A stretch of DNA of 63,996 nt, counting the filler, from Folioceros fuciformis (taxonomy: Eukaryota): the NCBI GenBank assembly GCA_049999805.1. It is 13 parts of 13 records of this genome, joined end to end, with 100 filler letters (N's around TTAATTAATTAA, not from the genome) between each part and the next. Parts side by side here need not be neighbours in the genome. Positions count along the whole stretch, not along the records: positions 1 to 28,382 come from JBNGIO010007223.1; 12 more parts are not named here. The stretch is one strand, 5' to 3'. Both the position numbers and the translations under genes were made by a program. The notes beneath the pieces were generated by a model. That model searched no databases, was not told where the DNA came from, and worked only from the letters and a program-made list of their open reading frames with translations. Below are positions 1 to 63,996 of this stretch, piece by piece (positions within the stretch are counted from its first letter, which is position 1; each line of letters opens with the position of its first letter).

Positions 1-210
1 CATATCAACCACACCCTGTACTCTGTGACTGATGGTTTCTTCTAATGTTGATGGCATTGGGGTGTGCTGTAAGGAAAATTCTTCTAATGCCTGTAGCAGC
101 AGATGTAATGACCTGTATATCCGGCAGGTTGAACCTGCTGAGACAAAGGATGTGAATGTGTTCTGCAGGATGGACGATGATGTTAAGTTGATCTTAACCA
201 ATCTATTCAG

Positions 211-1814
211 ATGTTGGGAGTAATACATTTAGTGCCTGTATGTGGGATCCACCTCAACAAGAGTCCCAAGAGACCACAGCCATTACGGATTTATGAACGT
301 GATGTCGGAATAAGTGGAGAAGAACTTGGTGGAACAACGTTCCAACAGTTTACTGCGAAGGCAAGTATGGATTGAGTCTGGTGGTTTGTTGCCTTTGTTT
401 TGTGCCCTGCTCAGAATGTCTGTAGTATGTAGTTTGCAGTCTGAGAAACCATGTTTTATGACAAATAGGGCTCTTCCTCATGTCAAGAAGCCTAGGTACA
501 ACGCTGTCCAGCTCATGGGTATTCAGGAGCATGTAGACTATGCAAGTGCTGGCTATAAGGTACAACCCTGTTGTGCTCTTCATGTGCCTGATGTTTGAAG
601 GTTCGTTGAGATTATTCTGCGCCCATTTAATGTGCAGAATTTGCCAACTGGGCAGGTTACGAATATGTTTGCGGTAAGTAGTCGCTTTGGAACCCCAGAA
701 GATTTCAAACATCTGGTTGACAGTGCCCATGGTTCGTTAGGCATTCCTTGCAAGCCTGCTACTGAAGCCCAGTTTACATCAAGTCAGCGTTTCGTTTCTC
801 ATGTTTTGAGTTCATGATGAAACAGGAATGGGCCTGTTTTCCATCATGGACATAGTCCACTCACTTGCGGCTGCAGACGAGATGGTTTGGCCTTTCTTCA
901 TTCGATGGTGCTAATGAGTGTTACTTCCATGATGGTCAGTGTGCACTGCCTTGCAAGGATTGGTGCAGAATGCTGAGGTTGTTTTTTAGTCCGTTCACCA
1001 TCCCGTTCACTGTAGCAGCTGAGTTCACCCTTGCATTGCAGGACGGCGAGGGCGTCACAAACATACAGGCACCCGCATATTCAACTATGGTGAATACGAA
1101 GTGCTTCCCTACCTCTTATCAAAGTTGAAGTGGTTATTGGATTTAGTCCGCCTCGATGATCTCTAGTGTGACTGATCTTTCTGAATGCTGTGTTTGAATT
1201 TGCTCTCTCAGGCAGTTCGCATCTAGAGCAAGGTAGCTTGGAAGTCACACGTTTCTTTCTCATGGCAGGTGGGTGGAAGAGTGTCAAATAGATGGTTTCC
1301 ACTTCCATTCGCTGCAGTCCATGTTTTACAACCACAATGTATTTGCAGAGTTCACAAATGGCTTGAATGAGTAGGGCTGCTGTCATTCAGGAAATTGCTC
1401 GCAGGAGCTCCATGTTGGTCGAATTACATAGACTGCTTCCTCGCTCTTTCTCACATTTCTCTGGTTGTGCAGCTACTGCAATCAATACGTGGACAGAGAT
1501 GCATTGCTGTATGTGATTCTGGCTAATGAGATGCTGCACAAGCTCAACTCGAACATTGTCACAATTGCAGGGGATGTATGCACAATCCTGCCTCTCTTCT
1601 CTTAATTGACAAATTCTGGATTGCTTGTGTGCACAGCACCAGCACTCTTGACTGAGTCGATTGCTACTTCCCACAGGCCTCACAGTATCCAGGATTGACT
1701 GAACCCATCAGTAAAGGCGGGTTGGGCTTTGACTACTTTGCCAGCGTCTCACCCTCTGAGATGTGGTCGTATCTCATTGAAAATGTTCCAGACAGTGAAT
1801 GGAGTATGAGTCAG
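211..1814 (+). pseudogene. SBE3: Starch/glycogen branching enzyme class 3 (SBE3/BE1-like, GH13), internal multi-exon fragment with frameshifts
   Basis: Exons at about 211-360, 469-559, 656-731, 826-934, 1042-1132, 1269-1370, 1473-1575 and 1677-1814, with GT(GC)-AG borders. They read PQPLRIYERDVGISG / LPHVKKPRYNAVQLMGIQEHVDY / [26 protein letters not shown] / DIVHS..GLSSFDGANECYFH / GTRIFNYG / WVEECQIDGFHFHSL / YCNQYVDRDALLYVILANEML / GGLGFDY..SEMW..EWSMS, as in plant SBE3. Frameshifts near 263, 469 and 888. Confidence 0.9.
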
Positions 1815-1909
1815 GTGAGATTTGAGAGTCCTGTCCTGGATTTCTTCGTGCGTGTGGTTCACGTTTTGTAAACTAACGAACGGCATGTGGTACGGCGACT
1901 TCAGATTTC

Positions 1910-2469
1910 AAGTTGTTCAATTTGGACGGCCCATTCCTGATAGACAGGGATGCATGGGCTGGGACCTTTGAAGATATCTTTCGTAAAACGGCAAGGATCG
2001 ATTGTCCAGGTTTGTGACATGACCTTCATAGTTCATATGGTCTGAACGAAGTTGGCACTCACCTGGCATTTGGTTGTGCCCAGTGGGATGAACGAGGTTC
2101 CTGGTTCTAATCTGGCGTATGGTTGTGCTGTGCAGCTACTCTACCAGGAGCACCTTGGTCACTGAGGGGCATTCACCACCGAATGAGCTTGCCAAACTGA
2201 CAGAGTTCCAAGAAGAGTTGGTGCAGTTAGCTTCACAGTTGAATGGTGATCACTTGTTGAACAGCTATCCCAACATTGGAAAACTCCTGAACGTGGGGCA
2301 AGCGAATGCATACACTCGAGGCCATGGCTAGATTCCTGGAGGAGGGTAGGAGGGCACTCCGGAATGGTGGGAATAGCACGGATATTGTAAGGCTGATGCC
2401 ATCTGCTTTACCAGTAACCCTCAGATATTTGGGTGTACCCCTTACGTCGGTGCTTCATGGTAGGATTTG
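1910..2469 (+). pseudogene. NPC: Non-specific phospholipase C (phosphoesterase family), C-terminal two-exon fragment, frameshifted
   Basis: [33 protein letters not shown] (1910-2009), a GT..AG intron, then KLTEFQEELVQLASQLNGDHLLNSYPNIGK..ARFLEEGRRAL, matching the C-terminus of plant NPC proteins. Two frameshifts in the last exon. Confidence 0.85.
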
Positions 2470-3955
2470 AAGGAACTGACTTGATGCAGTATCCAAACCA
2501 AACCGTGGAGTTGATGAGTTAACTGGTCACATGGAAAAATGGACGGGATGCCTCCAGCCAGGCCAACTGCTAGACATGCGGTCTCCATGCGACAAAACGA
2601 GGGAATCCATCGCTTCAACCCGTTTGTTCACAGGCAAGCGTCCAACGCAAATACAAGGGACCTCCATTGCCGCATCCCCTTCCGCTCCCGCCACAGTGCT
2701 CTTGACTGATTCAAAATTTGCATGAGTGAGATAAACCGCTTCCGGTGTCAGGCCACGTGGGACTTAGCATCTCAGTCACCAGATTCCGGGGCTCTCTCCA
2801 TTGGCTGTGGACCTCCTCGCATGCTTCTTCAGTAACCTGCGCTCCCCCGAGTAGGGTACAATCCGCTGACGCACTCCAAACTGCACACACCGGATATCTC
2901 AGTCAACTCGGACATATACCTACGTGATCTGACAGGCTTGAAACCCGAAAATCTCCAGACGCCGACAGAGGCCTGCAGATTCCTGTCTTCAGAACTCTAA
3001 CACTAGCTAGCTCCTTGGGTCTTGAAACAGCCACAATGGTATCAAACCGAAGGAGAAGGGAAGGAAGGAACTTCACACCGGGAGCGAGAAATAGCCCGGA
3101 AGTGCGCACCAATTCCGGAAAGCGTGACGCAAAATCTTGCCTCTCCGCAGTCCGAGCACACGCCAATGCTCTCCGCAGCAAAATGGAGTGGACGACAATT
3201 CAGGCCGGGTTTGCACTAGCAGAGTGAAGGAAGGCCATCATGGGAGTGTTACGCCCTTACGCATTCGGGATTCAGCATTCAATACAGCAACGAACTCCAG
3301 CGGGTCAGCAGTAACTACCGGACGCGGATTGAGCTACTCCGCGATTGCCCCTGCTGACCTTGTCCCACCAAAGTGATTACGAAGGCTGCGCTTTACTCCC
3401 AAGCCCCAACGACCCGACAGCCGAACAGACCACCCGCTCCCGCGATTTCCGGTTTCTCGCTCTCGGTTCCCAACCCAGTCGAATCAGCTACCGAGAGCCA
3501 TCCACAATGCCAAATCGCTGCGCGGATGTACTTCCTACCCCATCCATCCTCAGGAACGTAAGACACTCCCTCGACAGCGTGGGAGCGTGGGAGCACAGGG
3601 ATCTTGCGGTCCATCTCTGGATATACAGTATGTATAACATTCGCTCGGATCATTGATTGTTGGCGGCGGTAGATGAGGTACTCCGCCTTTTAGGCATTGC
3701 GTACCGTGTGCAACCTCTCCAGTTGCTACAGTTACTAACTAATGCAGCTCTCCTCCCGCGGGATGCTCCGCAGATTCTGAAACATTGCCAGGCAATCGGG
3801 GTAGGGGGGACACACGATACGATAAGAAAATTTGGGTACCTTTGTGGAATGAAAGCCAATGGTTAGGAAAGGCTGAGGGACCACACAACACTCCTATGCA
3901 ATATGGGGTATATGCACAAGAACATGCACACAGTTTACGCCTAGTGACACTTGGG

Positions 3956-4078
3956 CAGGATGACGTTCCCATAAAAATTCAATGCACTTACGCAGGATGA
4001 CGTTCCCATAAACAGTCAATGCACCGGGGCAGGATGACGTTCCCATAAACATTCAAGGATGACGTTCCCATAAAAATT
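3956..4078. repeat. Short tandem repeat, 4 copies of core AGGATGACGTTCCCATAAA
   Basis: Core repeated four times with irregular period (about 24-37 bp). Confidence 0.9.
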
Positions 4079-4679
4079 CGATAAAGAGAGCGTGCAGAAT
4101 ATTCTGCTAGCCTCTCTTCAGCTAGGAGAATTCCAGGGAAGAGTTGATAGACCAGATGTTTTCGGGTATAGAAGGATCGTTGAAAACAGGACTCTTTCAG
4201 GGCTGGCTGCAGCCTGCAGGTGTTGGCTGCCCCTGTTCCATGGAGGGCTATCGTGGCCAGGTACGAGGAGGGCCTAAACTTGTATTCAGAATTTCACGAG
4301 CAGAGGGCCGCAATGCTGGGTATGACCCTTCGCCACAGGACTAATCGTTTCGCAGGCTGTGACCGTTGTGACCAGCAGGGAATTTGTAGGACTACCAAAA
4401 TCACAGGTTCAAGAGTAGGTTGCTGCTTCGAACCCCTCGACTAGTAAGATCTGACTTAACGTTTCGAGAGGATTAACTATTTGTTCTGAGCAGGTGGAGA
4501 TTGATGGCTGCCTGTTGAATCCTTCCTAACTACTGTCTGGTTGCTGGGAAGTCGTACGCTGCATTGGCATCGTCAAGTCACGATGGACCCCTGAGTGGCC
4601 AAAGCATACATCTCCTTCCTCTCTCTTAGGATGTTGGCGTAGTTCCCATTCGTGGATGGAACTATCCCCTTCTCTGCAA

Positions 4680-4965
4680 GCAAGCGCGAGACCACTGACA
4701 CGAAGTCGTTTATTGCAGCCTGATGCCTGCTTTCTGCATCTGCTGTTACAGCTGCGACGCCATCCCTCCTGCGATTTCTAAGCATACCCTCCAGCTACGC
4801 CAGCCCACAACACTGCACCAGGCAGTGTCAAACAATCAAAGACCTGTCTGCATCCTCTGAGCTCCCACACTTTGCATACAGACTACCCAGACGGATACCA
4901 ACAAAGAGACTTTAATGCCCTTACAGGAGCTGCGGCATGCAATACCTTCCCCTAGTGTAGTAGCT
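4680..4965 (-). pseudogene. PLS-class pentatricopeptide repeat (PPR) gene remnant
   Basis: Across frameshifts the minus strand reads GKVLHAA..LFVGIRLGSLYAKCGSSEDA-QVFDCLTLPGAVLWAGVAGGYA*..QL*QQMQKAGIR..FVSV, the typical L-S-P motif succession. Confidence 0.7.
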
Positions 4966-5890
4966 CCACCTTCTGCCCAACTGTGAGATGTCCATCCCCA
5001 GACACTTGCATCTCAAGCTTGAGGAACAAAGGAACACGTTTTGCAGCCGCCTTTGCCCAAGACATGATTTGCAGAGTGCTCTGTGGAAAATGTCTTGCAA
5101 CTTTCAAGAACTTGAGTCTTGCACCTAGCTCTTGAAGGCCCGCTCACTGCTCGAGTCTACCTCAGACTCTTGGCTAAACCTTCAAAGCTCCTTGCCAGCT
5201 GCTCTCCGTTGATGCAGACCTCACACTTCCCAGCACCGGCGGCTGCCATCCTCTGCAATGTCTCCTCATCCTTTTTTTCTGATTTCTGAACGGAAGCGTA
5301 TCGTGTGGAAGACGAGATATTTGTCGCCGTCTTTCATCGTCTTTACCATGGCCACCGGATCCGTCAGACCGCAATGTGCACCGCCGCTCAGGAAGATAAC
5401 AGAAGTATGCTTGCCTAGTGTGGATGCATCCGCAGAAGCTCGCTCTAGAATCCCGTGTACCGAATCCAGACCGCATGAGTAGATAGCGCCTCCACGGATC
5501 TTGGACTATGACGGAAGACCGTTTGGACGGTTCGCACAAATGAGCGCTCTCTCCACGGCGATGAACGCTCGCTGGCGGAAGAGGACAATGGACACGACAT
5601 CGGGCTGACCATCCGCAACCCGAGTCCGGATGAAGCAGGTGTCGGCTTCGCACACGCATCCCAGCCGATTGCTGAGGGAGACTGCTGAATTAGCCAGTCT
5701 TGGCTTCACATCTGTTGAGCCCATGCGGTAGGACCTGTGGATGACAGAATACGAGGTGACAAGGAGCATTTTTCATCGCGTTACAGCCACCGGCATGACC
5801 CTTCTTCGTCCCAGACTCTTTCTTATCTATGGATCCTGTACTCTTTGATAGAACTCTGCCCGTGCTTCTCGGGGTTAGGAATGCAAGGAT

Positions 5891-6123
5891 TAGGCCTTTA
5901 TAGAGAAGTCATACAATGTTCCTACACCTACACAAGGGAACATAAGTGTGCTACAATGTTCCTACGCAATGGAACATAAGTGTGCTACAATGTTCCTACA
6001 CAATGGAACATAAGTGTGCTAGGCACACTTCTACAAGAAAATAACATATAAGTCTGCTAGGCACACTTCTACAAGAAAATGGTACACAAGCCTACACACA
6101 AGTATATACAACTTGGTATGCTA
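5891..6123 (-). mobile_element. LTR segment with internal tandem repeats; probably the distal part of the LTR that continues at 14600-14829
   Basis: About 33-bp repeats (GGAACATAAGTGTGCTACAATGTTCCTAC). The start TAGGCCTTTATAGAGAAGTCATACAATG and TGTGCTAGGCACA resemble the reverse complement of the copia LTR at about 46.53-46.58 kb. Confidence 0.5.
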
Positions 6124-6353
6124 TAAAGCGGAGCAAGATGCTAGATTGAGCTATGATGATTGAAATACTTAAGCGAGAACATTGTACATATAGTGTCCGG
6201 ATGCGGTTGTAACCGCACTACTGTCGAGTGCTAGCGTAACCGGCAGAATTGCTCTTCAGCAACTAAAACATTTATCTACCTATGCACGAAACGTACCCTA
6301 ATAAGTCTTGGTGCTAAAGCCCAATCCGTGGCGCAAGAGTTTCTACTCCAACA
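6124..6353 (-). repeat. 3' LTR of copia A
   Basis: Direct repeat of 14363-14594; about 20 substitutions and 2 indels by manual count. Confidence 0.92.
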
Positions 6354-8069
6354 CTCTCCCTAGTTGCAGATTCCAGCTTGCTGTGATGGCGTCGATCTCC
6401 CACACTTGTCTCAACCTCATCCTCGATCTTCCTGGTGCAGAGGTGGAAGGTCGAAGTAGCAGAAGCAGGATGCTAGTAGTGGTGGAGCAGAGTCGTGCTA
6501 TCGGAATTGAGGAGCTCCCTCTTTGTGTGCACTGGCAATTGCGAAGGGAATGCTCACATAAAATCCTCTGCTCACCAGTCCAATGCCTTCAGTATGCTTG
6601 TCATGAAGTGGCTTGGGTAGGCCCTTTGTCAGCAGATCGGCGGTGTTGCCATTCGTGTTGATGTAACTTAAGGCGACTTGCTCATTGGCCACCACTTGCT
6701 GAATGAAGTGGTGCTGGATCTCCACGTGCTTGGTCCTTGCGTGCAGCACAGGGTTGAGTGTCATAGCTATGGCCGATAGATTGTCGCAAAATAGCTGTGT
6801 GGGCTGATTCTGGTCATCGCCTATGTCGTGTAGGAATTGCCTCACCCACTGAATCTCTTTGGCTGCCAACGTTGTTGCCGTGTACTCCGCTTCCGTTGAT
6901 GAAGTACAGATTGTTTGCATCTTCTTACACGCCCACGACACTGTACAGCCGTTGATGGCTGTGCAATAGGCTGCTGTAGATCTTCTCGCATCTGGATTTG
7001 CCGCCCAATCTGCGTCTGAGAACGAGATTAGAGTGAGCTTGGTAGAGCGGTCACATATGTAGAGGAGTCCAAAGGGCTTGGTCTTCTTTAGGTAGCGAAG
7101 GATGCGCTTGACGTAGGTCTAGTGAGCCTTCCCTAGGTTCGACAGATATCTGGATACCACATTCATAGCTTGTGCAACGTCGGGTCTTGTCTAGATTGAG
7201 AGGTAAAGTAGGCTGCCTATTGCCTCGTTGTATAGGATGGCAGACATCTCCATTGATTCTTCAGGTGTACTGGGTCAATCTGCTGTAGATACCTTCTCTC
7301 CTGATGCCACTAGAGTTGATACTAGCTTCGCGTCCTTCATGTTGAATCTCTCCAGCATTTGATTTACATAATGTTCTTGATGGATGAAGAAAGAGTGGTC
7401 CTCCTTGTTGTGTTCGAACTGTACCCCTAGTGCATACCGTAGGGGTCCCATGTCTACAACGTCATACTCCTTTGACAAGAGGTCTTTTACATACTTGATA
7501 ATCTCGGGACTGTCTCCAAAAGCGAAGTTGTCGTCAACGAACATTGTAGCTATCACGAACTTGTCCTTTGTTCTTAGAATGTAGAAGTTGGTGTCGGAGA
7601 TTGAGGGGAATGAAACCTCACTTCTTCATGTATGTGTCTACAGTTCCGTAGATTGCTTAAGTTCGTAAGTAGACTTGAGGAGTTGGCACACTTTTCTGCT
7701 GTCCTTGATGAAGCCTACTGGTTGAAGCATATACATATCTTCGTGTAGTGTGCCATAAAAGAATGCCGTTTTGAAGCATATAGGTATCTTTGTGTAGTGT
7801 GCCATACAAGAATGCCGTTTTTACATCTACCTACTGGATGTGTAGGTGATGATGGGCTGCAAAGGCTAGCAGGATCCTGATTGAGGTTGCCTTCACCACA
7901 AGGCTGAACAGTCTATTCTCCTCATAATCAAAGCCTAGTACCTGGGTGAAGCCACGAGCTACCAGCCTGGATTTGTATCTCGAAATAGTTCCATCGGGGT
8001 TGAGTTTTCTTTTGAAGGTCCATTTACAAGAGATTGTTTTGCGTCCAGCAGGCATGTCGGTGAGCTTCC

Positions 8070-8360
8070 TGAAGGATCTCTACAGGAGCTACATGGTGAA
8101 GGAGGAGAAGAGGAGACAACGAGGAGAGGAAAAAGAGAGGTCAGACTCTCACAATGAGTCTCGAAAGCAAGGGAGCTCAAGGGGGTATTTATACCCTCTA
8201 GAAGAGCTTCCTAGGAAGCTTCACAAAAAGCGCACAAGAAGTTGCGCAAGAAGCTTCCTACATATTAGCTTAAGGTAATCTAAACTAATGATACTTAACT
8301 AGACATTAATCTTAGTCTAAACACATTAGTCTAATTACATTGGGCCTTAATAACCCTACA
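8070..8360 (-). mobile_element. Solo LTR inserted at the start of the copia A RT
   Basis: TG..CA ends, perfect TSD CTTCC (8065-8069, 8361-8365). Reverse complement of the LTRs at 35955 and 44645. Confidence 0.93.
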
Positions 8361-10330
8361 CTTCCAAGTATTATTGGCTATTAAGGAGCCATATCCGGAC
8401 TGGACAGATGCTTTCCACTTGCATGTACTAAGGGCTTCTTCTATGCTTGCAAATTCATCTTGCATTTCAATTGCTGAAAGAGCTTGATGTAGAGCAAGCT
8501 CGACTGGAGCTTGCTCGGCATTGGCAGGTTGGGCTTGAGCGTGAACTAGTCAGGTGGAACGGCTGCTTGACGAGAGAAAGAATCCCTAGGATTTTTCCAT
8601 AGATGGCTTGGTGGTGTATTACATACGGAACGCCTTAGAGGAGGGGGGTAAGGTTCTAGCACGGGTACCTGGACTACTGGGATGTGGTTCATGTCTAAGT
8701 CTTGGCTATCTATCACATGATGGTGAGGCTGATCTAGAACTGCTGGTGCAGGTAGTTGTGGAGGAGGTAGTACCTTGGGTTGTACTTGAGCAGCAGGAAC
8801 ATGTGGTGGTGCTTGGGCTACTAGAGCAGGGTAAACGAGTTGCTGGTTCTCCTCTTGGACTTGGTCGTCGTCGTAGAGTGTGGCCCCCTCAAGAGCAAGA
8901 GGGGAATCCATGTGGAGGAAACTTGACATGCTAGGAGCAGGGAGGGGAGACGACAAAGAGGCTACGTAGGAGTTGAGTAGCAAGGATTCATGGAAGTGGA
9001 CACTTCTGGAGAGTATTACCTCACAGGTGGAAAGGTCAAAAAGGCGATATGTCTTGGCCTGATCTGAATATCCGACAAAGAGGAGTTTTCTGCCCTTATC
9101 GTCCCATTTGCGTCTGCTAATGTCAGAGATGTGAGCACTGATTCTAACATGGGAGATCCGGGGCTTGTTCCTTGTCCAGCGCTCAAAGGGTGTGATGTTG
9201 GGCAGCTCTTTTGTGGGTAATCTATTCTTCAGATAGTTGGATGTTGCTATGGCCTTAGCCTAGTAGCCTCGAGTGAGCCCAGAAAGCTTGAGTATGGGTC
9301 TGGACATCTCAAGAAGGGAGCGATACAGTCGCTCGGCAAATGGGTTATGGGCTGGTGTGTGAGGTACTGTGAGTTGGCGGAGAATCCCTTTGGATTTGCA
9401 TAAGTCCTGGAAAGCATGACTTGTGTACTCTCCTCTCTTGTCATTGCGGAGTGTGCTGACCTGGAAACCAGTTTGCCTTTCTACTGCTAGGACAAATTCT
9501 TGGAAACATGTGAGTGCTTCGTCCTTCTGCCTAAGGAAAAAGATATGGCAGTACCTGCTCTACTCGTCCAAGAATGTCAAGAAGTAGCTGTGGCCACCGA
9601 AACTGGAGGTGCTCATTGGTCCACAAATATCTGAGTGTACGACCTCAAGGAGACGTTGGGCTCAAGTAGGTGAGGGGTCGTTGAACGGGAGTTGATAGAA
9701 CTTTGAGTACTTGCATATCTCGCAGAAGAAGTCCTTGGGTACCTTAATGCTAACAAGATCCTTATACATGTTCGGGTTGACAAATGTGCTGAGGTACGAG
9801 GCATTGATATGCCCTGCTTGACAATGCTAGAGTCTAGTGATGTCAAGGTTGCCTGATGAGGAGTTGGCCACCGCCAGTGCTGAAGACGACTGAATATTGA
9901 GCAGGTACAGATTGTTGAAGGGAAGTCCATGAATGATAGGTGGAGCAATGGTTGCCTTGGAAGGTAATGATGAGGTTGTGCTCCATTGCTAGCTTGCGGA
10001 CTGATAGTAAATTCTTTGTCATTGCAGGAACGTGAAGGGCACCGTTGATGGTGAGAGTTTCTCCATTAGACAGCCGCAGGTGCACCTCACTAGTGCCTTC
10101 CACTGGTAGGGGACTATCATCTCCGAGGTGGACGTGATGGTCGAAGTTGACCGTATGGTAGAATGTGAACATATCCTTACTGCTGCAGATGTGGGTCGTT
10201 GCACCCGAATCTAAAAACCATCTACAGCTGTCCGTTATGGTCAGTGTCAAGCAAACGGCTAGAATTGAGCTTGCAGGGGGTGACTTGATTGATGTAGTCA
10301 TGTTGGACTCGTTTCTGGGTGAGTCTTGTT

Positions 10331-12898
10331 TTTTTTTTTTGCGAAGAAAATAATTCTGATTATGAGTGGAAGACTCCTCCCACTTACAATACAATGGGAA
10401 CCCCCTGCTAACGAATGTACATATATCGAGCACCAAAAGAGAGGGGGGTGGACTAGCCTTAAGTCCAAAACTCAAGACAAGGCGCACAGAGAGTGCTCCC
10501 CTACACTATGGTACCCGCCACCTGCCTAAAACACTGATACTCACACTTCGAAGTCTCTCAAAGACCCTAAAGACTCACCTTCCCCAGGGGCACGAGTGGT
10601 TCCAACCCGTATCTTTCCCAAGCGAAAGGAAGCTGGCCATCCTCAAGTCTTTCCGCTTAAACTGCTTCCGGCGTGATTGCTCCAAGGCTTCTACTGCAAT
10701 CAATAAATGTTCCCATATGCGCCATAACAGAGCTTTCGCGGATGCCGGCTCCTGTCCTCCATAGACCACCGCGGACCAATTGACCCAGAGATAGAAAAGA
10801 CAAGAGGACCACAGTAAGCCCCACCATTGGGCCTTCAGGAGAGGTTTGCCCAAGGCTGCGTCCAGCCCAAATAAGGCTGACGGACTTGTGATCTTGAGGT
10901 TAGCTCCAGGAAAAATCAATCGAAGCCACCTGCCCACCTCCCCCCAGATCTCTTGGGCAAAGCAACAGTGAAAGAACATGTGTTGACTCTTGTTTGGGGC
11001 ACCAGCGGTGCACAATCGACACACATCCTCCCCCATTGCAACTAGAAGCCCATCCCAACGATCTGCATTAGGCAAACATGCTTGAAAGAAACACCAAACC
11101 ATAGACCTGACCTTGGGAGGGACTCCTGCAGAGTTCCATAGGAGCTTGATGGCTTCCTTTTGGCGCCATCTAGCTAACTGTAGTCGGGGAGCCATTGGTT
11201 GTCTTTGCTTGATTTTCTATGCTCGCACCAACCAAAGGAAAGGGTCCGCCGTTGGGAAGTTGAAAAACGATCGAGAAGTAGCCTTCTTGCACCCTGGATG
11301 CTTGGGCCACCTATAGAGATCTGGTCTGAAGGTTAGAGCCCAGTTTTCACCCAATCGGAACTAGCACAGAACCTTTGCTTTATTAGAGGTTTGTGGCCCA
11401 ATTGGGCGTTCGCCAGACGTGCACCACCGCCCTGCCCGAATGGACCTACGGATTACAGTTCTAGCCCGCAGTTCCCCCCCTTGGCCTTCACCGTCGTCCC
11501 TACCTTGCACTTCCAGAGAGCCGTCAGGCGACAAGACCTTGAACGACTTCAACATTTCTTTGCCGTCAGCTCTCGCAAGCCAAATCGCCTTATCTAGCTC
11601 TAATGCTTCGTCGTGTTTATCCTCCTCCTCTGAGTCGACTCCCCTACTACTATCCATGGAGTAAGCAAACCACCCTTCCTCGCCTATGGTAGGTTGTTGC
11701 CTTAGGATCTGATGCACCTTTTCCTCTAGCCCCTCGTGCAGCCACGAGAATATGAGTCTGACGTGCTGGGCCCCTACACCAAACTCCCTTCTGACCTCTT
11801 CCACCTCCTTCCAACGGGACTCTGATCAATTCCATAAATGCCCAAGCTGGATAACGCCTTTGCGACAAGCCAGCCCAAAAATTTGTGATCAATATACCCT
11901 TGACCTGAACTCCCGTACCCATAACCTCGAGAAGCCTTACAGAGGAATGCCCAGAACATCATTCAAATGAGAGGAGGTGCCCGGGATAAGATAATGTTTG
12001 ACCTCCAAGTAACTGTTCCAGATGGACTTAAAGAGCGAGGAGCATCCTGCAGTATCAAGTAGCGGTTTGTTAGCCAGAATGTTGTGAATAGACCTCCTAC
12101 CCCTGGGGACAGCTTGGGTGCCATCCAAGTGCTGTGTTAGCAGACTCTTCCAAGGGTAGTATGCCGGATCCGCTGCCCTAACAACCCATTGAACATGCAA
12201 AACTTTCATCTTGGCAACTGGGTCCACCACCCCTAGGCCCCCCATTCCACACGCTTGAATAATATGTTGCCAAGCCACTTTAGAACACCCAGCCATACCA
12301 TCCCCCAAACGCTTCCATAGGAAAGAGGTCAGCACCTGTTGTAAGCGCTTCACCTCTATTTTAGAAGGCGCCCACAAAAAACAGAAAGTACTATAAAGAG
12401 GCAATAAGGATATGGTTGATCACCACTAGCCTACCTGCCAAGTTGAGCTCCAGCAATTGTAAACTAGCCGCTTTGTGAATGAACCTGAGGCAGACATACT
12501 TCCCAATCTTCCCATTCTCCTCACCCTCTTGAAAGGGAAGTTCCAAATACTTGTGGGTAGAGCCCAAGGTCACTCGCTTGATGTGGTTAATACACTGAGG
12601 GGGTTCCCCCTCCATGTGAAGACACATCATGTGTGTCTTGTTCCAATTCACCTTGCAGCCCGAAAGTTCACCAAAAACCTTGACCTATTGGAGCAACGCT
12701 TTCAATGGAGCCTCCTCCATCAAGGAAAAGAGGAGCGTATCATCTGCAAATGCAGGGACCCTTAGTTGTGTTCCATCTGGGTTCCGAATACCCGCCACTG
12801 CCGGGTCCTACTTGACTACTCTGAGGAAGAAGTCAGTAACAATAATAAATAAGAATGGAGCAAGGGGGCAACCCTGACGTACCGACCAAGAGATGCCA
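10331..12898 (-). mobile_element. 5'-truncated non-LTR retrotransposon (L1 clade LINE) nested in copia A
   Basis: Poly(A) tail (T-run at about 10329-10340) and 15-bp TSD TGGGTGAGTCTTGTT (10316-10330, 12899-12913). RT motifs RQGCPLAPFLF and FADD, KVAW..GGLGV, and a C-terminal zinc finger (VPPKVRSMVW..CRLC..HMFFHC..W). Confidence 0.95.
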
Positions 12899-13869
12899 TG
12901 GGTGAGTCTTGTTGGGGTTCTCCTAATTGTTTCTTCCTGCATTCGTGCTCGTAGTGCCCAGGAATGCGGCACCAATTGCATGGGCCCTCCCCATTCTTCT
13001 TATGAGGCAGGCTGGAGTTGTTGAATCCTCCAGGTGATGACTGCTGGTCTGAGGATCTTTTGGCGGAGAAGCTCCCCCTACCTCTGCCTCATCTTCCTCC
13101 TTGGCCTCTAGAAGTAAAGAGGACGTGATTTGCACCTTGACTTGTGCGTGGATTGCTGGAGCAGCTGGATTCTTGCTCCACGAGTGCGCCAATGACTTTT
13201 GAGAAAGTGCCAGTTGGCGTGGCTCCAGCTGCAATTGCCTGAATTGCCTGTCTAAGAACCGAGTTCTTTGAACTGATGAATGTCTTGTATGACAAGGGGA
13301 GAGATGTTAGTAACGTTACGGTAGCCTGGAGCTCTGTGACAGTTGTGCCACAAGCTGCAAGCCTGGCCCGTGAGGACCTGAAGTTGTGTATGTGCTGTTC
13401 TACACTCTCATTCTCCTTCATTTTCAGCGTGTAGAAATGTCTTGTTGCATGTATAAGGGACATGGAACCTTGGGATTGGAACATGTCTTTGAAGCCTTCC
13501 AGATCCCGTGGGCTGTGGTCTACCCCTGTGTATGCTGAAGCATGGTTTTATCTAAAGCTGAGATGAGCAAATTTCTAGCCTTCTTATCTTTCTTATGCCA
13601 GGCAGCTATCAAGTCAGGAGTCGCCACAGGGGTTGTTGTAGTAGAGGGTGTAGGGAGTGTCCTATCGGTTATGTTATGTCCATGAGATCTTGGTCCTCAA
13701 GAAGTGCAGTTATGCGCATTTCCCACATGTCGAAGTCGGTTCCTGTGAAGCGATCACGGACGCAGAACTCGATCTTCGTTGTGTTGATAACTGTACCCAT
13801 TGCCGTTAGTTTCCTGAATTTTCTGAAGTGCGATTGAAGTGGATTGAAAGCGAGCATGTACTAACGACT

Positions 13870-14232
13870 CTAATGCCTAATGCTAAGATAAATCTTCTCT
13901 AATATGAAGTGGAGTGATTGGATTTGTGAGTCCAACTTTGTGATTTGGTTGTTGAGGTCTTCATGGGTGATGATGGCTCTCATTGGAAATAGGTTGGCTG
14001 AACGGTATCTGTGGAGGCGGTCGGAATCTACAGACATGCGGTTAGCAGAACGCTGTGAAGCCAGAGAGTGGGATCCCGTGTGGCTGGTTGGCTGAGTGGG
14101 GACCGATGCTCGACGAGACTTGAGGCCGAAGTTGCGGCTCATCTCTTTGATGCAGTCACCGCAAGTAAATTGCCGCACAGGAGGCGCTCTCCCCAAGGGA
14201 GAGTAAGAGGCCGGGGTGCGCCTTCTAGGCAT
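13870..14232 (-). CDS. Extra sense ORF between PBS and gag of copia A (basic N-terminus, heptad-like C-terminus)
   Basis: 120-aa ATG-initiated ORF, MPRRR...LNNQITKLDSQIQSLHFIL. Confidence 0.45.
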   Translation of the reverse strand: MPRRRTPASYSPLGRAPPVRQFTCGDCIKEMSRNFGLKSRRASVPTQPTSHTGSHSLASQRSANRMSVDSDRLHRYRSANLFPMRAIITHEDLNNQITKLDSQIQSLHFILEKIYLSIRH

Positions 14233-14362
14233 CTTGCTGATTTCATGATTGGCGTGCCGGATTGCCGCTCATCCGCTACTGCACCATCGATGAACTTGCA
14301 ATACCAGGTGTGTGGCGCGTGAGCAATGCCGAACGACAGTTGGCCCTTTGGCTCTAATACCA

Positions 14363-14594
14363 TAAAGCGGAGCAAGATGCTAGATTGAGCTATAATGATT
14401 AAAATGCTTAAGCAAGAACGTTGTACATATAATGTCTGGGATGCACTTGTAACCGCACTACTGTCGAGTGCTAGCGTAACTAGCAGAACTGCTCTTTAGC
14501 AACTAAAACATTTATCTACCTGTGCACGAAACGTGCCCTAATAACTCTTGGGTGCTAAAGCCCAAGCCGTGGCGCCACAATTTCTACTCCAGCA
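14363..14594 (-). repeat. 5' LTR of copia A
   Basis: Directly followed on the minus strand by a Met-tRNA PBS. Confidence 0.92.
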
Positions 14595-14599
14595 GGCTA

Positions 14600-15540
14600 G
14601 GCCTTTATAGACTCATACGCCTTCCATGTTATTGGTCCTTGACTTGCCTCATTCCCTTGTGGGCTTCACTTTGGCTTGCCCGTTCAAGAAATGCTCCTTT
14701 ATCTTTATCTAAAAGGTGCTTCTTAATCCTTATCTAGAAAGCTCACTTTTAGGGCACCTTTCATATAGACTAGTTTAGGGCACTCTTCATTAACTAATTT
14801 TGATATGTTGTAATAAACCACTTCTAATACTCCCACTCAACAAATCAAAATTAGTCCTTCAACCTAAGCATCTTGTTTTTGATGAGTGAGTTATGCTCGC
14901 TATCCAACGCTCTTTTCCACTCTTTTTCACTGTTCAATGTTTATGGCTCATCGGCCTCTGCTAACAAAGCCACTTCATACTTATACGCGTTTATGGACTC
15001 CAAGATCTTGTGCAAAGGTTTCCATCATCTGGTTGATCTTCTAAGTTGGATTGGTTGTTTCTCTTGGATTCTTCGATCTTGCTCCTCTTCATCATCTTCG
15101 ACGCTTCGAGTTTCTTCATCATCTTCGACGCTTCGAGTTTCTTCATCATCTTCGACGCTTCGAGTTTCTTCATCATCTTCGACGCTTCGAGTTTCTTCAT
15201 CATCTTCGACGCTTCGAGTTTCTTCATCATCTTCGACGCTTCGAGTTTCTTCATCATCTTCGACGCTTCGAGTTTCTTNNNNNNNNNNNNNNNNNNNNNN
15301 NNNNNNNNNNNNNNNNNNNNNNNNNNNNNNNNNNNNNNNNNNNNNNNNNNNNNNNNNNNNNNNNNNNNNNNNNNNNNNGAGTTTTTTCATCATCTTTGAC
15401 GCTTCGAGTTTCTTTACTCCTCTATTGTCTTGATGCCGAGGTTGCTCATGCTCCACAGTAGGTTGAGTTTGCTCCAGAGTATGTTGCTCAAGAACCAAGG
15501 CTAGAGGGACTTCATCTACACTAGATGAATTGCATCTAAC
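14600..15540 (-). mobile_element. Internally deleted copia remnant (IN-RT linker joined to PPT/LTR)
   Basis: RRSTR..EP*T..EWKRALDSEHNSLIKNK followed almost at once by PPT TTGAGTGGGAG and an LTR-like start at about 14829. Confidence 0.7.
15087..15412. repeat. 27-bp tandem repeat (encodes ETRSVEDDE on the minus strand), interrupted by a 100-N gap
   Basis: CTTCATCATCTTCGACGCTTCGAGTTT, 7 identical copies before the gap and 1 after. Confidence 0.97.
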
Positions 15541-15593
15541 GGTCATTTTCCATGAAGCCCGTTTGGTGTACATTTGAATTTACACCATCCTAA

Positions 15594-15766
15594 TCACATA
15601 TCCACATTTAAGCCTTTTTTTCAAAAACCACTTATATCGATGTGTGGTGGACATAATCGATATCCACACATTTGCTTCTAGTCACATATCCACATTTAAG
15701 CCTTTTTTTCAAAAACCACTTATATTGATGTGTGGTGAACATAATCGATATCCACACATTTGCTTC
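15594..15766. repeat. Two-copy direct repeat, 88-bp period
   Basis: 15594-15678 and 15682-15766 are nearly identical. Confidence 0.92.
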
Positions 15767-15984
15767 AAGCCCATAACCAAGTGGTACATAAACCCTTCAA
15801 ACTCCAAAACTTTGAGAAAAAAAGAAATCTTACTTTCAGTGCGCCGGTCTACTGGCGCCCTAAAGTGTGTGTTTGAAGGATAGGAAACTGGCTATCTGCA
15901 TCCCATGGATTTAAAAACAAAATAGTCAAATTTGTTCATAATCATAATATACCATCCACTTCCACTACTCTCAAAATCACCTTT

Positions 15985-17175
15985 AAACAAAAACATGAAC
16001 GTCTTGATTAGCGTCGGAATCGACTACAACATCTACGTCTTTAAGTCACTGGCCCTCTGTGTCTCCAAATTTATCCCCCTCCACATCAAGAATAGAGAAA
16101 TGCGGGTTGTCCACAATCTCAGGCGGAATTGTTCCATTCTGATCCCATATAGTCATAGCACAAAGGTCTTCCGCTGGTCTATCGTCCGATTGTGAAAAAA
16201 TCTCTCCTTTTTTTCCCAACAAACTGAATACCTGCATCTAACAATCCACGCTACCATCCGCGCAGACTTCTTTGGCCCAAAACTTCATAGGCGTGTGCGA
16301 GAAATGCTCTGTGAAGATCTCCTTATCAGAGTCTGGCAAAGAGCCTATGCCATTCACCCGCTGCATGATGTAAGAGGTACATCTTACATCAATATCCACT
16401 ACGACAACATGCCTTCCTCTTTGAATCGCAGACTGTAGAAATGGTGTAGATCTTGCGCAAGCATCCACTACCCAGTCCCCTTCAGCGGAGAACATATTCA
16501 CCAACATACCCATTAAACCAAGGGGCTTTTGATACGGCGAGACGACTAGAGAATCTGCCAAGTGGAACAAATGTTTCTTCACCACAGCACCATGCCTTAT
16601 AACTCTCGGAAGAAGGAATCCTTGATTCGTGAATAATGAAGCTTTTGTATCCTGAGCTTCAAAGTGAACTGCACTTCCAATAGTTAAATACTCGCTAGTT
16701 AAATAGTCTCTACTACGCCTGCATTGGGAGGTATGTTAGTCTTCTCCCACACTAAGGTCTGAATGGTTTCCTTCTTGCACCATGGCCGAAGTGCTTCCCT
16801 AGCCTGTGTAATCAGATCCACGCCATGCATGATAACCACCCTATACACATTATTGTTGGTGCATTCTGAAAACCCTCGAATCATGTCCTCAAGCTCTTTG
16901 CTTGTCAGCTGCCTGTCGTATTCATGTCGTTGCAATCCGCGAGGCAAATCTGCGAATAAGAGAGTATACGGCCGTTTTACCATAAATGCTTTCATCTCCA
17001 GAACGTTTCGATGGATAACTTGATACTTAGTTTTATTGTTACTGCTTGGGACTCCGAACTCCAATAATCTTGCATTCGTATCTGCATCTGCGAGTCTCTG
17101 CTTTTCCTCTTCCATGCGCTTCCAGTTTCTAGCAAAATACATAATCTTGAAAAGGCTTTGGCAATGCTTCAAGGT
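15985..17175 (-). pseudogene. Beta-class N4-cytosine/N6-adenine DNA methyltransferase (N6_N4_Mtase-like), disrupted
   Basis: In beta-class order: YQVIHRNVLE (motif III-like), LLFADLPRG (DPPY-type motif IV), LVWEK..EYLTIG, PYQKPLGLMGMLVNMFSAEGDWVVDACARST (HPTQKP plus motif X/I) and GRHVVVVDID. One frameshift near 16715, an in-frame TAG at 16238 before an acidic tail, and a CAG acceptor just upstream of 17175. Confidence 0.85.
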
Positions 17176-17352
17176 CTGTGATGTCTATTGGTTTCAGCCA
17201 AAAAGCATTTCTTTCAGAAAACCACACAAAAAGCAGAATCACAAATCAAGAACTACGTCACTCCAGCCTACATAAGGGAAAAATCACTTCTAATGACTAG
17301 AGTGCGCCGGTAGACTGGCGCACACCCTCCTCAATCTACACGNNNNNNNNNN

Positions 17353-18748
17353 GTCTTCTTGATGTGCATGTGGTAGGGTGTATGATATACAACAAGATTA
17401 TGACACCCAAGCTCTTCATCGAGTTTGGGAACATTTGAAACGATGGGAACCTAACAATATCAATTATTCAATGCGTGATACACGAGTATGACGGCCTCCT
17501 ACCTGGAGTTCTATACTTGTAGCTAGACAACACTGCACGGAAGAACAAAAACGCGTTGCTTTAGTGGGGTTCTTATTACTGGGCTATATGCACGACCAGG
17601 TAGATAAGATGTTTTCCAGGTTTTCAACGGCACTCGATCAGAAGGAAGCTTTGACTTTACCAAAACTTATTACAGTCACGCAGAATGCGTATACCCCCAT
17701 GCCAGACATTCATGAGGTGAAAGAGGTGTTGGACTTTAGAAAATTTGTGGCCTATATATAGTATGAGAAAGCAGGGTATCAGAATGTTGCAGCGGTTCAT
17801 TAGCTCCATAATATATCTTTTCAACACTAGTTCAAGATCACGAAGGAGAGCCGCGGAGATCGTGGATCTATTACATTGATGAGAGGAAAACAGTATTCCA
17901 CCCATCAATACTCGTTGCCTGATGACAGTATAGAATTTCTAAAACTAGTTCCGGATGGGGTTATGAAAGCCGCTCCACTGATGCATCTGTAGGTGAGGAG
18001 TAGGAAACATAAGACTATTATTGTCAATGCGCCAGGATATAACGTGTCGCATATTTGATCAAGGTTGGAGTGCAAATTACGGCATCACTTAGGTGTGGGC
18101 GAGGACATCTAGTGGGATTCATTTTGGGCAGAGCAAGAGGCCATCGATCAAATAATAAATCTGGGTGTGAAACAAGACCTCTTGTGGCCACGGCAATGGT
18201 ATAATCGCGATGTGGCAGAGTTGTTGAATACACCGTTACACGTGCCAAATACATTGGTGGTGGAAAACCCACGGATACAAGAAGTTCCTAAAAGAGACAT
18301 GTATGTGGGTGCGTATAGAAGAGAGGCTCATGTTCGCAACGACCGTGACAACTTTAATGGAGATGTATCAGAGATAGAAGCAGGGCACATGATTGTTGTC
18401 CCATGCGAGACAGACGAAGACAATAGGCCTTTTTGGATCACCAAAGTGTTGGACACACATAAGGACAATCACATTCAAAGTATCATAGTTCATTGTTGGA
18501 TCACCAAATGTTCAGATGCATTTGAAGGTCGATATCAAGAGGAGATGATATTGCCAAATGAAGAACCTCCCATGGGTTCTAGACAAGGACGAAAGTGACA
18601 GCCAAGCAGAAGACTTCAGAAGCATATTGACACACTTTCTATCGCGAATACGTTTATTTTAGCTTATGGATTTGTGTTGACTCGTCAAAAACAGCTGCAC
18701 GCTCGCACTCGAAACCTTATTAGAAAGAACTTGTATGTGCTTAAGTGA
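17353..18748 (+). pseudogene. Sola-like/DUF7869-like DDD transposase, C-terminal half, decayed
   Basis: LPGVLYL*LDNTARKNKN ... FLLLGYMHDQVDKMFSRFS matches the LQLDNxxxENKN..GHTHxxIDxxFS signature. Followed by a beta-rich domain (GHMIVV..RPFWITKVL..IIVHCW). Several stops and frameshifts; the 5' part is lost in the gap. Confidence 0.75.
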
Positions 18749-18946
18749 GATCAGGAAAATCCTCCAGATGTAATCGATGACCAACTTGCAAACACTTAGA
18801 CTATACTGGTTAAGTACTTTCATGTATACCACACTTCATATATATGAACACTGTTTGCAGAGAGCTGTGATTGGCTATTCGTAAGTGCATCACTCGAGTT
18901 GCCAGTTCTAGTAGTTCTCTGGTTAGCCGACGCAGATCTTGCAGGG

Positions 18947-19137
18947 GTGCGTAGATAGAGTGGCGCACTCGGCGCCTATGTGTGCGCCGGCCTACTAGCG
19001 CACCATTATGAAGGATTGTGTTGCACTTTCCCCAAGACCCTATCTAGATGTTCACCAGCTGATCAACGCCCTTCCTCAAGGAATGCGCCAATAGTCCCGC
19101 GCACTCCTTGAGGAAGTGCGCTGGCATACTAGCGCAC
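18947..19137. repeat. Cluster of four 22-bp imperfect palindromes GTGCGC-N10-GCGCAC (further copies at 15839-15860 and 17302-17323)
   Basis: Copies at 18947-18968, 18982-19003, 19083-19104 and 19116-19137. Confidence 0.85.
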
Positions 19138-19199
19138 ATATGCATAAATGGTCGAAATTGATAAAACCCCTCACATTTTCCAATTTTTAGTAATGCCGA

Positions 19200-22100
19200 T
19201 ATTGGAAATTTATCATCCCATCTAGCTCCAGCCGATTAATGATATATATAGTGCTGATATATGATTAAAGGGTTTATGCTTGATTTCAGATACGTTGAGT
19301 TATGGTTAAATAATTTATGGTGTCGTTTCGTTAGAGTTACAACTCCAACTGAAGAGCTACAACGTTTCACATTTTTAGTTTAATTTGTGCTATATTTTAA
19401 AAACACTTACTTCCTCTTTTCTAAGAACCAACTATGTAAATATTTTAATGAAATTAATTGTTTTAATTGCATTTACTTATATTTCATCATGGTATCAGAG
19501 CCATGCTTGTTGTTGGTTGTATTCAGATGAATGCATAATAAAATTGTGCATTAAAAAATATGCACAGTTTTATGTTTGTTTTCTTTTCTTGTTTTTGAAA
19601 TTAATTTTAATTTCAAGAAATATAATCTTTAAAAGAATGTTTTTCATTCTTGTTTTAGATTGATGAATTCATACAGAGTTTCCGCATAATCAGGTAGATA
19701 ATCTAGTGCACTTCCATGTGAATTAATATCAAGATCATTTCAATGGAGGCTCACTAGAGTAGCTGCCTGGCTGGCAGAATTGTATATTAAAAATTAAATA
19801 AGATAACAGACAATGCAGAGTTTCTGTATTTCATCATTTAGAAAATTCGCTGGTAATTATGGCCAATAATTATGGCCACCAGCGTAGGCGTCTGTGTCCT
19901 ACTAAAAGGATCCCTAGGGATGTATGATAGGGTGAATGTCGTTGATGAATTATCAGTTGTTCCCAACTTCATCAACGTGTCCTGCAGTGGATTCAAACAA
20001 ATAAGCTACAATTACTTTCGATAGCTGATTTAAAAATAGATTTTAATACTTTAATTGCTGCTATTTATCCACAGGAGACTGATTTGTTGTTTGATCTACC
20101 TTCACAAAGCTTACCAAATTTAGCAAGAGTATGTGCATAGATAAGCCCTGTAGGGAATTATCTCTGTGATTCTTCTTTTACCAAATCTGCCACACATATA
20201 GGTGTTAATACAATAATTCAACACCTTAAGACAAACAACAAAATTGTGGACAGACACTGTAATCAAATACAAGGACATTTATCTACAACAAGTGTGGACT
20301 TATAGGATCTGAAGGAACAAATTGCTCACGTGGACTGCAAGCTGGTTACGCTCTTGAGATCCAAGCAACCTATTATTTCGTCCTTTAGATCTGCATCCTG
20401 TAAGCATACCAATAAGATAAAACGTGATCGACAATTTTGCTCACCTGATTTATTTACATCTTGTTCCACAAGTACTTACAATGAAGGTGACAAGCGGAGC
20501 TATAAGAATGCTTCTAAAAGAGCAGTGCGAGGTCGAATCTTACAACATCAAAGACAACATGCACTGTGATTAGGAGTGTATGGACGGGGAAGATAGTGAT
20601 CTGGAAGGGGCAGAGCCTAATTCTGTACCACCTACACCCAACATGGGTGATACAATCTCATCATCAACTCTTAGTACAAAAACTTTCAAAGAAAAGGATA
20701 GATTTAATGGTACTGACTTTGATATTTGGCTTATCCGGATGGAGGGTGTCCTTGAGATGAGAGGACTCCTGAAATATGCAACCGGAGTGGTAAAGTTCCC
20801 TGGCGACAGAACTGCAGCAGGAGCATATTGGTTAGCTAAAGACAGCGTAGCCAAATACCTCATATGTAGTGGCCTAACATCTGACATGTTGAGGCAGACT
20901 TCAGGGGTAAAGACTTCAGCTGAGATCTGGACACGCCTCAAGGAACACTACGCAGGGCAAAATATGGTTAGTGCTATGACTGCTTTACGAAATTTTCAAA
21001 ATTTGAGAATGAGAGAAGGTGATTCAGTGGAGAAGCACGTGAATACCTTCAGGATCCTATCCTCAAGACTGGAAGGTGCTTCAAAAGTCAGTATGACTGA
21101 TAATGAACTGGTGATGAGGTTCATGCTTTCCCTTCCTGAATCCTGGTCTCATTTCGTGACCTCACACACTGCTGCTCAAACTCAAGCAGCACTTCTAGCT
21201 CACCAACAAGGAGTAGAATTGCCAACCATGTCTTTCTCACAGCTTGTTAGTTCCATGCTTCAAGAGGAAGCTAGCAGGATGACTCACAAGCGAGCACGAA
21301 AACAGCAGGCCTTGTATACCTCTAACCAAGGGAAAGGAGGTAGAAGATTTCCTCCAAAAGGAAGTGGTGGAAACTCTTCAAAAGCAGGCAGTTCGCAAGG
21401 ATTAGCCTCAACTGGAAGGAAGACAAAAAGGACAGGTGCCTGCAACTGGTGTAAGTTACCTGGTCACTGGGAACGTGAGTGTCGCAAAAAGCAGGCTGGG
21501 GTCCCTCGCAAGGAAGGATCCAGTGCTGCGACACATGTGGTGGTGAAGAAACAGAATACACCATCAGCCCTGACAGTCGGGACTAGAATGTTTTCAAGTC
21601 CACTGTTGCTTCCCATTTGTCTTTCTACAAAAGCTGATGTTAAACACACATTAGAGTGGTACTTCGACACAGGTGCCACTGCGCATATTTGTTTTAACAT
21701 AAATGCTTTTAGCACATACAGGTCTGTTCCATATCAGTGTGTCTACCTTGGAGATGACAGATCTCTTGTTGCACCTAGTCGAGGCACAATTGAGTTGAAA
21801 GTGCCTTCTGGCATCAAATTGCTTCTCAAGAATGTCTACTATGTGCCTGACATGACAAAATCTTGATCTCAGTCAAGCGTTTAAATGCTGATAACAACAG
21901 TCACGTTGTCTTCACTAGAACAGATTGTCAGATTGTAGATGCCTTTAACCCTAGGAAGGTACTTGCCTATGGATCTTCAGATCATGACCTGTTCCGTCTT
22001 CATCTTCATAGTGGACTAGCAGAGTCAGACCAGCCATCACCAATTGTCTCCTTGGCCTCTGCACAACAAGTTGAAAAATCAGAATTGTGGCATGCCCAGC

Positions 22101-25100
22101 TTGGTCATCCTCACATGGCAAAATTGCAGAAGTTGGCTGTAAGTACTTTATATCAAGATGGCCCTATTGGCCCATTAGCTGCTATTCCCCTATGTGAAGC
22201 TTGTGTATTATCTAAGAAACACCAAGCAGCATTCAAGAATAAAGCCCCTTACCACGCAGTAGATATTCTTGAGCTTGTGCACACAGATATGTGTGGACCC
22301 CTGTCTCAAACAGTCCATTGGTGGTGAACGTTATTTTCTAACGTTTACCGATGACAAAAGTCGTTTTGTCACCACCTATGTTCTAAAACAGAAGAGTGAG
22401 TGCTTTTCCTATTTTAAGGAATATATTAAGTTTGCTGAACGTTGGACAGGTAAACAACTTAAGACACTAAGATCAAATAACGGTGGTGAATTCATTTCTA
22501 ATGAATTTCAAAGCTTTTGCAAGGATGAGGGCATAGGCCGTCAACTTACTGTTGTGTATACTCTGCAGCAGAACGTCTGAATCTTACATTGCAGGAAATG
22601 GTTTCCTCCTTGTTGCATGATGCTGAGCTACCACTTCCCTATTGGGCTGAAGCCCTTATGACCTCCACTTACCTGCGCAACAGGCTGCCAACAAGTGCAG
22701 TTGCTGATAAAACCCCCTATGAGGCCTTTACAGGCCGCAAACCATCTATACAGCATTTAAGAATGTTTGGTTGCCTAGCCTATGCATTTATTCCTAAAAG
22801 AAAAGGAGTAAACTTTCAGATAAAGCACGCAAGTTGCTTATGCTGGGGCTATACAGAGGGGATAAAACCTTACAAGTTGTATGATGTTCCTTCTAACAGA
22901 GTGATCTATGCTCGAAGTGTGACATTTGATGAAACCAGGACTTGGGCTTCAGTGGGAGCTCATCCCTCTCTTCCAGACTCTGATGATGCTGAAGACACTC
23001 TTGAGATTTCTTATTTTGACCTTACAGATCATGGCACTAATGATTCGGATGTATCTCCTGCAAGGGGGGACACATCAGTTACTATTCCAGAGTCAGAAGC
23101 AGATGCATCATTGTTAGACTCTGATCAATCTGTTTTGCAGGACCTCCATCCTCATGGAGACATCTTACCTGATCCCCCTATCCTCCATTTGATGAGCCTG
23201 ATTTGCCAGACTCTGAACCCATTGCTGCAGATGATATTGAATCAATACCTATGCAAGACTCTGCACCTGTTCGCCGCTATCCTACCCGTGAACGGCGACC
23301 TCCTGATTTTTACAGTGCACCTGACTTTCGTCCTTCTTCTGATTATGTTCAGGCTTATGCTGCTATTGATCTTGATCCTATTGAGCCACAATCATATCCT
23401 GAGGCTCTAAGCAGACCTGATCACAAGGAGTGGGAGAAAGCCATACAGTCAGAATATGATTCACTCATTGAAAATGGCACATGGGAATTGGCAAAGTTAC
23501 CCCCTCGCAGAAAAATGGTTACATGCAAATGGGTGTTCAAACTCAAAGTTAAAGCATATGGTACATTTGACAAATACAAAGCTCGTCTTGTAGTACGAGG
23601 CTTTTCACAAATGCCAGGTGTAGACTACCTGGAGACTTATGCTCCTGTGGTGAAACTCCCAACCCTGCGAGCCATGTGTGCAATATCAGCATATAAGGAT
23701 TATGAATTACAGATGTTTGATGTCAAGACAGCATTCTTGAATGGCAAACTTGATACTGAAATTTATATGCAACAACATCCTGGCTATGAAGAAAAAGGCA
23801 AGGATTATGTTTGTAAATTACACAAAACCTTATATGGCTTGAAGCAATCTGCAATGGCCTGGAATGCAATGTTGGACGCTGAACTTTTGGTCTTTGGCTT
23901 CACCAAGAGCCAAGCTGATGGAAGCCTTTACATCTACAACAAGAATGACATTGTGTGTTATTTGGCAGTGTATGTAGATGATTTAATACTATCCAGCAAC
24001 AACCAAGTTTTCATTACAAAGATAACAGACTTACTTGCAACTAAGTTTAAGATGTCTAATCTTGGTCCCCTCCAGAGGTGCCTTGGTATACATGTGGAGC
24101 GCAACAGAAAAAAGAGAGTTATCACTCTAACACAACCAAGATACTTGCAGGCTAGTGCAGAACAGTTAGGACTGAAAGATGGAAAATCAGCTGCAACATC
24201 TTTACCTTTGGTCTAAAGTTGAGCAAAGACATGTCACCTCAGACATATGTTGAAAAAGGAAAAATGGCATTGGTGCCTTATAGGCAAGCTGTTGGTAAAT
24301 TGATATATGCTGCCAATACTACCCGTCTTGAGGTAGCCTTTGCCACAAGCTCCCTCTCACAATTCCTTGAAAATCCAGGTCAAGAGCACTGGTCATGTGC
24401 TAAACGAGTATTCAGATACTTAAAGGGAACACCTCACAAGTATATCAGCTTATTGTTTTGTGGCCAACTCCTCTGTAGTTAATTGTTCATGTAGAAAACA
24501 AGCAGCCATCTCCCTGTCTTCCACAGAGTCTGAGTACAAGGCACTCACTGAATCCACTAAGGAGGCTAAGTGGGAAAGGAAGCTTTGTGAAGACTTGGGT
24601 ATGAAGCAAGAAGGGCCAACAATCTTGCATTGTGACAACATGTCAGCAATTGCTTTGGTTGCTAACCCCGTCTTCCATGCACGCACCAAGCATATAGAAA
24701 TTCAACATCATTATATTAGGGATGCTGGTGAGAGAGGTATCGTCAAGGTTCAATATATACCTACCGACGACAACACAGCAGATGTCCTGACCAAGTCCTT
24801 GCCTAAGTTCAAACATTGTTTTCACATAAAAGGGCTTGGTTTGGTGGATTGTAGTAGATACATGACACTAGACAAATCACTTATTTGGTAGGACCTTTCA
24901 CTACACAAATATTCCGTCACTGAGGTTGATGATACGAAGCAATTGGCATGCTTCTCTTCTGGTCACTGGAGTGGTGTTGTACTTTGTGAGATCGTGTAGA
25001 CTATAGGCTCTACAAGAGTGAGGACTACCGACTTTAGGTGATAGCCGTTTTGACGATGTTTAAAGTTTGGCGTCAACAGTAGTGATCTCCGTTTGTACTT

Positions 25101-25352
25101 AGGAGCTCTCTTCTAACAACAACCAGCACGTGTCTGAGAGGGAGAGTTGGAATATTAGGCAGACCACGTGAATCTGTATTACGTTGGTTAGCCTAACTAG
25201 ACATAGTTATAAGTGTAGTTAGTTAACTGGCAGGTTAGTCAAAGGGCACACCCCTTCGTAAACTGCTACTTAAGGCCTACCTTTGTATTTACCTAATCAA
25301 TTTGCAAATAGATCATTTTCAATGCATTTGCTTCCGCGTTAGTAATTCTAAC
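19200..25352 (+). mobile_element. Ty1/copia element (copia B), frameshifted gag-pol, non-matching LTRs
   Basis: PBS TGGTATCAGAGCC at 19490-19502. Gag-protease ORF 20580-21866 (CNWCKLPGHWEREC, WYFDTGAT), integrase, RT (YVDD) and RNase H to 24891. PPT GAGAGGGAG at about 25136-25144. Confidence 0.9.
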
Positions 25353-25411
25353 TAGAAGTGCTGTCGGTGAGAGTGGCTGAACGACTGGGAAAGTCTTGGG
25401 TAGCGTGAGAC

Positions 25412-25875
25412 CCTGGAGCGCCATTTAGATCCTAAGCGAGATCAGGAGAGGTGAGTCGCCTAGAGTTAGAAAGAGAGAAGAGAGAGAGAGACCAAGTGTG
25501 GGGCCCGCCAAGGTAGTGGAGTCCACGACTATCGTGGAGTAACGACCAAGGTAGTCGAAGAGCTGAGGCAGTAGAAGTACCCCTGGGGTAGTTGAAAAGC
25601 CGGTAGTTGAAGAGACCCCCCCCTGGTAGTTGAGTGAGTCCGTAAGGTAGTACAGGGCCCGGTTAGCTGAGCCGCAACGGAGGTAGTGGTAGCTGATTGG
25701 CAGGTAGAGGAGCAAAAGGTAGATAAAGTCTGACCTTGGATAGTAATTGACTTTGTGAGAAAACCCGTGTTATTTAGCACAAATCATTCCTTTGGGATCG
25801 AATCCCTGAGCTATAACGACAAAGAGGGTTTGTGTGGACCTTGCAGCACCCCCGGGTGTGATATTTTCCCCCACA
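25412..25875 (-). mobile_element. Probable gypsy-type 5' LTR plus PBS-like sequence, inserted in the copia C RT
   Basis: The copia RT frame breaks after AFVAHH, where the minus strand starts TGTGGGGG. About 450 bp further comes TGGCGCTCCAGGG. Confidence 0.5.
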
Positions 25876-28382
25876 TGGTGTGCTACGAAGGCAAGAAGAA
25901 TTCTAATGGAGGTCGACTTCACTATTGGACTAAAAAGTCTGGTTTCCTCGTAGTCGAAGCCAGGGATCTGAGTGAAGCCTCTTGCAACAAGTCTGGCCTT
26001 ATGTCTTGCTACTATTCCGTCTGGATTGAGTTTGCGCCTGAATGTCCACTTGCAGGAGATAGGTTTTCTTCCTTTCGGTAAGTCCACCAACTTCCACGCT
26101 TTGTTGCTCATTAGGGAGTCGTACTCTGATTGTACTGCAGCTGTCCATTCTGGTGAAGCAAGTGCCTCGTCTATGGATAGGGGTACTCCCTACATTTCAA
26201 TGGCCGATAGTGCCTGGTGTGCAACATCTTCCAACTAGTCGGTGTGAGGTTGAGAGATGGAGGAAGCCTGGCGCTCCATGGGACCTGTGAGGGTATCACC
26301 AGGAATGTATGGTGGCTCTTTCCATTCACTTCATGTAGGTTTGTTTCTGGTGGATCTTCTGATAGCTTCTGGAGGTGTAGGCTAAGTGGGTTCGGGATGG
26401 TACACTTGGGGTATTATCTCCGGGACAGTAACCTCTAGGATTTGGGAGTCTGGAGATGATGTGGAGTGAGAGAGGTCTGGTTGCTGCTGTACAGGCTACT
26501 GGGCTAGTGGTTGTTAGGTTGGTGGTGTAGGTTGTTGAAGTACTTCTTGTTGGATCACCTTTTGAGTTTGCAGTGAGGTGATGTTATCGTAGTCTGTGGC
26601 CCCTTCAAACTCAAGGGGGGATTCAGTGGTAGAATGGCCAAAAATGCTAGGTGCAGGCAAGGGAGTGGAAGTGAGGGAGGACTGGAGGAGTGTGTTGAGG
26701 AGATGGGTTTTGTGGAAATGAACAATGCGGGAATGGATTACCTCTCAAGAGTGGGGATCAAAGAGCCGGTAGGCTTTGACTTGGTCCAAGTATCCTTTGA
26801 ACAACATCTTTCGACCTGTATCATCCCACTTCCTTTGGGTTTTTGCAGCAATATGGGCGAAGGTGGGACTGCCGAAAATATGGAGGTGGGATACCCTAGG
26901 TTTGTGGCCGCTCCACCTCTCGAATGGAGTAGTGCAGGGGAGTTCCTTAGTTGGAAGCCTGTTTTTCAGGTAAGTGGAAGTGAACAGAGCTTCTGCCTAG
27001 TATGCTTTTGTTAAGCCTGCCTGCAAGTTTGAGGAGGGACCTCAAGATTTCCAACAAGGAACGATTCAGTCGTTCAACGAAAGGGTTCTGTGAGGGAGTA
27101 TAAGGTACCGTGTTCTGTCGTTGAATACCCTTAGAGCGGCAGAATCTTTGGAAGGCATTGTTGATGTACTCACCCCTATTGTCTGTTCGCAAGGTGGTTA
27201 CTTGAAATCCTGTTTGCCACTCAGCAGTGAGAAGAAAGTCTTGGAAACATGAAAGGGCCTCGCCCTTTCGTTTCAAGAAGTAGACATGGCAGTATCTGCT
27301 CCATTCGTCCAAGAACGTAATGAAATAGCTGTGGCCTCCAAAGGAGTCGGTGCTCATGGGTCCACATATATCGGAGTGGATTGTCTTAAGCAGTCATCTG
27401 GCACGGGTAGGAGAAGGGTCTTTGAAAGGTGATTGGTTTAACTTGGTATACTGACATATCTTGCAGAAGAAGTCCTTGTGAACTTTGTGCTTGACAGGAT
27501 CCTTATACATGGTGGGGTCTGCAAGCATGTTGAGGTATCTAGAATTCATATGGCTTGCACGGCAGTGCCGTAACAAGGACTTGTTTGAGGATGTTGGTGG
27601 ACTGCTATCTACCAAGAGTGATGTAGATTGGATGTTTAAGAGGTAAAGATCATTGAAGGGAAGTCCGTGAGCTAGGGCTATTTTCTCAGGGTCTTTGTTG
27701 TGACAGATGGTGCAGTGGTTTCCTTGGAACGTGATGGTGAGGTCATGTTTTGTGGCTAACTTACGGATTGCCAGCAAGTTCTTGGTCATTGCAAGTACGT
27801 GGAGGACTTTGTTGATGGTGAGGAGCTCTCCAGTAGAAAGACGCAGTTGGACTTCTCCTGAACCTTGAATGGGTAGTGCACTATCATCTCCAAAGAGGAT
27901 GTGTTGGTCGGAGAGGACCGGGTGGTAGGAGGTAAACATGTCTTGATAGCTACATATGTGTGTGGTGGCTCCAGAGTCTAAGAACCAACGACATGTGTCT
28001 GTTCTGGTAAGGGTGAGGCAGATTGCTAAGATGGAACTAGCTGACGACGACTTGGTAGTTGTGGTAAGGTGAGACTCGTTTCTGGGAGCTTCTCTGCGTG
28101 GCTCGCCTGCTTGCTTCTTTCGGCATTCACTTTGGTAGTGACCAAGATTTTTGCACCAGTTACATGCTCGTTTGGCTGATCTTCTGTCAAATGATCTGTT
28201 TTGTGAAAATTGTCGACTTGGGAAGCCCGAGAAGCTTGGAGAAGGTGGGCCTCTTCGCTTGGGGAAACCTCCTCGTCCTTTACCACACCTATTTCCTCGA
28301 CCTCTGGAAGTGAAGAGGGCGTGGCTTACCTCAATATTATTGCGTGAGGTGCCGATTCTGCTGGATTCTTTCTCGAGCAATG
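25876..28382 (-). mobile_element. Ty1/copia fragment (copia C), gag knuckle to start of RT; close relative of copia A
   Basis: CNWCKNLGHYQSEC, WFLDSGATTH, integrase (FLDEWSRY, LRTDNRGEY) and [20 protein letters not shown]. Confidence 0.93.
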
Positions 28383-28427
28383 NNNNNNNNNNNNNNNNNN
28401 NNNNNNNNNNNNNNNNNNNNNNNNNNT

Positions 28428-28439
28428 TAATTAATTAAN
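28428..28439. other. Artificial contig linker TTAATTAATTAA flanked by N runs (first of 12)
   Basis: The same linker occurs near 28428, 29539, 31392, 32739, 41340, 42445, 43569, 53100, 54482, 56125, 57269 and 62906. Confidence 0.97.
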
Positions 28440-28482
28440 NNNNNNNNNNNNNNNNNNNNNNNNNNNNNNNNNNNNNNNNNNN

Positions 28483-29493
28483 AACCCTCTTCTACATGTA
28501 GGTGGTGGGCTACCCTTCTCTCACACTAGGCGCCACCATCTTTAACTGTGCACACCTACCAAGAGGCTATGTAATTGCTAGGGTAGTGCACGCCGATGAA
28601 GATTAGGACTGTCGGCGCTGCCATAGAAGATCCGTTGACCCTCTCTCCAAAAAGCTGTGGCTAGGACTATTCTTGAAGGGAGGCAGAGTCTGAAGGTTGA
28701 GCTACTAGGCCCCCCTCCATTATTGGAATTCGTCTTCTCTTGGATCCACGAGCTTCCACTGTATCTTCCTCTATGTGGATCTCTTAGGATATCCCTTCAC
28801 CACCACCTATAGGTTTGGTAGGGAAGGGATTCACTTGTTCTTCAACTTGAGGTTCCTTCCCTACGTAGGGTGAGGATGTCCCCTTCGTAGGTAGGGTCCT
28901 TATTGCTGCCTTCGTAGGTAGGTTCCCTACCCCTCCTCTCGTAGGTAGGTTCCCTACGATTTCCACCCATTGTCGTAGGTAGATTGTCTACCCCATTGCC
29001 GTAGGTGGGGTGTCTATCGTATAAGTACCTTCCCTACCTATGTAGGTATCTTCCAATTTCCCCATGTAGGTACTCTCTCTACGGATGTAGGTAGACATCC
29101 TACTACATAAGTATCTTCTTATCCTAACCTACCAAAATAGAACTAAAAAAATCCATAAAAACCTTCACCAGCCGCTCACTACCTACCATGGGCACTTGCC
29201 CAAAAAACCTACCTTCCACGTGCTTCCCTTCAAACTATTTTGAACAAAAAGAAACCAAGTTAGTCTTTCCTAGACCGATTACAAAACTTTTCCATTCCAC
29301 ATTACTCCCCACCTCACATGTTTGCGTCCTCGCAAACACCAAGCATTCTACGAAAACACGTTGTCCTCAACTTGTTGTTAGGGTTATTTAGTAAAGTCTA
29401 GTTAACCTTGCATGGTTAACGTTAGGGTTTAATTTATAGAAGTATTTAAGACAATTTTGTCTGCTAAATAACTTAACCAGTATAAAAAAAAAA
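28483..29493 (-). mobile_element. Probable gypsy post-pol region with about 24-bp GTAGGTAGG repeats
   Basis: Shares the hairpin TGTTTGCGTCCTCGCAAACA with the gypsy integrase end at 54561. Degenerate repeats at about 28860-29100. Confidence 0.45.
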
Positions 29494-29594
29494 ANNNNNN
29501 NNNNNNNNNNNNNNNNNNNNNNNNNNNNNNNNNNNNNNTTAATTAATTAANNNNNNNNNNNNNNNNNNNNNNNNNNNNNNNNNNNNNNNNNNNN

Positions 29595-31347
29595 CCCCCA
29601 GTTGGTATCCCCCCACTTCAACCTTACTTCAACATCGTTAATATCAATATTGTCTTCAAGGAAAAGGATAGATTTAACGGTACGAAGTTTGAGGTGTGGT
29701 CAAAGCGCATGAAGACTATGCTCAACACTCGAGATCTTCTCCCCATTGTGGAGGGAACCATTCCCAAGCCCTCCGCTAATCCGGCTGCCATTGATGCTTG
29801 GTTCGTCAAGATCGATAGGCTATGCAGATGTTGATCTCTGGCCTCGACAAGGTTACCTTACATCACACTAATGGTGCGTCCACATATGTTGAAGCTTGGA
29901 AGCAAATCACTAACATCTATCAGTCCACGAACGTGATGACGCTGGTCACGGTATGCCTAGAATTCTATTCTTTGCGCATGGGCCCCAATGACAGCGTTGC
30001 TCAGCACGTTAGCAAGTTTTGATATTTGCGAGCCCAGCTTGCTGCTCTTGGGACAACTATCACCGAATTTGAAGCTGTTGTTCAGTTATTGGCTAGCCTC
30101 CTAGCTAGCTACTAGACATTTTTCTCCTCTCAAAACCAAACGGTGAGAAATGCACATCAGGTTGTGCAGTTGGGTATGGTTCCCAACATCACTGTGTTCG
30201 AGATCGCTGGAGCACTCCTTCAAGAGGAGTTTGCCAGGTTCAATATTGGGACTTCCAAACATGGAGGAGAGAGGGTCATGTTCGTCTCCAAAGGACGGCA
30301 ATCGCAGCGTAAGAATTCTTATGATAATAACAATTGAAGGAATAACTCCACATGTACTTCTAAGCCTGCTTCCTCAGCACCCTCTTTGTCAAAGACACCA
30401 AGGTGGCAAGGTACGTGCAACTGGTGCCAGTCCCCAGGTCATTGGGAAAGGGATTGCAGGAAGAAGCAAGCTAGTGAGGCCAAGCACGAACCTCGCACGG
30501 CAAATACCGTGGTGGTTTCGACTAAGGCCAAGAACCATTCTAACCCTGGCGTTGCTCTCACTGTATGTCTTGTGACCTTTGAGTACAAGAGTTCCTGGCT
30601 GATAGATTCTGCCGCGTTAGCGCATATCTATAGCCACAAGTCGATGTTCGCTATGTATGCAGCGTATGCTAATACTCGGCGTTCCGTACTACTTGGGGAT
30701 GACTCTGGTCTTTCTATTGCGGGACATGGTTCCATCACCTTCACTCTGGATGATGGTTCCTTGCTATTTCTTACTAATGTGCTACATGTTCCCCACATGG
30801 CCAAGAATCTTATCTTTGTTAGACATCTGTGCGGGACGGATCCTTTCGCCTCAACTTTGGCCTTGGAGGCTGTCTGTTATCTCGGACTTCTAACCCACGG
30901 GTTATTGTTGCTAAAGGTCGTCCTTGTCATGATTTATATGTCTTTTCAAGCAAGCCCGTGCTTTTAGCGGTTGCCTCTACGGTGGTTTCCTCTCACGGAG
31001 ACCAGCCTCATAGGAGCTCGCATCTAGGTGCAGCTCTCTTGTGGCATTGCTGGCTTGCGCACCTTAACCTTGCTCGATTGCTTGCCAACTCCCAGCAAGA
31101 CTTGTACCAAGACAAACTTCCTAAGCTTCCGTCAACAAAGCCTCTCTGCGAAGCTTGTGTCCTTGCTAAACAGCAAAGTTCCCCTTATCCTACTCTTCCT
31201 GCTCGTCGGTCTTTGGCACCTCTTGATTTGGTCCATGTAGATTTATGTGGTCCTCTCCCTGTCTCGTCTTTAGGCGGATCACTTTATGACTGTTGTGGAT
31301 GACTTCAGTCGATATACGTTTGCGTTTCCTATCCGTCTTAAGAGTGA
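29595..31347 (+). mobile_element. Ty1/copia fragment (copia D): gag, protease, start of integrase
   Basis: KEKDRFNGTKFEVW, CNWCQSPGHWERDC, WLIDSAA, CEACVLAKQ and LDLVHVDLCGP, with stops and frameshifts. Confidence 0.92.
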
Positions 31348-31513
31348 NNNNNNNNNNNNNNNNNNNNNNNNNNNNNNNNNNNNNNNNNNNNTTAATTAAT
31401 TAANNNNNNNNNNNNNNNNNNNNNNNNNNNNNNNNNNNNNNNNNNNNGCAGCACCCTCTAGACAGGAGAGGGGACCTCCTGTCCCCCAAATCGACCTGCT
31501 TCTGTGGCCCAAC

Positions 31514-32694
31514 ATGGAGCATTGGAGAGCCAGGGCAGGAAAATTGGTGGCAGAGTTGGGTTTGACTTTTATGACCCAAAAGTGGAACCATGCAGCACCT
31601 CAGCTGGTCAGGGAGTGCGCCCTGAGGCTGATAGAGCCCGTACGCAAGGAGGGGATCAGAGGCAGACCCCAGGAATGGAACTTGGAGTTGGTCAGGAGGG
31701 TCTACGGGGTCGACCAACAGGACGAAGGGGGGATGGTGCTGGAGTCCCTAAAGAGGCGTGGCGAAACGGGAGCGGCGAAAGCACTGCTCAAGGCAGGCAC
31801 GAGAAAGGAAGCGAACGGGTGGCTGGTGCGCGACATGGCAAGTCCCCAGCTGTTGGGATTGGCCAGGTGGGTCCTGAGCTTCTTTCGGGTACGCAAACAG
31901 GATTATCTGTCCGATCAGATGCTCCTGTTTGTGCATGAAGTAGTGAAGGGCACCAAGATCGACTGGGGAAGGATTTTATACACCCGGATGGATGAGGAGA
32001 GGCAGAACCTGATCCGACCCACCCCTGAACCTTCTATGATTTCCCCGTTTTCAATCCACGTGTACAGTTACGCTAACGTGGTCACTGAGCTAGAAAGGCT
32101 GGCCTCGCTGCACCTGTGGAAGCCAGTTCGGGATGTGAAGTGGAAGCCCGCTGAGCCAATAAGGGCTGCCTCTAGCAGTTGGGAAGCTGACAGTGGGGAT
32201 ATCTCACAGGAGGAAACCCCAGCCAAGCCCAGAAAGAGGATGGCCCCACAGAAGAAGGCTCCCACCACGAGGAAAAGGAACAGAGGACCAGGAGTGAGCA
32301 TGGGGGCTGATCAGGAGGAAGGGGGGACGGCCCTGGAGCAGACAGGCCAGCAGGAGGAAGAACAAGAACCAGCTGTCCAGGGAATCGAGGACCGAAGGTT
32401 GGAGGAACAAGGTCAAGGTGAGACAAGACCCGAGGAGCCACGGGATCAGGTAATGACAGCCGACACAGTTTCCTCTAGATAGGAGGATAAGTTAGGGCGC
32501 GTTCCAGCACAGGAGGGTTTTTCAGGGTGGGAGGACATTTTCAGGTGCAGGCCTCAGAGAGACAGGTTGCAGGTGGGGGACCTGGACAAGTTGCGAGAAC
32601 TCCTGGGCAGACAAATCACGGCGAGAGGAATGGGCACTGGAGGGGTACAGGAGGTGGACTTACCCGGATTGACTGCTGCAATGGTACAAGCCCA
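31514..32694 (+). CDS. Retroelement accessory protein of unknown function, partial
   Basis: 322-aa ORF (RGRPQEW..VYG..NGW..KIDWGRIL) with a basic/acidic low-complexity tail. The frame continues past one TAG. Paralog at 62962-63996. Confidence 0.55.
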
Positions 32695-32794
32695 NNNNNN
32701 NNNNNNNNNNNNNNNNNNNNNNNNNNNNNNNNNNNNNNTTAATTAATTAANNNNNNNNNNNNNNNNNNNNNNNNNNNNNNNNNNNNNNNNNNNN

Positions 32795-33867
32795 GATGGA
32801 GCTTCAAGTCAGATTCAAAGCCCTCTACAAAAAACAGCAAAGACCTACACACGCCAGAAAGGGTATTGATGGATTCGAGGGCACAGCCTACGTTAATTCA
32901 TTTCAATGGAGCATATGCCATGGGATTGAGGAAGGAGGATATACAGGAGACAAGATGGAAAATAAGAATGGCCAATGGAGGTTTGGAGGCAGTGATGGGG
33001 GAGACTAGGAAAAAATTGCAATTGTGTTTTAAATGTGGAACAGAGGAGGAGACAGTAATTGGTATGAAGTGCTTGATTGTTAAATCTAGAAATTTTGATG
33101 TCATCTTGGGAACATAAGCTTTGTTTATGCCTGGAGGAGGAGTGGATTTGTAGACAGAGGAGTTTTATTACCGTCCAAGGTGGCGACAAGGTGAGGGAAT
33201 GAGAGAGGCAAAAATTGCAGTTGCAGAAGGATGGGCAAGATGCATGCATAGTAAACATGACAACCTCTTTGGATGAACAGGATGCAGAAGATGAACATGA
33301 TAGATTGTGGGTTTTGCGTCATGTGGATAAGTCGTGTTTTAAAGAATGTAGTAATATCACATTGGAAGAGGATTCAATGAGAGAGTGTTGGTAGAGCATT
33401 AGCTGAGTCATAAACTTGTAACATTGAGTTTGTCTGTGCATGGATTGGTCTTGGTTGAGTTGTTTGTGGGATTGCATCTGGTTTGGAGGCTATGCTGGCT
33501 GCTGGATATGTGGTTAGACGCTACATTTATTGTGATCCAGATGAAGTTTGTCAAGCAATTGCAAAGACAAGAGTGTTCAAGCTGTGCAAAAAGTATCCTG
33601 AATAGTTAAAGGTTGAAGCTGTGAAGCAAGCGTTTTCTGCTTGGCCGCAGGATGTTAGGCTTATTGGGTTGATACAATTTCGGATCAAAGAAGAATTGAT
33701 CTTATAATAGCTAGTTGGGAATGCCAAGGGCACTCAATGGCATGCAAAAGAAAAGGTTTGTTAGATTATAGGTTTGTGTTATTTTATGAGCTAATAAGGA
33801 TTTTAAATTTGGTACAAAAACATCAAAAGAAAGAATGTGGGTTTTTTATTGAAAATTAGACGGGGGT
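32795..33867 (+). mobile_element. Ty3/gypsy pol, protease to start of RT (heavily decayed); continues at 40741
   Basis: VLMDSRAQ..IRMANG..FDVILG aspartic protease. The RT is interrupted by copia E. Confidence 0.75.
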
Positions 33868-34517
33868 TGTTGAGGGGTAACCTCACTCGCTTAGGTTTAC
33901 CCTAGATTAGTTATATTTGGGTTATTTAGTGAAGGGGTGCGTAGCCTAGTGGATAGGCTTATATTCACTTGGACAACACTTTTGTATTCATTCTCTCTTA
34001 TGCATAATTTATGTTTGGTTTCATGCTCTCTTCTCCTGCTCTACCATTTCTGACATGGTATCAGAGCATGGTTAAAAGACTATGGCTCCTGATCCCCATA
34101 ACCAGGATATTCAATACCGATATCTCGATCGATCCTAGAATTTATCATACCTTCTCCATCGATTATGGGTCAAGGCTATTGATACACTAGTATGGTTAGG
34201 CGATTGGTATAATTACACAATCAAAGGATCTTATGATCGTGTTTTTTACAGTGTCACGTCTATGCGTTTGAATAGGCGAGCAAACATGAGTCTCGATCTA
34301 GAACTACCATCCTATGTGCTTCCGCTGCCAAGCAGGAAGAATAAATGAAACCATAAATTCAGAATTTATATGGTCTGATTTTCTGGTCAATAAATACAGG
34401 GAAAAGCAGCAGGGACTTCAATCCCTGTTCTTCTCCCTGCATGACAGAATCAGCCTATTTTCAAATGATCTCTAAAAATATGATTCAAACCCCTAATCCT
34501 AACAGATCTACACCATA

Positions 34518-34931
34518 ATGCCTTCACGAAGGCGTGGTCGTCAAAGATCTGCATAGAACAGGGGAGCAAATCAACCTATTCAAATTCAGGAATTACAGCA
34601 GGAAATTGCTGAGGCGAATACTCACAATTTGAGCGATGGCGTGGTGACTGACCGTGACTTCCTGGCCTGGCGTATCGACAATCGACATGATCAACTTGTG
34701 CACATAATCCTTACGCAGGGTGCTAATGATATGTTTCAAGCCCGAAGGATCATTACTAGAATTGACAAGATTTCTTCTGAAATTGCACAAATCAGTGGGC
34801 GATTGGATCTCCTCATTCAAGAATTGCAGTGTTCCAACCAGCCTGAACCCATCTCCATGGTGCAGCCAGCAATGGGATTGTACCTGCCCACCCTGCTGCC
34901 CACTCCTGAAAAATTGGATGTAAGCCGTTAG
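34518..34931 (+). CDS. Extra sense ORF upstream of gag in copia E (one internal TAG)
   Basis: MPSRRRGRQRSA*NRG...RIDKISSEIAQISGRLDLLIQEL, in frame with the listed ORF 34629-34931. Confidence 0.45.
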
Positions 34932-35954
34932 GGTTTTGCGTGAACGGTTGGTTCACGAGAAAGGGCATTTTTAAAATTAGGGCTTTTGGCACTTACCTGT
35001 TCATGCTGTCGTTTTACAAGCGGCATGTTCGTTTGTTAGATGACTAAGCAGAACCTTTTTCTCACCTCTTTGGAGAACTAATTGCTGCTGCCCAAACCTT
35101 AAATACAGGTCAATCAAATATGTCTACTTTCCCTTTTCCTCCTCCGCTCCCTTCCCCACCTCATGGTTCATATAACCCTGTTTTCACATCTGAATTGAAA
35201 GAAAAAGACAGGTTTAATGGTCAGAAGTATGAGGTGTGGAGAGTGCGGATGAAGTCGACGTTGTTGGCTAGAGGAGTTTGGGGCATTGTAGATGGCTCTA
35301 TTCCTGAACCAGCTCCCATTGCCTTCCATGGAGATAAGGATAAGTGGGCTCATGCTAACAGCATAGGCATAGCTCTTCTTGTTTCTGGCCTGACAGAGGA
35401 TCTCATTCCTCCTATCGAGTTTCTAACTAAGGCTAGTGAAATCTGGTCACAATTAGAGAGCCAGTACAAGGTCAGTAATGTCCTCACACTCTGTGCATTA
35501 CGCACGGAATTTTACGGAGTGAAAATGCGAGAAGGAGATGAGGTTCTTGCCCACACCAGCAAACTTAGACACCTTCGAGCCCAACTTACCTCTCTTGGCA
35601 CTGTGATGGATGAGGTGGACGTGATTGCTCAGCTACTCACCAACCTGCCACCCAGTTACCAGAGTTTTGTATTTGCGCATAATGTCCACATCCGACAGGC
35701 TAGGGCTGCCGATGCTGCTGGGAGACAAGTTACTATCACCTTAGATGAGGTGATAGGTGCCCTCTTCCAAGAAGAGCAGAGTATGCTCATGTCAGGGACT
35801 GGGAAACCCAAAGCTGACAGAGTCCTCATAGCTTTCCATGGCAGAGGGGCATAGAAAGACAAGATGCGGATGCAGTCTTCAAACCAGGGCAATAGAAATG
35901 AAGGTCAGCGCTATGACGCAGGACCCTCTACAAAACGCACTGGCAATTGCAACT

Positions 35955-36246
35955 TGTAGGGTTATTAAAGCCCAATGTGCCTAGACTAATGTGTTTAGTC
36001 TAAAATTAGTGTCTAGTTAAGTACCATTAGTCTAGATTAGCTTAAGCTAATCTATAGGAAGCTTCTTGCGCAGCTTCCTATGCGCTTCTTGTGAAGCTTC
36101 CTAGGGAGCTCTTCTAGAGGGTATAAATACCCTCTTGAGCTCCCTTTCTATGGTGACTCTATTGTGAGAGTGTGACCTCTCTTTCTCCTCCTCCTTGCCT
36201 CCTCCTCTCCTCTCCTTCACTATGTAGCTCCTAGAGCGTTCCTTCA
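35955..36246 (+). mobile_element. Solo LTR inserted in the copia E zinc-knuckle codons
   Basis: TG..CA ends, TSD CAACT/CATCT. Removing it restores CNWCGKPEHWANEC. Confidence 0.92.
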
Positions 36247-39200
36247 CATCTGGTGCGGCAAACCTGAACATTGGGCTAACGAATGCAGGAAAAAGAAAGC
36301 TGGGGAGCCACGCAAGCCTTCTCGATGTTCTGCCAGCGCCATTTTCCGAGACAAGCCTGTAGATTCAAACAAGCTAGTGGTCAAAATCCTAACAGTCTGT
36401 TTGTCAACTTTAACAAGTGATGGAGCAGCCTGGTACCTGGATTCTGGGGCCACAGCCCACATATGTAGGGACGAGTCCCTCTTTACCTCCCTAAATCCCT
36501 CTTCTAGCATAGATGGAGTGTACTTAGGAGATGAACGTAATACCCACTAGCCTACAGATATTAGGACACGGTTCCTGTGCATTCAGGCTGAGTGATGGGT
36601 CTATCTTAACCTTGATAGAGGTTTTATATGTGCCTACCATGGCCAAAAACCTGCTTTCACTAAGTAGACTGCTTAAGCTCATGAGCTTCCAGCTAACAGC
36701 TCAAGAAGGCTCCTGTTGCTTTTCTAGAAAGGACTCACCCTCTGTATGTGTATTCAAGGCCCTACCTGAGCATGACCTATACCGGCTTGACTTTACCTGC
36801 CTTGTTGGAGGAAAGCAACAAGCTAATTCTACAAGTGCAGGAAACCTTCCAGCCAAACAGCAGTCCATACTCTGGCATGCACGGCTTGGCCATTTGAATT
36901 GCAAAGCTTTAGCCTCCCTCAGTAATAGTGAATGCTATCGTGAGCCACTTCCTATTCACCTAAAGCAACCTTTTCCAACAGGTTCAGCTCTTAGATCCTC
37001 CCAACCCCTGGACTTGGTGCATGCTGATATCTCTGGCCGCCTCCAAGTTTCTTCACTTGGAGGGGCAAATTACTACTTCACCATAATAGACGATTATACA
37101 AGGTATACATGGACTTTTCTCATGAAGAGGAAAAATGAGACTTACCCCCTTTTCCACGACTGGCTGATCACGGTACAGCGCCAAACGGGCTATCTCCTTA
37201 AGATCTTCAGATCTGACAATGGTACAGAATTTGTGAATGAGTTTTTTTGAAAACCTCTTCACCACATAAGGGATTATCCACCAGTTAATTGTGCCCTACA
37301 CACAACAACAAAATGGCATTGCTAAAAGGAAAAACCAGACCTTAATGAGTATAACCCGAGCCATGCTGTTGTGGTCGGGCCTCCCATCTCCTTACTGGGT
37401 AGAAGTAGTGGTGACCTCCACTTACATATTGAACAGGTTACCCACCAGCTCTCTTGCCCCTAATACAACGCTGTTTGAGCTGTTCTAGAAACGCAAGCCG
37501 AGCCTTTTTCATCTTCGGATATTTGGCTCCCATGCCTATGCTTACATACCTGCCGAGAAACGACGGAAGTTAAACAATCACTCAAAGCGCCTCATCTTTG
37601 TGGGCTATAGCGAAACAGTAAAGGCATACAAGCTGATTGACCCCATATCCAAACAACCTGTCCTTGCGAGAAGTGTCACGTTCTTGGAACCCTTACAGTC
37701 TGCTCCGTCACGAGATGAACCCTATGATCCCTTTGAGCATCCTGATACTTCTAAAGACACATACCTCGAGGACACCGGAGGTCTTTTATCTTCGTATCCC
37801 TTGGACGTTGATGGCAACGCCTTTGACCTACTTGCCGGTCAACCAGGACTAGCTCCTGTTATTCCAGGACCAGCCCCTGTCAATCCAGGCCTTGCTGCCG
37901 GCAACAATATTGCCAACTTGCCAGATCCCTTGGCACCTGCAGCAGACCTGAACGATTTAGATTATGACCAAGTTAACCAGGATGCTGAAAATCTTGACAA
38001 TGACTGGCTTTTTTGGACAATCCGGCTGCACAGGTGTTGGATGACATACCTTTTGAGGATGATGTGCCACCTCAGCCCGACACAGTTCTGGATGATCTTG
38101 AAGATGCAGGCCCACGTCATTCCTCACGCCATCAACCCCCCCCTTTCGAGTGGGAGGAACCGCCCTATACCAGCATAGACTTCAAATGTTATGCTGCCTC
38201 TGCAGTTTCTTCACCTCCAGATGTGCCTCCCGAACCCACTTCCCTCACTGAAGCACTTACCGGACCCGATAAGGCGAAGTGGTAGTTGGCTGTTGACGAC
38301 GAATATAATAGTTGCATCAAGAATGGTACTTGGCGCTTGGTTCCCAGGCCTGCACACAGGAAAGCTATAACTTGTAAGTGGGTGTTTAAACACAAACTTA
38401 ATGCCCAAGGCCTCATAGCCCATTACAAAGCCAGATTATGTGCAAGAGGATTTACCCAGGTTGCGGGATTGGATTACCATGAAACGTTCTCTCCAGTTGT
38501 ACGTGCTCAATCCATCTGGATTATTCTTGCCCTTGCTGCGGAATATGACCTGGAATTGCAGCAGATGGATGTCTGCACGGCTTTTCTCCATGGTATTCTT
38601 GAGGAGGAATTATACATGCAGCAGCCGGAAGGCTATGTTGACCGTGAACACCCTGATCATGTCTGCTTGTTAATCAAATGCCTGTACGAACTCAAACAAA
38701 GTGCTGAACGCTGGTACAAAAGATGTGATACTGCCTTGAAGTCTCTGGGTTTCAGTGAACACAGTGCAAAGCTGACTCGAATGTTTATGTGTTTCGAGAT
38801 GGATCTTCCTATGTTCTCCTTGCACTCTACGTCGATGATGTGATACTTGCAGCCAGTAACCCTGTCATCTTGTCACATGTAAAGACACTATTAAGGAACA
38901 CCTTTGAGATGACTGACAGTGGTGACCTGTTATTCTGTTTAGGAATCCAAGTCTTGAGGGTTCGATCAAAGGGATTGCTTATCATACATCAACACAAGTA
39001 TATAGCAGAAATTCTACATCGATTTAACATGGGACAGGCCCATCCCGCCACTACTCCAGGTGCTGCAGGCACGAAACTTACCAGATACGAGTCTTCTGTG
39101 ACAGATGCCGATAAGCAGGACATGCTCGATGTGCCTTATCGTCAGGCTGTTGGCAGCTTGATCTTCGTCAGCAACTGGACGAGACCAGATGTTCAGCACT

Positions 39201-40740
39201 CAGTTAGTACTATCTCACAATTCCTCGACAATCCGGGACGTGCCAATTGGACAGTTGTGAAAAGAATTTTTCGCTATCTTAAAGGCACACACTACTTTGG
39301 TTTATGCTATAAGCGCACTGGACAGTCTCACCTTGTGCTTGAGGGGTACACGGATGCAGACTGGGCCTCGGATAGTGACTCTTGCAAGGGTCTCTCCACA
39401 TATGTTTTTCTTCTAGCACAAGCCACCATCAATTGGAGCTGTAAAAAGCAGACGAGTATTGCTCTGTCAAGTACAGAAGCGGAGTATAAATCATTGACGG
39501 ATGCTACGAAAGAAGTGGAATGGGAGCGGTCCTTCCTCCATGACCTTGGGCAGACACAAACAGGTCCTACTCACCTATACTGCGATAATCAATCCGCCAT
39601 TGCTCTTGTTGCCAATCCCCGCTTCCACGCTCGGGCGAAACACATTGAAGTTCACCACCACTATGTCAGAGATGTTGCTGAGAGGGGCCTAGTTAAACTC
39701 CTCTATGTGCCTACTGAGGATAATACAGCAGACATCTTGACCAAGGCTCTATCTAAAGACAAGCATCAAAAACATATGCAGATCCTAGGGTTGATGAACT
39801 ACCAACCCTATTTTAGACCCAAAACATGACATGCTGCAGGATAGATCAGGGGACTTACGAGTGAGGCTCACGTCCTCAGTTTTTGCAGATGTTAGTAGGC
39901 CACCCCCTTTTCCTTAGTCTTCAGCACCTGCGTTCTACGACAGAGAGGATTAGCTTCACAACGTGCTATGCCGTCACCCAGGTGGATGAAGCTCCACGAC
40001 ATTTTAATCACCTGGATGCTGCTGGCAATCTTTTTCTTCCTCCTACAGTATCTTAAGCAGCCCCAACAGTCGCTGGGCCTCCTGAAGTGACCTTAGCAGA
40101 CTGGCCTCATCTCCAGTATCTTCAGATGCTTCGCTGCCTCCTTTCGTAGGTTTCGCCCAGCACAGCGTCACATTAAACAGCACCTTCCAGCCACCGATTT
40201 TTAGGCTAGTCCCGATCAGGTGGGATTCCTCCCACTCTTCCTCGGACCCCCTTGCAGACTGTTCCCTTTGCGCCCTGCGCTTGGCCCTCTTTGCTGGCAT
40301 CGTGCACTCAAGAATCACTCTTGCTGCTGGGGCTCCTGCGAAGACGATCACAAGGAGCTCTGTATATGCTGTCGCGAGATTTGTAGTAGGCTCCATCTGC
40401 CCCAGCTCACATCCTTGAAGTGATGAGTGCTATTGGTTATTTCTTACATGTCTGCCTCCGCCTTGTGACCGTCCTACACCGCCTTCACATGCCCCATGCT
40501 CAATCCCACCTTTACGCCTCCTAAGCTCGTCTCGCTTAAGGGAGGGTGTTGAGGGGTAACCTCACTCGCTTAGGTTTACCCCTAGGTTAGTTATATTTGG
40601 GTTACTTAGTGAAGGGGTGCGTAGCCTAGTGGATAGGCTTATATTCACTTGGACAACACTTTTGTATTCATTCTCTCTTATGCATAATTTATGTTTGGTT
40701 TCATGCTCTCTTCTCCTACTCTACCATTTCCGACAGGGGT

Positions 40741-41295
40741 TTTAATCAAATTGAGATTGAGGAGGAAGATAAGAGGAAAACAACTTTTTGGGGCAATAGA
40801 TGTTTGTGGGATTGGGTGGTCATTTCGTTTGGGTTAAAGAATGCTCCTAGTGCTTTTTAGAGAGCAATGGACTAGGCGTTGAGAGGGTTTGTCGTTTGCT
40901 ACATGTTATATAGATGACGTGATAATTTTCAGCAACAGTGTGGAGGAACATAAGGAGCATGTTAGGTTGGTATTGGATAGATTGAGGGAGGTGGGTTTGA
41001 CATGTCATCCACATAAGTGCAAGTTTGGATCTTCCAAGATAGCATATTTGAGGCATTTTATAGTGCTTAAGGGCATGGCACCGTGTGATGTCAAGGATGA
41101 GGCAATAGCAAACATGATGCCACCTTCAGATGTGGGGACTTTGTGCTCCTATTTAGGGTTGGTGAATTATTATCGCAATTTCGTGGCAAGCCATAGTGTG
41201 GTGGTGAAGCCTATGACAATGTTGTTGAAAAAGGATGCAGTGTGGGTTTGGGGAGAAGATCAACAAAGAGCGTTTAAGGAGATAAAAAACATTCT
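40741..41295 (+). mobile_element. Ty3/gypsy reverse transcriptase (continuation of 32795-33867)
   Basis: FGLKNAPSAF..CYIDDVIIFS..KCKFG..YLGLVNYYRNFV..VWGEDQQRAF. Confidence 0.9.
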
Positions 41296-42234
41296 NNNNN
41301 NNNNNNNNNNNNNNNNNNNNNNNNNNNNNNNNNNNNNNNTTAATTAATTAANNNNNNNNNNNNNNNNNNNNNNNNNNNNNNNNNNNNNNNNNNNNCCAAG
41401 AGAGGTGCAGCTGACCACCGGACAGCGAGGCCTGTCCTACGCTTGATCGGAGCTGGAGGGGAGCCCTCGAATCCATCATCGAGTTGATTAAGTCCGACCC
41501 TCCATCCACAGCAGCAAGGAACCCCATCGCTCCTTCGTGGGAACGAAACCCAATGTCTCAACGACAGTGGGATAAGTGTGGCCACTAAAGGTGGAACCCG
41601 TTGGCAATCAGTGCCCGGGGTTTTGCCTCCACAACACAACAAGGAGGCTAGTAGCCTAGCCTATCTTCAGATACACGCACACAACTCACACTCCAGATCT
41701 CTAGTCCTTCAGCTTCTCATGCTTCCCACTTTAGTCCTTCCTTCCTCACTTCAGTACTTCACCCTTCACTTCAGCACACACTATTGCACCTCAGCAGCTC
41801 ATTCTTCAGTTCTATGCACTTCACTCCAACTCTTCCTCTCTTTGCTTCAGCGATCCCCTGGAAATTGGGTCACAATGACTTCACTCCTTGCAGCCTTCAA
41901 GTATAGTGTGGATACTAGGACTGGATAACCCTCCTGGCTCACGGCCTTGTCCCTTCACTTCAGCCAGCCTGCGAATCATTCAGCCCTTGCGGATCCGGCC
42001 ACATGGATCTTGGCAGTCTTGGGATCCTCCACGTTCTCCTAGAGGCAAGGGAAATCAGGACCCTAGTTCAGTCTAAACCGGCTCAGCGCCTTAAGCCAAG
42101 AGTTCTGCACACAAGGTCCAAGGAAATCGCACCATAGACAGCCCCTCTCCCAATGGCAGATCCCCCCCTTATACTGCCTAGCCCTTATCTCTGTCTACTA
42201 CGGTTAACCTGAGTCAACTACCTAACCATCTCTC

Positions 42235-42400
42235 TCTGACCTAAACCATCCTACATTCGGTTCTGACCTAAACCTAACCTAAGTATGACCTAACCTAACC
42301 TAGGTCTAACCTAAACCTAACCTAGGTCTGACCTAACCCTAATCTAGGCTTGACCTAGACCTAACCTAGGTCTGACCTAAACCTAACCTAGGTCTGACCT
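42235..42400. repeat. Degenerate minisatellite (AACCTAACCTAGGTCTGACCT)n running into a gap
   Basis: Units of about 20-22 bp built on CCTAA. Confidence 0.85.
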
Positions 42401-43624
42401 NNNNNNNNNNNNNNNNNNNNNNNNNNNNNNNNNNNNNNNNNNNNTTAATTAATTAANNNNNNNNNNNNNNNNNNNNNNNNNNNNNNNNNNNNNNNNNNNN
42501 CCAGGCGTGCTGCTTGCGGATGGCAAGCCGAATGCCACTTATGTCCTTTGGTTGGGGTGGTATCCCCCAGCTTCGTCTGCACTCATTCTCCTGGCAGCCC
42601 ATTTGGCGATTTTGAGTGTATCAAAGTGACAACACTCTTGCCTGGAACCATCGTCTGGTAGTAGATGAGGCACACCCTCTCTGCGAGGGCACCTGGGACT
42701 CCACACCGGCAGCTCAGCCAGACACTTTCACCGCCGCTCATTCTCTAGACCTAGAAAGTACCCCTGCACTGCACGTTGCCCAGAGCCGTGGTTGAAGACG
42801 CTGCTCTCCGATGCATACGATTCCCCCCTCTGATTGCACACGTCGCTACCATGGCCCGTATTCTTCCCTAGGCACCAGCCCCCGCTTCGCACTGCCCAAT
42901 TCAGCACCCCTCCACAATGTCATTGGAGCCTGCCTTCGGACCTGGCCGTCCCCGAGCGCCTATGCCTACCTGGATGCCACCGGCAACCACCCCTACTAGA
43001 TGATCAACGCAGCTCCTTGCCTGCTCGGCCGACCTCCTGCCTTCTGGATCCGTCAGCCTCCAGCCTGCTCGCCAGGTCGACCAGCGCTTGGGTCAGCCAG
43101 CCCAATCTCCAGTGATCATCGCCTTGTAAACAGACTCCCCTGTTAACCAGCTGTGCCGTCCTAGCTGGCTAAACTCGGCGCCGCCCATCCTCCATCTACA
43201 TCTAGCCAACCAGCCCCAGGCGCTCTGCCCCCATATCAGCTAGCCATCCTGCTACGTCCTGATATGCCTCTGTAGCTGGCTAGCGGCCGCCTGGCCTGAA
43301 CCTCACTTGCCCGCCAGCACTACAAGCACGGCCTGGATCAACCCGAGGCTTGCCTGGCTTGGATCCAACATCGCCCTTGGCTTGCCTACACTACCAGTAT
43401 GAACCCGACCAGTCCCCAGCCCCAGCCGGCTACCCGGCCTTTGAATCCGACCCTGGCCAGCCTGCTAGGTCCTTCAGCCACCGGCCCTATGTCGCGTAGC
43501 AGCCGCATAGCTGCATGCCTACCTNNNNNNNNNNNNNNNNNNNNNNNNNNNNNNNNNNNNNNNNNNNNTTAATTAATTAANNNNNNNNNNNNNNNNNNNN
43601 NNNNNNNNNNNNNNNNNNNNNNNN

Positions 43625-44935
43625 CTTGCTCATTCTGGTCCTCTATGTGGATGATATGCTAATTGCTGCGAATAATAGTGATGAGATTTCAGCGTTGAAG
43701 TCAAAGTTGAATGGTTGCTTTGACATGACAGACTTGGGAGAGGCAAGCCATATTCTTAGCATGCTTATGCGTCGAGACAGACAGAAGCATTTGCTTTACT
43801 TGTCTCAGACTGAATACATTAACAAGGTGCTTCAACGTTTCAATATGGAGAAGGGGAAGGTATTGAGTACTCCGTTGCCTCCATATGTGAAACTTTCGAG
43901 CAAAGATTGCCCAAGCTCTACAGAGGACAAAGCTGAAATGGAGAAGGTTCCATACTCATCAGCTGTGGGGAGTTTGATGTATGCAATGATTACGACGCGT
44001 CCTGACATTGCATTTGCAGTGGGAGTGGTTAGCAGGTTTATGTCAAACCCTAGCACGAAGCATTGCGAGGCAGTGAAAGGAGTTATGAGGTACTTGAATG
44101 GTACAAAAGCTTTGTGCATATGTTTTGGTGGTGAAGATGCATCTGTCATGGGATATACGGATGCTGATTATGCAGGGGATATGGACAAAAGGAGGTCCAC
44201 ATCAGGTTATGTCTTCATGTGCCTGGAGGGGCAGCCTCATGGCGATCGCATTTGCAATCGTGCATAACGCTGTCTACCTCAGAGGCTAAGTATGTTGCAG
44301 CGACTGAGGCATGCAAGAAAGCCATGTGGCTTGCTCGTCTAGTGGGAGATTTGGGAATCAAGGCTAAGCTACCAGTGTTGCATTGTGATAGCCAGAGTGC
44401 TATCCAATTGGCGAAGAATCCAGTGTTTCATGCGAAGACCAAACATGTGGAAGTGAAGTATCACTTCATTCGAGAGGTGTTGGAAGACAAGAGGGTGCAA
44501 CTTGTCAAAGTTCACACCAGTCAGACCCCTGCAGATGTTCTTACCAAGGGGCTCTCTTCGGAGCAATTTGAACAAGCTCGGACACTCATGAGCATGAGGT
44601 AGACCACTCTCTTATAAAGGTAAATTGGCCTTTAAGTGGGAGGTTGTAGGGTTATTAAAGCCCAATGTGCTTAGACTAATGTGTTTAGTCTAAGATTAGT
44701 GTCTCGTTAAGTATCATTAGTTTAGATTAGCTTAAGCTAATCTGTAGGAAGCTTCTTGCGCAGCTTCCTGTGTGCTTCTTGTGAAGCTTCCTAGGGAGCT
44801 CTTCTAGAGGGTATAAATACCCCCTTGAGCTCCCTTGCATATTGAGACCTTTTGTGAGAGTATGACCTATCTTTCTCCTCTCCTCCTTGCCTCCTCCTCT
44901 CCTCTCCTTCACCATGTTCCTCTAGCGATCCTTCA
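43625..44935 (+). mobile_element. Ty1/copia 3' end (copia F): RT-RNase H, PPT and 3' LTR 44645-44935
   Basis: LYVDDML, YSSAVGSLMY, DADYAGD and KTKHVEVKYHF; PPT AAGTGGGAGG. The LTR is the same family as the two solo LTRs. Confidence 0.95.
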
Positions 44936-45364
44936 CTCTAGTTGTTCTTCCAACTCGGCACATGTGGCGTCCATGTTTAACATATGCCAAAGCAGCTGCT
45001 GGTCTACCACAGTCAAGCGCTTCCTTTTTCCAAAAGCGTTGGTTTTGTCGCTATGTAACTTCTTTGCTGTCCTCTTCTATTCGTTGCTATGTCCTTGAGG
45101 CCTACCTGGATAATCGTGTGCAGCGTATGCGCATCATTGGGAGGATGAGCGGAGCACTACAATGCCGATGGTGACTGCATAGAGTAGGAGCAGAATGGTA
45201 GCTGTCCTAGGCATAGTGTCTGTAGCCGCTATTACACCCGGGGTACCGAATCATCGGTGTGTTAGGGTTTGCTTTCGGGTAAGGTTTTAATAGTGTTTCT
45301 TCTATTTAACCCTAGCAGGTTACTTATTCAACAGAGTATAACTCACTTATCAAGAAAAAGACTT

Positions 45365-46582
45365 GGGAGATCACTCCTCTTCCTTCCTCAAGGAAGGAAG
45401 TGGATAGAATCGAAATGGGTGTTCAAGATCAAGCACAATGCCGATGGAAGCATAGAGCATCACAAAGCAAGGATGCTGTGGAAGGGATATACACAAGTGC
45501 TAAGTGTTGATTACATGGACACTAGCTTCCTTGTTGCCAAGACAACATCCATTCGTGTACTCTTAGCTGTCGCTACTATTGTGGATCTGGAGATACATGA
45601 CACGGATGTCCAAAAGGCGTTTCTCAATGGACATTTGGAAGAAGAAATCTACATGAACTAACAAGGAGGGTATGAAGAGAATGAGGTAGGTAAATTGCAA
45701 AAATGCAATCTATGGCCTTAAGTAATTAACACTTACTTGGTGTTTGAAGATTGATAGGTTCTTCTTGGCTAGAGGTTTTGAGGAAACCAATGGAGATTGG
45801 AACATCTACTTGAAGAGAGAAGGAGAGTTTGTGATGATTATTGCTATCTATGTTGATGATCTCATTTTAATTTGCAATGATTTACAACTCTTGAGGAGAA
45901 TAAAGAAGAGTCTTAATGATAGTTTTGGCATGCGAGATCTAAAAGAACTTCATTACTTTATAGGGATAAAGATAATGAGGGATAGGGCTAACATAATGAC
46001 CTCTTTGAATCAAAGGGCATACACGAATAATGTCCTTAAGCACTTTGGAATGCAAGAGTGCAAGCTAGCGAAGACACCAATGCTATTAAATAGGAAAGAC
46101 GTCGAAGGAGATGAGTCCTAGGATTGAGAAAAAGAAGGAGAAGGTAGATAAAACTCTCTACCAATGTGCTGTTGGCTGCGTTACATATTATCTACAAGGA
46201 CAAGTCTTGGCATTACAAAGGCTGCGGGACATGCAAGTTAATTTATAGCTAACCTTGGGCAATAACATTTTCAAGCCATGAAAAGGGCCATTACATACTA
46301 GTACAACATATATCAAATATGAGTACTTAAGTGGGAGTTTATGGGCCATGCGAGAAAGTGCCATGCAAAAGACCATGTTTAATAATAGTATGGATAAGCA
46401 TGTAGCCCAAGGAAGTGAGTAGTAGTTAGTTTAGAATCTAACTAAGTAGTGACTAAGATTATAACTAGAGCCCCAATATCAAAAGGGACGTGGCCTTAGA
46501 GCTAAGCCCATACTTGTGAGCCCTCCTTCAAGAAATGTGCCTAGCACATAGGGTTCATTGTATATCCTCTCCATAAAGGCCT
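45365..46582 (+). mobile_element. Old copia RT remnant with PPT and LTR-like end
   Basis: KWVFKIKHNADGS, DVQKAFLNG and IYVDDL; PPT AAGTGGGAG at about 46329-46337. Confidence 0.85.
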
Positions 46583-48840
46583 AGAGCTTGGTTCTTACCA
46601 CCTTCCAGCAAGGCGCGCGCTCCATTACAGACTTTCTAGTTGTGCCTGAGCAAATGCGTTGGGCAACCAGGGAGATCAGATGTATGAACATTTAATTTCA
46701 AGCCCTTTTTGTACGTGACTTGATCAGGGTGGTTGGTCTGCCTTTGGAGCTGCGGCCTCCTGTTGCTAGGCCTTCGGAAGACGGCCTTCTGCTCTCTGCC
46801 CTACATACGTGGCCCACCCCAGTGGCGCTGTAGAAGTGAAGCGTGCAACCCCTTCACGTTTCTCTCAGCCTGCGGTCATGTTGCTTGAGATAACGTCCTG
46901 CAAAAACTTCTAAACCCTGGGGCCTACGTGACCAGGGCTAGTTGACCCCAGTTGCTAAGAATGGGCGCAATCGTCCAGATCATGCTGCTCCTCTGCCTGT
47001 ACCTGCTACATGTTCCAGCTCACGGCATCCGTCCCTTGAGCAAAGAAGTTTGTCTACCCTTCCTCAAACAATCCGTTTCATATTCCATTTGGAAATTCAA
47101 GCCAAAAGCATGACTCACCTCATGCCGCCTCGGTTTTTTCTGGCTGTGCAGACTGTAGTATCAACATTGACGTCGGCACAAGTTGGGCGCACAGAGTTCT
47201 TCAGCCTGGTCTGTGAGCACAAATTGTGTGGGGTCTTCAAAAGGCTTCCAGCCGCCATGCGACATATAGTTTGTTGACACGGCTCCACTGTGCGGCGCGC
47301 AAGGGTCCCGAGCGAAATATGTATACAGCGTGGACGTACATCGCCACACAGTCGAGCCGACGACCAAATTCTGTCGGGAGCTCGTGGATAGGGTGAAGCT
47401 CCGGCCGCCACACGTTGCTTACGCATCGTAACCCTGGACTCTCATCTGAGACTATGGAAACATCTGCCAAAGGTGATGTTTCAGCAGATTTCATTTCCAA
47501 TGCAACAGCGAGCTACGTGCAGCAGATTTCAGTTTCAATGCAACAGCAAAGCAAAGCAGCGTGTTTGTAGTCTGTCCTAAAGAATTCGAGATTCCAAAAA
47601 TCCCCTTTGTGTGCCGTCAATCTATGCATCTGGTCTGGAGCACACACCTCTAAGTCGCCTCTCCAGATCTACTGGTGACATCTCTAGCACCTGTTGTTCC
47701 GAAATACATGCCTTCCCTTCCACCACGGCAGCCCTGAGGGCAGGGCCAGAAAGTCCAGTCCATCCACCAATCAACCGCCCAGTGATCACATCCTTGAAGC
47801 CCTTCCTCATCGCGGCTGCGTCAGCCAGCCGTTGACAATCGCTTAAATTGCTCCTGGCAGAAATCATGCGCCTGCCTCCGTGTTTGTTCAGATGCAGTTT
47901 TACCTACCCTCTCTCACAGCTCAACTGTTTCCTGCTCACATGCTTCAGTAGGTTCACGGCATCCAGGACGGACAACCAGGCAAACATATCTCCCTGCTGG
48001 GATCGTCGTCGCCTGAAATGATTGTTCTCCCGACTTTGGGAGATGCACAAGGGGCGCTCTTCGCACCCCACGCTCGCACCCCCCAAATTCCAGAGCGTCT
48101 TCCTCACTCTCAAAGCCCTGCTGGAATCTGTCATAAGGTGAGCCTACAAAATTGAAAATTGGTGCGGGGTTGGACGAAAGCTTGGCCAAGGTCAGGCAGA
48201 TGGACAGTACCTTGTGAGGGCTTCCGAAACAGGCCGCTGTGCGAGGAGCTTGAAAATCGCTCCCAGAATCATTCCAACAGCGGCATAGCTGTAACACATC
48301 AAAACCATGTTCACGTCCTGCGCCAGAATCCGATACACTTGAAAGCCCTAGTACTGGAAGGACAGGAAACGTCCATTGCGAACCTTGTTCTTGGACAACA
48401 CTTGCGCATGAGAGACTGGATCAAACTCGGCCTTCACTCCGGAAACTAGAACGTCCACATGTGCGAAGCTCGTTTTATCAGGATGCTGGGGGGACGGCGG
48501 GGGTCGCACGACATTCTTACGCTCTGCAGGGAAGGAACACAGCCATGTCATCCTTGACCTGTGCAACGTGTTGCAAAGACAGCGTCCTGCGTCCTGGGGA
48601 ACGTTCAGGGCATGCCCTCCCATCTTGCTTCGTGAATTGTAGCAGGGCTGTTCGGCGGACTGCTAATTGTTGCGAGTGAGTCCCTACTTACGTACCTACA
48701 TTGGAGCTCGAGCAAGCACTCAGTCCACTTGGCGAGTTCACGGCCATGCTTGTGGAGCGATCCAGAAATCCTCCCAGTGGGCCTCGTGTGGGGCAAGCGA
48801 CACAGTGAGATGGCACTCACGTCCATGGGTACTCTTGCAC

Positions 48841-49001
48841 GCACCAAATGTCATCGGATCCATTCTCAAGCTCATCAGACAGTCCATTTTCAAGCACCGA
48901 ATGTCATCGGATCCATTCTCAAGCTCATCAGGTAGTCCATTTTCAAGCACCAAATGTCATCGGATTCATTCCCAAGCTCATCAGACAGTCCATTTTCAAG
49001 C
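48841..49001. repeat. 53-bp tandem repeat, 3 copies
   Basis: Units start at 48841, 48894 and 48947. Confidence 0.95.
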
Positions 49002-49964
49002 TTGTTCGGATAGGGGCCGCGCGTACGCGAGCCCCCGCTGCCACAAATTATGACGTCTATTCTACCCGTAGGTAGATAGTGGAGCCACCCCGGCCGGAGT
49101 GCAATGGCGGAGGAGACCCCAGGTCATCGGCCTTCGTGATCACCGATAGGCCCCGCCCAGGTAAGTATGTTCCTCAGGCTCGTTCACCACTTTACATACC
49201 AAGGGCTTGGTCGCCCCTCCTGACTACGCAATATGGGTTTTAGCCCCCATACTAAATTGTTTCATCAGAATGCTCTCTCGTTCCGCGCACGTTCTCAGGC
49301 TCGGCCTTAGTCCCGTCCGGCGGCACCTGGTTTCGGCAAGCCAGAGACCAGTGGAGCCCCATGTATTGTTTCTCTAGCCTATTTGAACCTGGAATAAACG
49401 CCTCTGCTGCCATACATGAGTCTCCGATCTTCGACTGCTGCACATTCCATGTGATGTCACACTGCTTACAAAATGGCTGCCAAGAAACAACGCAACTAAT
49501 ATTGAGTGCCATGTATCATTACATGTGTGCGTGCATCCATCCTCCCTGAAGCTGTCGTGCCATATTCATCAGCTCGTACTCGTGCAGAAACTGATCATAC
49601 GTGCAAGCATGCATCACTTGCTTTCAAGTTGGACATCCATCCATCATGCCTGCATGTACATGTTTCAAGCTCCACTGCTTTTGAGTTTCCCTCTCCATGT
49701 GTCCGGGACTGTCTAACTAGAATGCTTCCTTCAGGCTCACAACCTGTCCAACGTCTCACCGTGCACTTGTTTCTCTTCCTCCTTGCTTCTGACCATGACT
49801 ACGCTCTTCTTGATAACCAGGAATCAAGTAAACTAGAAGCCTTGATCGACTGAACCTCATGTATGTACAGCGTGTATCCTTGTACTCCAGATCCCGTGCT
49901 TGCCTGCTTGTGGGTGCTCAAAAGCAATTAAGCTCAAAATTGGCCTCTCATTGGGTTGTGGCAA

Positions 49965-50524
49965 GCCTTCTGTTTCGACGTAGACAACGATGGTCCGGGA
50001 AAAGATACGAAGAAAGCGCGAGGCCATACGGGTAAGAAACGGATACAGACTTGTTGCTAGGGTGGGGAGTATCAGATCTGTGCTTAGCGTAAGGTTGATG
50101 GAAATCTGTGGCGTGATTTGAAAACTCTTCAAAGTTGATTTGTGTGTCAGGCTCACAGATTCATCATCACCTCACTGTCGGGGGTGTTACAGTGGCCCAT
50201 TTCCATGGACACCTGTTGCATTGGTTTCGGCAACTGGCAGGCACTTTTCGGAGCGAATTGGTCCTTGCATTACGTTCTTGGATATTGGATACCCCGATTT
50301 CATCTGCAATGACAGGGCCCGGAAAGGCATTTTCCGCCTGATGAACCTGGTCCTCGAGCAGCAGCAAGCGCTGGTCCTCTTTGGTTTCGCCTTGGCAGAC
50401 GCTGGATGTTTGCAGGCCATTGGCCCCCAGAGATGATACTCAGAACAGCCCGTCCGTTCAGTGCTTGCTGCTGCTTTCGATAATGCTGGCCGTGAGGAGC
50501 TTCTCTTCAACAACATCCATCCAG
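49965..50524 (+). pseudogene. CRTAC1/ASPIC-UnbV-like FG-GAP beta-propeller gene fragment
   Basis: CFDVDNDG-REKI, GFALAD..GPQR*Y and PVRSVLAAAFDNAGREELLFNNI resemble the CRTAC1 motifs ACDIDGDGREEI, GVALAD..GPHRLY and PVRTVITADFDND..EIFFNNI, in the same order. Ends at a CCAG|GTGAG donor. Confidence 0.55.
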
Positions 50525-50819
50525 GTGAGCCCTCTCTCGCCATACAGGTGACCACTTGACAAAGCCTCCCTCTGCTCTGCACAGCCCGTCCTTGTCCATG
50601 TCCTTGTGGTTGATGCAGGTCTTTAGAACCAAGACATTTGCAGATCGTTGTGCACCCCTGCTGGAGACTGTAGTAGCAACCTACAAGGGGTTGCCTTGTA
50701 AACTGTTGAAGGTTTCGAGGTTCAATTCCTAGATGTAAACCCTCTCCACAAAAGCGTGCACTCCACATGTCCAAACTGTACTCCTACTCTGAAAATCGGA
50801 TTTCTCTCATGACTCTAAA

Positions 50820-50904
50820 CTTGCTCCAGTGTAAGCTCTAAATCGTTGCGCTGACCGGCTTGCTTGCTCCAGTGTAAGCTCTAAATCGTTACGCTGACCG
50901 CTTG
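50820..50904. repeat. 43-bp tandem duplication
   Basis: CTTGCTCCAGTGTAAGCTCTAAATCGTTRCGCTGACCG twice. Confidence 0.9.
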
Positions 50905-51559
50905 CCTTCGACGGAAGCACTAACAAGTTGGCTGTGCCTTCACCACTTGCTTTCTGCACAAGATGCGATGAGAGTTGTAGAGCTGTCTAGAGGGTAGTGT
51001 ACTTGAAGGAACGATCCATCCAGGGAGCCAAACTTGTGAATCTCACCCTGCTTGCATTTGACCCGAGATGCTTCACGCTTGTGCATCTCAGCCGACACGC
51101 CACTGGTGGAACCATTTGCGCATAGCGCCCCCGAGAGCCTCAAGTGTGCTTAAGTGTCGGTTGGCACCACCCGCAACCGGGGGTACTCGCTGGAATGACA
51201 AGAGTTAGGTCGCACGAAGGATGGGATCTTGAGATCTGGTGCCATGGCAGCACATGTTGCGAGGACAAGCTGAACAGGAAGAACATACATTTGTCAGCAG
51301 TCCAGCCAAGGAAAAGAATGCCCGCAGGCAAGAAGGCGGCCTGCTTTGAGCCCTGGCACGTTGTGAAAGTTCATGCTCCAGCTGCGAACTCTCCTAGGGC
51401 TATGGCTCTCTTCGTCCTATGGCTCTCCTCGTCCAGTCCAGCCTAAGATGGTGATGCTAGCCTGCACGAAGCCAACCTAGCACGCCGGATCCTGGGACGT
51501 CGTCGCACCAACTCCTGCGACCCCGCCTCCTCCTGCATCGACGACAGGCCGACATCCGA

Positions 51560-51574
51560 TTTCACTTTGGTTTG
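51560..51574 (-). terminator. snRNA 3' box
   Basis: CAAACCAAAGTGAAA fits CA(N)3-10AGTNNAA just downstream of U2. Confidence 0.7.
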
Positions 51575-51581
51575 TGGGGGA

Positions 51582-51778
51582 GGGGTGCGCCTGGCAGTGG
51601 AAGTAGTGCAAGACCAAAGCGACGCTTGAGGATCCGTGATAGCTAGCTACCACATATGGATCCTCCCCCGGAAAGAAATTAGATTAATATCATGTGGGTC
51701 GATGACCCACGTATCAGATATTAAACTGATAAGAACAGATACTACACTTGATCTTAGCCAAAAGGCCGAGAAAGGTAT
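51582..51778 (-). ncRNA. U2: U2 spliceosomal snRNA
   Basis: ATACCTTTCTCGGCCTTTTGGCTAAGATCAAGTGTAGTATCTGTTCTTATCAGTTTAATATCTGATA, branch-pairing GTAGTA, Sm-like AATTTCTTT, 3' stem-loops with TTGCAC; about 197 nt. Confidence 0.97.
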
Positions 51779-51800
51779 ACTCATCCTCCCGTGCCTCAGC

Positions 51801-51850
51801 TTCATATATGGCACACGCGGCACGGCCCCTTCCTCAAACGATATGGGGCA
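51801..51850 (-). promoter_or_regulatory. Plant snRNA promoter: USE-like element and TATA box
   Basis: GCCCCATATCG at about -61 to -71 (angiosperm USE consensus RTCCCACATCG) and TATATGAA at about -30. Confidence 0.75.
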
Positions 51851-53431
51851 ATGCAGCACTAGCTTCTGCGTTTCGTCCAAACCTTCAATGCCCTCCTCCC
51901 TGCACCCTCCAGTCCACACAACCACCGCCTCGACCTTTCAATGTTGTGAATTCGCTGCATCTTCTTTGATACCGGTACCCGCATCCGCTCCTCCACCCTC
52001 CACACACTCATGCCCCTCTGTGTCGTGCCGCTCATATCCACCGTCAACCCGCTTGTCAGCCCAGGATTGCTTGCGCCCGCCCCTACACTCACACTCCTCG
52101 TTGCTCAGCACATGCACATTTCTCGATTGAGCCACGCCGGCTCTCCGTAATCTTTGGTTTTGCGTGCCACTCGCTTCAACAGGACGGTCAGGTGACGGTT
52201 TAGGCTTCTCCTGCAATTACCGTACGCTCTGGAGACATACCACCTGCCACCATCTTGTTTCTATCCGTCAAATTCCTCAGAAGGCCAAATCGTGCATCCG
52301 CCGTGGGATCCTACCTTCGCTTTCCGCTCCTGTGCTTGCAATGGAGTGCGGCCCGTCTCGCCGAGCCCTTGTTAGACGTGAGGGCAGCATCAATGGCGGG
52401 GAAATTCTCGACCGGCTTCCAGCCTGCACTCCTGTTCCTCCCAATGTCCACACAACCCCATGGTCCAGACCTACCCTGACGCTTCTTGTCTCACCTCAGG
52501 CTTAAGCCTCTCAGCCCGCGCCTACTGCCTTTGCGCCTGTCTTGCGTCTCGAGTTTTTTACCTTCGTCATCTCCACAACTTGACTTGGAGACTGCAACCA
52601 CACGATTGTCCACTAGCCCTGCACGGGAGCACTGGTTTGTTAGCTTGAACCACTGTCCCCGCACCGCACGCCAACAGGTTCTTTCCAAACGCAAGCGAGT
52701 TCGTTCGGCTGATGCAGCCGCAACCACGCGAACCAAAAGGGTCATCCACGGACGGTCGATTGTTGCATGCATTGACATGTCTGCTCTTACCCTCTTAACC
52801 ACGGTGAAAGGCCTCTGAAACCCCTACACGACGAAGCTGTTTTCCCTATTTTCTTGCCATTGTGTTGATATTCATCGAAATTTAATTAGAAAACGAAAAG
52901 ATTCAGGTGGAGCTCGCCTGCAAACTAGGAAGCCACCTTCTCCAGCAATTTCCAAGTCATGGACAGCTATGGGGATGCGGGACAGCATCTTCGACCCTGG
53001 ACGGAATATGGCAGCCCAAGGTTACATTGTTATCACAAATCCTCAACCCCCTCGCNNNNNNNNNNNNNNNNNNNNNNNNNNNNNNNNNNNNNNNNNNNNT
53101 TAATTAATTAANNNNNNNNNNNNNNNNNNNNNNNNNNNNNNNNNNNNNNNNNNNNTCGGGTAAGGTTTTGGTAGCTCGGTTCGGGTTTGTTGCTGGTTTC
53201 TATGGGTCCGGGACTGCTTGAGGCTGGTTCTGACGGCTGGTCTCTGCTGTATAGATCTCTGTCTCCTCTCCCTGGCCTAGTCCCTTAGGACGCTGATTTG
53301 ATATATAGAATGGCTCCTGTGGCTCAAGACAACAAGAACCTCTTGAGTTCCATGTTCTATGGTCTTGTTTTTGATGTGTTTAAAAACGTAGACGAGACTC
53401 ACCTGACCAGAGCCCTAGCTATCGGGGAACA

Positions 53432-53593
53432 GATCTCTCAGCTCGAGAGCACTGCCCAGAATTCTCAGCTCGAGAGCACTGCCCAAATCTCTCGGCTCGA
53501 GAGCACTGCCCAAATCTCTCGGCTCGAGAGCACTGCCCCAATCTCTCGGCTCGAGAGCACTGCCCAAATCTCTCGGCTCGAGAGCACTGTCCA
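53432..53593 (+). repeat. 27-bp coding-frame tandem repeat (ISRLESTAQ)n in a probable retroelement accessory ORF
   Basis: About 6 copies of ATCTCTCGGCTCGAGAGCACTGCCCAA. Further short repeats at about 53700-53752 and 53915-53963. Confidence 0.85.
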
Positions 53594-54537
53594 AGAGGCT
53601 CTTGCTGTGGGTTCTATGAAAGACAAACTCATCCGAAACATGTGGTAAGGGTTTTGGAAGAACAGGTGCGGGATTTGCACCTCAAGTTAGTACAGAGCAA
53701 GGGGCTTACAATGGGAACATCTTCAGGGGGCTTACAATGGGAACATCTTCAGGAGGAGCTCATTATTGCTCATGCTTTGGAGGGTAGGGATTGGTTGAAG
53801 AACTGGAAGGACATCTTACATTCGAATAGGTCTAGAGGCTTCAGCTGGATGGAGCCGCCCGGTACAGGCAGTAAAGCTCGTTCAAATCTATAGGGTCTTG
53901 TCGGAGCATATTCATCAAGAAAAATCGAGGTTCAAGAAAAATCGAGGTTCAAGAAAAATCGAAGTTAAGGTTTGAGTTAAGTCGAACAGGCGGGTACATT
54001 CTCCTTGACCAGCATCATCCATTGACATTCGACCAGGCATTGGCTACCGTATGTATAGCTTCTAGCTTAGGTTTGAATGTGAGACTTAGTTAAACTCTAG
54101 CTTGGACTTAGCTAGACTCTAGTTTAATTTGGCTACAAACTGCTTAAGGTAAAGCAGTAGCCAATGATGGAGAGTGCTCCACACTTGTGAGTGTAGCATC
54201 ATGGAGGCCATGCAAACACAAGAGGCCGTGCAAACACAAAAGACTAAGTGTGAACCTCCAAAGTTTGGGGTAGTAGTTTGTTTTGGTTGAAAAAGGGTTA
54301 ATAGTGGTATGGTTTGGTTTTCTTTTTTAACTTATTTTTCCTAATTTTCTTTTATTTTCTGGTCATTTTTCCTATTTTTCTTTGTGCTAATTGGGTTAAT
54401 TGACCAGGAAATAGTGGGTTTGGTTATAAGAGTGGGTNNNNNNNNNNNNNNNNNNNNNNNNNNNNNNNNNNNNNNNNNNNNTTAATTAATTAANNNNNNN
54501 NNNNNNNNNNNNNNNNNNNNNNNNNNNNNNNNNNNNN

Positions 54538-55850
54538 GCTCACATGCTCCCCTCCCCATTTGTTTGCGTCCTCGCAAACAACGCGTCCTGTGGATGATAA
54601 TACTTCTTTACCTTCCACCCATTGACACGGGTGGGTAAGAATTCTCCATTCAACTCCCGTTGCTGAATCGACCCGTTTTCAAAAACATGGGTCACTTCAT
54701 AGGGTCCCATCCATTGGAGTCGTAATTTCCGAGGGAAGTCAAGGTACCGGCTGTCATAGAGATTGCAATGCTAAGTCACCCGGAACGACGCATTCGGTCT
54801 TCCTCAATCTCCTGTCATTATGCCACTTCCGTCGTTCCTGTACTCGGTGAGTCTCTTCCAGTGCTGCATCGCGATCTTCCTCATGCGCAATGAGCTTCTC
54901 CAGCCGAGCTTGTTCACTATCTTCGACTGGTAACCGAGTGTCCTCCAAAATCCTGTGTGTTGGTACTTCGAACTCGATGGGCATAACTGGCGACATCCCG
55001 TAGGTCAGAAAATAGGGAGTGCGTTTTGTAGTTACCTTCTCTGCTGTTCGGTAGGCCCATAGGGCGGAATGTAGTTTCGTGTCCCAATCATACATGTGGG
55101 AGATAGTCACCTTGGTGAGTATCGTCCCAATAGCCCATTGGTCTTCTCCGTCAGCCCATTGGCCTTGGGGTTGTATGGAGTCGTCTTTCGATGTCGAATG
55201 TTGAAGTAGCGGGTGAGCGATGCTATAACCGTGTTCAGAAAATGAGTCCCGCGGTCGCTCACCAGCTCCAATGGACACCCATACCTAGTGATGATATTTT
55301 CGAACAGGAATTTGGCCACGGCTGATGCATCATCCTTGCGGGTAGCCTCTGCTTCAACCATCTTCGTGCAGTAGTCAGTGGCAACCAAGATGTATTGTTT
55401 GCGTGTCCGCTGCGTTGAAGGACGTATGGGTTCGACGAAGTCTATTCCCCATTTTTCGAAGGGTGCCAAGGGCAGAATATAGGTTAGGGGCCACTGCGTG
55501 CCTAGGGTCGGTCTCCCAACCCGCTAACAAGCGTCACAACGCTTGATGTACTCCCATACGTCTCTATGCAGGGTCGTCCACCAAAATCCTGTATCCAAGA
55601 TCTTCTTGGCAATCACTTGGACTGAGTAGTGATCACCAGCCTCTTCAGCATGCAAGGCCTCGACTACTAACATATCCTCCGCTGGCTCCAAACACCTGCG
55701 AAATTTTCCATCGGGGCCCATCTTGTACAATATCTCGTGCTTCAGGCAATAGGGTCCTACCTTATGTAGAAAAATGGCTCGCCCTTCCCTGCTCAGGTCG
55801 GTGGGAATGACCCCATGGGCCAAGAATTGACGAACTTCCTGACAGGTGGG
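54538..55850 (-). mobile_element. Ty3/gypsy integrase (non-chromovirus, Athila/Tat-like)
   Basis: H2C2 finger (LH..H..GFWW..CDAC), PFEKWGIDF, VSDRGTHF, NGLTE, ALWAYRTA and WMGPY; no chromodomain before the stop. Confidence 0.92.
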
Positions 55851-56180
55851 TGGCCCGGTGCCCGAACGACCAATTCGTTCCTCCCGGGTGCGTTGTCGTG
55901 CACGGGTGGCTCCGCGACTTCTTCCCTGGCGTCGATGTGCGGTCGGGGGATCTCCGATCACGGCGGCTTGCGCCCCTCCTTGAGGCGGTGATTCTCCGCA
56001 AGCCACAACATTGGGTACTTCTGTCGAACTCCCTTGAGGACCCACCTGAGTAGGTTTGTTCTCGTCGTTGATCAATGCCANNNNNNNNNNNNNNNNNNNN
56101 NNNNNNNNNNNNNNNNNNNNNNNNTTAATTAATTAANNNNNNNNNNNNNNNNNNNNNNNNNNNNNNNNNNNNNNNNNNNN

Positions 56181-56366
56181 TGTCCTAGGAGCCTTGGGTG
56201 TGGGGACTGGTGGTGTCCCCACACCGTGCACATGCTCCCATAATCTCCTCGACTTGAAGATCTCTATCATTCGAAACTTCCATACATGGAAGATTGTCCC
56301 GTCAAACTTGTCCTCCTTCGATATAGTGAGGGAAGGAGTTGGCGTAGTTGCTGGAACTTGCGCCAT
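56181..56366 (-). mobile_element. Copia gag N-terminus
   Basis: KEDKFDGTIFHVWKFRM..LWEHVHG; truncated by a gap. Confidence 0.8.
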
Positions 56367-57997
56367 GTTTGCAGGCTGCGCTTACACCACCAGAGGAACG
56401 AATGTGGCCTTGCAGGAGAATTCTTCGGAAGGCTCAAGACATAGCTGTAGTGTAACTGTAAGTACTTTAGGTTCTTTCAAATCATACTCCAGCATAATAT
56501 GATATAGCAGATGCCTTGTGTACTGATCCAGGAGAACGTGTGACAAAGGTGCAATTTTCTGAGCAAATAGGTCACGGAGGTGATCTGAAAGCACAATATA
56601 AGCCATAAATGAAAGGTACTCTTAGGAAATTGCAGCATTGTGTTGTAAATACTTAGGATAAATTGCTGACGTCAAACGTGCTCCAATTGTACCCGTCCAG
56701 CGCAGGGAAGCCTTGAAGAACGTTCGTATACATGAGTTCAAGAATGATGCAGATTTTGCACCACACTTGCTGCCAGCGTGTGGGTGCCAAGGAGCACAGG
56801 TACTCCTCGTCCCTGTCCTTCAACCACTGCTGAAGTTACATGTAGAGTGTCTTGTAGGCGTGAACGAACGGTTAGGGTTTCTAACCGTTAGTACTTAACT
56901 AACCTAAACCTACCCTAACTACCTACTTTCCATTACCTCCTGTACTGCTGCTCCCAGTTATTGGCCTTCCCCTCAACTATGTTCCGGGCTCCAGCATTCA
57001 GCAACAGTTTCTGAGCTTTGGAGGGCAGGCTGCCCATGGCGTTGGTTTCCATCAGCCACTAGCTCCTACTCCACCAGAGCCACGTTCCCAATGCACACAA
57101 GGAGGCTTCCTTCCCCAATCTCCACAACTCCTTCCGCATTACACAACATGTCATCGTTGCAGCCCTTAACCACCCAGGATCTTTGCCATTTTGCATCCAC
57201 TCTCACTACACCTATCCCATCGCTNNNNNNNNNNNNNNNNNNNNNNNNNNNNNNNNNNNNNNNNNNNNTTAATTAATTAANNNNNNNNNNNNNNNNNNNN
57301 NNNNNNNNNNNNNNNNNNNNNNNNAGTGAGTGTATAATGAGTTAGTGTATGTAAACAAAGATAACCCAATACGCCCCCTCAGACCTAACTCATGGCCTTA
57401 TCTGGTCAGAGTAAGTTGCTGAGTGGCCAGGCGCATGCACAACCTCGAAACGCTATCCAGAGTGCTGACAGAGGACTGAGCTACCGACATGGCTGGAGCT
57501 TATGCACAGATCGCAGCTCACCTGCTAGAGCTAACCTCTTGCGATCATCCTCGCCGTCTGGATTGTGCTCCCACCTAAACTTGATGCGCGACACAACAAG
57601 AGAGGCAGCAAGCACAGCACAAAACTGGAACACAAGCGCAGAGGTGCGCTGCTGGGAAAATCTGAGATGATGCCTTCAACTGAAAAACAGCCGGCCTCCT
57701 CCCCGCGCTAGTATCAAGTCGAGTGAGGTTGAGCTTGCTGTCTTTAGGGCGGCATGCATGCAACCGCTGCCGGAAGATGAAGATGTGGACACGGCCTGCA
57801 AGCCTGGTAGTGTGGTGTTATGAAACCATCTGCTACTACGCCTTTGCTTAGATTGACTTGACAACTTCATCCAAAGACTAATAGCTGTTGCTCTTGGGTG
57901 CTGCAGGCTCGGCACTAGGGACTGAACTGTGCGTAACACACAAACGATGCCCGATACGTGGATGTCCAAACGCTGCTGCAACCTGTTAGGCCGTAAC

Positions 57998-60900
57998 TCA
58001 GTCATCCCTCTTCTTACGAGTAGCTTGGCTACTCTCCCCTTCCAGATAAGTCTGTGCTGATGTTTGCAATCCTAGTGTAGCTCGATGCTGCTCATGTATG
58101 GCCTTTGGTAGTCCCTTTGTCAGTAAGTCAGCGACATTCTCAGAAGTGTGAACATACTCCAACTGGATGACCCCTGTTTCTGCTGCTTGCCTGATAAAAT
58201 GAAACTGTATTTCAATATGCTTTGATCTGGCATGCAGTACTGGATTCGCTGTTAGAGCGATTGCCGACTGGTTATCACATTTCAACAATGTTGCTGAGGG
58301 CTGCTGCCAATGGATGCCGTCCAGAAATTGTCTGACCCATACTATCTCCCGTGCAGCTAAAGATAAAGCGCCATACTCAGCCTCTGTTGAAGAGAGGCTG
58401 ATGGTAGTTAGCTTCTTTGACTGCCAGCTGATGGCAGAACCACATAACAGAAGACAATAGGCTGCTATAGACTTCCTAGAATCAACATCTCCAGCCCAAT
58501 CAGCATCAGAGAAAGAAGTAAGAGTTAAATTCCCTGCTGCTGTGTATTGAATATAGAAGTCTTGAGTGCCTTTTAAATATCGTAGGATCCTTTTAACGGC
58601 CATCCAGTGCTTCTTACCTGGGTTGGCTAGGAAGCGAGAAACTATGCCTACTGCTTGGGACACATCCGGACGAGTCCATCCTGCCAGGTATAGCAGACTA
58701 CCTACAGCCTCTCTGTAAGAAATAGATGCCATTTCTGCAGTCTCTGCTGCTGTTTTAGGGCAGTCTTCTAAAGACAATTTATCACCTGTAGCTATAGGTG
58801 TAGTTACTGGATTGAGTTGTGAGAGGTTAAACTTTGACAGCAGCTGTCTGATAAAGTGAGCTTGGTGGATGGTGACGCAGGTCCTGTCTAAGCTAAAGCT
58901 AAATTGTATTCCTAAGGCAAACTTGAGAGGACCTACATCTGTCATGTCCCACTCCCGAGACAACTCCATCTTAACCTCTGTAAGTATTTGCTCATCACTA
59001 GCAAAAAGAAAATTATCATCTACATAAAGAGCTATTATGCAAAGCTGATTAGCACGTTTCAAAACATAGACACTACAGTCTGCTACTAGAGGTACAAAAC
59101 CTAGTTTGCGGAGCTTTTTATCTGCTCTTGAATTCCATATTCTAGCTGACTGTTTTAGACCATAAAGTGACTTGAGTAACTTGCATACCTTTGCAGGATC
59201 CTTGATATAGCCCTCAGGCTGATGCATATAGATAACTTCATCAAGAGGACCATTCAAGAAAGCAGTTTTAGCGTCCATCTGATGGACGATGAGCTTCTCT
59301 TTCACGGCATAACAAAGGAGGATTCTCATAGATGTGGGCTTGACTACAGGGCTGAATGTTTCGTTGTAGTCCAAACCATGAACTTGAGTGTAGCCCCTAG
59401 CTACAAGGCGTGCTTTGTACCGAGCCACCGAGCCATCGGGATGCAGTTTCAGTTTGAAAACCCACTTGGAGGTTATAGCCTTCCTGTCTGGTGGTAAGGT
59501 AACAAGTTCCCATGTGTTATTAGAAATGATGCTATCATACTCTGAGTTGATTGCCTTTTGCCATGCTGCTTTTTGAGGACCTGAGATAGCTTCCTGGTAT
59601 GTGACAGGTGTATTGGGTGGATCTAAAATGGAAGAAGCTACAGTGTTTGTAAAAGCTGCAAGGTTAGTATGTGGTAATGCGTGCTGTTGACTGGACGCTA
59701 GGGTATCCCCTGGCTCATACGGTTTTTCTAACCACTCAGACCTAGGACGATGGACCCTAGCTGACCTACGTAATACCTGATGCTCTGGTTCAGGTTCAGG
59801 CACACATTCAGGATGTGGAGGTACCTCTGCCATATCTTGTTCAGGTAATGTGGCATCAGTGTCCTGTGGAGCATACTCTGGATGATCTAGAACAGAGATG
59901 TTAGGTAAGTTGACGTATGGCTGAGGATTAGGAGCATGGATCTGTGGCAGTTGCTGAACAGTAGGAGTATCCGGAAAATCTGAAGGAAAAATGGCGATAT
60001 CTATGTCTAGCTGGTCGTCTTCCACTTGATTTGGCGGGGTATGGCCATAAACAGATTGTTCTGAAAGTGGCTGATGGCTTGTAACAGAGTGCTGATGTGA
60101 AGTTAATATGAAACTCTCATTGAAACTCACGCTTCGAGCTAAGGTAAGCTGCCTTGTATAGGGATTGTATAATTTGTATCCTTTAGATTGCTCGGAATAG
60201 CCTATAAACACATGTTTAGTAGCTCTGTTGTCCATCTTACCACGTTTGTCGGCTGGTATATATGCATATGCAGCGGCACCAAAAATGCGAAGATGACCAA
60301 TCCTTGGCTTATGTCCACACCAACGTTCAAAAGGCGTATAGGTGAACAAAGGTTTGACAGGTAAACGATTCTGCACATAATTCACTGCTGCTATTGCTTC
60401 GGCCCAATACCCACGAGTGAGACCAGCTGAGGACAACGTTGCCCTACAGCGTTCTTGCAATGTTCAGTTATATCTCTCAGCATAGGAGTTTTGTGCAGGA
60501 TGGTAGGGAACAGTTAACTGGTGGAGGATGCCTTTCTGTCTGCAATACGACTGGAAATCATAACTAAGGTATTCCTTAGCATTGTCACTTCTCAGCTTCT
60601 TCAAAGTATACCCAGTTTGTGTTTCAGCCATACTCACATAATCTAAGAAACTGTCATATACTTGCTGGCGTGTATGTAGGAAGTATAAACAGCAGTAATG
60701 GCTCCATTCATCAAGAAAAGTTAGAAAATAAACAGCACCACCAAAAGACGTTGTCGACATAGGACCACAGACGTCCGAATGCACGACATCTAACAAGCCA
60801 GTTGCCTTGGAAGGGTCAGGATCATTATAGGGCTTCTGGGCTAGCTTGCCAACTTGGCAATCTTCACAAAACAGGTGATCCCGAACTTTGAAAGAAATGG

Positions 60901-62404
60901 GATCTTTATACAACTCAGGTTTATTGACCACTTGGCGAATATATGTAACGCTAGGGTGGCAGAATCTGCTGTGCCATAAGAAACTGTTGTCTACATCGGA
61001 CTTCGCATCTACAACGAGACTGTGAGGATTGGCAGGGGTCATGTCAAAACGATACAGATCATTGTAAGTTACCCCTTCACCTAAGATAATTGAATGGTTA
61101 CGTGCAGACGTGACCAAGCAAGCTGTAGGTTTGAAGCAGATGTAGAGATCATGGTCTGTGACAAGCTTCCTAACAGACAACAGATTTTTGGTCATATTAG
61201 GTACATGAAGAACTCCAAACAACTGGATTTGCTTTCCTCCATTAAGTGGAAATAACACTTCTCCATATCCGGCTATGGATAAGCCACTATCATCCCCAAG
61301 CAACACAAACTGATTAGTCGGGGCTGAAAGATAAGTAACAAATTTTTCCCTTGATATACAGATGTGGTTGGTCGCCCCAGAGTCCAAAAACCACATGTTG
61401 TTATCAGCTTTTGTGAGGGATAGACAGACCGCTAGGATTGTAGGAGCCTTAACATTCTGTGTCACTGTGTTGCTTGCTTGCCCACGGGTCACCAGGTGAG
61501 ATTCAATAGGTGGGGCTTCTCGACGGGGCTCTCCAGCCCGTTTCTTCCTACACTCGTTCTCAAAATGTCCAGGGATGCGGCACCAGTGACAAGTGCCCTT
61601 TTGCTTCCGCTGGCCCTGTGATAAGGAAAGAGCTTGATAGGGACGGCCCCTACCACGTCCACGCCCTCTTCCACGTCCTCTCTGGGTATAGAGGACTTGT
61701 GAAGTCAGATGATGGCTACGTCCAGTTGCTGTCCTACTGGATTCCTCCTCCAAAAGTGCACCTACAATCTCTGAGAGTGTAATAGCAGGTGTGCTACCTG
61801 CTGATGGCGACTTCACTGTTTGCCTGAGAACAGAAGTTTGTGAGCTTACAAAAGCTTTATAACTTGGTGGTAATGAGGTAAGGAGAACAATTGATGCTTG
61901 CAACTCCGTTACATCTTGCCCACATGAAGACAACTTTGCTCTTAAGGTACGGAATTTGTGCACATGATGCTCTACGCTATCTGAATCTTTCATGCATAGT
62001 CCGTAAAAGAGTCTGGTTGCATTGAGCAGGGACATGGAGTCTTTCGCTGCAAACATGTCTTGGAACACCTTCCAAACAGCTGCTGAAGTAGCTTGCCCCT
62101 GTGTATGTTGGATCATATTTCTATCCAAAGCTGACAGGATGATGCTACGTGCACGCTTATCCTGTTTTACCCATGCTGCAATTGCCTCGGGTGTACATAC
62201 AGTTCCTCCTGCAGGTACAATTGCTGGATTTCCTGTCTTTCCAGTAACTAGGTCCATGAGATCATGTTCCTCAAGGATGGCTGTCAGGCGCATTTCCCAT
62301 ATGGGATAATCACTCCCATTAAACCGGTCTTTATCCTTGATATCGACCTTGGTGTTATTGTTGATGACAGTGTTTCCACTGCTGCTGCTTGATGCTCCTG
62401 ACAT
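57998..62404 (-). pseudogene. Copia gag-pol polyprotein with a single in-frame TGA (60464-60466)
   Basis: ORFs 60464-62485 and 57998-60460 are in the same frame and read ERYN*TLQER. All copia domains are present. Confidence 0.95.
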
Positions 62405-62504
62405 GACTGGCTGTTGTGGATTAGGGTTTCTAGGTGATGTGTGATTGCGAGGATCTCGAGGCAGCCTGTGTGGTGGGGACCACATACATGGTAGGATGCT
62501 GAAC

Positions 62505-62861
62505 CTACCAAACTAGATACATAATGTTTGAGGGGCTTGGGGCTCTTCCCCAAAAATGGTAGAGATTGACTCTAAAATCTGCTCTACAGGTTCGGGGACA
62601 ACCATTAAACCAAAACACAGGATCACAACGAGAAACCACAGCCACTTTTGGTGATATTGGTCTATCCACAAGGTAAGGTTCTAAGCTGGCTGAAAGTTGT
62701 TGTAATTTAGTGCTTAGAGTGCTAATCTGAGAATTGAGATAGGTTATATCTCTATGGTGGCTAACCTTATTATCAAATGCCTGGTCTTCAAGGAGTTCAA
62801 TTCTGTATATCAGGTGTTTTAGATCAACAGGGGATGGATTGGTCACAAATCGTGAGGTACA
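62505..62861 (-). CDS. Extra sense ORF upstream of gag in copia G (5' truncated by gap)
   Basis: LKHLIYRIELLE..LNSQISTLSTKLQQLSASL heptad pattern. Confidence 0.45.
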   Translation of the reverse strand, partial: CTSRFVTNPSPVDLKHLIYRIELLEDQAFDNKVSHHRDITYLNSQISTLSTKLQQLSASLEPYLVDRPISPKVAVVSRCDPVFWFNGCPRTCRADFRVNLYHFWGRAPSPSNIMYLVW

Positions 62862-62961
62862 NNNNNNNNNNNNNNNNNNNNNNNNNNNNNNNNNNNNNNN
62901 NNNNNTTAATTAATTAANNNNNNNNNNNNNNNNNNNNNNNNNNNNNNNNNNNNNNNNNNNN

Positions 62962-63996
62962 TGCCTCCTTGCACATGTGGAAGCCGGTCAGGGAAGTCAA
63001 GTGGAAGCTAGAGGAGCCAAAGGAAGAAGCCGAATCCAGCAGCTAGGAATCAGGGGCCACGGGGAGCTTAGAGGAGGAAGCAACGGCCAGTAGGAAGAGG
63101 AAAGTAGGAGCGGGGCGGAAGACCCCTGCGAAGAAGAGGAAGGTGGGTGGCCGTGCCGCCAAAATTACAGGAGAGTTGGCGCTGCAGGAGGTTGTCCAGA
63201 AGGTGGGTGACAGGCCATTAAATGCACCTCAGGAAATGGTGTCAGGAGAGGGAGCAGGTCCGGTTGAGGTGACAGGCAAGTTAGGGCAAACATAGGAGGA
63301 AGAACCCTTCCTAGGATGGGAGGAGATTTTCAAGAACATTCCTAGGGTGACCAAGTTGCAGGAGGAGTATCTAGCTAGAGTACGCACGTTGCTGGGAAGG
63401 CAAATTTTGGACAAGAAGATGGCCACTGGAGGCGCACCCCAATAGGTGGATTTGCCAAGCCTGCCTGCGACCATGGTTCGGGTACAGGAGGATATGTTAG
63501 ACCAAGCTGCACGGGCGTTGACATGGTTGAGTATGCAAGGGTAGAAGGAGAAAGAGACACAGGCCAAGCTGACTGAGGCCAAAGCGAGTCAACAACAACT
63601 GGAGGAGGTTCGACAAGCCCTGGGTGCAGCCAAGGAACAAGCGCATGAAGAAGCATGTCAAGCCCGAGAGAAGATGCAGATGCTGAAGGAACAGCAGGAG
63701 TTGCTCCTAACTCAAGTCAGGGAGACCCATGGAGCCAATCAAGAAATGCAACAAGAGATCTTGCGGGCCCAGGAGCTGGAAGCGGCTTCAGTGGAAAAAG
63801 TGCAAAAACTGGCAGACAGGTATAAGCGGGAATGGGACGAAGCTCGAAGTCGGGTGAAAGGAAAAGGAAAGGCTAGGTGAAGTAGCAGAACTGCGATGGA
63901 GGTAGCCAAAGAGGCTACCGATCAGAGAGGCCACGCTGGTAAAGGATAGCCCGACCAAGGTAGAGGAGGCAGCAACCGTCGAGGAGCCTGCAACCG
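62962..63996 (+). pseudogene. Paralog of the 31.5-kb accessory protein, C-terminal coiled-coil half
   Basis: ASLHMWKPVREVKWK, GWEEIF and LLGRQI..VDLP match ASLHLWKPVRDVKWK, GWEDIF and LLGRQI..VDLP at 32.1-32.7 kb. Several TAG stops. Confidence 0.75.

Follow-up and report, generated by a model that had tools for sequence, protein, structure and literature searches.

The window, a 63,996-nucleotide stretch (filler included) of the draft assembly of Folioceros fuciformis, contains a methyltransferase (MTase) pseudogene and a transposase remnant. The two lie head-to-head on either side of a 10-N assembly gap and are accompanied by four copies of a palindrome (Table 1). Beyond 28 kb, the window consists of short contigs joined by artificial linkers.

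Table 1 Features around the assembly gap of the window
Feature	Position	Strand	Evidence or remark
Palindrome copy 1 (GTGCGCCGGTCTACTGGCGCCC)	15839-15860	.	1 mismatch; ~190 bp downstream of the MTase frame end
MTase pseudogene, beta-class N6_N4_Mtase-like family	16046-17184	-	Frames, Pfam, alignments of relatives
Palindrome copy 2	17302-17323	.	Exact; ~120 bp upstream of the MTase frame, 20 bp from the gap
10-N assembly gap	17343-17352	.	Cuts the transposase at ~residue 383 of 888
Transposase remnant, DUF7869 family	17353-18750	+	Pfam, tblastn
Palindrome copy 3	18982-19003	.	~250 bp downstream of the transposase homology
Palindrome copy 4	19116-19137	.	Within a 48-nt imperfect inverted repeat (19041-19088 / 19099-19146)

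The original prediction placed beta-class amino-MTase motifs on the minus strand, and the quoted motifs are present there. The N-terminal MTase frame (16699-17184) contains FADLPRG, in which motif IV reads DLPRG, and the C-terminal frame (16238-16735) contains PYQKP..SAEGDWVVDACARS..GRHVVVVDID. Beta-class enzymes are recognized by motif IV (D/S-P-P-aromatic), followed by motif X and then motif I (FxGxG). This permuted order is retained in the window, where the motifs read DLPRG (IV), PYQKP (X), and DACARST (I), with the aromatic residue of motif IV absent and the glycines of motif I gone. Because the two frames overlap, we place a single frameshift near 16700-16735. An intron at this position is rejected, as the sole GT..AG candidate found by eye spans ~47 nt and the relatives are collinear across the site. 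There is one in-frame stop, TAG at 16238-16240, and the tail (16046-16237) continues the frame.

The second MTase piece matches Pfam N6_N4_Mtase (PF01555) with an E-value of 0.0021 and 18.5 bits, below the cut-off of 26.7. Likewise, an NCBIfam scan of the window gives a sub-threshold match only, and a PDB search with the single window MTase sequence gives weak matches only (E 0.59-1). Among 1.84 billion proteins, 53 relatives are found (best E 9.4e-17). Both window pieces align collinearly with them, and nine of the ten relatives scanned pass the PF01555 cut-off. The closest three full-length relatives (P0002, P0003, and P0007) share DLPRG with the window and have an intact motif I; we refer to them as the DLPRG clade. 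A protein search for named members of this clade returned only P0002 and P0003, neither of them named.

On the plus strand, positions 17492-17761 match Pfam PF25273 (DUF7869) with an E-value of 8.5e-15 and 55.3 bits, above the cut-off of 26. The head-to-head arrangement of the MTase with a DUF7869-like transposase, as originally described, is confirmed. The remnant is the C-terminal 55% of the transposase and equals residues 383-837 of an 888-aa intact relative; the transposase of the intact locus L018 detects it in tblastn with an E-value of 1.1e-47. In its 476 codons there are 10 in-frame stops, and the frame shifts at least once between 17555 and 17564. A PDB search with the single window transposase sequence returned nothing.

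The gap was said to have taken the 5' halves of both genes. This holds for the transposase alone. The MTase homology begins at residue 35 of a 446-aa relative, so that the whole MTase domain lies left of the gap. The gap must conceal or replace at least 1.15 kb, corresponding to the transposase N-terminus, and would hold ~3.9 kb if the ParB-like exon of intact relatives (see below) is present. No match to the ParB-like open reading frame (ORF2) occurs anywhere in the assembled window; this ORF may be absent from the lineage of the window or may be located in the gap. Loose contig ends before 17353/17359 translate as ..PKD.., in agreement with the LPKD that directly precedes residue 383 in the intact transposase. 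The decay noted earlier is evident in both genes, with a frameshift, a stop, and a ruined SAM motif in the MTase, and stops and a lost N-terminus in the transposase. With both genes disrupted, motif I lost, and DLPRG, which lacks the aromatic residue, standing in for DIPYG, the window copy cannot work and is a dead relic without function.

The 22-bp palindrome GTGCGCCGGTnnACTGGCGCAC occurs at four sites, allowing up to three mismatches, and nowhere else in the 64 kb; the pattern has 0 matches in 100 shuffles of the sequence. It was reported on both sides of the gap, where we find it as well, and it is additionally present downstream of the MTase. Neither terminal inverted repeats nor a target-site duplication can be defined for the window copy. 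The flanks of a 14-nt inverted pair (15787-15800 / 19265-19278) do not match, and the terminus of the intact relative L026 (see below) is absent from the window at up to five mismatches. It could be that the window copy ends in the palindromes themselves. Contig joints from 15858 to 17297/17301 are rejected as deletion derivatives, as their 21-nt sides are the palindrome itself.

The stretch is repetitive in the source sample. In three runs of one sample, 723, 854, and 734 contigs match 15380-19400 at 85% likeness or more, most of them below 95%, and all 30 bins are covered. One presumed RNA run has no contigs matching the stretch, and another run, X3, looks bisulfite-converted.

The accessory protein of intact relatives

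An MTase-alignment scan of metagenome contigs yielded 289 candidate stretches, among which 127 are relatives, and 80 loci were kept. Named relatives are gene models from Ginkgo (at least five), the ferns Ceratopteris and Adiantum (one Adiantum model being fused with retroelement integrase debris), the liverwort Riccia, and Chara. Intact elements encode a spliced protein with a ParB-like domain at its N-terminus and the MTase as its C-terminal part, and the gene carries GT-AG introns. ORF2, which encodes the N-terminal domain, is 46-47% identical to the N-terminal part of Ginkgo Gb_37443. Its AlphaFold model has a pLDDT of 62.4, and the top Foldseek matches of the model are almost all ParB, Spo0J, Noc, KorB, or PadC. 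The ten best have probabilities of 0.82-0.98 (KorB and PadC lower), with a best E-value of 6.7e-3 and TM-scores of 0.25-0.44. These modelled matches are weak and suggest a ParB-like fold.

In 72 low-GC loci, motif IV reads DIPYG in 45 and DIPHG in 5, and motif I reads DLFSGTG in 49. DAPYG and DFPYG also occur among the relatives, giving the family pattern D-[ILAF]-P-[YHR]-G. The MTase exons of L018 and L026 pass the PF01555 cut-off as well. Between L018 and L026, amino-acid identity is 58% for the transposase, 58% for ORF2, and 58-63% for the MTase. The dN/dS ratios between L018 and L070 are 0.118 (transposase), 0.080 (ParB-like ORF), and 0.019-0.144 (MTase exons). All genes of the intact element are under purifying selection (dN/dS 0.02-0.14).

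Searched against solved structures, the MTase family profile matches M.MboIIA, M.RsrI, CcrM, and DpnA best (E 1.7e-6 to 7.6e-5), compared with an E-value of 1.9e-3 for an N4C enzyme. The first residue of motif IV in the family is D, not S. The motif and the best solved relatives point to N6-adenine rather than N4-cytosine as the predicted target.

Upstream of the accessory gene, the relatives have palindrome arrays. Across the 80 loci there are 67 dyad-symmetric palindromes of 17-19 bp, compared with 0.2 in shuffles. Of 30 informative loci, 19 have them at a distance of 50-800 bp upstream of ORF2. Variants of the arms are compensatory (TCGATGC..GCATCGA, TCGATAC..GTATCGA, and TCCGATGC..GCATCGGA). 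The 22-bp palindromes of the window are likely the counterparts of these putative binding-site arrays. They are unrelated to them in sequence and lie at the outer flanks and upstream of the MTase, such that a match to the divergent-promoter position of the relatives is not demonstrable.

It is possible, if unlikely, that the MTase-like protein of the window clade does not methylate DNA but has another role for the transposon, either as a DNA- or SAM-binding module without catalytic activity, as has been proposed for the inactive MTase domain of DIRS1 elements, or as an RNA MTase. DLPRG puts arginine in place of the aromatic residue of (D/N/S)PP(Y/F/W) in the window and its three closest full-length relatives, and the accessible part of a survey of these enzymes describes DIRS1 retrotransposons whose MTase domains are inactive, as well as N6A-MTases that have repeatedly shifted to RNA (Iyer, Zhang and Aravind 2016, PMC4738411). 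However, the sister clade keeps DIPYG or DIPHG (50 loci) together with DLFSGTG under strong purifying selection. In addition, the ParB-like fusion points to double-stranded DNA, and Pfam finds no RNA-binding domains in the scanned MTase relatives and intact elements.

Linkage and mobility of the two genes

The transposase pieces of the window match 7 of the 80 MTase-selected loci, even though the transposase was no selection criterion, and intact transposases used as queries recover the identical seven. Six loci (L018, L021, L026, L028, L067, and L070) have enough upstream sequence to be judged. In five, the transposase is divergent from the MTase gene, in the same orientation as in the window; the sixth, L021, is a truncated copy adjoining a short-chain dehydrogenase gene. 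This linkage comes from the sister DIPYG clade, which is 23-29% identical to P0002, and not from the DLPRG clade of the window. The intact DUF7869 transposases of 888 and 897 aa match the Pfam family with an E-value of 1.8e-52, and no second Pfam family is found in them at E ≤0.01.

In L026, terminal inverted repeats of 33 bp (180-212 and 7741-7773) match perfectly and define an element of ~7.6 kb. Its terminus, AACACYGGG..., also ends nine more copies with unrelated flanks. No target-site duplication is visible in L026, whose contig may join the ends of different copies. An insertion in L007 corresponds to an empty site in L006, L008, and L009, whose identity over the 300-nt flank is 99.7-100%; with one junction only, no target duplication is readable for this insertion. 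For the L018 lineage, a nine-copy alignment decays past the stop codon without a common end. The elements are also inserted into one another (L003, L051, and L007). Thus, in the relatives, the MTase and transposase genes sit together in an element that moves, and selection has preserved the cargo. The proposal of a cut-and-paste family with an amino-MTase cargo is upheld by the linkage, the terminal inverted repeats, the pair of occupied and empty sites, and the purifying selection in these loci.

Within the window itself, the adjacency of MTase and transposase rests on a 10-N scaffold gap. The two could be fragments of different repeats brought together by nested insertion or by the scaffolder, in which case the MTase would not be cargo here. 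In favor of such an accident, no contig bridges 17343-17352 among the matches listed (short contigs from sequencing runs), the neighborhood is patched together from copia elements and other repeats, artificial joins occur elsewhere in the assembly, and the nested insertions of the relatives provide a precedent. We nevertheless consider it very unlikely. Intact relatives of both genes lie head-to-head in unrelated metagenome contigs, and the linkage is very probably no scaffolding accident. In accordance, a palindrome unique to this stretch flanks the gap on either side, and the intact layout would place just the missing piece between the two genes. It is scarcely credible that the MTase is instead a domesticated streptophyte host gene, as MpDN4MT1 is in Marchantia, lying near transposon debris by chance: the annotated gene models named above would fit a host gene, but the copy in the window is a pseudogene, multiple diverged copies of the stretch occur in the source sample, Ginkgo alone has several models, one Adiantum model is fused to retroelement debris, and the motif is unlike the TSPPY of DN4MT1.

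Very probably, what lies around the gap is an incompletely assembled, dead member of a streptophyte family of cut-and-paste transposons that carries an amino-MTase as cargo.

Relation to known elements and proposed mechanism

The original prediction held the pairing to be undescribed, but comparable elements have already been reported. Sola1-1_Ec32 of Ectocarpus has a gene for a ParB-like domain and a DNA MTase on the strand opposite the transposase (Genome Biol 2025, PMC12477816). The window shares with this DNA transposon, as far as it is described in the accessible text, the accessory gene opposite the transposase. The ParB-like domain N-terminal to the MTase is present in the relatives and absent from the assembled window. 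Sola1-1_Ec32 is a 21.5-kb stramenopile element with a 1104-aa protein, whereas the intact relatives here are streptophyte elements of ~7.6 kb with a protein of ~900 aa. The label Sola, which the original prediction gave to the window transposase, is backed by analogy with this element only; our literature search found no mention of DUF7869.

In the genome of Bostrychia moritziana, PF01555-bearing accessory genes are found in Plavaka, Zisupton, Mutator, and Fanzor elements (bioRxiv 10.1101/2025.02.11.637652). According to the accessible part of that preprint, the red-algal Plavaka (EnSpm/CACTA) elements resemble the family here in being DNA transposons with a PF01555 methylase (PAG2) and a ParB-like protein (PAG3), and in having tandem inverted-repeat arrays that adjoin the ParB-like gene. 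PDB 7BNR is the best structural match of the ParB-like part both there and here. Peculiar to Plavaka are MTase-SET and ParB-like-2OG oxygenase fusions, encoded by separate genes in elements of 17-19 kb with another transposase. In contrast, the ParB-like domain and the MTase of the streptophyte relatives form one protein, and the transposase is of the DUF7869 family. The window element is a streptophyte member of a transposon kind already described in algae. No description of such elements in land plants is found among the matches listed, and the supplements of the algal papers may bear on novelty.

A ParB domain also occurs together with an amino-MTase in the ParB-terminase locus of phages and plasmids (PMC4738411). 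These ParB-MTase genes, as presented in the accessible sections of the survey, differ in being prokaryotic, intron-less, and outside eukaryotic transposons. The same sections list few N6A-MTases in land plants, and the present family is not among them. As a lead only, PF01555 MTases of tailed phages make up the large protein-language-model clusters nearest to the intact MTase of the plant clade.

The bdelloid N4CMT is a host gene for a beta-class amino-MTase of prokaryotic type with the motif TSPPY (N4C). MpDN4MT1 of Marchantia is likewise a host gene with TSPPY (bioRxiv 10.1101/2021.02.12.428880, in its accessible text). Both resemble the present family as prokaryotic-type beta-class amino-MTases in eukaryotes. 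The comparison with them drawn in the original prediction is not supported at motif IV, however, as the window reads DLPRG and the transposon-borne relatives have D-x-P-Y/H/R in place of TSPPY. More distantly, DNMT-bearing retrotransposons (de Mendoza et al. 2018, PMC5890265) and fungal KDZ/Plavaka elements with TET/JBP genes (Iyer et al. 2014) are transposable elements that carry DNA-modifying enzymes, but, from the accessible parts of these papers, the enzymes (C5-MTase and dioxygenase) and the element classes are others.

Bounded by short terminal inverted repeats, an intact element encodes a DDE transposase of the DUF7869 type (~890 aa) and has a divergent spliced accessory gene, whose product joins the ParB-like N-terminal domain to a circularly permuted beta-class amino-MTase (DIPYG ... 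NPYQKP ... DLFSGTG). We propose that the ParB-like domain, by binding the palindromes, recruits the MTase to the DNA of the element itself. The MTase may then write N6-methyladenine, or less likely N4-methylcytosine, on the element, and this self-methylation would perhaps counter silencing or mark the element. Self-binding and self-modification are likewise proposed by the authors of the algal examples, for the accessory protein of Sola1-1_Ec32 (PMC12477816) and for the red-algal elements (bioRxiv 10.1101/2025.02.11.637652). A further-reaching account, which we offer tentatively and think on the whole unlikely, is that of an old streptophyte transposon lineage (Chara, liverwort, ferns, and Ginkgo) in which the ParB-like domain, acting on lineage-specific palindrome arrays, delivers an N6-adenine MTase. 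The DLPRG clade would then be a derived branch whose catalytic aromatic residue was replaced, which perhaps lost the ParB exon and two introns, and whose function changed.

Transposons with enzymes able to rewrite epigenetic marks on their own DNA are rare. ParB-MTase transposons, reported so far only in algae, are now found in streptophytes as well, among them land plants (Ginkgo, two ferns, and a liverwort). Strong purifying selection maintains the cargo, and palindromic arrays that co-vary lie alongside it. A single protein and a single DNA motif make a testable system for asking whether a eukaryotic transposon marks itself with 6mA. The system also bears on whether such enzymes contribute to the amino-methylation signals reported in plant genomes. 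If the account of a self-methylating lineage is true, land plants would have their first amino-MTase 'writers' encoded by transposons, which could be one source of the 6mA signal that is disputed in large plant genomes.

The window copy and its surroundings

The window is eukaryotic and rich in repeats, with copia-type gag, protease, integrase and reverse-transcriptase frames flanking both sides of a methyltransferase (MTase) gene and a transposase frame. As predicted, the MTase motifs FADLPRG, PYQKP and GRHVVVVDID are present on the minus strand, the plus-strand frame matches the transposase family DUF7869, and a 22-bp palindrome lies on either side of the 10-N gap (17343-17352). The palindrome occurs at only four sites within the window (0 in 100 shuffles), 120 bp upstream of the MTase frame and in both outer flanks.

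Features of the window and how each was recognised
Feature	Position	Strand	Basis or remark
MTase-like gene	16046-17184	minus	two overlapping frames
MTase frame with ..YTLLFADLPRG.. and ..VWEKTN..	16699-17184	minus	translation
MTase frame with ..SPYQKP..FSAEGDWVVDACARST..GRHVVVVDID..	16238-16735	minus	translation
In-frame TAG of MTase	16238-16240	minus	frame continues beyond, to 16046
Transposase	17354 to ~18750	plus	single frame, DUF7869 match E 8.5e-15 (Pfam)
Palindrome GTGCGCCGGTnnACTGGCGCAC, 22 bp	15839, 17302, 18982, 19116		pattern search
Copia-type element	57998-62512	minus	two long open frames
Copia remnants	8.5-11.2 kb	minus	
Copia remnants	20.6-24.9 kb	plus	

The transposase frame contains 10 stops in 476 codons. 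The expected N6_N4_Mtase (PF01555) match of the window MTase falls below the Pfam cut-off (E 0.0021, 18.5 versus 26.7 bits), whereas 9 of the 10 relatives scanned pass it; its best PDB matches, both weak, are the beta-class enzymes M.RsrI and TTHA0409. The 5' halves of both genes had been placed in the gap, which is shown for the transposase only. Contig loose ends right of the gap, read upstream in our own translation, give ..PKD.., in agreement with the LPKD that immediately precedes residue 383 in the intact transposase of relatives, indicating that the gap cuts this gene. The whole MTase domain lies left of the gap, because both of its pieces are collinear with relatives, the alignment starting at residue 35 of the 446-aa protein P0002. 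The gap hides at least 1.15 kb, or about 3.9 kb if the ParB-like exon of relatives is present. Searches with the relatives' sequences give no ParB-like match in the assembled window, and none of the source-sample contigs listed bridges the gap.

In three runs of one sample, 723, 854 and 734 contigs match the MTase/transposase stretch (15380-19400). Those of run X1 match the window at ≥99% (111), 95-99% (132), 90-95% (257) and <90% (223). In the source sample the stretch is a repeat with many diverged copies. Contigs of run X3 on 15380-19400 show hardly any differences from the window other than blocks of G>A or C>T changes, a pattern that a bisulfite- or enzyme-converted library would give; the 5mC state of the repeat family could be read from X3.

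An 88-bp unit immediately left of the first palindrome is tandemly duplicated (15590-15765, 97% identical); it may be a separate repeat, since the summed contig depth is high there in the source sample. A 27-bp tandem array (15059-15414, at least eight units, six identical) contains a 100-N gap (15279-15378) and is open in several frames, e.g. with ..EETRSVEDD.. repeats on the minus strand. The two long frames of the copia-type element encode 682 aa (gag-protease-integrase) and 821 aa (with reverse transcriptase); this element is apparently much younger than the MTase/transposase element. At 12 places in 28383-62961 the window carries N44-TTAATTAATTAA-N44, in which TTAATTAATTAA is a six-frame stop linker, so adjacency across these joins is meaningless; from 28 kb the window is a draft pseudo-scaffold of artificially joined 1-9-kb contigs.

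The MTase family

Among 1.84 billion representative proteins, searched exhaustively with HMMER, 53 are relatives of the MTase at E 0.001 or better (best E 9.4e-17, 40-48% identity). The family has named members in Ginkgo biloba (at least five gene models), Ceratopteris richardii, Adiantum nelumboides, the liverwort Riccia sorocarpa and Chara braunii. The family motifs run in the order [hydrophobic]4-D-[ILAF]-P-[YHR]-G, NPYQKP and D-x3-G-[ST]-G. The motif of MpDN4MT1 is TSPPY according to the available part of its report (bioRxiv 10.1101/2021.02.12.428880), indicating that the two families are separate. The best matches of the family profile are the N6-adenine enzymes M.MboIIA, M.RsrI, CcrM and DpnA (E 1.7e-6 to 7.6e-5), against 1.9e-3 for an N4C enzyme.

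DLPRG is common to the window MTase and its three nearest full-length relatives. Motif I is intact in these DLPRG-clade relatives and reads DACARST in the window, indicating that the window copy has decayed past its clade's state. Of 72 low-GC metagenome loci, 45 have DIPYG, 5 have DIPHG and 49 have DLFSGTG. MTase genes of the DIPYG sister clade (L018, L026, L070) have two introns, after ..GLTW and after ..FSGTG; both sites are read through, with introns absent, in the window and in DLPRG-clade relatives.

Intact relatives and their accessory protein

Metagenome contigs were scanned with the MTase alignment alone, the transposase pieces being no part of the scan. Of 127 relatives in 289 candidate stretches, 80 loci are kept, and 7 match the window transposase pieces: the DUF7869 piece in six of them at E 1e-15 to 5e-18 (45-48% identity), and the C-terminal piece at E 1e-10 to 2e-12. 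Two loci encode intact transposases of 888 and 897 aa (DUF7869 E ~1.8e-52), which recover the same 7 loci and align with the window over residues 383-837 (E 1e-47). Most of the 80 contigs end before the transposase; six have sufficient upstream sequence. The transposase is divergent from the MTase gene in five of these (L018, L026, L028, L067, L070), bearing out the predicted pairing, with L026 and L028 counted as a single lineage at 96% identity. The sixth, L021, is a truncated copy adjoining a dehydrogenase gene.

In intact relatives, an open frame of 566-573 aa lies between transposase and MTase, on the same strand as the latter. A Ginkgo protein that runs on into the MTase matches the C-terminal half of this frame with its own N-terminal part (46-47% identity). 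Canonical GT-AG introns connect the frames in L018, and two of these introns fall within the MTase domain. Pfam and profile scans of relatives and accessory frames give no ParB match by sequence. The region's AlphaFold model is moderately good (pLDDT 62.4), and ParB, Spo0J, Noc, KorB or PadC account for almost all of its Foldseek matches down to about rank 30 (ten best, probability 0.82-0.98; best E only 6.7e-3). Therefore, the cargo is a single spliced ParB-like–MTase protein. The window copy is a genuine but dead member of a transposon family with this accessory gene. Between L018 and L070, dN/dS is 0.118 for the transposase, 0.080 for the ParB-like frame and 0.019, 0.023 and 0.144 for the MTase exons. 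Transposase, ParB-like frame and MTase are alike 58-63% identical between L018 and L026, which fits long co-descent.

The L026 element is bounded by perfect 33-bp terminal inverted repeats (180-212 and 7741-7773), and its type of terminus ends 9 further copies with different flanking sequence in each. The insertion in L007 starts exactly at such a terminus, and the site is empty in L006, L008 and L009 (L007 3280 versus L009 4240, L008 3576, L006 2753). The inserted end (AACACCGGG...) follows ..GGTATAA in a copy of another lineage, within the 3' region of its MTase. The insert has at least six palindrome units at ~2 kb from the end and is possibly a non-autonomous derivative. The neighbouring transposase pieces of L003 (3937-4052) and L051 (4012-5964) begin mid-gene. 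That of L003 starts directly after an element end, which suggests a member nested within the transposase gene of another; L051 is probably a similar insertion into another copy. In L052 (2051-8802), a LINE (DUF4283, endonuclease, RVT_1 and RVT_3/RNase H frames) separates the ParB-like frame from the 3' MTase match of one copy, which we read as split by its insertion. Downstream of the L018 MTase gene, a 4.5-kb block (10960-15500) of ~140-nt units, direct and inverted and 74-91% alike, may represent a different repeat or a subterminal array belonging to the element itself.

A 17-19-bp dyad, TCGAT[G/A]C-N3-G[C/T]ATCGA, recurs in intact relatives (1-8 copies each); the 80 loci together contain 67, where shuffled sequence gives 0.2. 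It is situated between the divergent genes, 50-800 bp upstream of the ParB-like frame, in 19 of the 30 loci that are informative. Its arms change in step between lineages (GC..GC, AC..GT, or added C..G), which argues for a putative protein-binding dyad. The window palindrome differs from it in sequence and partly in placement; we infer that it is the counterpart of these dyad arrays.

Relation to known elements

The pairing, for which the original prediction knew no description, is already published: in the available part of PMC12477816, Ectocarpus Sola1-1_Ec32 has a ParB-like/DNA-MTase accessory gene on the strand opposite the transposase, as in the window and five of the six informative relatives. 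The Sola superfamily had no Pfam model in 2017, according to the accessible text of PMC5751038. In Bostrychia Plavaka elements, as far as the accessible part of the preprint describes them (bioRxiv 10.1101/2025.02.11.637652), PAG2 combines PF01555 with SET and PAG3 a ParB-like domain with a 2OG oxygenase, inverted-repeat arrays adjoin PAG3, and PAG2/PAG3-type genes also occur in Zisupton, Mutator and Fanzor elements. Methylase and ParB-like domains are thus on separate proteins in Plavaka, whereas intact relatives of the window element have them on one spliced protein.

The available part of Iyer et al. 2016 (PMC4738411) lists few N6A-MTases in land plants, the window family not among them, and we find no land-plant description of ParB-like–MTase transposons in the main texts searched. 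Such elements are known in algae; across streptophytes they appear to be undescribed so far. The MTase may serve to mark its own element: in the proposed mechanism, the accessory ParB-like–MTase protein would modify the element's own DNA.
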